Assembly: GCA_907165135.1 (NCBI GenBank) | Contig: OU015568.1 | Location: forward strand, 12,896,001-12,960,000 | Direction: 5' to 3' | From: Oikopleura dioica | Lineage: Eukaryota; Animalia; Chordata | DNA length: 64,000 nucleotides | Shown: positions 1 through 64,000 of the stretch, piece by piece | How the letters are laid out: each line of letters begins with the position of its first letter | Numbering within the stretch: the first letter of the stretch is position 1 | Program-made: the position numbers and the translations under genes | Notes under the pieces: generated by a model | Database searches by the model: none | What the model was told of the DNA's origin: nothing | Seen by the model: the letters and a program-made list of their open reading frames with translations, nothing else

Positions 1-2502
1 TTGAGAACTTTTAAATTAAAATTTAATTTTAATTAAAAAGTCTCAAGTTTACAGATTTTATCGTAAAGTCCGTTGCGATAGAGGATGTAATTATGAGTCC
101 ACCAAATGGTTAGATAAGGGTCCGTGTAATCCCCGAATAACACAGATTTCAACTTTTATCTTTTTGTTATGCGTTGAGTTTCGACCAAGTGGCTAGCTAT
201 TATTTAACGATTGATGAGAATTTGGCACTAAAAAGAGTGGTTGGTATAAACTCCAGGGCCTTCTAGGAATAAGGAGGACGAACTAAATTAAGATCACTGA
301 AAGGGTCAGTCGAAGATGCTCACGTGTGGAGCGTCGTGATGATCGAGCGAGGAATTTTATGAAAATTCTTGTGGTTAGGCAAGGGCGTGCTTGGTACGGT
401 AGAAGCGAGATTTTATCAACCGGATTGGATCTAACTTCGAATCTGACGCTTTGACAGGCGGTCGAAACGTAAAGTCTACACGGTGAATTTCAACGCATCA
501 CCCAGTCGCTTTACGCACCTGAAATTCTCGATCTCAAAAGGAAGGGATCATCCTCTAGCCCTGGAGCAAAAAGCTAGTTATAAAGTAAAACCGCCAGGGC
601 TAGTTTAAGCCAAGTTGAGCCCCTCCTGGGTCCCGATAACCACTTTACGGTTCAGTAGTTGTCCTAAAGCGTTCATGAACCCGTCTGAGTGATGAGCGGA
701 TCATTCTTCAAATTAGCCAAAAATTTGTAAATTGGCTTAGATAGAAAAGTGCTGACGTCCCCTAAGTCTCCAACGAGACATAAATTGCACGGTGGTATTT
801 TAAACCGCCGGCACTTACGTTTTTTAGAAAATAAGAGCAGCATAATTTTAGCTCTGCGGGCGAGTTAAGGTGACATTTTCCCAGATTGCATAAAATTTGT
901 CAGTTTTGAGCCCGCCAGGCTGGCCGAGAGAAAAATATAAACCAAACATTTAGGCCTTGGCGTCAAGGAGCTGTTTATTTGCCTGCGCGCCAAGATTGGT
1001 GGAGCTTCTTGAGCAGTAACCCAGTTATATAAGGGCGGTGGCTGATTTAGCATTTGTTGTCTACCGCAAAAGCGGTTCCGCCCAGCTAGAGGAAGAAGCC
1101 TTCATATCCTAATTATCTCCATTACACAACGTGGTGTCAGTTGTAAACACATTCCTGGCGGTGCGCTCGTTTGCGCCGTGTCGCGATATGCATTATTGAC
1201 TTGACCTTCTTGGGCACTTCCTGTTTGCACGCCGGTCCCATCCCCTGAGACCTTGGAGATGCCGTTCTGAGTGAGCGACTCTTCCACCTGATGGCGCTTT
1301 CGGCACTTTGATATCGACGATCCCATCCCGTGGAGTAACGAGGTTTAGATCTTCGCAAACTCTCTCGATATTCGCTTTTCTCTGCAGTTCATTTGCGTTA
1401 ATTGGTGGAAATAGGTTTACGACTGCTTTTTGCAAGGTGCAGTAATTTTCCAGAGCAAGGGTATTTGGTGTTTGCGCGCGTCGCCCGGCCGAATTTCGGG
1501 CTCGATTCAGAATTGAAGCACCAAGCGGTTCGGGGCAGGGCACCAACACCACCACCGCGCCCGCACGCCATACAATCCGCTGCCTGATCACCGAGGCCAC
1601 TGCTTCACAAGCCAGGACCGCTAATGCAAGCCACCTACACACGCACGCATTCACTGATCGCTCACATTCCGATTCCAGAGTTGCCATCGCAAAAGTTCAT
1701 CGAGGATAAATCCGATCAGCTAAACGCGCCGTTTCCTTTTAATCTTTGCAGAGGGATAATCCAATGTTCAAAGCAGATCAGAATTGAGAGGATTCCGACT
1801 AAGTAAGCCTCGGAAGAACATGCTTTCTATAATTAAGTTAACATCGCGCGTTGTATGAAACCTACCCAAAACACTAATTTCCTTTTAAAAATCGACAAAT
1901 AGGGCAGCGTGACATTTTCAGAAGGAAACACCTAATTGCAGCATTTTTCGATTATTATCTCATTATGAAATGCTGAGATATACACGTTACTTAATATCGA
2001 GTGAGCGGTGATTGCACGAACCCGCGGATAATCCGCTAATCCGGATCTGCCCATTTTTACACGTTCTAAACGTTTAAATCTGAAATAGCCATGTTCATGC
2101 TCAACTAAAATATGCTTCAACGTCAGCGTGCGGTGGTAAAGGTCTACTCGAGATGCAAAAGATGACCGCACATCTGTCAGATGGCCGATGGGCTCTCTAT
2201 GGTAATGTTATATAATCTCACTTTGGTTAGGCTCGCACGTAAAAATATTTCACCGGCGAGATCAGTTAATTTCGTGCAAGCTGCAAAAATAAAAAAAATG
2301 AAGAGAAATGCACAAAAATGTTAATTTTTCAAAAATATGCTTAGATGAAATATAAATTTATAATTTTAGAATTTTGAGTTGTCGAATGATCAATAATTAC
2401 TTTTTTTTCGGAATAATTCGTTTATATTACAATCAGTTTTTTTATTTAATTAACTTGTTTTTCAATTTTCAATCACCAAACATATACAGAGTAGAAATGG
2501 CT

Positions 2503-3466
2503 TTAGCAATTTCCGATTGGTTTAACGGACCCATCATCACAGCATTGTTGATTGCCGTCATTGAAAAGTTTGAATCCGCCATCGTTGTTCTTGCAGCATC
2601 GTTTTTCGCCAGGGCTAGCTGTTCCTGATGCGAATCGAATGGTCTGAGATATGCCGTCACTATCTAGCCATTTTGAGATTTTGTCAGGACACGAGAAAGA
2701 ATCTTTGGCTTCAAATAGGACGACATCGTCGGCGACAATTTGCCAGTTCTCCCCGCTGAACCTAATCATCACGCCAGATTGAGTGTTTTCGAAGCAATGA
2801 TTGTTATTGTAGAATTCGGAATGCAAGGAAAATCGGGAACCCGAGAGAGAAGTAGTTGAGCTGGCAATAAGGAGATCTTTTGTCGGACAAGCATTTGCTG
2901 AAAATAAGTTTCAAAAGACGTCGTTACTATCAAACTTACGGCAAATTTCATTCTGGAAAGGAGCTGGCCCAATACCACCGTCGATAAACCAGTGAAAGGG
3001 ACCGTTATTTTTAGTGTCCTTGACTTTTGCATGGTCGATGGCAAATTGTTTTTGACATTCGCACAAGGCGCGTTTGCACGTTCCTTGTTCATTCGTGCAT
3101 TGTCCATCCTCGTGAGTGTATCGCATGTCGAAGCCCTCTGGAATGCATTCTTCTCCGAACTCTTCTCGCACACATGCGAGACAATCTTTGTGAGCCTTGC
3201 AAACTGCATCGGACGCATCTAGTGGTCGTGACCCAAATCCTGGCTGGGAGAATTGACGATCACCCTGTATAAAGTTGCAAAAGCAACCATATGCTCCATC
3301 AAGTTGGCTTGCAGCTAAAATATAGATAAAAAGACCTATTCAATTTTCAGAATAACTTACTTTCGTCATAAAAGCGGTTCAACTCTAAAGCATCGCCGTA
3401 GAAATCCGTCGCTCTTCTCTGCCGACTTGCGCCCGTGAGAACAACGAGGAGAGCGGAAGTCTTCAT
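2503..3466 (-). CDS. Secreted phospholipase A2-like protein (probably inactive) with Cys-containing C-terminal extension; 3 exons
   Basis: Manual splicing with GT-AG introns 3315-3360 and 2898-2939 gives MKTSALLVVLTG...YGCFCN...PLDASDAVCKAHKDCLAC...ALCECQKQFA, the sPLA2 cysteine skeleton, followed by a tail ending KRCC...QCC...GNC*. Confidence 0.85.
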
Positions 3467-4985
3467 TTTCCTAGTTTGTATACAAGTCCAAAATTATCTT
3501 TTGGATCTTTCGACTATTCTGAATCGTCTTCATCGCCTCGTATTTATAGCAATTTGTAATCATAAAATCGTGTGAGCGCCGCGTGTGTTGGTGTGCCGTA
3601 AGCTGATGCGATCTCCAAGATGGGTACTTTGGTGTTTTCGCTTTCTGCGTAACCATTTTCTCCCTGTTGCGATGGGAAACATTGCGGGCCAACCCAATTA
3701 TGTCCGTTTCACAAAATTAACAAGATTCTCAGTTTATGACGAAACACGGACTTAATGATATCAACGAACGTCAAGTTGCTTGATCAGCGAATTCAGACAT
3801 GTATTGGTCATTTTAGATAATAATTATAATAATGATGAATAAACAAATCTAACAGTTCCATAGAAATATAATCACTGATTGAGAATTTTTAACGAAAGCT
3901 GTCATTTCTCAGAAGCCAAGCGAACCGCTAGAGAAGTATTGTCGAATTCAGAATTTGTAACGTTCCATTTGATCGTTGTGCTGACATGTAAACACAGCGT
4001 TTCACGATCAACCATATGAAAAGGATTTGTGCGCAACTTTGGCGAAATTCTACGATAGTATTGTCCCAGATTTTAAGCTCATTAAATTTTGGAATCGCCA
4101 TGAATCCCTCCAATGGCATAGTATTTTAAAAACCCTTACTGATTTAAGTCAATTCTATTAAGTCCCTTCTAAAATTTTAGCTCTCATTTCTGGCTTTCGA
4201 AAACAGTGACTGTTACAGTCGTAAACCAAGTTGAGACTCATTTAAATTGACATTAAAATGTCGAGAATACAACTGTTTCATCATCGCCGGCATATCTCCG
4301 GAAATCAGGACAATCCAGAAACTTTTATGGCACATTCGACGATTTAGTTACTTCGACTTACCCAGCTTCTTGAGCTTTCAATAAACTGATAAAGATTTCC
4401 GATTTCTGTTTTTCAAAAAGTTTGCTTTCCGACATCTATTCCTGCCTCTTGCTGCATGCGATGCAATAAAAGTGTACACAAACGACTGTTTTAAGCTGGG
4501 TGTTTGAGTTTAGTTTTTTTTTCATGTTTTAAGGTTGGCAGTCGCAGATGTCACGCCTGGGTCTCGTCCTTGATCTGGTCAGGCTTGATCTGTTCTCGTG
4601 CTAAATGACAGGAATTAATCTTAACCTAACTAGACAATTACTGAGAGCTGATAGATGACGACGAAGCTAGACATGATGAGTGACTATTCTAGTGATAGAA
4701 GCTTGGTTAGATTTTTTTGAAATAAATATAGACATAAATAGAACTTCTCAACCACCTTAAAACTACCTATCTACACAGACACACCCTAAAATTTGAACCT
4801 AATTCATGCTCCTACCACTAGTTAGGTTTCTTAATTGACATTCGAGTTGATATAAATGAAGAGGTAAATGCAAACAAAGAAATATGAAAATAAAGAATTG
4901 TTGATGATGATACTGTTCGAACTACTGTAGTAATTAAACGACAATGACACGTTACGAGACGTATATTGAAGGAAATACTAAAGTG

Positions 4986-6258
<1,273 letters not shown>

Positions 6259-6343
6259 TCTAAAAAGCATCACCATGATCTTTCTCTTAAAAAATGGCAG
6301 TCTTGAAAACTTTGAACCAGAAATCTTTGCATCACTTTTTGAA

Positions 6344-8554
6344 TCAACTCGTCGTCGTTTGAGACATTCGGTGTGTCTCAATCACCAGCGGAGCATTATT
6401 TTTAACCGTGTTCTCCATGATGAGAATGAGCGCTTTTCGATCAACTTTCAAGTCTCGAAGAACTCCTCGTGTCATTTCATGAAGCTTCTTGACCACAGGG
6501 AAGTAAACAGGGTCTTTCTTGTCTAGTTTGATTTTTGATAGCTCTTTCTTTATCACGGCTAAAACGTGAATCAATAAACAACATTATAATCAATGAACAG
6601 GTGACTAGCAATTATGATGTCTGCTAGAGTTTAGTACTAACGAACGATAATGCGCTCTCGCGAAGCTCACCTAGGATTGCTTTCTTTTTCTCTGACCCAC
6701 TAAACTCGACAGGTTTCGAGCTATTTATTGGAGTGGCAGGCGGTCTAAGAGACGGAGTCTCATTCCTCAATGATTTTCTTCCAAGGTCCGATTCGGTAAG
6801 TCTCCTGCTGATAACTTTTGTCGAGGAGGATGATGACCGTTTGAAGGAGAGGCGTTGCTGGGCGGAAGGTGCTACTCTTGTTTGCTGTTTGGCGTTTTCC
6901 TTTTCAGTCGCGTCCTTTATTCGAGAAGAGCGAGAAGAAGTAGACAATCTTGAGCGTGAACGTGGTCTTGTGGTAATCGAGTTGAGTCGTTTGATATTTT
7001 CCAGCTCGCTTGCCTTTTTGGAGGAAGCAGACGCGGTCTCGAATGGTCTTTCTGTCACGACTGCAGTCGGCTGGCTGTGTTTGGCTGAATAATTTAAGAT
7101 AAAGAAAATATCAAACGTTGATCTGGAAACTTTCATTTTATCGCTATCATAAGAGCTCTTAATTATGTAAAATTGCTTACACATTATGCGCTTGATTGGC
7201 GACGGGGGAGAGGATTTCGAAACCGCATCACTTGCGACCGACGAAACGCTATCTTCAATTGCTTTTGTATTTGCAACAATCTTCCCAGGAGAAAAGAAAA
7301 CTGCGTCTAATTCGGGCGGCTTCACCGCTGGTTCATCATTTCTTACAATTAAAATGCATTTATGACTGAATAATGATCTTAACTCACCTCATATTATCCA
7401 TTTCGGACTTGAGCGCATCTCGCAGCGAGACATGTTCAAACGATACCGGCTCAGAGCACTCGGTCATTTCTAATTCAAGGCGCTCAAAGTTGAAATTCGG
7501 ATCAGTGAACATCTCTTCGCAAATTATTCCAGTGGTTATCTGCTTGAGTCCTTTGATTGGCATTGAACTTTTCTCAGAAGGCGAGCTTTGAATTCCGAGC
7601 AACGTGAAGCCCTCTAAGTCAGATTTGAAAAAATCTAGGGTTTCTTTATAATCACCTTCAGTTGGCATGAGCGCCCAATAACATGTCTTCATATAACCGT
7701 TAGTACTTAGAATCATCAGCCCTCCATCAAGCATCGACTTTAATGCTCGTTCGACTCTGCCAGGAAGAATAACTTCCAATTCGATTCCGGTAAGATTGTT
7801 GAGGTTCAAGTTAGATGATGCGTTGGACCAGAGAATGTCGATAAAGCGAGCAGCATTTCGTTGAGTGTTGGGGAGATACATGTCTACGCTGACTGGATCC
7901 ATGGAATGAGCGATCATTGAGAAGACTGTGGATTCAAATGGAAGACAAAAGTCGAGGTAGCAAGACCACGGGTACGGATTCGCTTCCGTTACAGGGATGA
8001 TCGTTTTGCCGAAGCTTCCGAGAGCTTCAAATAGTTCCTTTTAGAGCTAAATGACTGAACTTTGTAATAATATTAAAATAATCCATTAAAATCGTCATTT
8101 TTCTTCGTTCCTGAACACTTTCATCAACTTCTTGTGGGTTCGATGAGGCCACTCTAACGATGACTTGCCTCTTGTAGGTAGGTGAAGTTCTGTCAATCAG
8201 CAATTTTAAAATATCAACCATCCAGGGCTCATTTGGGACTTCATCGAGAATAAGAAAGATAACGATTGGGCACTTTTCTTTTGCATAATCTACAAGTTTT
8301 TCTAGGGCTTCAGGAACATAAGCATGAGGAAGCGTGTGTATAGTTGGATTGGCCCGGACAGACCAGCTCACTAGAAAGAGACTGCATGATGGTAGATCTT
8401 TAGAAAGCATTATCACTGTTTTACCTTGGCGGAGTTCTTCATTTGGCTCATCTGGGACGGCCTGAATTCGCGCTGTATGCCGTTTTCCACCGAGAGAAGA
8501 CTTCGTCTCAGGCGGGAAAGGCCCGCACGAGAGAAACAAAATAAAGTCATCCAT
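6344..8554 (-). CDS. MTBP: MTBP (Sld7-like)-related protein, divergent
   Basis: The spliced C-terminus [15 protein letters not shown]...[38 protein letters not shown] matches the recalled MTBP C-terminal domain (L[KR]DLK...M..T..NNA..VI[DE]). It is preceded by an S/R-rich linker and globular N-terminal ORFs 7384-7917 and 8027-8554. The N-terminal part is not independently recognised. Confidence 0.7.
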
Positions 8555-8649
8555 CCGAGTCCATCTAGAAATCTTTATGATAAGATAGGCAGGTCGACAT
8601 AAATGAGATGTTATCAGTTACAGGAAAGCATTGAAAAAAGAAAGAGCGA

Positions 8650-10340
8650 TCACCAGCCATATTTCATAGCTGTAGTTCGACTGCTCTGCTTCGCGTTTGA
8701 CCAAAGTTGATTTAATCGGGTCTCGTTTGCCTTCGCCAACTCCACGAGATACTTGAGCTGATGCGTTCTCTTTGACACGTGCGCATTTGGATCTGAATAG
8801 GTAATACGGTAAACTTGCGTGAAATTGAATTTGTGTTTCGTTACCGCTCTTTCGCATCTCTTTGACTGGATCGACCATGGAGGTGGAGACGTGTTTCTGG
8901 TTGGCACTCTTTCTGATATTCTCGCGGATGTTGCCAAGAGAGTTGTCCACGACTGCATCGACGAACTGGACCTCTTCTCGTCGCCGTCCCTGAAGAAATA
9001 ATTTTTCAACTTTCATATCATTTATAATTTGAGTAAATTGATTGGGTAATGCGAAATCAAAACAAAGAACCGAGGTATTTTACGACGTAAATACATAGTA
9101 GTAGCACTGGGTGGTTACTCACTTGTAGCTTGGAAATCGCTTGACGATCAATGTCAAGGCCAGCGTCAGCGGCTGAAATCTCCTCGTTTGTTGGAACGCG
9201 ACCGGCGATTGATTGGAAACTGCTCAAATCGTTGCCGTACGGAGCAATTGCTGCGTTTGCCTAAAACGATAAATTCAAGCACAAACAGAACATAAAATCG
9301 TTCGTGAAAGCACTTGTTATAATAGTAAACGCGGAAAAATACCAGACTGTTATATAATTCACACGAAAACTCAGACTTACGCTCTTTGACTCCGAGTCAA
9401 AGTCTTTTGTGATTGATTTCTATTCAAATTCAATTATTTCCACATTCCTGGATTTACATAAATTTAAATCAGATACTGACCTCATCGGGATGACGTGTTG
9501 ATCCATGAACAGGAAGTGGCGCCGTATCGATTTGATACTTTTCCCTTTCGCCAAGAGAAGGCCTTACTGGGCCAACTGGCATCATTGGTGCATGCTTCTT
9601 AAGCTCTTCGGCGTCTTTTTCTTTGGAGCTGAAGGAAAAGAATCCTCCTTCATCATCAGAATCGCTATCTTCCGCTTCGTTTACAATCGGCGGCGGTTTA
9701 GCGACTATGGGAGCAACTGGCTTCTTTGGTTGAGGTTGTGGACGGTTCTTGACAGAGTTCGGCATAAACGAGCTCGTGCTTACAAGACCAGAAGGCTTGA
9801 CTGGCTTTATTTCTGGCTCAGATGCTGATGATGAAGACGGCCCGTCTGATCTTGAAACTGCTGGCGCGTTGATTTTTCCAGCAGGTATCTCTTTCTTTGG
9901 TTTCGGAAGAGCACTGAACAGCTTCGATCTTGTAGCAGCTGGTTGCATCTTCTTTCTCTTTGGCTTTTCCGCCTCTGCCTCTTCCGTTTCAAACTCGTCC
10001 AAATTCGGTGCTGTGATGAAAATTCTCTTTTTAGATCCAGTAGCGGCGGCTTTTGCGCGTTGTTTGCTCAACATCTTGAGTTGGTACTCTGATGCTAGAA
10101 TGGAACCGCCAAGCGAGCCGGCACCTGACGAGTTCCATGAAGAATTCGTTTTTGGAGCGGTAGCTGCTGGTTTTGGAGCCGCTTTTGGGGCACTTTTTGC
10201 TGGTGGGAGGGACAGAGATGGTTTCTAAAGAGAGTAAATCGACAGAAAAGTACTACGAAATGTACCTTCACTTGTGGCGCTGGTGCTGAAACTTCCGTTT
10301 CGTCCTCCGAATCCGAGCCATATGCGACGAGTCCGTTCAT
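8650..10340 (-). CDS. PRCC: Proline-rich mitotic checkpoint control factor PRCC
   Basis: N-terminus MNGLVAYGSDSEDE, Pro-rich middle with KLFSALPKPK, C-terminus KRTHQLKYLVELAKANETRLNQLWSNAKQSSRTTAMKYGW typical of PRCC_C. Confidence 0.88.
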
Positions 10341-10645
10341 TTCTTAACAATATCGAGCGATTAGGATCATCCACAGCCTCCTTCCAACAAGAACCTCTGA
10401 TTTGGGAAATTCTCACAAAATGGACCTTGACTCCTTCTTACGAATACGATTGGCCACAAACGAGCTACTCTGCCCTGCGGTGAAGGGTTGAGGTTTCGAT
10501 TGTATGGTGGGATTGTCGTATCGGTGTACAAAAACTATCCTGTGCACGTGAACTTCCAACCAAAACAACCTCTTCAAGTCAATGGCAAATTTATCTTTCA
10601 GTCACTCAAGCGAAAAAAACGAATCAGGTGTTCAGTTTTAACGGT

Positions 10646-10988
10646 TTATTTCTTTGCTTCTTGACTCTTCACAACTTTCAAACTTGTTCCAGCTTTATCT
10701 GCACTAGCCAAGCACTAGAAACAGTGTTAAATCCCGAGCATTTATAGATTCAAGTGATACCTGGGCTTCAATGTTCTTGTTGATACTTTTGGTCAAGAAC
10801 TTTTGGGTGCTCTTTGTGTGGATTTGATCAATCTTAATCATTTTGAAAAACAAGAAAACTAGAATCATTTATACCTTTTTGGACTTGACTTGTTTTTTGA
10901 GCCCCTTCTTCGTTCGTCCCTGCTTGGCTTTGATACTTCCAGCAGACTGTTTCTTCTTTTTTGCTCCGACTCCTTTTCCTTGCGCCAT
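10646..10988 (-). CDS. C19orf53: UPF0390 / C19orf53-like small basic protein; 3 exons
   Basis: Manual splicing gives MAQGKGVGAKKKKQSAGSIKAKQGRTKKG...KFLTKSINKNIEAQCLASADKAGTSLKVVK*. The MAQG start and L...I.K.IE motif fit the family. Confidence 0.75.
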
Positions 10989-11110
10989 TCTGAACGAAAA
11001 CTAAAGATGAACAATTTGAACGGAGGAAGAAGGATAAGCTCCCCCGGAACATGTGACATTTTTACTAAACGGTGAGTGTGGCAGTTGGTTACAGTTCAAC
11101 ATGGAAGCTT

Positions 11111-12960
11111 TTATCCTTTCCAAAGTTTCAGCAGTCCGTCTTCTGAGAAGGTGGCAATCAAGTTCGAATGGGGATGATGAGAGATGCCGATAACGTCTTG
11201 TTCGTGGACGATGAGTGTCCTTTCTAGTTTTCCTAAAACCGAAACTCGGATAAGATCATGTCAGTCACCGATGCTTTACCTGAATGAGTTGAGAAACAAT
11301 ACAAAACCCTATCTTCTCCAATGCAATAGAGCCACTCGCCACGTGGCGACAGTGTCGAGCACACAAAATCACCTCCTTGTTTTTACCTTGAAGAAATCGG
11401 ATCAACAGTAGTTTCAAAAAATTAGAGTTTACCAGAAGTGAAGGACTTGACAATTTGGCCCTGCATATTCATGATTACAACAGTATTTGAGCGATTGGTG
11501 ACAACAAATTGGTCGTTATTTTTTGGCATCAGAGTGACCGAATGGATCGTAGCGTCGTTTCCGCCGAGCGACTTGAAGGTCGAAATGCACTCTAGTGTTT
11601 TGATATTCCAAATCTAAATCAATTCATTATTATTTCTGTATGACCAAAGGTCTTTTTTACTTTAACAGTTCCATCAGAAGAGCCTGAGATAATCATGTGA
11701 CCATCCGCAGAGAAGACAGCCTCGTTGACGAAGGACACGTGACCCTTGAATTCCTTGAGTTGCTTTCCAGATTTGAGTCCGTGAATGCGGACGGTGTTAT
11801 CGAAACTGCCACTGAGAATTTGCGATCCATCTTTTGAAAAGTTCATCGAAGTGATACCCTTTGAGTGGGCTCGCTCAAAACGACGAAGACATTGGCCTGT
11901 AGAGATTTTCCAAACCTTGAAAGGACGTTTTATTGTATAAATTTACAATTCTAACGCTACCTTCATTTTTCCACCCTGGTCGCCAGTGCAAAGCATTTCG
12001 GAGTCCCTCGAAAACGTCATCGACAAAATCGCCTGCTCCATCATCATATAATTATCCTGCGCTTGGTACTTGAGATCTTTTCTGATCTTTCCCGTCAAAT
12101 AATTCCACACTTCAATAAATCCATCAACTGAGCCAGTAACAAGGTACTGCCCGTCGGGAGAAAATCGCGTCGTTTCCACATGGCTTGATTAAATTTTCGT
12201 TGACTGACATTTGGTTGTTCCAATATTACCTTTTTGAGCTGAATTTGATGGTCTTGCTGAGCACCGAAGGGTATTTTTCATTCTCTTCAACTTTCGACTG
12301 TGCTTTTCCTCGAAAGAGATCGATTTGCGATCCTGGAGGAAGAATTCCCTGATGCTGTTGCCATTTCAATGCCTGTCCCAGAAGAGCAATCAGCCTCGAC
12401 GGTGGAACAACTGAAACTTCTTTCGCTAGTTGCGCAGCAATGTGTTGCCTTCGTTTGTCTTTTGTTTGTCCGTCTGGATAAGCATCTCGCGCGTCAAAGT
12501 ACGGTCGAGTTAGAACGTTTTCCAGATGCATGTATCGTTCTGGCTGCATGTTTTTCAGGGCTGAAAACAAACAATCAAAAGCCATCTTGAAAATGCAAAA
12601 GTTTACCAATCATAGGATCTGTCTGTCGAAGCAAAGACCTCGCAGCGCCAAGTTCTCGTAGCTCGATGAGTTCAATCGTTATCTGTTCGTAGAGATCGAT
12701 AAGGACCCGATCGGGCAGTTTGAGACTCGATATCGTATTGAGAACAACATCCCAGTGCCCTAAAAGTCTGCATCAATAATAAGTCACATCAAATCCTTAC
12801 CGTTTGTAATGTCGGTAACAAATGAGTCAATCGAGTCAACAGTATTCAACGATACTTGCGATTCTTCTTGCAGCACTTGGAGTGTTCTGTGGAGACGGTT
12901 CTCCTTGCAAAATTGTTCAATTAACCTAATAACATCTGGCGATTCGATTTCAAGCGACAT
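11111..12960 (-). CDS. SMU1: WD40 splicing factor SMU1
   Basis: [17 protein letters not shown] (LisH), [46 protein letters not shown]-terminus DGLLKLWKG*. Confidence 0.95.
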
Positions 12961-13207
12961 TCTAAACCACTATGAATCAATGGTGGTTCTAATTTCTCGA
13001 GTTTATAATTATTCTCTATTTAAAATGGCCGGTTGAGTCACAAGGCGACCTACGCAAAAATTTTATCAGCTTCTTGGTTCCTATATTCAGTAAGATCTAA
13101 ACAGTAGAAAAAATATACAGATTGAAGAATGTGCATTCGTATCATTGATAATTAGGGATTCAAGGCATTTGTTCTAGACATGTGTTCTGGCACTGGGATA
13201 GATTCGT

Positions 13208-13960
13208 TCATGCTCTTGTTCTGTAAGAGTTGATAGTCATGTATCTCGACATTGTTATGTAAAACAGGCGATACCAGACGAGCTGACTTCTGTGACAGAA
13301 CATGGCTTTTACTGAAGGCCAACTCCCTTCTACGACGTATTGGAGACCGCTGAAAAGGTTGAGAAGAATACATCAAATCAGAAACTACCTGGTGGAAGTT
13401 ACGACAAGATCACATGTGGCGGAATACTTCCTCAGCAGGTGAACTGATTCAAGATACAACACGCGGACCTTTTCACTCTTTTTGACCTCGGAGCAGCTTT
13501 TGTGATTCAAATGTCCACTGACACCATACGAGTCAAATGTAACCACCACCGAAGCGTTGAATTCTAAAATAAACATCGAGACTGAAATCAACAAAGATAA
13601 GCTACCCGAAACTTGTGCTTTAACGTATTCTTGGACTTGATGTCTATCCCATCTTTCCGGACCATCATCAAACTTAGCTACACACTCTCCTTCCGCGCCG
13701 TAGGCTTTTACGGAATTCATGAACTCCTTCTTACGCCTTTCACCGAGGCCATCATAGTTTCCGGAAGAGAGGCAGACAATTTTTACGGGTATATTTCGCT
13801 TTTTCAAATGCAATATTGTCGGCCCAAAGAACATGCATTCATCGTCTGGGTGCGCTGTTACAATCAGAACGCGATCTGTTGAGTTGAACGGAGACTCCTT
13901 TGGTTGGAAAACAATCGCCATGATGACCATTGCTACTAAAACGATCCATATTCCGACCAT
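13208..13960 (-). CDS. PIGL: N-acetylglucosaminyl-phosphatidylinositol de-N-acetylase
   Basis: N-terminal TM segment, AHPDDE and [14 protein letters not shown] catalytic motifs; last exon [18 protein letters not shown]. Confidence 0.93.
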
Positions 13961-14103
13961 TCTTAGAACAAAAAAAATCTAATCAATAAATTTGTTGAAA
14001 TTGGAACAGTTTGAACTGAGGATTGAAGAATTTTTTCTAAGCAACTAAATCACGCATTGGATCGAACAGTGGGTAATCGCACATAAATCAGGAATAGAAG
14101 AAA

Positions 14104-15318
14104 TTAGACTCGGACAACCATTTTTCCGATGTTTTTGCCCTGGAGCATGTCGCAAAATGCTTTCGGTGCATTTTCGAATCCATCGACAACAGTTTCCTCT
14201 GCAACTATCTTGCCTTGTCTGAACAAGCATTTCAAAGAGTAAGAAAAATATTTGCGACTTACAAATACCAGCCGATGAGTTCGCCAAGACAGAGCTCAGT
14301 ATGCTCAATGTGCTCTAGCAAAAGGAACCGTTTCCTTGTGATGTTGTTAGAGTCGACATGTTTTTGGACTTCCTCGCTCAATACATTCGGATACGGAGCG
14401 TCAGGATCGTTGTAGGAAGAGATTTGCCCGCAAAGAACCACGTGAGAGTCTTTGTTCATTCGCCTGATCACGATCTCTGAGGTCTCGCCTCCGACGTTGT
14501 CAAAGTAGCAGTCAACTCCAGTACTTGCGGTGAATTCTTGCACTTTGGCAGCGACATCTTCGGTTTTGTAATTGATTGTGTGGGTGAATCCGCATTTACG
14601 GAGGTACTCACACTTTTCCTCAGTCCCACAAATTCCTTGGAAATTTTTAAAAAACCTTGATTGAAATGATTACCAATGACATTTTTCGCTCCCTTTCGCA
14701 AGGCATACTGTCCGGCTACTGAGCCAGTAGCTCCAGCAGCGCCAGACACAACGACAGTTTGACCTTCTTTTAATGCACCATGAACATGCATTCCGATGGA
14801 GGCAGTCAATCCAGTGACACCGAACAGACCAACGAAGTGATTCTCAAGGCCTGCTAGGCCCTCAATTTTAGGAATTTCCGTTGGTCCTTGAGGAGACGGC
14901 TTACTTTTCAGAGGTTAATAATAACCCGAGAAAATTCTGATTAACAAAATCCTATTTACCACTGCCTGTCATCTAAAACAACATATTCCGCCCATGGCAT
15001 CATTCCGGAAACAAAGGTCCCATTTGGGAATTTTCCACTTCGCGACTGTATCACTTGACCAACTGCAAATCCATCAATGGTCTGTCCAATCTCCCAGCTT
15101 GCCGCGTAGCTTGGCCCGACGGGACGCATTCGCGATCGCATATAAGGATCCACCGAGATCCATGCGAGTTTGACAAGAATGCCTCCTTTAGGAAGTGATT
15201 CATTTGAAAAGCCTCCGTCTGGAAGAGCACATGGGCAGTCGATCTCACGTGTCCCAAAGTCATTTGGGGTCGGCGCGTGATCCGGTCGATTGGCGAGGAA
15301 AATCTCTTTGATTTTCAT
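14104..15318 (-). CDS. PTGR2: Prostaglandin reductase / NADP-dependent MDR oxidoreductase
   Basis: [44 protein letters not shown]-terminus [21 protein letters not shown]. Confidence 0.88.
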
Positions 15319-15642
15319 GACAGTCTAGGGACGGTTCATCCTTATTTCGGGGAGAAACCTCAGTTTAGTAAATCGCTTTCCGGGATGAGTTTTTCGCATC
15401 GAGGTCCTCAATTTCTAGGTCCCCAGGAAGAGCCCTGTACTTTAGTAGGTCCTCTCAGATCCGGCCTTTGCATTGGTCCTCCTTGGTTTCAGTATCATAC
15501 GACAGTAGAATTAATTGTTTTATCGTATATTTAAGAATAGAATTATGGTATGAAAACCATCTCAATAATAACTGAATGAAAATAATAATTGGATTGAAAC
15601 GATGAACAGTTCAGCTTGAATGCATTATGAATTTTTAAACTT

Positions 15643-17819
<2,177 letters not shown>

Positions 17820-18000
17820 TTACTGCGTTCTACCTAGATTTCCAGTGCTTCTTATCTCTAATAGTATTTTCCTTTGATCCGCGGCTCAAATTTTCGCGTC
17901 GCTGCGAAACGCCGTTGGCGCCCAATGGCGTTCGAGAATCCGGGAAAGAATAAACCAAAATCGAAGGTCTCATTTTCGAATCGTCAGAAAATAGAGAAGA
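17820..18000. promoter_or_regulatory. Bidirectional promoter between PHF12 and WRAP73
   Basis: About 180-nt gap between divergent ATGs, with near-palindrome CGCCGTTGG-CGC-CCAATGGCG (17910-17930) containing a CCAAT box. Confidence 0.6.
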
Positions 18001-19565
18001 ATGAAGAGGATTGAGTTTTCCGAGCCGATCTCGATTTCCGGAACTAATGCGAAATTTTCGCCTCTTGGAAAGTATTTGGCATTCGTCTATGCAAACAAGG
18101 TAATTAATTTTTATCAATTACAAATCTTTCTATTTTCGACTAAAGCAATTATTTTTCGTGAAATCGCAAGGGGAATTTTAGATCTGCGTTCTCCAAAGTG
18201 ACAGTCTCCAAACGCTGACCATTCTAACGACCATCGATCAAGTGAAACACTTCGAATGGAGTCCCGACTCGCAACTGATCCTTGCCGTCATGCCCGGGCG
18301 AAACAAACTTCAAGCCTTCGACATTACCGATAGCAAATGGACATGTTCCATCGATGCAGGGCCGCTTGGGTTAGAGTGGGCTACATTTTCGCCAGACTCG
18401 AGGCATATCATTTACGCCAACGAATTTCATTTGATGCTTTCTGTCGTTTCTCTTGTCGACAAATCTGTGAGGACTATTGAGTGGCCGAAAAACCCGGCCG
18501 AGAACTTGAAGTTTACCCCTTGTGGTAGCTTGATGATTGTAGGTAAGTTTTGAATTGCTGTTGATTTATTTGCAAAATTGAATCCATCGTTAAAAACTTA
18601 TGAAGGTGAACGGAAAAACACAAAGCATCAAGACGCGATCTCCGTGATTCGACTATCTGACTGGAAACTCGACGAGCATTTCGAGACGGAAACGCAAGAT
18701 TTCAAATCAATCCAATTAGACCTTACCGGCGGAGCAATCGCCCTTTCTGACCCTCTTCCAGAGCCAAGGGTAACCATCTATTCAATTACTGGGCAGAAAT
18801 ACGCAACAGTTGATTCTGGTTGCAATTCAATTTGCAAATTCTCCCCGACTTCACAGTTTCTCGCGATTGAAAATTCTTTCAAAATTGATATCTTAAACAC
18901 GATTACTTGGACAAAGGTAAAAATTCAATCAAGAGATGCTCCTAAACAGTTCTAAGATTGCTGTGTGCTCCGCGGAAACAAATCCAGCAGAAGTTGTTTA
19001 CGAAGAAACAACCAATGGATTCACTGTCTCAAGGAAACATTTCGACAATTATATCAGTGACGAAGAAGCTCCTAACTTCACACATACCAAGTTCTCTGCA
19101 ACGAATCGCTATCTTTCGACCGTCCAAGTAGGTTTTTCCCGGAAATTCACGGCTCATAGTTTTATAGGGCCAATGCGTTTTGATCTTCAGTGTTGAATTC
19201 ATGCAAACTGTTGTGGGAATTTATTTCAAAGAAAAAGTGAAGGCGATTGAATGGAGCCCAGTCGAGAATCGACTCAGCATCGGAACGAGCAATGGAAACG
19301 TAAGAATTCCCTTGATTTTCGCCGTAAATTGATGTTTTAGCTGTATCTTTGGAGTCCAGGAGGAACAATGCTGGTAAAAGTGCCCCACCACGGCATCAAC
19401 ACAAAGAAACTCATGTGGAATCAAACTGGCGAGAGCTGCATAATCTACTCCAAGGACAAATGCTCGATTGCCTTTTTTGATGGCGATGAGAAAGAAAAAT
19501 CGGCAAAGATGGCGACTCCTGAGCCACTTGGAAAGGCAAACTTGAACATTATCAACCGAGCTTGA
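18001..19565 (+). CDS. WRAP73: WD repeat protein WRAP73/WDR8
   Basis: FSPLGKYLA, EWSPDSQLIL, WTCSIDAGPLGLEWATFSPDSRHII, EWSPVENRLSIGT...LYLWSPGG; reading frame is consistent across GT-AG introns. Confidence 0.9.
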
Positions 19566-19740
19566 AGTGTTAGTTATTTGTATTCAACTGCCAGTTTATC
19601 GTTTTACTTTTTTATTCCAGTCTTCTTCACATTCCCACACTCAAAGATTTTATTATAAATCCAAAATGATATTTCATGTTTTTTTCTAGAACAGGCGTAT
19701 TGCTCTTCGTTGTTTTCGTCGATTCCATTCAGTTGCGAAA

Positions 19741-22167
19741 ATGACTCAGGACGGGAAGTCTCAGAAGCGTCAGTCTATCGACAAAGAGCACAAAGTGAAG
19801 AAGGAGCCCGAGATTGTACTCTCAGACTCCTCGTCCGACTCAGAAGAAGAGGAAGACTCCAATGATCGTCGCCAGGACCAGGTAGGGCTGAGGAATTGTC
19901 CTTTTTTTCTACTGAAATCAGCCAAGACTAACACTAAATTTTCAACAGTTCAGGAATATTTTCGTAGCGGTAAATAAAGCTTCTGTAGTGCACAGAGTGA
20001 ACACGTGAACACATTACTGAATATTCGAAATTCTTGAAGCAAGAATTCACCACCATCATCGCACGAAAAAAAATCATAATCTTTACGCTTTCTACTTTCT
20101 TTTCTCGTACTAAATTGTCTTTAGGGAACCGACTTGCCTGCCGAATATTGGCAAATACAGAAACTCGTCAAATATCTGAAATGGGGCAACCAAACGGCCA
20201 CGGTCATTGCTTTGTGTGCGATGCTGGACTTTAACCTCTCTTCTGGTTAGTATTTTTTTCATTGCTTTATGCTAACGTTCTTTTCAGAAACCTGTCAAAT
20301 CGCCATCCGTGAAGTCGGTGGTTTGGAAGTGTTAATTAACTTGCTGGACACGGATGAAGTGAAATGCAAAATCGGTGCGCTCAAGATTTTGAAGCAGATC
20401 TCGATGAACGCGAGCATCCGCCGCTCCATCGCTGATTTGGGCGGCCTGCAGACCATGGTCGCCATTCTCGACAATCCAAACAACAATCAACTAAGATGCC
20501 TCGCTGCTGAAACTATCGCAAATGTTGCCAGATTTAAGAGATCTAGGAGAACCGTCAGACAATATGGCGGTATTGAAAAGCTTGTATCCCTTCTCAAAGG
20601 CGCTAAGGTACTGTTTCAAGCTTCGTAAAAATTCTAATGATTCTCAGGGACAAGAAGCCGACCGAAACTTGGCCAGATCCGGCGCCCTCGCTCTTTGGAG
20701 TTGCAGTAAAAGTAACAAGAACAAAGCAGCGATTATGAAAGCCGGCGCCATCCCACTTTTGGCGAATCTGTTGAAGATCGAAGGCGAAGATAAATTCTCC
20801 ACCCTCGTGCCCGTTGTTGGAACCCTTCAGGAGTGCGCAAGCGAGCCCGCGTACAGAGCCGCTATTCGAAAATCCGGCATGGTCCAGGACTTAGTTACAA
20901 ACCTCAACTGCGACAATCAAGAGCTTCAGATGCACTGCGCTTCTGGTAAGACTTTTAAATCCTCCATGATTTCAGCTGATTTTCAGCGATTTTCAAATGC
21001 GCCGAAGACGAAGATACGCGTCAGATGGTCGCCACATACAAAGGAATCGAACCTTTAGTCAATCTATTGCAGAGCGTGGACAATCAGCCACTCCTTGCTG
21101 CCGCCACTGGCGCCATTTGGAAATGCGCTGTATCACCCAAAAATGTTAAAGCTTTCCAGGTATTCAAAGGTCAAAAATAGAAAAGAGCTCATGAATCTTT
21201 CAGGAACTGAAAACAGTCGAGCAACTTGTAAGCTTGTTGGAGAACCAGCCGGAAGAAGTCCTCGTCAACGTTGTTGGTGCTCTCGCTGAATGCGCTCAGG
21301 TCCCTGCTATCCGGACAACCATCCGAAAGTCAGGTGGAATCCCCCCACTCGTTGACCTTCTCACTGGAACGAATCAACTCCTCCTCGTTAACGTCACCAA
21401 GGCTGTCGGAGCTTGCGCACTCGAAAAAGAAAGCATGGAACAGATCGACAAGAAAGACGGTGTTCGACTTCTCTGGTCTCTTCTCAAGAACACGAACCCC
21501 GAAGTACAGGCTTCTGCGGCTTGGGCGATCTGCCCCTGCATCGAAAACGCACGAGACGCTGGTGAAATGGTCAGAAGTTTTGTTGGCGGTCTCGAGCTTA
21601 TTGTTTCACTTCTCAAGTCTGAACAAACAGAAGTGCTCAGGTAAGATAGTTTTAGAAAGATTCGAAAGCTTATAAAATCATAGCTCTGTTTGCGCTGCTA
21701 TCGCCAACATTGCCAGAGACGAAGAAAACTTGGCCGTCATTACCGACCACGGAGTCGTTCCTACCCTCGCTCAACTGACCAATACTCAAAACGATCGCCT
21801 CCGACGACATCTCGCCGAGGCCATCGCTCGATGCTGCGCTTGGGGCAACAACAGAACTGCCTTCGGACGAGAGGGTGCCGTCGCTCCACTTGTCAAGTAT
21901 CTTCAAAGTGAAAATCCTCTGGTGCACCAGGCTACTGCTCAAGCTTTGCATCAGCTCTCTGAGGATCCCGACAACTGCCAGACTATGCACATGGTCGGCG
22001 TTGTAAACGTAAGCAGTCTATTTTCTTTCAATGGAATATAAGATTTCTTTTAGCTTCTAATGAAAATGGTTGGCAGCTCAGACGAAATCCTGCAAGAAGC
22101 CGCAGCTGGCTGCATCATGAACATCCGCCACTTAGCACAAGCAAACGAGAAGAAGAAAAACTTCTAA
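19741..22167 (+). CDS. ODAD2: Outer dynein arm docking ARM-repeat protein (ARMC4), N-terminally short
   Basis: [70 protein letters not shown], and ARM repeats running to [13 protein letters not shown]. Confidence 0.95.
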
Positions 22168-22327
22168 CTCAAAAATACCCTTATCTACTCACTGAAGCTC
22201 TATTTTTATACTTTTGAGATTAATATATTTTCAATATTCAAACAAATCACGATTTACGATCTCTTCTGTGATTTCGTAAACAAACGTTTTTTTTTCATCG
22301 GCAGTCAAAATAATATTCAGCAGGAAT

Positions 22328-24242
22328 TTATACAAGAAGCATACAAAACAAAATTGCGAAAGATAATGTCATTGACAGAGAAGAGGACGGATCTGGATCG
22401 TGCCAGGAGGCCTTTGGTTGCCCAGTTTCGGCGTCACAGATATCGTCAGGGCGATACTTCTTGATTTGCTTTTTGCAGAAAGCATCGGTTTCTGGCTTGC
22501 TGACGCGGCCATTGCATGAAAATGTTGCATCAGTCGGACCGATGCAGACAGAGGTAGGTTCTTGCAGAAGACACCCTGCTGGGTTTTCGAGGACAATGCT
22601 GGTTGTGTTTATTACACCTCGAAAGCTCTAAAATAACTTGAAGTTTGGTTATTTTAAAAACGGACCCACCGGAATATCACAGATGCAGGGCATGTTTGCT
22701 TGTTTTAGGTCAAGAGCTTGTAAATGAGGGAGTCTGCTCATTTGGAAGAAAAAGGCATCACACAAAACAAGCTGATTCTCGTTTAGCCTAAACTGCTTCA
22801 AGTTTTGCATGTTGTCACCAATCATCGTTTCGTTTCCAACATTCGTTAAAACATTGTGGCTGAGATCAAGATATTGAACGTTTCGAAGGAAAAAGTATCC
22901 TTGGAAGGATTTGATGAGATTGTGGCCGAGTTTGAGGTTCGTGAGACTCTTCAAATCCCTTGCAAACGAGTTTAAAGAAAATATTTACATTTGGGAAACC
23001 TGAAGAAATTTCCATCGACCCATTGAATTTTGTTATGTGAGAGGTCAAGTTCAGTTACACGGTCAAGGCGTCGTAGAGGACTGATGTAGTTCCCTACAGT
23101 ATCGATCCCTTGTAGTTTTTCGAAGGCATTATAGCTGAGGTCGATAGACTCGAGATAATTACAGGCGGAAACGTCCGGAACTTCCGGGAGATTATTGACA
23201 GCCATGGTGATTTTGACTTAATTAGATAATCCATCGAAGAATTTTTTAAACTCTTACCTAGTTGCGCGAATTGAGAGACCATCATCCCCATCCTTTATTA
23301 ATTTATCAAACTTCATATAATATATATTATTTGATTGAAATATATTCGAATAATCAAGTCGCTTACTTTTTTGAATCGTAAAGTTTATTGAATGAAAGGT
23401 TGATCTCACTAAGCGAGCCGAGCCACTGGAACGCTTCGTCCGGAATAAAAGTCAAGTTGTTGTGAGAAAGGTCGAGAATCCGCAAGCTGCCAAGGCCAAG
23501 GAAAGAATTTCCGTGGATTTCGTTAATTTTCATCGATGTCAGCGATAATTTATACATGCTGCCGCAGTACTTAATAAATTATTTATAGTTTGCGATGATA
23601 ATAAACACAATTTTCAGGCGAGACTTATTTTCAGGCCAGACTTGGTTTTTAATAAAAATACCTGGAACGCCTTGTCTCCAATTGACCGACCCTCGCCATC
23701 TGCGATGGTCATTTCTCTGAGATTATTGCTAGGAACAGTTTGTTCAGTAGCAATTCCAGTTGGAAATCGAAAGCCAGCCACCGTCATCGTAGAAGCTTGT
23801 TGCCAGACATCATTGCTAAATGCTTTCCAGCCCATAAACATGGGCAAGGAGATGGATGAGGTGAAATTGACTTGAGGAGTTTCGCATATCAAAATTTAGA
23901 GTTCAAAAATTATAATTTTGAATCCTTTTTAACCGTCATTTTTCAGTGAAGCCTTTAAGATACGGACAACTTAGGGGCCACTTCAATTTCATTAATCTCA
24001 TACGACGTTAAATTTTATCTCGGCTTAGCGCTTATCTGAAATAATCTTTCGCTGCGACAAATCGTTAGTATGCAGCGTAATAATTTTTCTTCGGCGCTTC
24101 TAAGACTCTCTTTTTATTTTTGAACTCTTATCAGATCGTGTCCTCTGCATCCACAGAAAGTCGGAAGATCGGTTAACGTATCACAAGCATAAACAACACT
24201 GGCTGACAATAGACAAAGTCGAATAAATGAAAAATTGATCAT
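22328..24242 (-). CDS. Secreted, probably GPI-anchored leucine-rich-repeat protein
   Basis: Signal peptide MINFSFIRLCLLSASVVYA, LRRNT-like FCGCRGHDL|IC, repeated LxxLDLSHNxL units, Cys-rich C-cap, hydrophobic tail SLSMTLSFAILFCMLLV*. The first intron is non-canonical (see findings). Confidence 0.82.
23892..24128. mobile_element. MITE-like insertion occupying intron 1 of the LRR gene
   Basis: 13-bp perfect inverted repeat AGAGTTCAAAAAT (23898-23910) / ATTTTTGAACTCT (24116-24128), flanked by direct repeat TATCA (23887-23891 and 24129-24133). Confidence 0.5.
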
Positions 24243-24578
24243 GTGTTCCGCGCCGGAAAGGCATGAAAGGAGTTTGCGCCGATAACGACTCTGACAAAGG
24301 GAGATTCTAGCGCCTGTCGAGTTCCAAGCGGATTGGAGAGATTCTCTCAGAGCCCGCCGCGGGGCAATCTCAAGAATTCAGTACTATTTTCTTTGATGAA
24401 TATTATCGGGGGCGTAACGACTGTCACTTGCCAAGAGAAAATTTGCATATTTAATTGTCAATTCAATGCTGAAAGCTTCAGATTATGAATTAGAAAGAAA
24501 TCGACCTAGTTTATGTTTTATGCATTTTATTAGTGTGAAATTCTCAGTTTTTATCTCCGCAAAAATAAGTCAGTGAAA

Positions 24579-26024
24579 TCAGTAATATCGGTGAGCGAGC
24601 ATAATAGCGAATTCGCTCATTTCGGCCTTTGAGAAGCTATTCTTGTTGTTGTCGAAGTTGGCGTGAGAGCTGATCTCGTGGAAGCTGTTCATGTCCACAT
24701 TGAAGAGATATCGCAGGTTGTAGTACATGTCGAAGATCTCGGAGTGCTCAAGAACGTCTGAATAATTTCATTATCAGCTCCTAAGTTTTGTGATTTCTCA
24801 CCGTTGTGATCGGAATCGAAGATGTCGACGAGTGTGCTGCCGATGTTGGCATAGAAACCGGCAAAAGCCTGTTTGAATTCATCTTTGTCGAGGAGTTTGT
24901 CGTTGTTCTTGTCGAACTTGGCGAACTCATTGCTGATGAATCGGGGTGCGAATTTCGTGACTAAATATGAACCATGAAGATTTTTGGAGTTTCTCGAAAT
25001 TTTCAAATTTGATTTTGGTAAATGTAATCAAATCAAGACACAACATACATATGTACATATAAATATATGTACATATAATGTACATACAGAAGCTCGCATC
25101 TCTCCAGTGGCAGAAGTACATCATGTCTTGATCGATAGTCTTGCCATTGGCGCACTCGCGGAACGTCCTGGTGATCTCTTTGTCCCACTTTCCGTTCCAC
25201 TAAAATCATTATAATTTGAGAATAAAATTATCAAAAAGAAACTAACGGAAGAGAAGAGGCGCTCAGAGTTGTCAGATCGTCCGCTGTTCATCCAAAAATT
25301 GCTTTCGGTGACTTGATAGAGTTTGGACATGTCAGGATCGTGGTGAAATGAATCATGCTCATGCATTTCGTTGTTTCGGAAGTGATTGTCCCCTCGGTAC
25401 TGGTTTCTATTGAAATAAGAATCGCCCTGGTAATATTTGTTCTTGGGTCGGTAGCTGTCGTAATCCCGGTCGAAGTGGTTGAAAGAGTGTCGATCGTTGT
25501 ATCGCTTGAAATCGTTGAATCGGTACTTGTCAAATCCATATTGGTCCCGATCGTAAGAATGATCTCTTCTATGTTGATGGTGATCGTCGCTGTACTTCTG
25601 ATAAAACTTGGGGGAGTAGAAATCCGTCCGGTAGTCATCGTAGTGACGATTGCCAGAATATCTGTTGTTGTACGCATCCTTGTTCATTGGACCGTAGAAA
25701 TATCGGTCGCTGGAGTGTCGGTCGTTTTGGTAGTCCATTCGGTAGTCATCAAAATGACCGCCGTTGGAGTACCCGTAGCCGTTATTTCTATTGGAGTAGA
25801 AGCTTTTGTTCATCGGTCCGTAGAAGGGGCGATCGTTTGAGTATCTGTCATTTTGTCGCCACTATAAAAATAATTTATAATTCGCAAACAATTTATTTAA
25901 GCAGTTTTACCTGTCGATCGTAATCTTGGTCATAGATCTGTCGGTGATGATCAAATTGTCTATCAAAATCGTAGTATCGCTCGGCAACGCTAGCCCCAAT
26001 TAATCCTGCCGCTAAAAGCTTCAT
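24579..26024 (-). CDS. Secreted protein A: D/R/Y/H/N low-complexity domain + two EF-hands; 5 exons
   Basis: Signal MKLLAAGLIGASVA, about 210 aa aromatic/charged low-complexity region, WNGKWD...C...CHW module, EF loops DKNNDKLLDKDE and DSDHNDVLEHSE; all introns GT-AG. Confidence 0.88.
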
Positions 26025-26149
26025 TTTCAAATTTTGACCCTTTTTCGACTTTGTCAGATCAAGTGGGGGAATGGAACGATGGTAGCGCGACTTTATTCAG
26101 CAGCTTTTTACTGAACTCAACACGAGGTCAGAAAATTGCAAACATTATT

Positions 26150-26260
26150 CGTAAGAAAACTTGAAATGGACTTGAAGTGTACTCGCAATGACCTGCAAAT
26201 AATAAGCGTAAGAAAACTTCAAGTGCACTGCACTCGTGATGACCCAATAACTGCGTAAAC
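26150..26260 (+). repeat. Degenerate ~57-bp tandem duplication
   Basis: CGTAAGAAAACTT at 26150 and 26207, each followed by a similar ACTCG..ATGACC. Confidence 0.45.
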
Positions 26261-26716
26261 CTGGAATAAGAATAGGATTTCTATAATAGAAATTTTCTAT
26301 AATTTCTATGATTTCTATAATTTATGGTAGAAAGTTTATCATAGTTTTTTTTGAAGAATGTTGATAATATGAAATTTTTTGCCCCTTCCATAAAAAAATG
26401 CGACTTTTGAGACAATATGTTTTTTTTTTAATTTTTTATTATAGTTTTCAGTGATAACATGATTAACCAGTGTTTTCGATAAAAAGAGCTGTCAGTAGTC
26501 GAGAGTACTCCAATAAGATAAATTTCCAGTATTTTTCAGTGGTAACAGTTTTTCAATAAGATTGTGAGGGTAAGAATGAGATAAAGGAAAATTAACTCTT
26601 TGAGTTAAACTAAGCGAGGACACTTTATGAAAATTCCTAATAAAAAAGAGAATCTAAAGAGAAAAAAACGATGAGGAAGGAGAAGTAATCCCTAAAATGG
26701 TTGTTCGCGTCGAGTA

Positions 26717-27443
26717 TTAGTGATTTCTTCGAGATCGACGCTTGCTTTCTGCTCCTCGGGAATCTTCCAAATTGTCTGGGCCGGGCCGTTGCTTGATGAT
26801 GAACTTCTGGGTTCCTAAAAACAATGTTATTAATAAATCAACTTGATAAATATGATCTGAATTACCTCCGTATTGGAAGAGTTTGGCGGCGGTAACCTTG
26901 AGCCAGCGACGGTCCGGTTCGGAAGGGAAGAAGACGGAGTGGTCCTTGTTGACTTCATCGACGAAGAGTTTCGTCATCCATTTTTTGCTTCGTCCGTAGC
27001 CAGTCGTCTTGATTTTGCTCATCTGATGGATTTTCTCCTTGGTAACAACGCCTAGCTTCATAAGCTTTTTTTCGGCATCAACAAAGGAAAGTTCCATTCT
27101 TTCTCTTGGAGAATCGTCTTTGCTTTCAGGCTTCTCCGGGAAGCTGCCGAAGCCTATAATAATCCAATTAGTCCCGTTTTTCATGATAATGAGTTATTTA
27201 AATAAATATGTTGAATAATAGTGAGTTCTAATTACCGTATCGGAAGAGCTGCCTTGCCTCATGCTCGAGTCGGGTAGGATCTGGCTCGACAGAGAAGAAT
27301 TTGGAATAGTCTCTCTTCACTGCATCGACGAAGATTGTAGCCATATGCCGAAATCCTTTGCTTTTTGTCCTTTCAATTTGCTCTCTGGTCATTCTTCCGG
27401 CTTTGATAAGCCTTTCTTCAGCCCCAGCCTCGGAGAGATTCAT
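26717..27443 (-). CDS. Orphan protein with two tandem ~70-aa repeats; 3 exons
   Basis: Exon 1 LSEAGAEERLIKAGRMTREQI...FVDAVKRDYSKFFSVEPD...ARQLFRYG and exon 2 LSFVDAEKKLMKLGVVTKEKI...FVDEVNKDHSVFFPSEPD...AAKLFQYG; both are followed by phase-1 GTAATT introns. The start may lie upstream. Confidence 0.7.
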
Positions 27444-28473
27444 TACTGTCGTTAGTAGCTTTGAGAAGTTTTTTCTGAAAAAGTCAAGTCGGCGACTGGT
27501 TGAACTAGCCGGGTCAGGCTGGTCTTATAGGTTTCCAAATCTAGAGAATTTCATGAAGCGCGCCCACGAGTGAGCAACATGCGAATGGTTTGTTCTAGAA
27601 CGGGTGATAGATCCAGAGTCAACGCGCACGCTATTTTTAGGTTTCGCGCTAATCTGAGCGCGGCACTAACAGCGCCATCAAAGCGCTCTCAAAATGGTTA
27701 GTAAAAAAATGCGCGAAGATTTTTGCGTTTGAATTTCTACTAACTCGTCCTTCCTAACAAACGACAAACGTCATACCGACAAACTATTTGTTTCCCGCCA
27801 AAATCAAGAATACCGTTGCAAAAATTGAGCTTTTGCATCCCGAATAATCAAAATGATTCTTTTGCATTCCGAAATTTCAAAAATCGTTCATCTTACTGAA
27901 AGGAATGATTTGCGATCGATATCCCAGATATCCCTTAGCTGTTCATGCCCTTTATAAGTGACCCATGATTCTGTAAAAATCATTCGAAATAATTTATTTC
28001 AAATAATTTTATTTCAAATAAACCAAAAGACTCAGATTTAGTCAGAGTTTTTGTCAGAGTCTCGGTTGATTACGTATCATTAGTAATACAGTATTAGTAA
28101 TACTGTATTACATTGAGTTTATTAAACTCAAATGGTAATTTATTTCGAACAAGAAATCGAATAATATTGGGGATAATCCTCACACATTGAAGTAATAGAT
28201 AAATTATCTAAGATAATCCTTTGAATTTTTATGCACAAATTGCGCCGAATTCGTTCAATCCTTTGGCAAATGAACTTGAGAAAAGGTCAATGCTACATGA
28301 GTTCAATAATTTGAACTCGTGGAAACGAATGAGAATATTTGAATAAGCGAGAACTTGTAACGATTGTAACTGAACTCGTTGTTGACCTCAGATAATCCGA
28401 AGAAACGAGGGCGTATAAAACTGCACTGCCTGTTCTTGCTTCTCCACTTGAAAATCGAGCAAGTCGAAAAAAG

Positions 28474-29973
28474 ATGAAACTCGAAGTCGCAACTTTAATC
28501 TCGGCAGCTGCTGCTCACGGAAACTTTTGGGGACATGGAGGTCAACACATGGTAAGATAAAACCTTGATTTCGATGTTTAATATCTGAATTCTAGTGGCG
28601 AGGAAACGGCTATTTCCCGATGAACAACCATTTCGACTTCTATCAGGGCAACAACTACAACCAGATGGGTCGCTTTTACGGCAATGACCGCTTTATGGAT
28701 TACTACAACCGATATGTAAGTCAATTTACGATAGAATTAATTCAGTCTTCTTTGATTTCTCCTCAAAAATGTTTTCAGTGGGGAAATAACCAAATGCGCC
28801 ACTCTTATAACCAGTGGTGGCCACAGAACTGGTTCGGCGGAAACAACCAGTGGAACATGAGCCCTGCTTACAACTTCTACGGAAACAACTGGATGGGACG
28901 ATCATTTTACGGAAACGATCGATTCTATGACAACCAGTACTCTCGAAACTTCTACGGCAACAACAATTACTGGATGAACAACAACTACCGTTACAACAAC
29001 CAGTGGATGGATCAATACAACTACCAAGGCAACTGGATGAACAACTACCGTTACGGCATGAGCCCAGCTTACAACTTCTACGGCAATAACTGGATGGGAC
29101 GATCCTTCTATGGAAACGACCGATTTTACGACAACCAGTTTTCTCGAAGCTTCTACGGTCATAACAACTACTACAACAACAACTACATGATGAACCGACA
29201 CTTTGATTCTCAGTTCTTCTATGGAAACAACTACCACCGATTCAACAACTACTACAACAACAACTGGATGAGCTTTGGAAACAGCTTCTACGGACAGGAT
29301 TCTTTCTTCCAAATGGCTGAGCAATTTTTCTGGCGAAACTCGGAATGGAACAGCGACAACGCCGACCGAGTTCTTCGATCGGTAATTGACCTTTTTCGAT
29401 GGTAAGACTAATCTTTCTCTAGTGGCAAGGAAAATGGGATCAGTCGATGTTTCACTCCTTCGAAATGTGCGGAAACGGCCAATACGTCGACTACCAGATG
29501 ATGGTTAACTGCCACTGGACTTCTGACTCGCACATGAACATGGACTTTTGTAAGTGATTTCTTTTATAAATTGAAATTTGGTGCTAACCTTTCATAATTT
29601 AGTCTCTCACTTTGCTCCTCGATACATCAGCATGCATTTCCAATACTTCGACATGAACCGAGACGGACGACTTAACCCAGAAGAGTTCCGACGTGCCTGG
29701 GCCGGATTCTTCTCCACTGTCGGTTCCACCATTGTTGACATGTTCGACCGAGATCACAACGGTAAACTTATGCAATTTCTCCTCCGTTAATTTTGTTCTC
29801 CAGACATGATCGACTCCTACGAGATGCATGATTTCCAGTATTACATGAACTACTTCTACCCATCATCTTTCCAACACTCCCAAATGAGCCGATTCTTCAA
29901 CAACCACATGTACTCTTTCTCTAAGTGGGACATGACCGAGTTCGCTCTCCAGAATACTAACCGATGGTGGTAA
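28474..29973 (+). CDS. Secreted protein B: N/Y/F/W/M/G low-complexity domain + two EF-hands; 6 exons
   Basis: Signal MKLEVATLISAAAA, N/Y-rich region, WQGKWD...C...CHW module, EF loops DMNRDGRLNPEE and DRDHNDMIDSYE; paralog of 24579-26024. Confidence 0.88.
28857..29171 (+). repeat. Internal 114-bp (38-codon) duplication in protein B
   Basis: Copies at 28857-28970 and 29058-29171 encode MSPAYNFYGNNWMGRSFYGNDRFYDNQ[YF]SR[NS]FYG[NH]NNY. Confidence 0.9.
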
Positions 29974-30331
29974 AATACGTTTTCCTGCAAAATTCTGCAC
30001 TATTTTCTGCCCAATTGAGTCAATCTGAGAACATTGAACACAATAAATTAGATAAATTATCGAACAAAAATACATGCTCACAATTATAAACTCGGCAAAA
30101 TACTGGTTTTTAAATATTTTCTTAGATAAATTAACTTGAGTAAAAAATATGCTAACGCAGCTAAAATAATACTACTAGTAGATTAATCCTTCCACGTGAG
30201 ACGGCACTCGGCCAACTAGGTAAATAAAAACATGCTGATTGTATGTCCTAGACATCTAGTCATGACAACAAATTAATTATCAAGAGAACTATAAAAGCAA
30301 GTTCTGCCAGAAAAAGGACATAAAAGACCTA

Positions 30332-30574
30332 ATGAGAATCTTGGCCGTTTTCTTTTTATTTAGTGATGCCAATATTTGCAACTTACCGGTAAGGGCATTC
30401 AGAAATTATGTGAGAACTTATCTGTAGGCTGAACGAGGCTGGTGCAGAGGATATCAACCGCATTACTTCCACAACAGAGGAACAGGAAAGTGTGAGCGAT
30501 TTATTTACGGAGGATGCAGGGGAAATCCAAATCGGTTCAAGACACAAGCTCAGTGCGAGAATGCATGTATCTGA
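30332..30574 (+). CDS. Secreted single Kunitz/BPTI-domain peptide (67 aa); 2 exons
   Basis: A GT-AG intron at 30389-30427 joins MRILAVFFLFSDANICNLP to AERGWCRGYQPHYFHNRGTGKCERFIYGGCRGNPNRFKTQAQCENACI*: six Kunitz cysteines plus the F.YGGC.GN.NRF motif. Not in the ORF track. Confidence 0.92.
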
Positions 30575-30878
30575 ATAAATAGGATGTCTGAAAGGAATCT
30601 TGTTTCTTGTCTTTGAAGCAATATTGTATTAACAGGTGCAGAATCGTTTATTCTTTGATATTTTGTGCACCTGATTCTACCTGATTTACTCATAGGTTCG
30701 GCATAATTACCGAGTGATTGATCCTTACAGTTGGATACAGCTGCTAGCAGTGCATCTCGTGAGGGCGTTGTTTTTTTCGAATATAAATACCAGTGCTCAA
30801 GAGAAATAAGTCATCATCGATCATCAAACCAAAGAAAAAAATCTTAGTAAATTCAGAAGTTTTTGAACTAAAACAACA

Positions 30879-31136
30879 ATGATCAAGAAAAACTCCCAAT
30901 CCATCATCCGAAGAAACTCATCCATCCAAAAGAAGCGACCACTTTCATTTGGGTCGAACGATCTACTTACAATCGAAGAGTTACCAAAGAAAAAAATCTA
31001 TAGAAGAACTAGTCTGATGCGACTCAAAAACTTTTTCTCTTCTAAGAAAAGTTTCAAGAAAATCCACGAGGACAAAGGCCAGAAATATTTCAGAAGAAAC
31101 ACATCAATTCACAGCATTGAGTTTTGGGAAGCTTGA
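30879..31136 (+). CDS. Small basic Lys/Arg/Ser-rich orphan ORF (85 aa)
   Basis: Uninterrupted ORF with many RRxS motifs; no recognisable domain. Confidence 0.35.
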   Translation: MIKKNSQSIIRRNSSIQKKRPLSFGSNDLLTIEELPKKKIYRRTSLMRLKNFFSSKKSFKKIHEDKGQKYFRRNTSIHSIEFWEA

Positions 31137-31309
31137 TTATTCAAATTCTGTAAATATAAATGACGGAAAGAGTATTATCCCTGAATAAATACATTGCTCT
31201 CTTCTAAGCGTCATCGTTGTTAAAAATTGATTTTGCGTGATTGAATATTAAATCTAGGGAGGTCCAGCACGGAAACTCTCAGTTATTCAGTCGATACCTG
31301 TAGCAGAAA

Positions 31310-31708
31310 ATGAGTTTAGAAAATCCGGTTATAGCACACGAACCTTCAAAGAGACCAAGAAAATGGGAAACACCGCTGATTCCAGAGCCTTCAGCAACTC
31401 TTGTTGCTTCGATATGCTGTCCTGTAATTATAAGAGTGAGGAATATCGCGTTTAACTTTATTCAGGGCTTCATAATCCGCGATCTCGCTGCGTATAATCA
31501 AATGAACGAGCGATTCTGGTGTTATCTTACGACTTGGTGCTGCTTAATTCCGCCTATTCAGGCGGTACTTGTGCAAATTCAGCGGGAAAGAATACGGAAT
31601 AAAAAGAGGATAGAAAACACCTTCTTTTTATTCTTGTTCTCGTTTATTCTCTACCCGTGTGCGTTGACACAGGCGAGGATGGAATTATTGAATGATGAAG
31701 AGGTATGA
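31310..31708 (+). CDS. PLAC8/cornifelin-family Cys-rich protein
   Basis: ICCP|G...LA, WCC, RERIRNKKRIE, YPCALTQARME pattern; probable in-frame 42-nt intron after CCP. Confidence 0.7.
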   Translation: MSLENPVIAHEPSKRPRKWETPLIPEPSATLVASICCPVIIRVRNIAFNFIQGFIIRDLAAYNQMNERFWCYLTTWCCLIPPIQAVLVQIQRERIRNKKRIENTFFLFLFSFILYPCALTQARMELLNDEEV

Positions 31709-32009
31709 TTGAAGTTCTGAAGATCATTAGACATAAAATTAGATGGAAAAATACATTAACGAGATAAACGAGTATCAGTCGAAGAATCCTATTCGTCCGA
31801 GGCTCACATCATTTTGGCGAAAGAGTAAGAAGAAGCCCATAGAGCCAAAAGAAGATGCTGCGAACGAAAATCAAGAATAAATACCTTCCTTTAAAATAAT
31901 TTCAGATATTTATTATCAATTCGATGTCAGGTGGGTTCTTTCAGTTCAGGAACGTACGTGTAAATGTGATAGTATTAGCATCAGGGTGAGGGTCAGGTTT
32001 TCCAATAAT

Positions 32010-35000
32010 TTACCAGGGCAGTGTTTCTTTAAATTTGAACTTAAAGTCGATCAGGTATTTGAGATTGACTTGAGCGACATCGTAGACGATGAATTCATTG
32101 TAGAGCAAGCTTGTGTTGTCTGCATTACTTGGAACTCCCTCGCCACATGGAACTACGGTTATATGAGGAAATTATGAGAGGGGTGGATAATTCACCTTTT
32201 GTTCCGTTCGGGAGCTCTCGAGCACAAGCTGGATCGGGTTCAGTGCCTCCAAGGCCTTTCACAGAGTGGCATCCCTTGGGAAGTTTTTCGATGTATTCCG
32301 CAGCTTTCAATTCATGCCTAAGAAGTTTAGATAATGAATTCGCAATGAATCTACTATAATTTTTGAATAGATATAAACCATATTTTACATGTTTCCAAGC
32401 GCCACTTCTGCGAGCAAGAGCAACCCTCGACTGTTATCCGGGGAGGCAAAGCAGTAATTTGCAGATTTTGAAACCATATCGGCAAAGTAAATTCCCTTGC
32501 CGAACATATAACCAGTGACTGGCGCCTCTGGGGGAGCGATTCGAAGGCCCTGGGACAGAATACCAGCGTAATTTGTAAGACGGGAGCCGTGCCACAGAAG
32601 CTGTCGATTGTCGAACTTACTGAAGGGCTTAAAAAGGTTGAATTATTTTAACGACCATATGAAAATGAAAGTACCTTGAATTTCTTTGCTTCTTTGTTTC
32701 GGTCGATCTTGAAGACATTGTTGATCTCGAGCGAGTAATCTCTGTGCGTCTTGGCATGAGTAGTTTTCACATACTCATCTATGATCGCATACTCTTCTTC
32801 CTCTTCGCCCAAAACAGAAATATTCGTCTTGAGTTTTTCGTAATGAGTATCGATCGGGTTCTTCTCTGTTTTCTCTTCTGAAATAGTTTTTACAAAAATT
32901 TTAATAAATGAAAAATACCTTTGACAGCGTCGAGGATTGAGTACGCTGTCTCGATTTCGATCAGTTTGTCGACCACCTCAATCTTTTCTTTGACCATTTC
33001 TTCAGTCTTCAAAAGCGGTAAGGTCTCGCCAAACTTGAGAACATGCGGAACAAGATGATAAAAACGAGTTGATTTGTCTCGAATGAGAGACATGTTCTCC
33101 TTCTTGTCTTCTTCCTAAAATGAGTGTATTTATCGAAAACTCAAAGTGAAAAACCTTCAACTGCGCCAAAATCTCATTCAGCACACTCCATGCTTTCTTC
33201 AGCTGGTCCTTGCTTAATTTCCCAAGTGGCATTTTTTCAAGATCCAAGTCCATCTCGACCAGACTTTTCTGCATCGTTTTGACGTTGAAGATCAATTTGA
33301 TTAAATCCTGGACTTCTGGAACAAGTTCTGATTTAACCTCATGCTCAGCAGATAGGTCGACTTTCTTGTCTTCAACTCCGTAATCCATTTCCAGTGGGAA
33401 CATGTGATTTGGAAGCTTCAAATGGTTTTAAAATCGGAGAAAAGATATATTAAAACCCCCTTTTTCAAAAACCGACCTTGATGTACTCTTTCGCATGGAA
33501 GTTATTGCCGCTCTTCTCTTCAAAGAGCATTTCAAACTCTCGAGCGCAATTTTCCATGTTATGAAAATTTTGAATCTTCACACCACCAATCGAGTCACTT
33601 CCAATTCTTCCCCAAGATCGGAACAAGTAGAATCTCGTTTTAGCCTTGTTCTGAATTCCTTGGAGTTTGTAGTACGAGTTCTTGTCGCGCTTCAAGTCCA
33701 CCGATGTCATCATAGCAGTGTACAGCTTTCCCTTGTACTCAAAGATTGAGCTTCCTAAAGAAATATTAGCAAAGATTGTTCTGATCTGACTCAGGCTTTG
33801 AGAAACCCAAATCAATACCTTCCGGAACTTCCTCATACGCCTCAGGATCAATGGCACCTCCATTCTGCACGGTCAGCTTAATCTTCTTACTCTCTCGCAT
33901 CTTCGCTTCTTCCGCTACATCAACTCTCTTGCGCTTTCCAGGCTGTTTGTACTGCCCGAATGACGACAATTTATGTTCTTTTACGTACGCCATCACATCC
34001 GCTCGCCTCTCCCCCAGTTTTGGAGCTGCAGTTTTCAACGCAGCGAAAATGCCTCGCGATACAATTACCAAATCGAGCGTCTCGCACTTTCCGTATTTCT
34101 CGTGGAATTTGTGATTCTTGTCTTCGCTCATAGCTTCAAACTGGTCGTTCTCAGAGACGCAGAAATGCACTGTCTCATTCAGCACCGTCGTCACAGTGCC
34201 ACCAAGCTGTTTGATTTCTTCTTCAAGGGCAGCTTTTGTGCCCTTTGCTTTTCCGAGAATGAAGATCTTCATTTCAGTAAGTGGCGGCATGAAAGCCGCT
34301 TTTGGAAAGACCCGCTTCAAATCTCCGTCAAACTTGAATTTCGCCAAATAGTCCGATGCTTCTTTCAGAAACGCTGGAATCTTCGGTGGCGCTCGTCCAG
34401 CCTCAGTAGCTACATAATCGCACTTCGTAAATCCAGAGATGCTTCCATTACACGCATAGTAGCCTTTGCTGCTCACTCTTAATTTACCATTGCCGCAGTT
34501 GTTACACTTCGGCAGTCGCCCGAACAAGAGAAGATCGGCCACATAATCGAGTTGGCGCGCCTTGCCATCGGGAATATCAACTTTATTGGTGCTCAACAAG
34601 TCTTTGATTCCCGAAGCTGTAAGTTGCGCGTCAATCTTGTCCTTTATCGCCCACAGGAGTTTATTCTGTTTCTTCAGCGCAGCTTGATGCGGGTCAATTT
34701 CTTTTGGCTCCACTTTGACTTCCGCCTTTTCCGCTTTCAACTTCGATTTCTTCGGCTTCAATAGTTTCATCACTTGCTCTTGGGCCGCTTTATCTAACCC
34801 CGAGAAGCCAGTAATCATATCAGCCGTGTACGAATCTTCCCAACCCACACTGCTTCGCACCTTTTTGAAGCAACCAACATGATGCCATCGTGGAATCGGG
34901 CCGAGGTGCGGCTTCTCCGGATCAACCATTTTCACAGCAATTCGAAGCTCGTCTTTCTCGATTTTCTCTGTTTGACAATCTTCTCGTCGACACTTTGCTC

Positions 35001-35437
35001 GAGCAGAAGGAGCGTAGCCGATTTCGAAATCGTCGAGCACAGCGCGGGCGGACTTTCCTTTTCCCTTTGTTACGGGCCCTCCGATTTTGTCGACTGCTTC
35101 CTGAAATCAGAGGTAATAACACAAAGCGAGCAATGGCGGAAAATGAACTTTTCGAATAAGCTAATCTAACCTTGACTCGTTCTTGATCCTCGATTCGGAT
35201 GGAATGAAATCCCTCGATCTTATGAATCTCACCCGCTTTCAAACCCCACTGCTTCGCCTTTCCGAAGAAGCAGTTGAAATGCGTCCAATTTGGATCGACA
35301 CCGTCATGATGCCTCGACTTCATCATGCGCGCCATTCGGACGACGTCCTTGTCGATCTTGCTCTTGCAGATCTTGCATGAGGCTCGGTTCGATTTCGAGT
35401 ACTCAACCTTGAACGGCAAATGATCACCGATTTCCAT
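32010..35437 (-). CDS. PARP1: Poly(ADP-ribose) polymerase 1
   Basis: Two PARP zinc fingers ([13 protein letters not shown]; [15 protein letters not shown]), Zn3, BRCT, WGR (FRSWGRIG), catalytic LWHGSRLTN...[12 protein letters not shown]...LYNEFIVY with the H-Y-E triad intact. Confidence 0.97.
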
Positions 35438-35973
35438 CTAAAAAGGGAGGAATATTTTAGTTCATCATTTAGCAGAGAAATAACAAGAAGACGGAATGTG
35501 ATTTGATTGGCCTTGAGGCTCGCTTATTCAGCACTAAAATTGCCCTTAATTGTCATTTACAGCTCCATTCAGCAGCAGTCGTTATTTCGGGAAACTTTCG
35601 ATTGAATCTCCCACTCCTCAACAATAAAAAAATTCCGGCCCCCACCGAGAGAGCAAATTTGATCGAAAAATTGAAAAGAGATTGCACCGTGAGATCAGAA
35701 AATTGCTCTACACCCTCGTTTCAGTGCCGTTGAGATTTGCAGAAAATCACAACGCGAAGTTCAACGAGAAAAGGGCGAAAATTGCGCGCCCGCGCCCCTG
35801 CCTGATTGGCCCCCACTGAGAGAATAAAACCGAGTTTGCTCACTCGTCCTCGTCATTTGCTGGCAATTTTTCTACTAACCCGCTGCTGATATTTCAGAAA
35901 GACTTCCAGAGATATTCCTCGAAAGAGATTTAACCGTCACATTTTTTAGAATAGTTGAAAACTAAGACGAACC

Positions 35974-38685
35974 ATGTCGAATACAGGTTCCAGTGGAGAC
36001 ATGATCCAGTCACCTATCAGTCTTCCAGGTTTGTCTTTTCATGACTTTTGTTTTTTAAACTATTCGCTCTTTGCTTCTTTCGCACGCATTTTTTTTTAAA
36101 TATTAACTCATTGATACTAACTGAAGCTGCTTCTAACCGCCTTCAGTGCCAGTAGTGCGAGAACCTACTACCAAGCCTAACAAGTCACAGGAGCAGGGGT
36201 CTGGATTTTCGTCGGAGACAGAATCCGTCGAATCCGTTAGACGGAACATGGAAATGAGTGTCTCTCCGCCCATTGTCCAGGAGCGAGTTTGCAAGGTCGA
36301 CCTTGTCAGATCGCCAGAGCGACCAAAAGTCCTTCATTTCGGGAAAAGAATCGGATGTAGGCATTTTGACTACTAACACAATTTTATTGCATGCTCACTT
36401 ACCACTCACAGTAACAATTATAAAATGCAGTACTTACTATGCAAATTGGCACAGTAAATAGCCTTGGAAATAGCGCCCTTTGTTCAAAATTTAAATTGAA
36501 TTCTGTAGATTTTGCGCACATAGAAATATAAGCCCTTAAATTTAAACTGCTCTGCAAACAGTCACGCATGCGCAGAATACGCACCAAGAATTTTTCTTAA
36601 TAATCACAGTAATATGCTCAACACCAGTAATATGTATAATCTGATTCAAGCGCTTCAACAACGGTTGATCAGTTATCTCACGGGGAAATCGGTTAGGCTT
36701 CAACGGAAATTATAAAAAATTTTCTGGTCAATTGAGATCTTGCCAACAACAACGACTCACACTCAGACGGAGTTGAACCTGCTAAGATTTTCGTTTGCCA
36801 AGTTTGAATTTTTCCCAAAATAAGTCGCCCTATCCGGTTTGCTTTATCACCTCTAATATTTTTTGTTTTTCTTTTTCGTGAGCTAAAAATAAATTTCAGC
36901 GCCGTTGAGCGGATCCACTCCTGTCCAACGGAAGAAAGCTAAGAAGGGCGAGAAGAAATCCGCATCTTCAAAAAAGACGGACAAGATGAGCGATGAGCCA
37001 GCTACCCCCGGTACACCGGCGCAAGGCAAGAAATTAAAGTGAGATCTTGGAATGACTGTGAATTTAGAGTCGGGCGTGATGCTTTCCGATCTCAACTCGC
37101 GGTTTGCGAACATCGTCACTCGAAACGCTTCAATTGTCGATGAGAACCAGCGGCTCCAGGAGGAATTAGCCCAGCAGGGTAATAACCACAAAGGTAAGAA
37201 AATAAGCGTTCTAGTTTTTCTTTTTCTTCCATTTTGTAACTTTTATTTTCTAGAGGAGCTCGGAAGGATCAAAACCTTCTACGAGGCTGAGGTGAAGGAG
37301 AGCCACAAGCTTTTGAATGATGCGGCGAACGAAGCTTTCAAAATGCGACAGGAATTGGAAAGCACGGTTGAGAAAAAGAATGAGGCCGAGAGAAAATACG
37401 AGGAAAAGAATCTCTCGGTAAGAATATTTAATCAGTCTATTTCTAACTCGCTCTTTAGGAACGAACGGCCCGGCAATTAGCCGAGGAGTTGCAGAAAGAA
37501 GTGGACGACATGAAAGCCGAGCAGACTCAGTTGCGACGAAAGCATCAAGATCTTGATGCTCAAAAAGTAAGATTCGCCAGTGCTTTTATCTGAATTAAAA
37601 CTTTCTTTTTAGATGAGCTTGAATGCTCAACTGGTTGAGGCGAAATCGGACGCCGACAAGTTCCGAAACCAACTTGCTGACGAAAAGGTTAAGCTCAACC
37701 AGAAAAACAATGAGTTGCAGTCACTCCAGTAAGATTTCTTCCTATTTGCTCCGATTTATATTTCACTTAAGAGAGAAATTCGAGACTGAGCTGCGAGTGA
37801 GAGATGTCGAGATCGACGAGGCTCGTAAAAACCAGAGCTCGATGCTTCAGCAGTCGCTGAATATGAAGAGCACTCATGAGGAGAGCATGTCGATCGCCAT
37901 CGACAATATTCGCGACGAGCATGAACGCGATGTCAAGCGCCTTCAGAAAAAATTCAAGGTTAGTTTTTCTTACTTGTGATCACTTTCTATATTCATTTTA
38001 GGAGGACAACGCGCGCGCGCTCTTGAGAAGCTGGAGCAAAAGCTCAAGAGCACCCAGGAGCTTCTTCTTGCCAAGCGAGATGAGGCTTCGAAGAACCGTG
38101 CTCTGATGGAGCAGGCGATCGCCAGCAAGGCCAAGCTCGAGCAAGAAGTAAGTACATCGTCTGATTTCAGATTTATAACATTAATTTCTAGCTCAAGCGA
38201 GCCAAGGACCTCAACTTGTCCCTTGAAGCGGACCTTGCCTCCAAGAACTCTCTTGCGAAAGAAGAGATCGCCGACTTGAAGGCGAAGCTGGCCGACGAAA
38301 CCGAGAAAGTCGCGAAGCTCGAGGACATCTTCCGTCAAAAGAAGGAACAGTACCTCGCCATGGAGAAGGAATGCTTGACGTACCGCCAGCTTCTGGAAGT
38401 CGAGGAGGCCAGGTAAGCAGCTTGCCTTGTTTTCTTCCTTTCAAAAATGTTTTCAGACTCAATATCACCCCCTCGCCGATCCGACGAAAGCGAGGTCGTG
38501 CTGAAACCCGACTCAGCGACTGTCAGACCCCGGCGCAGAAGAAGAGCAAAAGCGCCGACAATACCCTCCAGGTAAAATAAGATTCAGTAAGATTTGAAAC
38601 TAACCGCTTCTTTTAGGAGGTCGATGTGAGCGAAATTGGCGCCACCGATAGCACCCGACCGGATGCCAGCTGCTTCATCATGTGA
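35974..38685 (+). CDS. Nuclear lamin (IF rod, NLS, CaaX) lacking the Ig-fold tail
   Basis: Rod start LSDLNSRFA, rod end TYRQLLEVEEAR, NLS-like RRKRGR, C-terminal CFIM*; splice phases are consistent across about 11 exons including one GC donor. Confidence 0.88.
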
Positions 38686-41600
38686 TTGCTGTACCGGCCA
38701 TCATATTTTTTTTCTTATTCCTGTCACTCGTAGAATCTGTAAATAGAACCCCTTAAAATCACACTAACCGCTTCCTATTACCCCTATCGAAACTAAAAAA
38801 TAACGAAACACACGAAATACGTTGTGCCTTAGGATCCTTTACGTTCACTGCCCACTTATCATTTTCATTCTTCTTTCAGGCTAAATTCTAGCTTCAAAAA
38901 TGCCCAAGAGAAGAATCTCCTACTAATTGAAACAACTTCAACAAACTTAAAACATTCACGAATAAATCTTCAATTCTGAAATGAAACCACTGTCCTTTTC
39001 TTTCACTAGAGCAAAATCCAGTCTGTCAGATCTTTGAATATTGAATGTCTGTTGACAATTATCCAGTTTACTAGTTTATTTTTCTGAAAGATAGACAATG
39101 AACCCATCGGATATACCTCCAGGGAAGTTGTATTGTGTTATATACACATTTTTTTATACTTAAATTACGGCGTTTCTCAACGCTCCTTTAAGCCCTATTG
39201 ATCGAAAATTTCCCTTTTTAACGAGGTATGTGTACGTTTTGCAGTCTCGTAGTAGACTTGACAGGTCCAGCGTATAGATGAGTCAGTGCTCAGGGCTCTC
39301 AAAAGAGCTGACAAAGAGAAGATCAATAAATATTTTCCATTTAAAGGGAAGGTTTTCTTGAAAAAAGCTGTTTTCTACGTCTTTTGATGATTTCTACTAC
39401 CAAAAAATAGATTTGTTGTACAGAAATACCATGTTTATTCATCATTAGTTTAGTATTTTTATTATCGTGTGGATTAAGGGAAGTAATTTTATTTATGAAT
39501 AAATGTCATCAGTGGAAGAGGTCTAATTTCAAATGGGTTCATAAAAGTTCCTTGCTTATGTAATGAATTAAAGTCTATTTTATCAAATTAAAAAAGCTCA
39601 ATTATGAATTATAAGCAAGAAGTACCGAGAGAAGTATCTGTTGATGTGGAAAAAGATTCTCAACAGTATTCTAAAAAGTAGCCATCTCATCAGAATGCTA
39701 ACAACATGACTGGCGGGTGATGAAAGTATATCAAATTTTCAAGAATGCCGATCTTTTCAAGCGTGACTCGATCCAAGGAATAATGTTTAAATGGAATGCA
39801 AGCATAAAATACGAATTTAATAGAACGATAAATACTGGAAAGTCACGTCACGAATGGGAAATTTCATATTTTACGACTTCCTATAGAAAAAGTTTATGAT
39901 TTTTTACATATTTGGGTCCAAACGGTGTTTTTAATTTTAGACCTTGGTTTTTCCTTGATGGGCGCTACAAGAAGGGTCATCAGAGCACATCAGAATGTTT
40001 TATGGCGAAGAATAGAGAGAGTTGCGGAATCCAACTGTGGTAGAAAGAGTTGGAGATCATCCAAACTTTCGTTCTAGTTAAATATTTTGCGATTGGAAAG
40101 AAACCAAGTATGCCAAGTTTCACACAAATTAATGTTTGTTATGCGTTTTTTTACTTTCCGAGAGAATATCTTAGAAGATTTCTTTATTTAAGTTTATCGC
40201 CCTTTGTGCCCCCGAGAATCGTAAGTTTACGCTAAAAACTTTTTTAAGTCCTTTAGTTCTTTTTAAGCTTCGCATTCACCAGAAAGACAGATCTGTATAA
40301 ACACGAATAGACTATTCGGAATAGTGTTGTATAAAAACTTTTCTATGGCAAATCGCTTTGAAACTTAGAAATAAGGATATAATTGCAATAGGTGGTCCCT
40401 CTTTTGCTCGTTATCACCTTGATCGCTCTTCGATTACTGGTGGTCTCTCACTTTTCTTGATTGCGTAAAGCCGAGCAAGTGTGTGTGCCTAAGCCGCTAG
40501 AGTCAAGATCGGAGTCTGTCAGACGAAAAACCTCCCACAGACCTTTTAAAAATGACCCAAGTGAATTCGGAACATTTCCCACAGAAAACTCTGTTATTTG
40601 AATGTTAACTCCTTAGTACCTTGTCGTGACAACAGCTTGTCAAACGCTAGGAGACTAGTAATGCTGGAAAATATTATTGTTAAGATTGTAGCAACATCAA
40701 TCATAGTCTTTACTAACCAAAATTTTTGAACGAGAAATATCTATTTTCATTTATTTATGAACATTTGTTTTCCGCCGGGAACCAAGTTAAAGCATTAATA
40801 TTTAATCTGTTTTCGAAAGAAAAAGCAATCCAGGTATTGCGTTGTTTTGACTTTATTCCCGATTTTCAGTCGTTCATTCATCACTCCATTGTTACATTTC
40901 TGAGCGATCAAACAAAAGCGTTGTTTTAATGCCAGTTAATGCGCTGTCAGAACAACACCTCAGTCGAGCAATTCAATCCAAACGGGGACTGTGGACCCTT
41001 TCGTTCGTTGAACACTGGATCGTTGTCGGACAATTCGCATTGGAATAGTTCTGTCGCATTTAGCTGCGCGCATTTTTCTCCCTTCGCGTGTCCAACCCAG
41101 ACGACGTTCAACTTCAGCCGGAGAGTCCTCACGTTCGGCAACAATTTTTCATAAACAAGAGGAGCACTAGCGAGCGTGAGCTGAGCGATTCAAACATCGT
41201 CCACAAGTGCACCCAACACCGCAAATTACAACTCAACTCTTTCTTCTCTTTTCACACACAAAAAATACAAAATAAGATATAAAAACGCACACCCCGCTCG
41301 CTAAAAAAAGATACGCCCGCGCAGCCCCCTTACGCCTGATCTTTGCGCTCAAAGGTACTCTACTTTTTCCTTGAATCTTTTTTACAATCCGAAATGTTTC
41401 TTGAAAGTTTCCAACTATTACCCCTGTATATAATCATCCATTAGGACTTTCTATGGTCTATTGAATACCAGGCGAACATTTTTCTTTTTCAGAATCCCAA
41501 CAATAGCCCTGTACGTCATCGCAATTATTAAGTACCACATCAAATAGTTGGTAATAAAAGTACACGATTAATTGAAGAATGTGGCGCGATGTGTTTTTTC

Positions 41601-43169
41601 TGACGGCCAAACTGTTAATTTGTCAATTATCAGGTGTAAGTTTTTAAGAACATGAGCAATTTTTAATCCTTTCGAAGACGTTTAGGCCTGTGTGGGCACA
41701 CAGTAAAATTGCACGAGATGGAAATTTGTATCGAAAGCCTGGTTTTCTTCGATAAGTTTTCGAAGATAAAAACAAGTGATACTCAAATAGATTCGTACAA
41801 ATCGATCGTCTTGAGAATCGCCTTCTCGGTCTATCAAGATGGCGACGCTTATTTGATCAACACTAACTTCACTTTTATTAAAAAATTAGCCTTAGAAGTT
41901 GGAACTGACCTAGGTCAAAAGAACGTTAACAACAGGGGACTTGGAATACCCGCGAATTTCCAAAACATTTCGAAGATATGACATCATCAAAATAACTCGT
42001 GCTACAATAGCTACCTCCAACTCAAGTTACGCATTTTTACGTTTCATCAGGAAGAAATTGATTTATTTTAATACTTGAATTCAACTGTGCTTTCGCAATC
42101 GGGACTCGTGTTGAGGATCAGTTGCGAGGAGGAAGAATCAAAATATTTTTGGATCAGCGAGAAAGCAAGTCTCACAGCCCGCCCATCAAACAGAGAGAGA
42201 AAGTCCTCTTGGAGATAAAACTGGCCCCATCGAGTACAAAGGTGACCTCAAAATACGAGAACGGTCTTATTACAAAAATAATCAATTTTATTCTGAAAAA
42301 GTTCACTAATTTTTTATTTTTTCGGAAAGTCTTAATCTAGTGCTATGTGTAGAATAAATAGCTTTGTCAATTTATGGAAAATTGAGTTTATTTTTGCGTT
42401 AAAATTACAATTATACTTGGCTAGACAAAGAGGAGTTGCCTTGTCCACCAAAAATAAACCGCGCGGGCACCAGGAGCATCAGAATTGCCCAGGCAGCGGG
42501 TGTTGGAGGTGACAAACGACTTGAGGGCAATAGAGTTTAGTCGCAGCATGAAGGTAGTCGCGATCCCACAACTACTCCATTCAGCCACCTTACGAGCGCC
42601 AAATGTTCCACGCAGAGAATTCCCACCCTTCAAAGTTTTTTTTCCTTTTTCACTAAAAATAAATATTTTTACTAGATTTAATGCCCATCAGTTTTTTTCT
42701 CTAGAGGCTTGTTGGGAAATACTCGTACGAAAAGGACATTCGAACTTACGAAATTATTCAACGAACAGAGATTTCTTCCTGCCCGAAATCGTCCAAAGGA
42801 AGATTAATTATAAGAATAACAGCTGATACCAAAATAAATAACCACCCCTAAGTACCTATTAGGAACCTATTAGTACCTAGGTATTTTTATTTAAAAAGTC
42901 CCCCTAAACCATGCCCGTCGTACAGGCACATGCTCTTGAATAAAAAGTTTGAGAAAGGTCACCCAGTTTCTCTTGTTTCACAGCGTCACAAGTCCTTTGA
43001 GCAAAATCTACGCCATCCTCATATTACCGTCTAGCTTTGTAAAATACTCCAAAGCGGCATAATCCTCTGTCAACTTTGCTGATTTGCAGTCAATGCTGAT
43101 TATACAAATTTAGACTGAAATCGGTACTTGGAAAGAACAAGCTCTTTGTGAGAAGAAACTCATTTCACC

Positions 43170-46797
<3,628 letters not shown>

Positions 46798-47131
46798 AGA
46801 TAAATTTCAATCGACATCGAAGACGCTTTCTTTCAAAGTTCAAATTCTCACCTTCCTTTTATCCGCACATTCTCCACGCATTTTTTCCAGAACACTCTAT
46901 TCTGCTTCCATATTCTAGCGCCGGGAAAATGGACGATTACGACCCTTTCTCGCTATCCCGAAGAAAAATTTAGGCGAGGATGGAAGCTACCGAGTCGTTC
47001 GGTAGGCTACTGAATTATTCGGCTGGCTATCGAATTAGGGCTTTTATCGTTTCTTTTCTCGGCGTCTTGGAATCAGACCAGATGTCAACAGTCAATCGGC
47101 CATTCATTTTTATCCTCACATAAGTGTCAAT

Positions 47132-47900
47132 TTAAGGCTATAACCTCTCTTTTGGCCTCTCTGGAAAACGGACTTCCTTTGGTCGATTTCAAAAATTGAA
47201 AAGGCTCATATACTCAAAATCTATCGTAGATTTCAGAAATGCGATCAAAAATTATTTTTTCTTTCGAAATTTCGTTTTTACGATCATTTGAAAAACGCCA
47301 TTCGGTTTTCCGAAGAATTTTACCATTACAGAGGTAGATTTTTTTCGATCAATTGATAGATTAAAGCCTTCTCTACAATCCCTACGGAGAAAATCTTCGG
47401 TATATGTTCAAATTTTCATTCTAGGGCCATGTTAGTGCTGGCACCTGAGGATAAAAATGCGCGTGGACGCGCTGCGCGGAGTGCTATCCTCCAGGCCAAA
47501 AAGAGAGCGCTGTTGGCGAGCGTGTGAGTCAAGCGATTCATCGCGCTCTGATTGGCTGCGCGGATCTCAAGCGTCAGTCTATAAACAAAAGAGTTTTAAA
47601 AGAGAGAACCATAATCAGAATTTGGACAATTTCTTAAAATTTTTTCCAGAGGGATCATAGAATATGCTCTACTTAATATTATTATCGGGTTTATTCTACC
47701 TCAGAGCTTCCAGTTTTCTTGGAAAACCGAATGGCGATTTTTGAATGATTCTAGGGCAAAAAATTACTAAAGAAAAGTATTTTTTGATGGCATTTTTGAA
47801 TTCTTTAGGAAAAAACAAGTATGTTTGCCTTTTAAATTTTTGAAATCGACCAAAGAAAGTCCGTTTTCCAGAGAGGCCAAAAGAGAGGTTATAGCCTTAA
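47132..47900. mobile_element. Non-autonomous DNA transposon with TTAA flanks (Kolobok/piggyBac-type TSD)
   Basis: 66-bp inverted repeat (including TTAA) at 47132-47197 and 47835-47900 with one mismatch; termini TTAA|GGCTATAACC...GGTTATAGCC|TTAA; inner 16-bp perfect IR 47296-47311 / 47721-47736. Confidence 0.88.
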
Positions 47901-50199
47901 TAGAATTCTCGAATTTACAATTTAGTTGAAAAATAATTTTCAGTTTCACGGATAATTGGGGTTCAGCCTAATTTTACTAAGAATTCGACAGTTAAAATTC
48001 AAAGTTTTTATCAGTTCCAAAGAGTCCAAAATTTCCAAAAACAGTTCCCGCCTGACTCCACAGAATAAAAAAAAAGAAAAAAAGTCGTCACTCTTTGAAA
48101 AGACAGCGTTATGGCTTGAGCCATACAGTAAAATGCAAAAAAAAAGCAAAACGAAAATCACCGTAAGAAAAACAATTTGCAAGATCCTTTCTTTGCGCAT
48201 CTCCTTTTTCATTTTCAAACCACTTCAGTTTCAGACTCACACTTACTGTAATTTTTGACAGAAAAAATGAAGTTGCATTTGCATTTAAAATTCCCGTGCT
48301 TCCATCTTTTTCAATATTTCTTATTTCACTTTCGATTTCTTATCACTTTCAAATTTGCGCCATTTATAGTTATGAATCTCCCGATTTCTCAAAAACTTTA
48401 TTTTGAGGTGATGTTTTGTAAAAAAACCTTCAAGCTTTTCGGAAGAGTGTATTTCTACCACTAGTTTCCTCACGTTCCATTATTTCCTTTTAGTTCACAA
48501 AAGATATTAACAAACAAAAACCTTTTTGCGAAAAAATAAAGCAAAATATGATCACGGAATTTTCGCAGTGCGAAAATTTCCCCAAATCTTGTCAGAAAAC
48601 TCAAACAAGATCAAATTAAAATAATTTGCATCGAACAAAAATCACAACTATCCGTAAAATCCTTTATTGCTTTTGTCTGTTTCCCTTGAATAATAATCTT
48701 CTTTGACGATCGTCTATCATGAGTATCAATGATCGTCCATCGTGATTCGATCTGATGACCTGAAATCTTCCGTTTTGAGCTGCAAAGGATCAAAGCGCCA
48801 AAAGTCATCTGATACGATTAATTTGTTTGTTTCCATTAATTTGATTTTTATCCGTTTTTATGCTTCTGTAGTCTTGACTCAACGATGAATCCAGCCTTTT
48901 TCTATTTTCTTGATTCTTAGCATGCCAAATGCTGGTTTTGCTTGAATCATTTTCAACAGTGTTCAATTTGCTGGCTCCCTTTCTTGAATAAAAGTTATTC
49001 CCATGTTTTTTGAAATTTCAAACCAGCTTTTTAAAATGCAGCTTACGAATGATATTCTCCGCTTCTCACTATTTCCCGAGCTTATATTTATTATTTACGC
49101 ATTTTTCTGGTGCTGCAACGCTTGAATTTTTCTTTTCTATTCACAATTATTAGATAGTAGCCATAACTCGTTCTATCTACCGTTAAACCTCACTTACTCA
49201 CTTATTCTTCTTTTTCACTCGCCACTTTTTTTTAATTGAACTGATTTTAAAGTTAAAATAACATTTATTATCTGCGATTTTTTAACGTTAACTCTTCATG
49301 TTCCCCTTTCAAAAATAAAATTAAAAAAAAAATATTCCCTTTTCCAGTCGATCGATTCTGAAAATCACAAGTTGAAATTTAAGAAAATGCCTCACCGTCA
49401 CTTGAAAATTTGAAACCTCTCAAAACCGGAATCCACCTGATGTGCTTGATCAAAACATCAATCAGAACAGCTCATTCAGCCGGGACGAAGCTCGCTGACT
49501 AAACACGGGAATGCACGACGCTAGAAGTCACTGCTCATCCATCACTTTAGGTAATCGAAAAAGAAATGCAGAAAACTGGTTTTGTGAAAAATTCCGTTTA
49601 TCAAACCATATCCAATTTTGGTAGTTAGTGCTATGAAGCACAGTTTTGTCCACTGCGTTTCCGGGCCTTGGAAAAATTTGAAATATGATAATTTTGCTAT
49701 AATAAATTCGCTTAGCGCCTACCAGGGTGTCCATTCATGCTATTACTGACGGAAATGTGTGATTATTACTGTTGGAAAAATTGGCGATTCGACTTCCATA
49801 TAGAGCCGAAAATGGACATAGAAAAGGGAAACCATCCAATAATTGTAACAAGATCAGTTTCCGTAGATTGCGGACACTAGAGATCCTTCGGGTATCGCCG
49901 CTTCCTCGTAAAGCCAGATAAAACGTGGATAGAGGTCAATTAGACTCTCGTCGCCCCTTATCATCACAGTAAATCAGTACCCATGGCCCAATACATCCCT
50001 TATTCCGCTTCAGCGCCATCTGCTGATGCAGGGAAATGCACTCAGCCGGTTTCCACTTCGGTGCCTCCTTGTTGTTGCGCCACCACCCTCATCCGTCAAT
50101 ATAATCCGCTTACCGGTTCCAGTCTACCATATCAACTCGGTCAGAGTCTCAAACAAAAACCAAAGTTTCACCTTCAAAAAACAAAAAAAAAAACAAAAA

Positions 50200-51354
50200 A
50201 TGATTTTTTCGACCATCTCCCTTTTTCTCTTACCAAGCATTGCTTTAGCAAACCGCGAACGACGACAAGCTCCAACAGAGATTGACGAATACGACTACGA
50301 CGAAGCGTTCTTCGCCGAGGCTGCTCTCTACGGAGACTACTACGATGATCTCGCAGCGTTGGAAGCGATGCTTGCTGAGTTCGAAGCTGAATACGGAGAT
50401 TACACCGCTGAGGATGATGCTCTGCTGGCTGAATTAGACGCTCTATTGGAAGAAGAAGCGAAACAAGATGCTGCACCCACAACAACCATTGCTAAAACTA
50501 CTACAACCAAAAAAGTCACAACTACGACTACCACCACAACGACTACTACCACAACGACTACTTCCACAACGACTACCACCACAGCGACTACCACCACAAG
50601 GACTACCACCACAACGACTACCACCAGTACAACTACAACCTCTACAACTAAAACCACTACGACTTCTACGACTACGACTAGCACCACTACGACTAGCACC
50701 ACTACGACTACCACCACTACGACTACGACCACTACGACTACCACCACTACGACTACCACCACTACGACTACCACCACTACGACTACCACCACTACGACTA
50801 CCACCACTACCACAACCAAGGCTACTACAACTAGGAAGGCTACAACTACAACCACCACAGCAACAACTTCTTCAACCACCACAACTGCTGAGACCACCAC
50901 CACAACCAACAAGAAAGCAACCACTTCAAAATTCATCGAGGAAGCACCAACTACTACTACTGCTGAAGTTTCAACTAAAACGCCCATCACGACGACTGAA
51001 TTTGCTGCTACTACTGAAACTAAGCCAACCACTACAACAACGACCAAAAAAGCCACGACTTCTACAACTAAAAATGTCACCACGACCTCGACAAAAGCTC
51101 AAGATGAAGTTGTCTCTACTCAAAACAACGATGTTCTCGAGCGAACTTCTGCCAGACCCAAGATCGAGACGACCACCACCCCTGAGCCAAAAGTCAATGT
51201 GCACTCCGATGATAACGATGAAATCGAGTTTGTCGAGACTGTCTTCGAAAAGCTCCTTCAAGAAGAATTTCCTGAAGACGATGTCGAGATTCTCGAAGCT
51301 GGCTTCCTCCCACTTGGTTTCTCCTTCGCCATACTGTCTATTCTTCTTTTGTAA
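50200..51354 (+). CDS. Secreted Thr-rich mucin-like protein with probable GPI signal
   Basis: Signal MIFSTISLFLLPSIALA, RERR site, acidic Tyr-rich head, Thr-rich stalk with 40 consecutive Thr, hydrophobic end GFLPLGFSFAILSILLL*. Confidence 0.85.
   Translation: MIFSTISLFLLPSIALANRERRQAPTEIDEYDYDEAFFAEAALYGDYYDDLAALEAMLAEFEAEYGDYTAEDDALLAELDALLEEEAKQDAAPTTTIAKTTTTKKVTTTTTTTTTTTTTTTSTTTTTTATTTTRTTTTTTTTSTTTTSTTKTTTTSTTTTSTTTTSTTTTTTTTTTTTTTTTTTTTTTTTTTTTTTTTTTTTTTTTKATTTRKATTTTTTATTSSTTTTAETTTTTNKKATTSKFIEEAPTTTTAEVSTKTPITTTEFAATTETKPTTTTTTKKATTSTTKNVTTTSTKAQDEVVSTQNNDVLERTSARPKIETTTTPEPKVNVHSDDNDEIEFVETVFEKLLQEEFPEDDVEILEAGFLPLGFSFAILSILLL
50698..50817 (+). repeat. 15-bp minisatellite (ACTACGACTACCACC)n encoding poly-Thr
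   Basis: Tandem 5-codon unit visible at 50701-50810. Confidence 0.9.
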
Positions 51355-51440
51355 TTTATGTATTCTTCTATTTTCACTGCCTTCTACGTGCTTAATAAAA
51401 AGGAAAAAAATAAGATGAGAAGTTTTCATATGATCTTAGA

Positions 51441-54400
51441 ATGGCTCCTGCTCAGAATACTGAGCAGACAGTCCCGCAACTCTTCACCGAGCTTCAAAAA
51501 TCGATCCAAAAGCAAGACTATGAAAGCGTGATCAAAGTTTCGAACAAAATCCTTCATACAAAGGAGGGATACAATGATCAAGACGCCTTGAGATGCAAGA
51601 CAATCGCGCAAATCGAATTAGAAAAGTACGCAGATGCGATCAAGAGCTTGAATCAAACTGACAACGAGCTGCATTTTGAAAAAGCATATTGCTTCTATCG
51701 CATTCAAAATAACGAAAAAGCGCTGGAAATCCTGGAAAAATTTCCAGATGATGAAAAGTGCAACGAACTCCGTGCACAGCTCTATTTCCGACTTGAGCGA
51801 TGGGAGGAGGCATTTGAAATCTACCAGGATGCTCTTCGAAATACAGTCGACAACTTTGAGCCCGAAAGAATCGCAAATATGATAGCTTGTGCTGCTATGG
51901 TTTCCCAATATCGCCCAGGCACTGTCGCAGAAAAGAAGGAGTTGAGTGATAACTACGATCCTCGTGTTACTGGCGATACATACGAAGCCGCTTTCAATAA
52001 TGCTTGCCGCCTTACTGGTGCTGGAGATTACGAAAATGCGCAGGAAGAGCTCGTCCGTGCAGAGCAACTCTGCCGATCAACTGCCGAAGACTTTGACGAG
52101 GATGTCGGGAGTGAACTGGTTGGTATCCGATTCCAGAGTGGCTACATCAAACAAGTCACTGGGAAAGTGAAAGAAGCAAAAACGGCTTACAATTTAGTCA
52201 TCGATACTTCAAACGACCCGCTTTACAATGCTTTAGCTAACCATAACTTGGGAACGCTGAACAAGGCTGACAATATCCTCGACTCTCGAAAGAAGTTTAA
52301 ATCTATCCAAGCAACGAATATTGATGCTAAGCTAGTTGGCCCGCAAAGAACCGCTGCAACGAAGAATCGAGCGCTTCTTGCTTTATACAGTGGCAAACCA
52401 GCTGAATGTCGAAAAATTCTAGGCAAAATTGCTACTGACGACGATGTGATCAACGCTTCGATTCTTTTTCAAGAGAAAGAGTACATTCAAGCTTCTGCAG
52501 AACTGCTTAAATGGGGCCAGCAAAATGCACAGGCAGAGCTTGCGGCGATCAAAGCGGCTTCCATGTTTATTGAAGGTACTATTAATTCGTTAGTGTCACT
52601 ACTTATCTAGCGTTTAAATGGGCCTTTTCCATCACATGTGCAGTGACTTCAGTTCATTCTAGTTTGCACTCCGGAGGACTACTCCTAATCATAAGTATAA
52701 GTTTAACGTCATTTAAGCTGGCGAACTGACTCACGCGGCGAGCATGCTCGAAGCCCTCCCAGTTAATCTTCGGCATGATCCTACAATTTCCAACATGCTG
52801 ATTGCGATTCACACCGAGACTGGAAATCACGAGAAGGCGGAAAGTGCACTTGATATGGCGATTTCCTATCAAAAAAAGAATGCTGGAAATAATACCACTA
52901 ATGTAGTGAAGATGCTGCGTCGATCAGGGTGGTTCTTATATAAATTATTGTAATGAAAGAATCATTTTATTTCTCATTCTAGTTTATCCGTATTTTACAT
53001 ATTCATCCTTGATTTTAATCCTTTTGGCCTTTGAAGCGTCCATCCGGTCAAGATGCTCATCAAATTTTAGTTTTCATTCAAATTTTAAGAGCCTTTTATT
53101 AGCTCAGTACAAAATCGATTCTGGTGATACTGAAGCTGCCGCTCTCATGCTAGAAGAAATTCATAAAGCAGAGGTATGATAGACAGACTCATTAGTATGA
53201 TTTCTTTTTCTCTCTGCGTAGCCAAACAACCTCGCTGTCGTTGCCGAATTAATAAATGCCTACTCCAAAATCGATCCTAAGAAAGCTGCTGTAGTTTCAT
53301 CACGGCTCCCGTCTCTCGAAGAGCTCACTGCAGATCTAGGTAACAAAACAAAAGGTGAAAAGATCGACATTTCTTAGATCTCGAGGACATCGAAACATGG
53401 GCGAAGCAGACTTCTTACAAAAAGGTCGTGAAGAAAGTAGATGAGACAAAACAAGAAGCTAAAATTGCCGACGAAGCGGCTCCTCGAAAAACCAAGTCGA
53501 AAAAGAAAAAGAAGCCTCGATATCCGAAGAACTTTGATCCAGAAGCGCCCAACAATGCCGCCGTCGACCCATACCGGTGGATGCCCTTGCGAGAACGACC
53601 TTATTACAAAGGCCCGTGATGCGATAATTTTTATTAGTCTGGAACTGCGGTCTCATCGATAGAATCAAGAAAGTCCATGAGAAGATCACATTTTTTATTA
53701 TCAAAAATCCACCCCTGAGGAGTGTCTGAGATTGTCGTAAGGCTGATGTGAACCAGGGAGAAATGTCTATCTTCGATTATCAATTCAGTCTAGCCAAAAA
53801 CCGTCATTGACTTTAATTTAATTTGATACTCTTCTCTGAGTTCATTCTCCTATTTAGGGCAGCATAAGTGACAATTGTCAGCAATTTTGCTTTTCGAATT
53901 TCGTTGAGTATAATGGGCGTTATGTTTTTGGAAATTTGAATTGGAAATTCCGTACGTCAATATCGTTTGACACGGAAAGCCAGCTACACAATTTCCTTGA
54001 TTCATATTAACTCAGAATTCCGCTAGGAAGCGACAAAATGACGCTAAAAGGCTTTTACGCATTGAAATATCCAGTTATGGAAGTGCTCCCTTTTAGGGAC
54101 CAAAAACACGTAATTTATCAATAAATTCCTAATTGGTTCGGAACTTATACGCACCACTTGTTAAGGAAAGCGTCGTGATAACAGAGCCAAGATTGGTGTC
54201 GGAAACCAAGGTGTTGCTGGACAACAAGATCTTATGGAACGTCTTGATCGGTCGAATGCCCATAACAGGTTAGTAGACGATCGTCTGACAATTAAGTTTT
54301 CATGTAGTTTTATTTCTGCCCATACTTACTCAGCCTTAGCCCGAGAGCAGCTGCTTCCCCTCGAACAGACGCTGGACCTACGAAGAAGCCCCAAAAGAAA

Positions 54401-54448
54401 ACTACCAAAAAAGGAGGCAAAAAGCCTGGCAAAAAAGGAAAACGATAG
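51441..54448 (+). CDS. SRP72: Signal recognition particle subunit SRP72
   Basis: TPR-like N-terminus (FEKAYCFYR, ELRAQLYFRLE), RNA-binding motif KKKPRYPKNFDP...DPYRWMPLRERPYY, final exons KIGVGNQG and KKGGKKPGKKGKR*. Confidence 0.93.
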
Positions 54449-55021
54449 AAGATCTCTTCTTCTTTCACGCAGTTGTTTGTACTCGGTGCAATTCGTTAGG
54501 TTTAGTAAAAATGCTATTCAAGTATTTTCTTCAATGATTTCCCAATGACGCTTCATCCCTTTTCACTGACTCACTCTAACCCTCTTGTTCAGTGTAGTAA
54601 TAAATTTAGTGAGCAACAATAACTCGTGAGCAATTTGTAGATCAAAGGCCCCGTTAACGAGGAGTGAATGAGTTTCATGGGATGAGTAAGGGTTCAGGCA
54701 CACCTGCTGAGGTATGCTCGCATTTTAGGATTAGCTTTGCGGTCGCCCGAAGCAAGTGCCAACTTGGGCGTCATGATGATGATGTATGCTAGTGATATCA
54801 TGATTTTCTATTTTTATAACTCGTTGACAAGTGCTGTTTATAGCTATTCAAGAGTACTAGCTCTGAGGGATTAATTTTTGGAGACGCGGGGGTATTTTGC
54901 AATCATGGAAGAGTACAATCAAATTGTATTTTTAGCTTGTCACTTTTTTGAACTTGCTTTGAGATCAAGTGATGAAATCAACATGGAATTTTAAATAAGG
55001 TATCATTTATTTATGTTATTC

Positions 55022-56011
55022 GGGAAAAAAGACGTTCTCCACGCACTTGCCAGGGCGAGTTCTTAAAAGGGCGCACGAGAGGGGCAAGGGTGGAGCAACT
55101 GAGGCACGCGCAAGTAACGCGGTAGGAGATGGGCACACCCGGTAGGATATGAGGATTAGCAAATTAGCAGGAGCCCAGGTGATGTGCGCGGTAAGATATT
55201 TGGGTAAGCAAATGAGCATAATACCAGGTGTCATCGGAACATTTGCGAGCGGAAGTTCTCTCATCATTATCATCAAACAGCGGACAAAACAACTGGAAGT
55301 AATTAGATGTCGCCAAAAGGTTGGACATATATATATCATTCGACTCAGAATTTTCTCATCAAGATGGATTTCACAGAATCTGTCGCAAAACTAATATGCT
55401 GGCTCAAAAGAGCAGCCTCATCTTTTTTACATCACAGAGGGAGTCCATAAGACCTCTATAAATTACCATTTACAATATGGACGAGGAGATGCGAGATGGA
55501 ATATGCATGTTCGAGCATGCTCAGCCAAAGCAGCGATTCTTCAGTGCAGTTCGGCTGATTCAAAAGTAAACCCTTGCAAAGGAACAGCCAAGATTGAGAT
55601 TCTCGACCCAAAACTCATCATCGTCGAAAGGAAAGAAAACGTCAAGAAGCCAAGAAACGTCTTCAAGCTCAACTACGATCATCCGGACGTCAAAGACATC
55701 AAGAAATACGGCAAAGTCACCACCACCAGAGACCACTGCAAAAAATAAGTCTCATATTTGAATTCCTCGCATTTGTTTACCCTAGAATAGATATAAGTAG
55801 AAAAAAAACTTATTCGAAGTTGAAGGTCTTGAAATTATCCTCGTTGATTTGACCCGCATTTGTAGCTCAATCTGGGCTATTTAGCTTCATTTGCAATTGT
55901 CTTGTGTCCTACCGCGTAACTTGCGAGTGCCTCAGCTGATTGACCTCGAACCTCTCGCGCGCCCTTTTCAGAACCCGCTCTGGCGAGTGCGTGGAGAACG
56001 TCTTTTTATCC
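55022..56011. mobile_element. Non-autonomous long-TIR DNA transposon (MULE- or hAT-like)
   Basis: About 105-bp imperfect TIRs at 55022-55127 and 55907-56011, GG...CC termini, exact 8-bp flanking duplication TGTTATTC (55014-55021, 56012-56019). Confidence 0.88.
55364..55748 (+). pseudogene. Frameshifted ORF carried inside the transposon
   Basis: MDFTESVAKL, then a 1-nt frame change near 55392, then YAGSKEQPHLFY...LQCSSADSKVNPCKGTAKIEI...DHCKK*. Confidence 0.45.
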
Positions 56012-56212
56012 TGTTATTCTTTTGAACAGTTTCGGAATTGAACTCGAACAGTATCAGCTCTTTAGGAAAAACTTGTTTTCAGTGATGAAATAACTCTTTG
56101 TGTTATTGTAACTAATGTCTTCATCATCAATGTTCGTAGAGTGGCAGGGGTTTTGAAGAAGATTTTTTTTGGATTTTTTTCCTTTGATTTTTGAACGTTA
56201 TTTTCAGTGTTG

Positions 56213-58080
56213 TTAGGCATTGTGTTCAGTCTGGAAATCTTTTTTGTTTCGCTTGCAGATTTTTCGCAGACAATGGCGGTTGAACTCGTCTTTTCTGCGG
56301 AAGGACTTGTTGCAAGGCTCACATTTGTACTTTTTGAAGGAAGAGTGTGTGTCTTCGTGTCCCTTGCGGTGATCAGCGCGGAGAAAGCGTAGATTGCAGA
56401 CTAAAGATAATGTGTTAAAGGTTTTGCAATTTCAAAATGAAAGAAAAAGAGTATGGGTATATTCTGTGAGGTAATGATGTTTAATTTTGACCTTGATGAA
56501 TAAATCAATATTTGAGAATCTACGTAGGCTATTGAAACGTAACGAGCGGACGTAAACGTCAGGAGAATACTTCGAGTGGGCTGACCAAATAAAAAACGTA
56601 ATGCTCTATCAAAATTTAACAAAGGAGGTCTACAAACATGGAGCGTCGATGTCACGCCCTACGTCACGCAAGTTTACGGCCACTGCGTCAGATCCTCCCA
56701 CAGCATTTTTTATACTATTAATTCTAGCAGACATAGGAAAAAGGTCTACTAATTCGAAAATCTAGCTAATTCCTGCGGTCGACACGGTGAATGAATTAAA
56801 TGTTAGCTAGTCACTAGTCATTAATCAAAAATCTGAAAGGTTTTTGAAAATATTTGCTTACAATTTATAAGTTATAAAGAAATCAAGTTCGAATTCGGAT
56901 GTATGAACCTTGAGATCACGATGAGCCGAGAAATGAGCGACTCACTTGTTTCAAGTTTGAGTGTGAAATTCTGATTCTCAAATTCCGTCGAATAATCTCG
57001 ACGTGACTAGTCCTAACTTGATGATAGCTCAATAATGATTTCAACCCTCTAGACTGGGGCTAGTCATCAATCATCGATGCGGGGGGCGGTCGCAAGGTTG
57101 ATTAGGCCTGTGGCGTAGAAAAAAGGATGATTCGTCCCACACGTTCCGCCAAGAAGACTTTATCAACCCTCTTTATTTATCTACCCACTCACTTCCTCTA
57201 ATCAGAATCTAGTCAGAGAATTAATATTTTTACTTACATCGGCATTGATATTTTCGTTCATTAGTGTGGCTTCTCTCGTGGCGAAGTTTTTCCTCCTTTC
57301 GGACAAATCGTTTCGGGCAGTAGTCGCATTCAAACTTTCTGTTAGCGGCCTGAGAAGCATCGTACTGGCCATGTTCTTCCACCTGTCGAAGACATGGTGG
57401 CTTACTATCGGCAGAAGAAGTTCGTGACGAGCCTTCTGGAGGAGTAATGAGCCGCTGAGGCGAGCTACAAGCACTTCCTGTCGTGATATTCAGCTGCTCG
57501 AAATTCGCGCCAACCGAATTCGAAATGCTCGAGTTTGACCGTGTTTCTGAAGAAATGCAAGTCCGCAAGAGAGCAGCTTGGTTCATATTGCTGTCGTCCA
57601 TATCATTTTCTGTTACATCAATTTCTTCTAAATCAGAGTCTTCGGCCATATCAGTCGGGCTCTCTTCGCTGAATTGTTCTCTAAATATAATTATTAGAAA
57701 CTTAATAACTTTATAGTCAGATTTAATAGCTTTTATGTTTGTCCTAGACTCGTGCTATCAGATCGTTTATTCTCCGATAAAGTATTTTTTTTCTTTTTTA
57801 TTGTTTTATATGGCTGAGGTTGTTTCTCATTTATTAAAGTATCGTAAACTGAATCTACTTGGATTGGACCTTACCGGTATCGTTGCTCTTGAAACTGTCT
57901 GTAGTAAGGATTCGGCTTGATCACTTGATAGCTAGGTTGAAGTACGAATGGAATGGCGACAGGATAAGTGAATCGAGGGGGAGAGTGGTGGTGGAACTGT
58001 TGTTCTTGGTGTTCAGGATGGATAAAGGGATATCCAAACTTTCTGTGAGTTTCTTCCGGGGAGGAATCGACCATCGTCAT
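56213..58080 (-). CDS. Three-finger C2H2 transcription factor, EGR/KLF-like recognition helices; 3 exons
   Basis: FECDYCPKRFVRKEEKLRHERSH, YQCR|FCNLRFLRADHRKGHEDTH (split by an ~830-nt intron), YKCEPCNKSFRRKDEFNRHCLRKIC. Confidence 0.85.
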
Positions 58081-58745
58081 CTCTGCGTATTAGAAGGGCG
58101 TCTTTATAGCTCTAGCTAATGGTCGTCTAGCGCCACTGTGAAGGTTTTTTTCCCTTTCGATTTTGAGGGAATCTCCAACATGCTCATCTCTTTATAGTGG
58201 CATTCATGAGTCATCACAATTTGTCTAGCGCTGTTGCGTCGCAGCAGCGCGTCGCTAAAGCGTAAATGCGGCGCAGCGCGCAATGCGGTCAGGAATGACC
58301 ATATAAACCTACCATAGTTATGTAATACAGTTCACATGGTTTAACATGCATTAATTCATATGCTTAATATTAATTTTGATTGAATTAAAATAAGTATAAG
58401 TCTTATTATACTAGTTATATAGTCAGAAATGTCAATTTATTTTAACAGTTCTCCATCAAAATCGAAATACTTTTATTATAAATATAATCAGAGATCGACT
58501 CTGCTCGTGTAATTTTAACTTAAAATTTTTAAGTAGATTGTTGATTATTTGCTACTCAGTATAATAATATCAGGATATAAAAATTAACGCAAGCTGTTAT
58601 TTTTTACGTTATTGTTTTTCAAAACAGTAACTGTCCTCCTCCATGGGTACCATGGTACAGCAAAGTAAGACAGCCCCAAATGTTTTGCTACTGTTTTATA
58701 ATATCGTGAGGGCGTTCGTTTCATAAAAAACTCTTGAGCAAACAG

Positions 58746-59218
58746 TCACGTTACGTAGCGGACGTAAACGTAGCCGCACAACAAAGCCTGTGTCATCGTG
58801 CCAACGGGCTCGGATTCAAGGTCGAACTGTGAAATTTTATGCCCATGAATAAAATCTAAATGATACAACTCAAAATTTGCGGGCGCGGAATTTATACTCG
58901 TAGAAACGGTGTCAGACTGTTGTTGAGTCGCGAAGGACACCCAGATTTGTTTTTCTAACCCTTCTTTATTGCTACGATACTTAGGGAGTAAGTCGTAGGG
59001 ATTCGTTTTTATTGGGGTACTCTCCAGCTTACATATCCGGGTTCTTCCAAAAGAGCAAAAGATTCTTTCGCCAACAAATTTCCATGATTGGCTTGGAACA
59101 TATGCGCCCTGCAAGAAGGAGAAAAAATACGTCGTGGGATAGGACTTGAATAATTTACTATGACGTAGACGGAGACGTCACACGTCGTATCTTTTATTAT
59201 AAACAGAATAGAGGTCAA
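58746..59218 (-). CDS. Possible orphan gene
   Basis: ORFs 59009-59218 and 58746-59114 can be joined by a plausible GT-AG intron; no recognisable domain. Confidence 0.25.
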
Positions 59219-60698
59219 GAGTTACACCGCAACATTTGCTCGCGAACGCCCTGAAGAACAGCTGTGTTTCGTATCAATTCACTTTGAATTAGAAATTTTT
59301 CCGCAGATAAACGCATACGTAATGACGTTTTTACGCTTTGCGCCGTGAATATGAAATAAATGAGACTGACTTCTTTCTTGTCAAAGCCAACGATTGGTTA
59401 TAAACAAATTCTCTCTCATTAAAAATCAAATTATTGAGATTTAATTGAGAAAACAATTTTTCACGCAACCAGACTAACATCGCTTTTATCAGTCCTTAGA
59501 AAAGCTGGTTCCCGGAACTCATTTTGAACTCATGACTACTCGTTTCTCTCTAACCTATGACAGTGAAAAGCTGCCAACGTCATAATTGACAATTACAATG
59601 TAAACGTAATTTTATGGCTCTTTAAGTGACTTATTTTCACCCTTACTCACTTTTTGTTGTTCTTCTGTCGTCAGAATGATAGACAAAAAGTAAAGGGTAG
59701 TTGCACTTGAGATTGATTAATTATAATTGAAAATCAAAATTCTGTTATGTTTCTTGGGATCATTGAGCCGGTATTTGCGTCAACAGGATTTCGAATTGAT
59801 TTATAAGGTATAATTTATAAAAAGAAAACCATGCTTTATTGGACGTTTTTGCGTACATACTACGCATTTAGCACCAATAATTTTATGGGGACGTTTGTTA
59901 AAGAACCCAGGGAGCTGATATTTTTACGGCTTTCTTTTATTCCATAGATTAGCAGTAAAGTTAAGATACATTTTTCCGCAAGAAAAAAGGTCAAAAAGAG
60001 CGGATGGAATTTTTAGCCACTGGATTCTATATACGTAAAGGAGGATATATTTATTCCGTGGGCGCAAAGTTTGAGAAGAAAATTGACTCTGACGAATGTG
60101 TGATGTGTCTAATTAGATTGGGCTTGAATTTCATCCCCTTTCCTCATAATTGACGGGCGGTCATCGCTAGAGAATCTTAAGCTATTCCTAAGTGAAACTG
60201 TCTTTCACTGACGATTTCTACGTCACTCAGCGAAGCCTACATCACTAAGAATCATTCAATGACCCTTGTTTCCCCGAGGGAATCATGCCATAATTACTCG
60301 CATCTCTGAGGTTGGACAGATTCTTCATCGAACGTGCGTGAGGATGAATTATTGAGGACGCACACGCTCTTGATGATAAACTTCCTAATTCAACAACGCA
60401 TTCAATATAATCATTAAAAATATGTCTTCTTAATTTTTGATTGTCAGATGGGTTGCAATTTGCAAGTGGAATTTTCCTGACGAGGGTCTGAGTAAATTTC
60501 CTGGTTGTGACAACCCGCTTCAAAACTCAATATTGACTAGCCCGCACGATATTTTTGTTTAATTTTCTCGAATATTCGTCGAGATAAAAGAGATGGCCTT
60601 CTTTGTGTCTTTTCATCATTTGTAAATTCCAAAGTGGTGTTTCTGAGAGTATATAACAGTTTTTTTTTCGACGGCATTTCAAATTTATTTTTAATAGA

Positions 60699-61673
60699 AT
60701 GACTATTCAAGTTGGATACTGGAACATCCGAGGCCTCGTTGGCGGTGTTCGACTTATGCTGGAATATGCCGGAGCGGACTGGAACGAGACTTTCTATGAA
60801 GGTAATTTCCAAATTTGAAACTGGATTGAAGATACATCTTCTCATAGCTCACAAGACAGAAGCTGGCTGGGACCGAACTGAATGGACAAATGTTAAGGCG
60901 ACAGCTGAGTTCCAGGAGGGATTTGCTTTTCCAAATCTTCCATACTTGATAGATGGCGATGTGAAGATTTCACAATCGACTGCGATGCTCAAATATATTG
61001 CGAGGAAGTTTGATATCGGACAGAAACTCAACGATACAGGTATTCATTTGATTAGGATTGCTGCGATTTAACTGTTCTTTTACAGAGGCCTGGAGAGTCG
61101 ATCAAGCAGCCGATCAAATCGTTGATGTTCGAGGAGGCTTCGTCGGGCTTTGCTACGGTTTCCGGTAAATACAATATTTCAAAGGCATTCAATTCTCATT
61201 TCAGGCAGAACCCCCTTTGCCCAGCGCGAAACTTTCTGCGAAAACACGCTGAAACCACAGCTGAAGCAACTTGATCGATACATGAGCGGGTGCAAGTTCG
61301 TCGCAGGAGAGACTCTTTCCTACGTTGACTTTATGTTCTGGGAGATTTTGGATCATATGGAGTTATTTGACGCCTCGCTTTTCGATGGACTTGGTAAGTT
61401 GTTTATCGGCGTCTGCCCACCACAAAGCTGGGTCCTCGACCTTATCGCCTGCCGGCATGTGCGGAAATCCCCACCGATATTTAATGAATTAATAAAGATA
61501 TATCCATTTAACCTGAATTTGCTTCTTTAGAAAACATCAAGGCCTTCAAGAAGCGATTCGCTGAACTGCCAAAAATTGCAGCTTACATTTCCTCTCCAAA
61601 GTTCATGCGCGGCCCATGCAATAACAAAATGGCTGCTTGGGGAGGCGATAAAGAATTGAAGAGAACATGGTAA
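60699..61673 (+). CDS. GSTM: Glutathione S-transferase, mu class
   Basis: GYWNIRGL...[54 protein letters not shown]. Confidence 0.92.
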
Positions 61674-61855
61674 ACGATGTCCATCGTTTTTTTTTTAGAA
61701 AAAAATTAACTCTGATCTCTCTTATTCAATCATTTCTTCCTTTCGACCTCTTTCCGACGATTTCAATTTAATTTCGCTTCAAAATTAGTTCAAATAAACG
61801 TTCATTGATTTTCCTTGAAAGAAGATTCTTTCGCAGAATGAATAAAAGTGCTAGA

Positions 61856-62683
61856 ATGAGTACACTTGTGCAGTATGTTGTTGTGCGTCGAGATCTGAAC
61901 TGGCCCCTAGGATAAAGGAAGGCTACGAAGCAGCAAATATCAATTTACGATTATTTTTAATTTACGATAATTTTTAATCACGCATTGTTCAGGTTCTCAA
62001 TCGCTTCTGCTGTGATAATCAAAGTATCACGAGGCAATAACCAATTTCGTAGCTAATAAGAAGGTTTTGACGAAGCTGCGGTCTCGTTGAATTTTTATTA
62101 TTGCATCTGATCGCTTATTTTTACATGGAATAAAGGTGACGTCAATTAACCCGATAAAAGCGCGCTCATCGGTCAGGGATGCCATGCTTCCTGCGCGGCG
62201 ATCCATCTTTGGCATGGACACGAGCAAACGCAAGCATATCTCAAGGTAGCCCAGACCATCCTCAAAGACGTATGAATAGCCAGAGAGTGTTAAGGATCTC
62301 GATAACATGCACAAAGTCATCTTGGGAGCAAAATCGGAGGAGCATTTAAACAAGCTTGCTAAAAAGCTTGAAAACAACAACGTAGATTTCAAGGATTGTT
62401 AATAATAACCGGTGTTTTATGAGTGAGATGATGTTGGTAGTACTGATTCATTAAATAATAATCCGCAATGAAGCTATGGATGGAACAGCCAGAAAACTAT
62501 CCCACTGCGCTCGCCCTCAGGCCTTATCCTAAGGACGATGTCAAGAAGCTTTTCAAAGGTGCAGCTCGTCAAGTTCACATATTTCTTTAACTGAGGGTTT
62601 GTTCAGGTTTCAATCTTTTGACTAAGCAAGACGAGCCGAAAAGCGTACCTGAAACAAAGAATGCAGAGCCTAATACAGAATAG
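61856..62683 (+). CDS. PTRHD1: Peptidyl-tRNA hydrolase domain protein PTRHD1
   Basis: [14 protein letters not shown]|[35 protein letters not shown]; two non-canonical introns are needed. Confidence 0.88.
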
Positions 62684-62724
62684 ACAATAATTTAGTTTAA
62701 TTAATCGATTTTTCTTTGCTTAGA

Positions 62725-64000
62725 ATGGCAACGATCGAGGCCTCTGGTAGTACAGTCCGGAAGATTCTTCACAATCAGAATTTCGACCAGAGCACTTTCA
62801 GAGGACTGAGGAAGAATATCTCATTATCAAAGCGACGGAAAACAAGAGAATCAGATGAAAACTCGAATTGTAAGCGAAAACGTCTTGTGGAAGACGATCT
62901 CGATCCGAGGATCTTTCAAGAAGACTTCGATCTCGCATCTGACGAGGCAGAGCGATTATGTACTTATTTCAGGTAGGTGTAACAAAATTATTTATTTCTT
63001 TATTAAATGCTCTTAAATTTCAAATGGTTATATGGAAGACTTTAAGTTCTTACTTGATTGAACTTTATGGGGAGAGAGTTGAATAGGTTTATTATTTCGA
63101 GACTTAAAACTTTTATTGTATTTATGGCACGTATTTACGTCAATATCTAAACTTCAAAATATTATTATTATAACACGAAGTTGTAATAGACAATAAAACG
63201 GTTCTTCAGAAAAACACTTGAATCCTCGCCGAGTAAGTTCTCGCTGGAAAAAATTTGTACGTCTGCTAGTTTTCTGCGACTGACAGCAAACCTGAGGGAT
63301 CTAGCTCGCTCCGCCACATATGAGTTGCTCTGGAGTTTGGTGAATATTACAGCCGTCGCCCCAGAAGAACTCATTTCCCACCTTTTTTGTCAGCCGTCGA
63401 GACTTCTGGAAGACATAAAGTTCATACTTACAGCTTTGGTTTTATCTACGATTGTTAACCATTTTCAAGTGGAAAAAGATTTCATGCATAACAAACCATC
63501 ATGTCAGAAAGAGAGGAGAAATCGCTTCCTTTGCTCTGCCTTGCCTGCTGGATTTTGGGAAATCTAGCTAACAGTTCTGTTGGTATTCGAAACGCTCTTC
63601 TCCGAAGCAATGTTACGGAGCGCATTGTGAGTCTCCAAAAGTTCGATGAAATTGTTGACGAGCAATTTCTGGGCACACAGTCTTGGGCACTCGGTACGCT
63701 TCTGGGTCTTATGAGTATACTGCTTTATGAGTTATTCTTCCTAGGATGTCTATTACAAGGGAAAAATCCACCAGCATCACACAGCCAGGCGATACGGTCT
63801 CTCCCTCGTCTTCTCTTCCTCCTGGACACATGTAACGAAAAAATCAAACTTGACGTTCTCAAGGCTCTCACATCCTTCACAGAATTTTCTGGTTCGTCCT
63901 TCCATTATGAAAGTCTGTCTTAATCGTATCTTAGAGCGCTGCGATGCACTGGCCACTCCATATTTCATCGAAAAGATCATTTCATTTCTTGACCGTGATA
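62725..64000 (+). CDS. Divergent importin-alpha-like ARM protein (runs off window end)
   Basis: IBB-like basic N-terminus (FRGLRKNISLSKRRK...KRKRL), ELLWSLVNITA, CWILGNLA...IRNALL, SWALG.L..GKNPP motifs. Confidence 0.7.

Follow-up and report, generated by a model that had tools for sequence, protein, structure and literature searches.

What do two divergently transcribed Oikopleura dioica genes make, when each joins a signal-like N-terminus to an aromatic-rich segment and then to EF-hands, and what would set the assembly of such a product in motion? The genes, here called A and B, lie in a 64,000-nucleotide stretch of the genome (OU015568.1:12896001-12960000; hereafter, the window, from whose first letter positions are counted). 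The original prediction held that they are a head-to-head pair of secreted paralogues with opposite chemistries, which may condense or form fibres upon calcium binding as a two-component extracellular material, for example in the larvacean house. Their parts are as follows.

24579-26024, minus strand: gene A (5 exons, 392 aa, 1179 nt coding; the frame closes).
26024-25911, 25861-25247, 25199-25088, 24960-24802, 24757-24579, minus strand: exons of gene A; introns all GT-AG.
25983-26024, minus strand: putative signal-like N-terminus of A (14 aa), a hydrophobic run, then S-V-A at the mature end.
25911-25982 (exon 1) and 25352-25861, minus strand: low-complexity domain of A, rich in D/Y/N/R/S/F/H, net charge about 0.
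25088-25199, minus strand: exon 3 of A, with WNGKWD, a Cys-x14-Cys pseudo-EF loop and CHW at its end.
24878-24913, minus strand: canonical EF loop DKNNDKLLDKDE of A, ligand positions 1, 3, 5 and 12 as read from the sequence.
24738-24817, minus strand: second canonical EF loop DSDHNDVLEHSE of A (DSDHN/DVLEHSE), split by the phase-1 intron 24758-24801.
28474-29973, plus strand: gene B (6 exons, 418 aa; introns all GT-AG).
28474-28551, 28596-28715, 28779-29381, 29423-29549, 29603-29761, 29804-29973, plus strand: exons of gene B.
28474-28515, plus strand: putative signal-like N-terminus of B (14 aa), A-A-A at the mature end.
28516-29297, plus strand: low-complexity domain of B (rest of exon 1, exon 2 and most of exon 3), with introns 28552-28595 and 28716-28778 inside it.
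29423-29549, plus strand: exon 4 of B, with WQGKWD, a Cys-x14-Cys pseudo-EF loop and CHW at its end.
29650-29685, plus strand: canonical EF loop DMNRDGRLNPEE of B (EF-hand_5 31.1 bits, cut-off 25.9; EF-hand_1 30.0, cut-off 25.4).
29746-29823, plus strand: second canonical EF loop DRDHNDMIDSYE of B (DRDHN/DMIDSYE), split by the phase-1 intron 29762-29803.

Both genes proved to be real and intact, with GT-AG introns and open frames, and the model of gene B is identical to the public O. dioica protein CAG5089230.1 (OKI2018_I69.PAR.g12138.t1); no public protein record for gene A was found in the public sets searched. The shared architecture is the one that had been predicted. In each gene, exon 2 begins with TGG CGA, the W[NQ]GKWD...C-x14-C-HW module and FAPR are present, two canonical 12-residue EF loops are encoded, and four intron positions and phases (0, 0, 1, 1) are held in common. 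A phase-1 intron interrupts the second EF loop in both, and gene B has one extra phase-0 intron, within its low-complexity domain. In a search of the whole genome, exon 5 of gene B matches exon 4 of gene A at 55% identity (E 2e-14), a similarity far above chance that bears out their paralogy. Further, both proteins look secreted, each with a signal-like N-terminus, one conserved Cys pair and no retention motif; hydropathy at the N-terminus of A is 1.6-2.3 in 9-residue windows, and the signal peptide of each is predicted from its hydropathy together with the small residues at -3/-1.

By sequence, A and B belong to a predicted secreted four-EF-hand family that is restricted to Oikopleura; 12 or more loci of the family lie in this O. 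dioica genome, and an exhaustive HMMER search added no more members. All members start with MK and a hydrophobic run, have exactly two Cys, and end without HDEL/KDEL. A and B group in one clade (support 92/95), and in that clade alone a low-complexity domain lies between the signal peptide and the core. A second divergent pair, A'/B', is located at C1:4.65 Mb, with start codons 704 bp apart and a dS of ~2.4 between A and A'. The A orthologue in another O. dioica lineage (dS ~0.6) is intact, with an omega of 0.05 in the core and 0.18 in the low-complexity domain, where identity is 75% and indels are whole-codon only; for the low-complexity domain of B, omega is 0.10 relative to B'. With omega at 0.05-0.18, purifying selection acts on both genes. 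Transcripts are also on record: a spliced, B'-type mRNA occurs in a marine metatranscriptome as a full-length cDNA contig, with the same five introns as in gene B removed, and three Tara runs and one JGI sample together account for over 30 transcript-derived proteins of the B type, whereas no A-type transcript or protein was found in the public sets and metatranscriptome catalogues searched.

These observations bear directly on the suggestion that one or both genes have no function and are duplicates in decay or artefacts of annotation, the least probable of the explanations considered here. The lack of a public record for A would agree with decay, as would B', which in this genome has a premature stop 11 codons ahead of the usual end. 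However, the open exons, the GT-AG introns, the low omega against orthologues and paralogues, the intact A at dS ~0.6 and the full-length B'-type cDNA all count against it, and we regard it as already largely refuted.

The core of each protein, ~180 residues long, comprises two canonical EF loops as well as a pseudo-EF loop clamped by Cys. In both canonical loops of both proteins, positions 1, 3, 5 and 12 carry oxygen ligands and position 8 is hydrophobic. In the family alignment, the EF loops are conserved in all three subfamilies, across which synonymous sites are saturated and the canonical ligands are kept. The only Pfam families matched by A and B are EF-hands (PF00036, PF13202, PF13405, PF13499), with B above the curated cut-off and the single EF exon of A, searched alone, just below (EF-hand_6 24.0 bits vs 25; EF-hand_1 23.8 bits). 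Over the B protein, EF-hand_6 matches two stretches and the EF-hand_7 pair reaches an E of 1e-4 on residues 266-418. For the fold, an AF2 model of the paralogue P0010 (20-row alignment; pLDDT 73.6, pTM 0.71), which is 34-38% identical to B, stands in for the A/B core, B alone having been modelled at a pLDDT of 42. This model has four helix-loop-helix units, the first of which aligns with exon 3 of gene A. Its top structural matches are all EF-hand proteins, at modest scores: NCS-1, hippocalcin and calmodulin in Foldseek (probability 0.9-0.99 but E >= 4e-3), and 4zcu (Z 6.2) and S100P (Z 5.6 over model residues 32-124) in VIA-align. At those modest scores, the model has the paired helix-loop-helix arrangement of the EF-hand superfamily. 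We strongly infer, from the paralogue model, that the core folds into two EF-hand lobes (disulfide-clamped pseudo-EF, canonical, canonical, variant fourth loop) and, from the sequences, that the fourth loop has 13 residues and bears ligands in A and is degenerate in B.

Two groups of known EF-hand proteins invite comparison. As in SPARC/BM-40, a predicted disordered, charged N-terminal segment is combined with an extracellular EF-hand unit in a secreted protein. In SPARC, as Hohenester et al. in 1996 reportedly described, one EF loop is clamped by a disulfide and a one-residue insertion is present in another; the A/B family recalls that unit in its Cys-x14-Cys loop and its fourth loop of 13 residues. 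However, A and B lack a follistatin-like domain, have four helix-loop-helix units vs the one pair of SPARC, and score 13.3 bits with SPARC_Ca_bdg (cut-off 22), placing them outside the SPARC/BM-40 family; we read the resemblance as a likeness of design rather than as a demonstrated relationship by descent. In fold and in sequence, the best matches are to NCS-1, neurocalcin, hippocalcin, S100P and the regulatory domain of the ATP-Mg/Pi carrier, and the first loop is non-canonical in the NCS and S100 proteins, as it is in the A/B family. Yet the NCS, calmodulin and S100 proteins are cytosolic sensors that lack a signal peptide, a disulfide and a low-complexity domain, and the matches of the A/B family to them reach a sequence E of only ~1e-3 and TM-scores of 0.2-0.3.

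The other half of each protein is the low-complexity domain, of ~230-250 residues, of which 22-30% are aromatic. An aromatic residue occurs every 1-6 positions, the entropy is 3.46-3.67 bits and the longest gap between aromatics is 9-13, a composition of the disordered, sticker-spacer or prion-like type; confidence in the structure models is low over this part, and zero Pfam families match the low-complexity exons of A and B at E <= 1. The architecture thus matches the one proposed, an aromatic sticker-spacer domain joined to EF-hands whose ligand residues are kept across a diverged family, with FYG motifs in both proteins (two in A, as FYGPMNK, and nine in B). The domain of B is rich in N, Y, F, G, W and M, contains no K, I, T or C, and has a 201-nt internal duplication (28856-28985 vs 29057-29186, 84% identical). 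Its exon 3 has 23.4% N, 29.9% FYW, 6% M, 7% K+R and 5.5% D+E; exon 2 of A has 15.6% K+R, 15.6% D+E, 6.8% H and 22% FYW. Hence, of the opposite chemistries claimed for the pair, a zwitterionic A and a low-charge B hold, and an anionic-cationic opposition does not. pK-based estimates put the net charge of the low-complexity part at about -3 in A and +4 in B at pH 8.1, and at about +12 in both at pH 5.5; since the values at seawater pH are this small, A and B would not be complementary polyions.

The acidic residues of A raise another possibility, that the two proteins reside in the secretory pathway and buffer Ca2+ or act as chaperones in the manner of CREC proteins or calsequestrin, with the domain of A as a low-affinity Ca2+ store. 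A signal peptide followed by EF-hands does recall the CREC family, and D+E make up 15.6% of the A domain, but that domain has as many basic as acidic residues, that of B is just 5.5% acidic, the C-termini are RYY (A) and RWW (B) rather than HDEL/KDEL, and neither Pfam nor the fold searches tie A and B specifically to CREC proteins. We consider this highly improbable. With four helix-loop-helix units vs six EF-hands and no HDEL-type terminus, A and B fall outside the reticulocalbin and calumenin family itself.

Whether A and B act together can be approached through their shared surroundings.

26042-26066, minus strand: leader or putative initiator CCACTTGA-N9-AAGTCGAAAA, with the A start codon 18 nt downstream and an AATAAAG box 30 nt upstream.
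28444-28470, plus strand: a second occurrence of this leader motif, with the B start codon 4 nt downstream and TATAAAA (28414-28420) 30 nt upstream.
26181-26193 and 26232-26244, plus strand: two copies of ACTCG-N3-TGACC upstream of A.
28374-28387, plus strand: ACTCG-N4-TGACC, 100 nt ahead of the B start codon and also kept upstream of B'.
26717-27443, minus strand: an unrelated intervening gene, with two ~70-aa repeats and no Pfam family.

The divergent orientation claimed for the pair is confirmed, but the two genes are not adjacent: their start codons are 2.45 kb apart, with the gene at 26717-27443 between them. That gene has three loci genome-wide and is missing at the A'/B' locus. Other neighbours are ordinary (ARM-repeat, LRR and PARP-like genes), and no oikosin cluster is present. 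The leader motif has two matches in the window, one each at A and B, with 0 expected; it also occurs at the A orthologue and, in a degenerate version, in a distant A-type contig. ACTCG-N-TGACC matches three times in the 64 kb, in each case upstream of A or B; 0.09 matches were expected, and three were reached in 0 of 100 shuffles.

The sharing of both motifs, the retention of the divergent arrangement at the anciently diverged A'/B' locus and the differing low-complexity chemistries favour the view that the oikoplastic epithelium co-expresses A and B as a two-component house material in which Ca2+ bound at the EF-hands would set off condensation or fibre formation. Nevertheless, we judge this unlikely. 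The small net charges at seawater pH do not make the two proteins complementary, B-type mRNAs are common in metatranscriptome catalogues where A-type are not found, an unrelated gene parts A from B, and, on general knowledge, the EF-hands would stay saturated from the secretory pathway to the seawater outside. At micromolar affinity, canonical EF-hands would already be loaded in the ER and Golgi (0.1-1 mM Ca2+) and in seawater (~10 mM); Ca2+ is more likely to be structural than a trigger.

A histidine-based pH switch is a more plausible trigger than Ca2+. Through its histidines, the low-complexity domain would carry a strong positive net charge at granule pH and almost no net charge at seawater pH, and such a loss of charge would provide a trigger coupled to secretion. 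Secreted low-complexity proteins of marine adhesives and structures, among them mussel foot protein 3 and the histidine-rich squid beak proteins, abound in Tyr, Gly, Asn, Arg, Trp or His and respond to the jump in pH from granule to seawater as their trigger. The estimated charge drop in A and B from pH 5.5 to 8.1 fits the same logic, although these marine adhesive and structural proteins have no sequence relation to A and B and no folded calcium-binding head. The explanation that we favour, with a probability of roughly 0.55, is that A and B are functional paralogues within the Oikopleura-restricted family and form a pH-triggered, self-assembling extracellular material in which Ca2+ is structural. 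In this explanation, Ca2+ would be bound constitutively and keep the EF-hand head folded, rather than act as a switch, while the low-complexity domain would self-associate outside the cell into a gel, coating or fibre via aromatic, Arg and Asn contacts; the B-type would be the abundant product. The original interpretation is supported in part, as regards the look of secretion, the paralogy and the sticker-spacer and EF-hand architecture.

Such a pH-triggered material would likely be destined for the animal's house or some other of its extracellular matrices. Oikosins are secreted, often lineage-specific and often in duplicated families (PMC3390340), and A and B come from the same organism and look secreted. 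However, a check of the published domain lists and similarity tables lists no EF-hand domain among 80 oikosins (PMC3390340), and no deposited oikosin name was found among the protein-search matches to A and B, which argues against their being deposited oikosins and, more broadly, against a house material. It is a distinct, if minority, possibility that they are structural proteins of some other secreted product (egg envelope, gut or pharyngeal lining, cuticular layer of the tail or trunk, oral-gland granules), with Tyr-rich domains that may be cross-linked by peroxidase. Their secretory features would be the same as under the favoured explanation, and the missing oikosin entries and the ordinary neighbouring genes agree with it. 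Against this, the 2012 oikosin proteome relied on then-current gene models, which appear to lack A and B, and the absence may reflect that.

Whichever the destination, A and B are probably, judging from their sequences, extracellular building material, and the composition of B allows one more specialized, though very unlikely, reading. B shares with the reflectins an abundance of Y, N, M, W, F and R and a scarcity or lack of A, I, L, K and T. Reflectins, however, are intracellular, with their own repeat motif and no EF-hands; the likeness is compositional only, and B, whose protein matches EF-hands alone in Pfam, falls outside that family. Even its folded core is poor in aliphatics (AILV 8.6%, M 9.9%), and its refractive-index increment, as estimated from residue constants, is ~0.212 ml/g vs ~0.189 for two ordinary neighbour genes. 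An increment near 0.21, Met and aromatics in place of aliphatics even in the core, secretion signals and EF-hands together allow B-type proteins, maybe with A-type, to be a reflectin-like extracellular material whose refractive index or UV absorbance would be very high, for example in house inclusion granules; the EF-hand head of the proteins would then sense seawater Ca2+ only on rupture of a sealed granule. If true, this would offer a candidate basis for the refractile, fluorescent or luminous granules of oikopleurid houses.

Genes A (minus strand) and B (plus strand), in each of which a low-complexity domain precedes a C-terminal EF-hand core, are two intact, selected, paralogous genes, and B-type mRNA exists.

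Features of the A/B locus (window coordinates, except for the first line)
C1:12,896,001-12,960,000: the window, on the pseudo-autosomal scaffold of the OKI2018_I69 assembly (64.28 Mb, 19 contigs)
26024-25911, 25861-25247, 25199-25088, 24960-24802, 24757-24579, minus strand: gene A, 5 exons, 1179 nt, 392 aa
26717-27443, minus strand: unrelated three-exon gene between A and B, two ~70-aa repeats, no Pfam family
27987-28021, 28037-28060 and 28083-28111: repeats upstream of B, namely a 15-nt tandem repeat, a 12-nt repeat and a palindrome with a 13-bp stem
28474-28551, 28596-28715, 28779-29381, 29423-29549, 29603-29761, 29804-29973, plus strand: gene B, 6 exons, 418 aa
30332-30574, plus strand: small Kunitz/BPTI gene with a signal-like first exon (61.3 bits, E 1e-16)

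All introns of A and B are GT-AG and 41-127 nt long, and the public protein CAG5089230.1 (OKI2018_I69.PAR.g12138.t1) is identical to our B model at every residue. A was queried exon by exon and B through its public record (P0001); exons of the window were concatenated for a frame check and one tree only. The architecture described in the original prediction was recovered in detail. Specifically, TGG CGA opens exon 2 in both genes, both share W[NQ]GKWD, a Cys-x14-Cys stretch ending in CHW, and FAPR, both carry two 12-residue loops with canonical EF-hand ligands, and four intron positions and phases (0, 0, 1, 1) are common to the two, with a fifth, phase-0 intron found only in B, within its low-complexity domain. 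In a whole-genome search, B exon 5 matched A exon 4 at 55% identity (E 2e-14), a match that places the predicted paralogy, as judged from sequence, beyond chance. The pair is divergent, as described, but its genes are not adjacent, being separated in the window by the unrelated gene at 26717-27443; the family of that gene occupies three genome loci, the others being at C2:3.83 Mb and C4:7.74 Mb, with two repeats each. The Kunitz/BPTI gene, ~360 bp downstream of B, encodes another putative secreted product, and the repeats at 27987-28111 may be what is left of a small element inserted there.

EF-hand was the only Pfam family found in A and B. B scored 31.1 bits for EF-hand_5 (cut-off 25.9) and 30.0 bits for EF-hand_1 (cut-off 25.4), a single exon of A gave EF-hand scores of 24.0 and 23.8 bits, slightly below the cut-offs, SPARC_Ca_bdg reached 13.3 bits, below its cut-off of 22, and the low-complexity exons matched no family at E <= 1. 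By alignment, the core begins ~30 residues N-terminal to the W-x-G-K motif, and only over those residues can A exon 2 be aligned with B exon 3. A single-sequence AF2 prediction of the B core (pLDDT 42) was discarded. The core-only paralogue P0010, 34-38% identical to B (E 2e-25), was modelled by AF2 with a 20-row family alignment (pLDDT 73.6, pTM 0.71; a model of the paralogue, not of A or B) and is helical throughout; its four helix-loop-helix units have loops with short strand bridges. Full-length Foldseek matches to this model were solely four-EF-hand proteins (NCS-1, neurocalcin, hippocalcin, calmodulin, sorcin and calaxin), with probabilities of 0.9-0.99, yet E of at least 4e-3 and TM of 0.2-0.3; VIA-align matched the four-EF-hand domain of the ATP-Mg/Pi carrier at Z 6.2 and S100P at Z 5.6 (rmsd 3.5 over 82 residues, model residues 32-124), and the ESM Atlas returned generic EF-hand neighbours only. 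These modest scores point to the common EF-hand fold and to no specific relative. From model and alignment, the core runs from a Cys-bridged pseudo-EF loop through canonical loops 1 and 2 to a fourth loop, which is EF-like with a one-residue insertion in A, in A' (the A-type gene of a second pair at C1:4.65 Mb) and in the core-only proteins, and has lost its ligands in B. At the level of the model, then, the family core has the EF-hand fold, and the alignment indicates that EF-hand ligands are conserved in the A/B family.

The low-complexity domains had been described as opposite in chemistry. Composition and estimated charge bear this out insofar as A is zwitterionic and B low in charge, but the two do not form a polyanion-polycation pair. 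A exon 2 holds 13.7% D, 13.2% Y, 11.7% N, 11.2% R, 10.2% S, 7.8% F and 6.8% H, with basic and acidic residues equal at 15.6% each, and B exon 3 holds 23.4% N, 13.4% Y, 10.0% F, 8.0% G, 6.5% W and 6.0% M, with zero K, I, T or C, 7.0% basic and 5.5% acidic residues. The spacing of aromatic residues does not exceed 13 positions in A or 9 in B, and the FYG motifs reported for both were found twice in A (within FYGPMNK) and nine times in B, which also contains an internal duplication of 201 nt at 84% identity. Between pH 5.5 and pH 8.1, the low-complexity part drops in estimated net charge from ~+12 to ~-3 in A and ~+4 in B. The tails seem to be free to change in length, with composition preserved: the domain is ~80 aa in A' (L019:3582-4762, plus strand) and ~230 aa in A, it is longer in a distant A-type contig (L027), where DRxFYGPMNKSFYSPS units recur, and B-type transcripts in the Tara catalogue encode 354-429 aa. 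The B core is biased like the B tail (M 9.9%, FYW 23%, AILV 8.6%, against 20-25% AILV in its relatives), and the refractive-index increment estimated from composition is ~0.212 ml/g for B, 0.205 for A and ~0.189 for two ordinary neighbour genes, all of them approximate values. Core bias and high estimated increment together allow, at low probability, a reflectin-like optical reading of B.

Evidence for expression concerns the B type. A 1310-nt JGI contig (sample 3300018585) carries an uninterrupted 417-aa reading frame of the type of B', the partner of A', and lacks, relative to the B' locus, exactly five GT-AG segments (42, 82, 42, 44 and 43 nt), which coincide in position with the five introns of B; it is transcript-level proof of the B-type splicing pattern. 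Further, three Tara runs yielded more than 30 transcript-derived B-type proteins, and marine metatranscriptome runs contain about one-fifth of the words in a 5.7-kb stretch, approximately one mRNA in size. No A transcripts were found in the catalogues searched. For A, an orthologue at 86% nucleotide identity (dS ~0.6) lies on a contig of genomic DNA from a different O. dioica lineage, with all five exons open, indels of whole codons, and omega of 0.05 in the core and 0.18 in the low-complexity domain. Between B and B', omega is 0.10 in the low-complexity exon and in the core exons alike (core dN 0.052, dS 0.541). These ratios indicate purifying selection on both genes, low-complexity parts included.

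The genome holds at least 12 exons related to B exon 5, and the loci examined fall into three subfamilies: the A/B type, which has the low-complexity domain; a core-only type (~210 aa), arrayed in tandem on C5; and a type whose N-terminal extension is helical and non-repetitive, with two genes on C4 and one at C1:5.99 Mb.

Core-only arrays
C5:3.12 Mb: two genes
C5:3.31-3.32 Mb: two genes and a decayed copy

The first copy at C5 3.31 Mb (L015:5067-5367; C5:3314247-3314375), with an in-frame TGA and altered EF ligands, is probably a pseudogene. The helical-type paralogue has identical matches at C1:5.99 Mb (L017) and on C16, a 57-kb unplaced contig (L018) that is probably an unplaced duplicate or haplotig. 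Every family member starts with MK, a hydrophobic run and small residues and has exactly two cysteines, and no C-terminal retention motif occurs in any member examined. In the core tree, A-type and B-type sequences group together (support 92/95), separate from the core-only and helical types, which suggests that the low-complexity domain was probably gained once; W-R opens it in both A and B, and P-M-N follows shortly afterwards, adding support.

Beyond the assembly, a word-indexed protein search returned B-type proteins only (B and B' of the OKI assembly, the Tara metatranscriptome and JGI) together with two A-type genomic fragments. In a HMMER search of the B core against 1.84 billion representatives, family-specific matches were only B-type, core-only and helical-type, the core-only ones including Norwegian O. 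dioica CBY31037 and CBY07442, annotated merely as EF-hand domain-containing, and the remainder were generic EF-hand proteins. The protein collections searched held no full A-type protein, transcript-derived or annotated, and two metagenome scans found no A-type sequences. One candidate, P0011, was rejected as an unrelated multi-EF-hand protein. The P0033 cluster from unlabelled marine metagenome contigs (18 members, 122-144 aa; L025:2480-2851 and L026:975-1346) has a Cys-clamped loop and two EF loops like the family (pairwise E 7e-8) and may be a distant relative from another organism. In our reading, it is a lineage-specific, putatively secreted EF-hand family in which the A/B branch gained prion-like or reflectin-like tails.

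The second divergent pair, at C1:4.65 Mb, consists of B' (public protein P0059, g9707) and the adjoining A', with start codons 704 bp apart and no gene between them. Synonymous sites of A and A' are saturated (dS ~2.4), and A' lies in the tree outside the split of A from its other-lineage orthologue. B and B' differ by a dS of 0.54, and their 78% alignment spans the whole transcribed unit, introns included, and stops at its limits. Most simply, the pair would have been duplicated long ago, and gene conversion or re-copying of B would have followed. The B' gene has a stop codon 11 codons ahead of the usual end (L019:1396-1560, minus strand; C1:4651395-4651559), the public model also ends there (399 aa), and in other populations B'-type transcripts continue past this point to the usual ...NRWW terminus.

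Two motifs are shared by the A and B upstream regions. First, CCACTTGA-N9-11-AAGTCGAAAA sits just before the A and B start codons, in either case 30 nt downstream from a TATA-like box, with two matches in the window, both at A/B (0 expected); its position fits an initiator plus leader. It is present in the A orthologue and degenerate in the distant A-type contig and in one core-only gene. Second, ACTCG-N3-4-TGACC has three matches in the 64 kb, each of them upstream of A or B (0.09 expected; none of 100 shuffles gives as many), and it is found ahead of B' and the A orthologue too. Neither motif proves that A and B are co-expressed. A bacterial-type promoter scan, meaningless for O. dioica, was set aside.

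The original prediction envisaged secreted paralogues forming a calcium-triggered, two-component material of the larvacean house. The secreted low-complexity and EF-hand paralogues are supported, in that a signal-like N-terminus, a conserved Cys pair and an absent retention signal argue for secretion; the proposed material is in part unlikely. Lumenal and seawater Ca2+ are far above typical EF-hand dissociation constants, so the EF-hands would be loaded constitutively. The low-complexity domains, given their composition, could self-associate via aromatic, Arg and Asn contacts, and the pH jump on secretion is a plausible trigger, since histidines account for the large charge change. Purely speculatively, tyrosines could be cross-linked by an oikosin with a peroxidase domain that has been reported from the house (PMC3390340). 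For the 80 oikosins, the published house proteins, of Hosp et al. 2012 (PMC3390340), no EF-hand is mentioned in main text or supplementary similarity tables, and a 2026 single-cell preprint does not mention such EF-hand proteins; this speaks against A and B being oikosins already described. No protein search gave an oikosin-named match, and our literature search returned no EF-hand house protein, no report on these accessions and no link to luminescence. A house role is nevertheless compatible with absence from the proteome, since mass-spectrometric protein identification depends on gene models and the protein collections yielded no Norwegian-strain model of A or B.

Larvacean houses and other secretions consist mostly of lineage-specific proteins. 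The A/B family offers a tractable case, with what appear to be a folded, calcium-loaded head, head-only paralogues and two very different self-associating tails, in which to test how an animal converts a soluble calcium-binding protein into an extracellular material, and whether the trigger is pH and not calcium. The published house proteome lacks A and B, and gene annotation lacks them in part, so such inventories may miss abundant secreted components. The extreme composition of B may interest researchers of optical or adhesive protein materials. Finally, the O. dioica genome is known for its scrambled gene order, and a divergent pairing kept at two loci, with common promoter motifs, provides a small system for the study of co-regulation.

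What the first reader, a model, noticed from the sequence alone, without database searches (positions are those of the whole stretch)
28595..29320. Reflectin/prion-like composition of protein B
From MNNHFDF to DSFFQM (about 210 aa after removing one intron) I find no I, L, V, K, T, E or C. The region is built from N, Y, F, G, M, W, R, Q, D and S, e.g. NNQWMDQYNYQGNWMNNYRYGM. Cephalopod reflectins are known for Y/M/R/W/N/D richness with depletion of aliphatics and Lys; N/Q/Y-rich domains also typify prion-like functional amyloids. The canonical reflectin motif (M/F-D-X5 repeated) is absent, so this would be convergence. Possible optical (high refractive index) or amyloid-like structural role.
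Basis: partly seen in the sequence, partly recalled or inferred. Interest (0 to 1): 0.7.

Follow-up and report, generated by a model that had tools for sequence, protein, structure and literature searches.

The report
Aromatic, asparagine-rich secreted calcium-binding protein
A gene of the planktonic tunicate Oikopleura dioica encodes a probably secreted calcium-binding protein whose 230-residue disordered half has almost no aliphatic or lysine residues; this reflectin-like make-up is real, conserved and independently evolved, but its function is untested.

Summary
The window is Oikopleura dioica (Okinawa assembly, PAR). A six-exon gene on the + strand (28474-29973) has tiny GT-AG introns. Its spliced product is letter-for-letter the annotated 418-aa protein g12138 (P0001).

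Residues 35-245 (211 aa) contain no C, E, I, K, L, T or V. They are 24% Asn, 31% aromatic and 7% Met. The region carries nine FYG motifs and one 67-aa tandem duplication.

The protein has three parts:
- a short probable signal peptide;
- this region, which AlphaFold leaves without structure;
- a confidently modelled C-terminal EF-hand domain of about 175 aa, with two canonical Ca2+ loops and two conserved cysteines.

All named relatives of the EF-hand domain are O. dioica proteins. Some are only signal peptide plus domain.

The gene sits head-to-head with paralog A, and the pair is duplicated 8.2 Mb away (as the scan's note s1-378178 on that other DNA had flagged). Between the two B copies the disordered region is under strong purifying selection (dN/dS about 0.07).

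Even B's folded domain has swapped aliphatic residues for Phe and Met. Predicted refractive increment is 0.2125 ml/g, about 7.5 SD above the average protein.

There is no reflectin motif or homology. The resemblance is in composition only. The most likely role is a self-associating extracellular matrix protein. Optical, amyloid and adhesive roles remain open.

The parts
28474..28551 (+). Exon 1 of gene B (g12138): start codon, probable 14-16 aa signal peptide (MKLEVATLISAAAAHG), first residues of the low-complexity region
   Evidence: GT-AG model; identical to P0001. The signal peptide is inferred from the hydrophobic N-terminus shared with paralogs A, P0008, P0087 and P0094.
28596..28715 (+). 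Exon 2: low-complexity region, residues 27-66
   Evidence: Invariant across the B-type proteins aligned. 90% identical to paralog B' while synonymous sites are saturated.
28779..29381 (+). Exon 3: the rest of the low-complexity region (to 29315, residue 245) and the first helices of the C-terminal domain
   Evidence: AlphaFold pLDDT is about 20 with no secondary structure up to residue 239.
28856..29186 (+). Tandem duplication of a 201-nt (67-aa) unit: copies 28856-28985 and 29057-29186, 84% identical over 130 nt
   Evidence: the repeat finder family D2. Exactly this 67-aa unit is missing from some MERC assemblies.
29423..29549 (+). Exon 4: degenerate first EF-hand-like motif carrying the two conserved cysteines
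   Evidence: The short-strand/bridge signal of the structure model falls here.
29603..29761 (+). Exon 5: canonical EF-hand loop DMNRDGRLNPEE (29650-29685) and the start of the second loop (from 29746)
   Evidence: Pfam EF-hand_1/5/6 above curated cut-offs; loop pattern; 54% identical to the matching exon of paralog A.
29804..29973 (+). Exon 6: the end of the second canonical loop DRDHNDMIDSYE (to 29823), an aromatic/Met-rich last helix-loop-helix, and the stop codon
24579..26024 (-). Paralog A, head-to-head partner. Five exons (26024-25911, 25861-25247, 25199-25088, 24960-24802, 24757-24579), 392 aa. It has a signal peptide, a D/Y/R/N/H-rich region and the same EF-hand domain
   Evidence: Model; exon-by-exon similarity to B; the three introns bounding the C-terminal-domain exons have the same phases (0, 1, 1) in both genes.

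Best explanation
Gene B encodes a probably secreted, calcium-binding, self-associating protein of an extracellular material, most plausibly the house or another apical matrix of Oikopleura.

Shown:
- The 418-aa product has a hydrophobic N-terminal leader.
- About 230 residues are predicted to be disordered. They are built from aromatic (Y, F, W), Met, Arg and Asn/Gln/Gly residues and have essentially no aliphatic, Lys or Glu residues.
- A folded C-terminal EF-hand domain carries two canonical Ca2+ loops and two conserved cysteines.
- All named relatives of that domain are O. dioica proteins, and some consist of the domain alone.
- The disordered region is conserved at the residue level.
- The compositional shift extends into B's folded domain.

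Inferred:
- The dense array of aromatic, Met and Arg 'sticker' residues, spaced by Asn and Gly, drives multivalent self-association (condensation or gelation). It may also bind polysaccharide.
- The Ca2+-loaded EF-hand domain, saturated in the secretory pathway and in sea water, acts as a stable folded handle for assembly or partner binding.
- Partner A, probably co-regulated from the shared upstream region, supplies a charged, His-rich counterpart.

The likeness to reflectins is convergent composition, not ancestry.
For: - Gene model and identity with annotated g12138.
- Transcript-derived MERC proteins cross the same exon junctions.
- Composition, FYG motifs and net charge +4.
- AlphaFold gives pLDDT about 20 and no secondary structure for residues 1-239.
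- The C-terminal domain models at pLDDT 80, pTM 0.80, with four helix-loop-helix units.
- Pfam EF-hand matches above cut-off and two canonical 12-residue loops.
- Family members consisting only of leader plus domain (P0008, P0087), or with an ordinary-composition N-terminal extension (P0090, P0094). All named members are O. dioica.
- B versus its paralog B' (L001): the low-complexity region has dS about 1.0, dN 0.075 and omega 0.07, as constrained as the EF-hand domain at 0.11.
- Strong bias to C-ending codons (AAC 62 of 67 Asn codons, against 42% in other long ORFs of the window) hints at high expression.
- The head-to-head A/B pair is duplicated as a unit.
- Precedent for secreted prion-like or disordered proteins building a polysaccharide-based matrix: the C. 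elegans pharyngeal cuticle (PMC9629831, PMC4232772).
Against: - There is no localisation or expression-site data.
- The protein is not among the 80 catalogued oikosins. None of their domain schemes lists an EF-hand, and no oikosin-named protein appeared in the searches.
- Oikosins are described as highly glycosylated, whereas B has a single N-x-S/T sequon.
- The signal peptide is judged by eye, not by a predictor.
- Self-association and polysaccharide binding are inferred from composition alone.
Confidence: 0.5

Rival explanations
1. Optical or dense-body role. The composition was selected for a bulk physical property, either high refractive index or high mass density. The protein fills refractile or dense particles, such as the luminescent house inclusion bodies or the statolith.
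For: - Predicted dn/dc is 0.2125 ml/g for mature B and 0.2149 for the low-complexity part. The published human mean is 0.1899 (SD 0.0030) and the highest gamma-crystallin is 0.209.
- Predicted partial specific volume is 0.696, against 0.739 for an average protein.
- The shift reaches the folded domain. Of 28 positions that are I/L/V in the short paralog P0008, 14 are F or M in B and only 9 stay aliphatic. K falls from 6.7% to 1.2%.
- The literature describes comparable residue enrichment in lens crystallins (aromatic and sulphur residues, Lys replaced by Arg).
- Inclusion bodies occur in houses of luminescent Oikopleura species (PMC7921577).
Against: - There are no localisation data.
- The per-residue dn/dc and volume tables were recalled from memory. 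They reproduce the proteome mean (0.1902 against 0.1899), but the values are approximate.
- Aromatic and Met enrichment is equally expected for cohesive sticker-rich assembly domains, so the signature is not specific to optics.
- The house must stay transparent.
- My own knowledge, not checked here: O. dioica has no lens eye.
- Fold and profile searches give only generic EF-hand matches, with no specific link to Ca2+-regulated photoproteins.
Confidence: 0.13
2. Functional amyloid. The N/Q/Y-rich, charge-poor region forms cross-beta fibrils outside the cell, as prion-like domains do.
For: N+Q are 31% and aromatics 31%. There is no K or E, and only three prolines in 211 residues. Secreted prion-like proteins that build a cuticle are known (PMC4232772).
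Against: - AlphaFold predicts no strand, which is weak evidence.
- My own judgement, not tested here: the high W, F and Met content and the residue-level conservation (omega 0.07) are unlike drifting yeast-type prion domains, where composition rather than sequence is what matters.
- No PLAAC or PAPA score was computed here, because the score tables were not on hand.
Confidence: 0.1
3. Adhesive or covalently cross-linked protein. Tyr is oxidised to DOPA or dityrosine by a tyrosinase or peroxidase, as in mussel foot protein 3 (my recollection: Y/N/G/R/W-rich), insect chorion or fluke eggshell proteins. This would harden or glue a secreted structure such as an egg envelope or a house seam.
For: Tyr is 16% of the region, with Gly, Asn, Arg and Trp. 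The protein is probably secreted. Partner A is Y/D/H/K/R-rich. An animal haem peroxidase domain is listed among the domains found in house proteins.
Against: The resemblance rests on composition recalled from memory. No modifying enzyme is linked to the locus, and the EF-hand domain has no counterpart in those proteins.
Confidence: 0.1
4. Neutral low-complexity expansion. The region is a replication-slippage by-product with no function of its own, tolerated on an EF-hand protein.
For: One 67-aa tandem duplication and short AAC/TAC-rich repeats are present. Some assemblies differ in unit number.
Against: - Omega is 0.07 across 205 codons with dS about 1.
- Long invariant stretches are shared by all B-type sequences.
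- Shannon entropy is 3.3 bits over 13 residue types, so this is not a simple repeat.
- The compositional shift also occurs in the non-repetitive folded domain.
Confidence: 0.03

Closest known systems
Cephalopod reflectins
   Same: Enriched in aromatic residues, Met and Arg. Devoid of Lys and aliphatic residues. Disordered. High predicted refractive increment.
   Different: No reflectin repeat motif and no N-terminal reflectin sequence, and no sequence hit. B has 24% Asn and a non-His net charge of only +4, whereas reflectins are described as having cationic linkers. B has a probable signal peptide and an EF-hand domain. Reflectins are intracellular (my own knowledge).
Secreted prion-like / disordered proteins of the C. 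elegans pharyngeal cuticle (ABU/PQN group; PMC4232772, PMC9629831)
   Same: Secreted, low-complexity and lineage-restricted. N/Q-rich prion-like composition. Thought to assemble an apical extracellular matrix around a polysaccharide.
   Different: No sequence relationship was tested or seen. Aromatic and Met content is far higher in B. B carries a folded Ca2+-binding domain. The matrix polysaccharide in Oikopleura would be cellulose, not chitin.
EF-hand superfamily, closest by profile to neuronal calcium sensor proteins (hippocalcin, neurocalcin)
   Same: The C-terminal domain has helix-loop-helix units and two canonical 12-residue loops. Profile E-value is 1.8e-8 to hippocalcin. Pfam EF-hand_1/5/6 score above cut-off.
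   Different: Structural matches are only generic: Foldseek E-values no better than 4e-3 with TM no better than 0.38, and VIA Z no better than 6.7. B is probably secreted and has two conserved cysteines. It has extra N-terminal helices and no myristoylation motif. All named family members are O. dioica.
S100 fused-type proteins (profilaggrin, hornerin, trichohyalin)
   Same: The architecture is an EF-hand domain fused to a long low-complexity, assembly-prone region. The profilaggrin N-terminal domain appears among the generic structural matches (Z 4.7).
   Different: The EF-hand domain is N-terminal and of S100 type there. Those proteins are cytoplasmic and have a different composition (my recollection: G/S/H/R/Q-rich). 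There is no evidence of common descent.
Oikosins (Oikopleura house proteins)
   Same: Oikopleura-restricted, probably secreted, in multigene families, with signs of high expression.
   Different: B is not in the published list of 80. No oikosin scheme shows an EF-hand. B has only one N-glycosylation sequon.

Membership tests
Reflectin | Conserved reflectin repeat motifs, [M/F]-D-X5-M-D-X5-M-D-X3/4, and a conserved N-terminal motif | tested here: not met
   Neither the full pattern nor the half pattern occurs in P0001. No family match in Pfam even at E up to 10. The word-based protein search returned only Oikopleura-type proteins.
Reflectin | Composition: rich in aromatic residues, Met and Arg; devoid of Lys and aliphatic residues | tested here: met
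   Residues 35-245 have 31% F+Y+W, 7.1% M, 6.6% R and no K, I, L or V. Definition taken from PMC11927725.
Reflectin | Intracellular protein of cephalopod iridocytes and leucophores | tested here: not met
   The organism is the tunicate Oikopleura dioica. The N-terminus looks like a signal peptide, which is an inference.
Prion-like (yeast-type) domain | Long N/Q-rich, charge-poor, disordered region | tested here: met
   N+Q are 31%, the only charged residues are 14 R and 10 D, and pLDDT is about 20.
Prion-like (yeast-type) domain | Formation of self-templating cross-beta aggregates | not testable with these tools
   This needs thioflavin-T, fibre diffraction or seeding assays. No PLAAC or PAPA score was computed.
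EF-hand superfamily | Helix-loop-helix with a 12-residue Ca2+-binding loop: D at position 1, D/N/S at 3 and 5, E/D at 12 | tested here: met
   The loops are DMNRDGRLNPEE (residues 326-337) and DRDHNDMIDSYE (358-369). Pfam EF-hand_1 scores 27.2 bits against a cut-off of 25.4. The model has four helix-loop-helix units. Ca2+ binding itself was not measured.
Oikosin (house protein) | Detected in the house proteome and expressed in the oikoplastic epithelium | not testable with these tools
B is not in the published accession list or domain schemes. That study used the Norwegian gene models, and no B-type protein with a Norwegian (CBY) accession appeared in my searches.
Ca2+-regulated photoprotein (aequorin/obelin type) | Specific sequence and fold similarity to photoproteins beyond generic EF-hands | tested here: not met
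   Obelin, mitrocomin and clytin appear only as weak generic hits: TM 0.38 and E-values from 6e-5 to 0.2. They rank below neuronal calcium sensors. No photoprotein is in the top 50 of the VIA wide search.

The most novel reading that the evidence does not exclude
B (with its partner A and the duplicated pair) is a secreted, Ca2+-binding protein whose whole sequence has been selected for a bulk physical property, either very high refractive increment or very high density. The selection includes the hydrophobic core of a folded EF-hand domain. That would make it an extracellular, tunicate counterpart of reflectins and crystallins, filling refractile or dense particles such as the luminescent house inclusion bodies or the statolith.
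Probability: 0.13. Interest if true: 0.8.

Novelty: new variant of a known kind. Interest (0 to 1): 0.5.

Why it matters
If the protein assembles as proposed, it would be a compact natural example of a sticker-rich disordered domain coupled to a Ca2+-binding fold and working outside the cell. It would also be a new, uncatalogued component of larvacean extracellular materials.

The compositional shift reaches the core of a folded EF-hand domain: aliphatic residues are replaced by Phe and Met, and Lys is lost. The region is also under strong sequence-level constraint. Together these facts argue that composition itself was selected. The predicted refractive increment exceeds that of fish gamma-M crystallin. 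This makes a convergent 'reflectin-like' solution directly testable in a tractable chordate model, and it offers a new sequence template for high-index or condensate-forming biomaterials.

Tried and rejected
- Reflectin homology: rejected. No motif, no Pfam hit and no sequence hit.
- Photoprotein kinship of the EF-hand domain (prompted by luminescent house inclusions): only generic EF-hand similarity.
- Known oikosin: no EF-hand oikosin in the text or supplements of Hosp et al. 2012, and no oikosin-named hit.
- Simple tandem-repeat artefact: Tandem Repeats Finder sees only two tiny AAC-rich arrays. The region is a 13-letter, 3.3-bit sequence with one 67-aa duplication.
- Structure for the low-complexity part: AlphaFold on 16 B-type sequences gave pLDDT about 20. 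That shallow, near-identical alignment also degraded the C-terminal domain, so only one search is used for the domain.
- ESM Atlas look-alikes: the low-complexity part gave no usable hit and the domain gave only generic EF-hand clusters.
- The Zhao, Brown and Schuck 2011 paper with the per-residue refractive table is not held. The table was used from memory and checked only against the published proteome mean.
- Statolith literature search: nothing relevant.
- Joined spliced model: it was never typed into or sent to a search tool. Exons were searched by reference. Full-length searches used the database protein P0001, which is identical to the model. Exons were concatenated only inside scripts, for frame, composition and codon statistics.

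Full report
**What is there.** The window comes from Oikopleura dioica, Okinawa assembly OKI2018_I69, pseudo-autosomal region. Around the finding lies a six-exon gene on the + strand. Its exons are 28474-28551, 28596-28715, 28779-29381, 29423-29549, 29603-29761 and 29804-29973. The five GT-AG introns are 41-63 nt long. The spliced translation is 418 aa and is identical, letter for letter, to the annotated protein g12138.t1 (P0001). B-type MERC proteins include P0002, and the MERC members listed carry sequencing-run identifiers (ERR1711893, ERR1712035). From my own knowledge, MERC is a protein-level assembly of Tara Oceans metatranscriptomes. P0002 crosses the first three exon junctions with no intron-coded residues. 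The mRNA is therefore made and spliced as modelled.

**Check of the observation.** Residues 35-245 (211 aa; 28620-29315 minus the 63-nt intron) contain no C, E, I, K, L, T or V. The longest run free of these residues is residues 10-246. Composition is N 24%, Y 16%, F 10%, G 9%, M 7%, Q 7%, R 7%, S 6%, W 5% and D 5%, plus 5 H, 3 P and 2 A. Aromatics total 31% and Shannon entropy is 3.3 bits. With average residue frequencies the chance of such an absence is about 1e-50.
- This is not a simple repeat. Tandem Repeats Finder reports only two tiny arrays.
- There are nine FYG motifs, mostly FYGN[ND].
- One 201-nt (67-aa) tandem duplication is present, 28856-28985 against 29057-29186, 84% identical.
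- The reflectin repeat pattern is absent.
- Net charge of the region is +4, with 5 His. The whole protein has a single N-x-S/T sequon despite 67 Asn.

**Architecture.** The N-terminus (MKLEVATLISAAAAHG) looks like a short signal peptide. The same kind of leader opens paralog A and the family members P0008, P0087 and P0094. This is an inference, because no signal-peptide predictor was available.
- AlphaFold on 16 B-type sequences gives pLDDT about 20 and no secondary structure for residues 1-239. The ESM Atlas record for the whole protein has mean pLDDT 0.50.
- The last 175 or so residues, modelled with a family alignment, give pLDDT 80 and pTM 0.80. The model has N-terminal helices followed by four helix-loop-helix units, each marked by a short strand or bridge.
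- Pfam finds EF-hand_1/5/6 above the curated cut-offs.
- Two loops are canonical: DMNRDGRLNPEE at residues 326-337 and DRDHNDMIDSYE at 358-369.
- The first motif is degenerate and carries two cysteines. These are conserved in A, B, P0008 and P0013, which suggests a disulfide.
- Structure and profile comparisons give only generic EF-hand matches. Foldseek's best E-value is 4e-3 with TM no better than 0.38. The best VIA Z is 6.7. The profile against PDB sequences is best for hippocalcin at 1.8e-8.

**Family and locus.** An exhaustive HMMER search of 1.84 billion representatives with the C-terminal domain found only a handful of true relatives, plus generic multi-EF-hand proteins. A profile search found more. 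Every relative that carries a name is from O. dioica. The rest are unnamed marine metagenome or transcript fragments.
- One group is leader plus domain only: P0008, P0087 and P0088, about 210 aa.
- A second group has an N-terminal extension of ordinary composition: P0013, P0090 and P0094, 319-366 aa.
- The A and B types have the low-complexity extension.

Paralog A lies head-to-head on the - strand (24579-26024; five exons; 392 aa). The three introns bounding its C-terminal-domain exons have the same phases as in B. Its EF-hand exon is 54% identical to B's. Its extension is D/Y/R/N/H-rich and highly charged (33 basic, 35 acidic and 16 His residues in 206). The A/B pair is duplicated 8.24 Mb away, as note s1-378178 flagged: g9707 (P0076) and an A-like partner lie in locus L001. 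DNA identity there is 78% over the B gene, and the intergenic spacer is 0.7 kb, against 2.45 kb in the window.

**Constraint.** Between B and B', 205 aligned codons of the low-complexity region give dS about 1.0, dN 0.075 and omega 0.07. The EF-hand domain gives omega 0.11. Long stretches of the region are invariant in all B-type sequences. The exact sequence is therefore maintained, not merely the composition. Some MERC assemblies lack exactly the 67-aa unit. This may be real copy-number variation or a collapse during assembly. B uses AAC for 62 of 67 Asn codons, and C-ending codons generally. Other long ORFs of the window use AAC for 42% of Asn codons. This is a hint of high expression, no more than that.

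**A protein-wide compositional shift.** The bias is not confined to the disordered part.

| Measure | B's folded domain | Short paralog P0008 |
|---|---|---|
| I+L+V | 6.4% | 17% |
| K | 1.2% | 6.7% |
| F+Y+W | 22.5% | 12% |
| M | 8.7% | 3.1% |

At the 28 aligned positions where P0008 has I, L or V, B has F at 7 and M at 7, and keeps an aliphatic residue at only 9.

I calculated refractive increments from per-residue values recalled from Zhao, Brown and Schuck 2011. That paper is not held. The recalled table reproduces the proteome mean: 0.1902 against the published 0.1899.

| Protein or part | Predicted dn/dc (ml/g) |
|---|---|
| B, low-complexity part | 0.2149 |
| B, mature protein | 0.2125 |
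| B, folded domain | 0.2087 |
| A, mature protein | 0.2055 |
| P0008 | 0.1953 |
| P0094 | 0.1907 |

Published benchmarks are a human mean of 0.1899 (SD 0.0030), beta-gamma-crystallins at 0.1999 and the highest gamma-M crystallin at 0.209 (PMC4047532). Predicted partial specific volume is 0.696 for B and 0.700 for A, against 0.739 for average composition (that table is also from memory).

**Interpretation.** 'Convergent' is the correct word. What the protein does is not shown by any result here. I commit to the following as most likely (about 0.5). It is a secreted, Ca2+-loaded protein that self-associates through its dense array of aromatic, Met and Arg stickers spaced by Asn and Gly. It contributes to an extracellular material, probably together with its charged partner A. 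The house is the obvious candidate, given the biology of the animal, the lineage restriction, the family expansion and the signs of high expression.

Against this reading, B is not among the catalogued oikosins. None of them has an EF-hand. B is also nearly free of N-glycosylation sequons. That catalogue was built on Norwegian gene models, and no B-type protein with a Norwegian accession appeared in my searches.

The bulk-property reading (optical or dense particles) gains real but non-specific support from the dn/dc, the density and the remodelling of the folded core. I give it about 0.13. Functional amyloid and oxidative cross-linking or adhesion get about 0.1 each. Neutral low-complexity drift is essentially excluded by omega 0.07.

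**Comparison with known things.** The protein is a member of the EF-hand superfamily: the defining loop and fold were tested and met. It is not a reflectin, because the motif test failed. It is not a recognisable photoprotein and not a listed oikosin. The closest functional analogues are secreted prion-like or disordered matrix proteins such as those of the nematode pharyngeal cuticle (PMC9629831, PMC4232772). In architecture it resembles the S100 fused-type proteins. I rate it a new variant of a known kind: a lineage-specific secreted EF-hand family that acquired extreme, reflectin-like low-complexity extensions.

Noticed in passing
window 26720-27184 and 27231-27443, - strand: Two open reading frames lie in the 2.45-kb spacer between genes A and B. 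They share a module of about 75 aa (40% identity, E 5e-16) and have no Pfam match. The paralogous locus L001 has only a 0.7-kb spacer, so this looks like an inserted or additional gene of unknown kind.
   Followed up: partly
window 24579-26024, - strand (paralog A): A's extension is a His-rich polyampholyte (33 R+K, 35 D+E and 16 H in 206 aa, 15% Tyr) with almost no aliphatic residues. It also has a high predicted dn/dc (0.2055) and a low partial specific volume (0.700). This is the charged counterpart of B's nearly neutral region.
   Followed up: partly
window 28856-29186; proteins P0003, P0005, P0006: Some transcript-derived assemblies lack exactly the 67-aa duplicated unit. This may be real copy-number variation between alleles or lineages, or a repeat collapse during protein-level assembly.
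   Followed up: no
L001 6117-7297 (-) and 8001-9483 (+): A second head-to-head A'/B' pair lies 8.24 Mb away on the same chromosome (g9707 = P0076). Its DNA is 78% identical over the B gene. The annotated P0076 stops at SKWDMT, short of the C-terminal residues seen in B, so its 3' end may be mis-annotated.
   Followed up: partly
protein P0007 (Logan, 188 aa): This database 'protein' is a read-through of genomic DNA. It translates the introns on either side of B-type exon 5 together with exons 5 and 6, so it is an artefact of gene calling on an unspliced contig.
   Followed up: no
protein cluster P0032 (18 members, ENA contigs): This is a possible distant relative of the family domain (E 3e-5). 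It is about 135 aa, has the two cysteines and two EF loops, and its source organism is unknown. It could show whether the family exists outside O. dioica.
   Followed up: no
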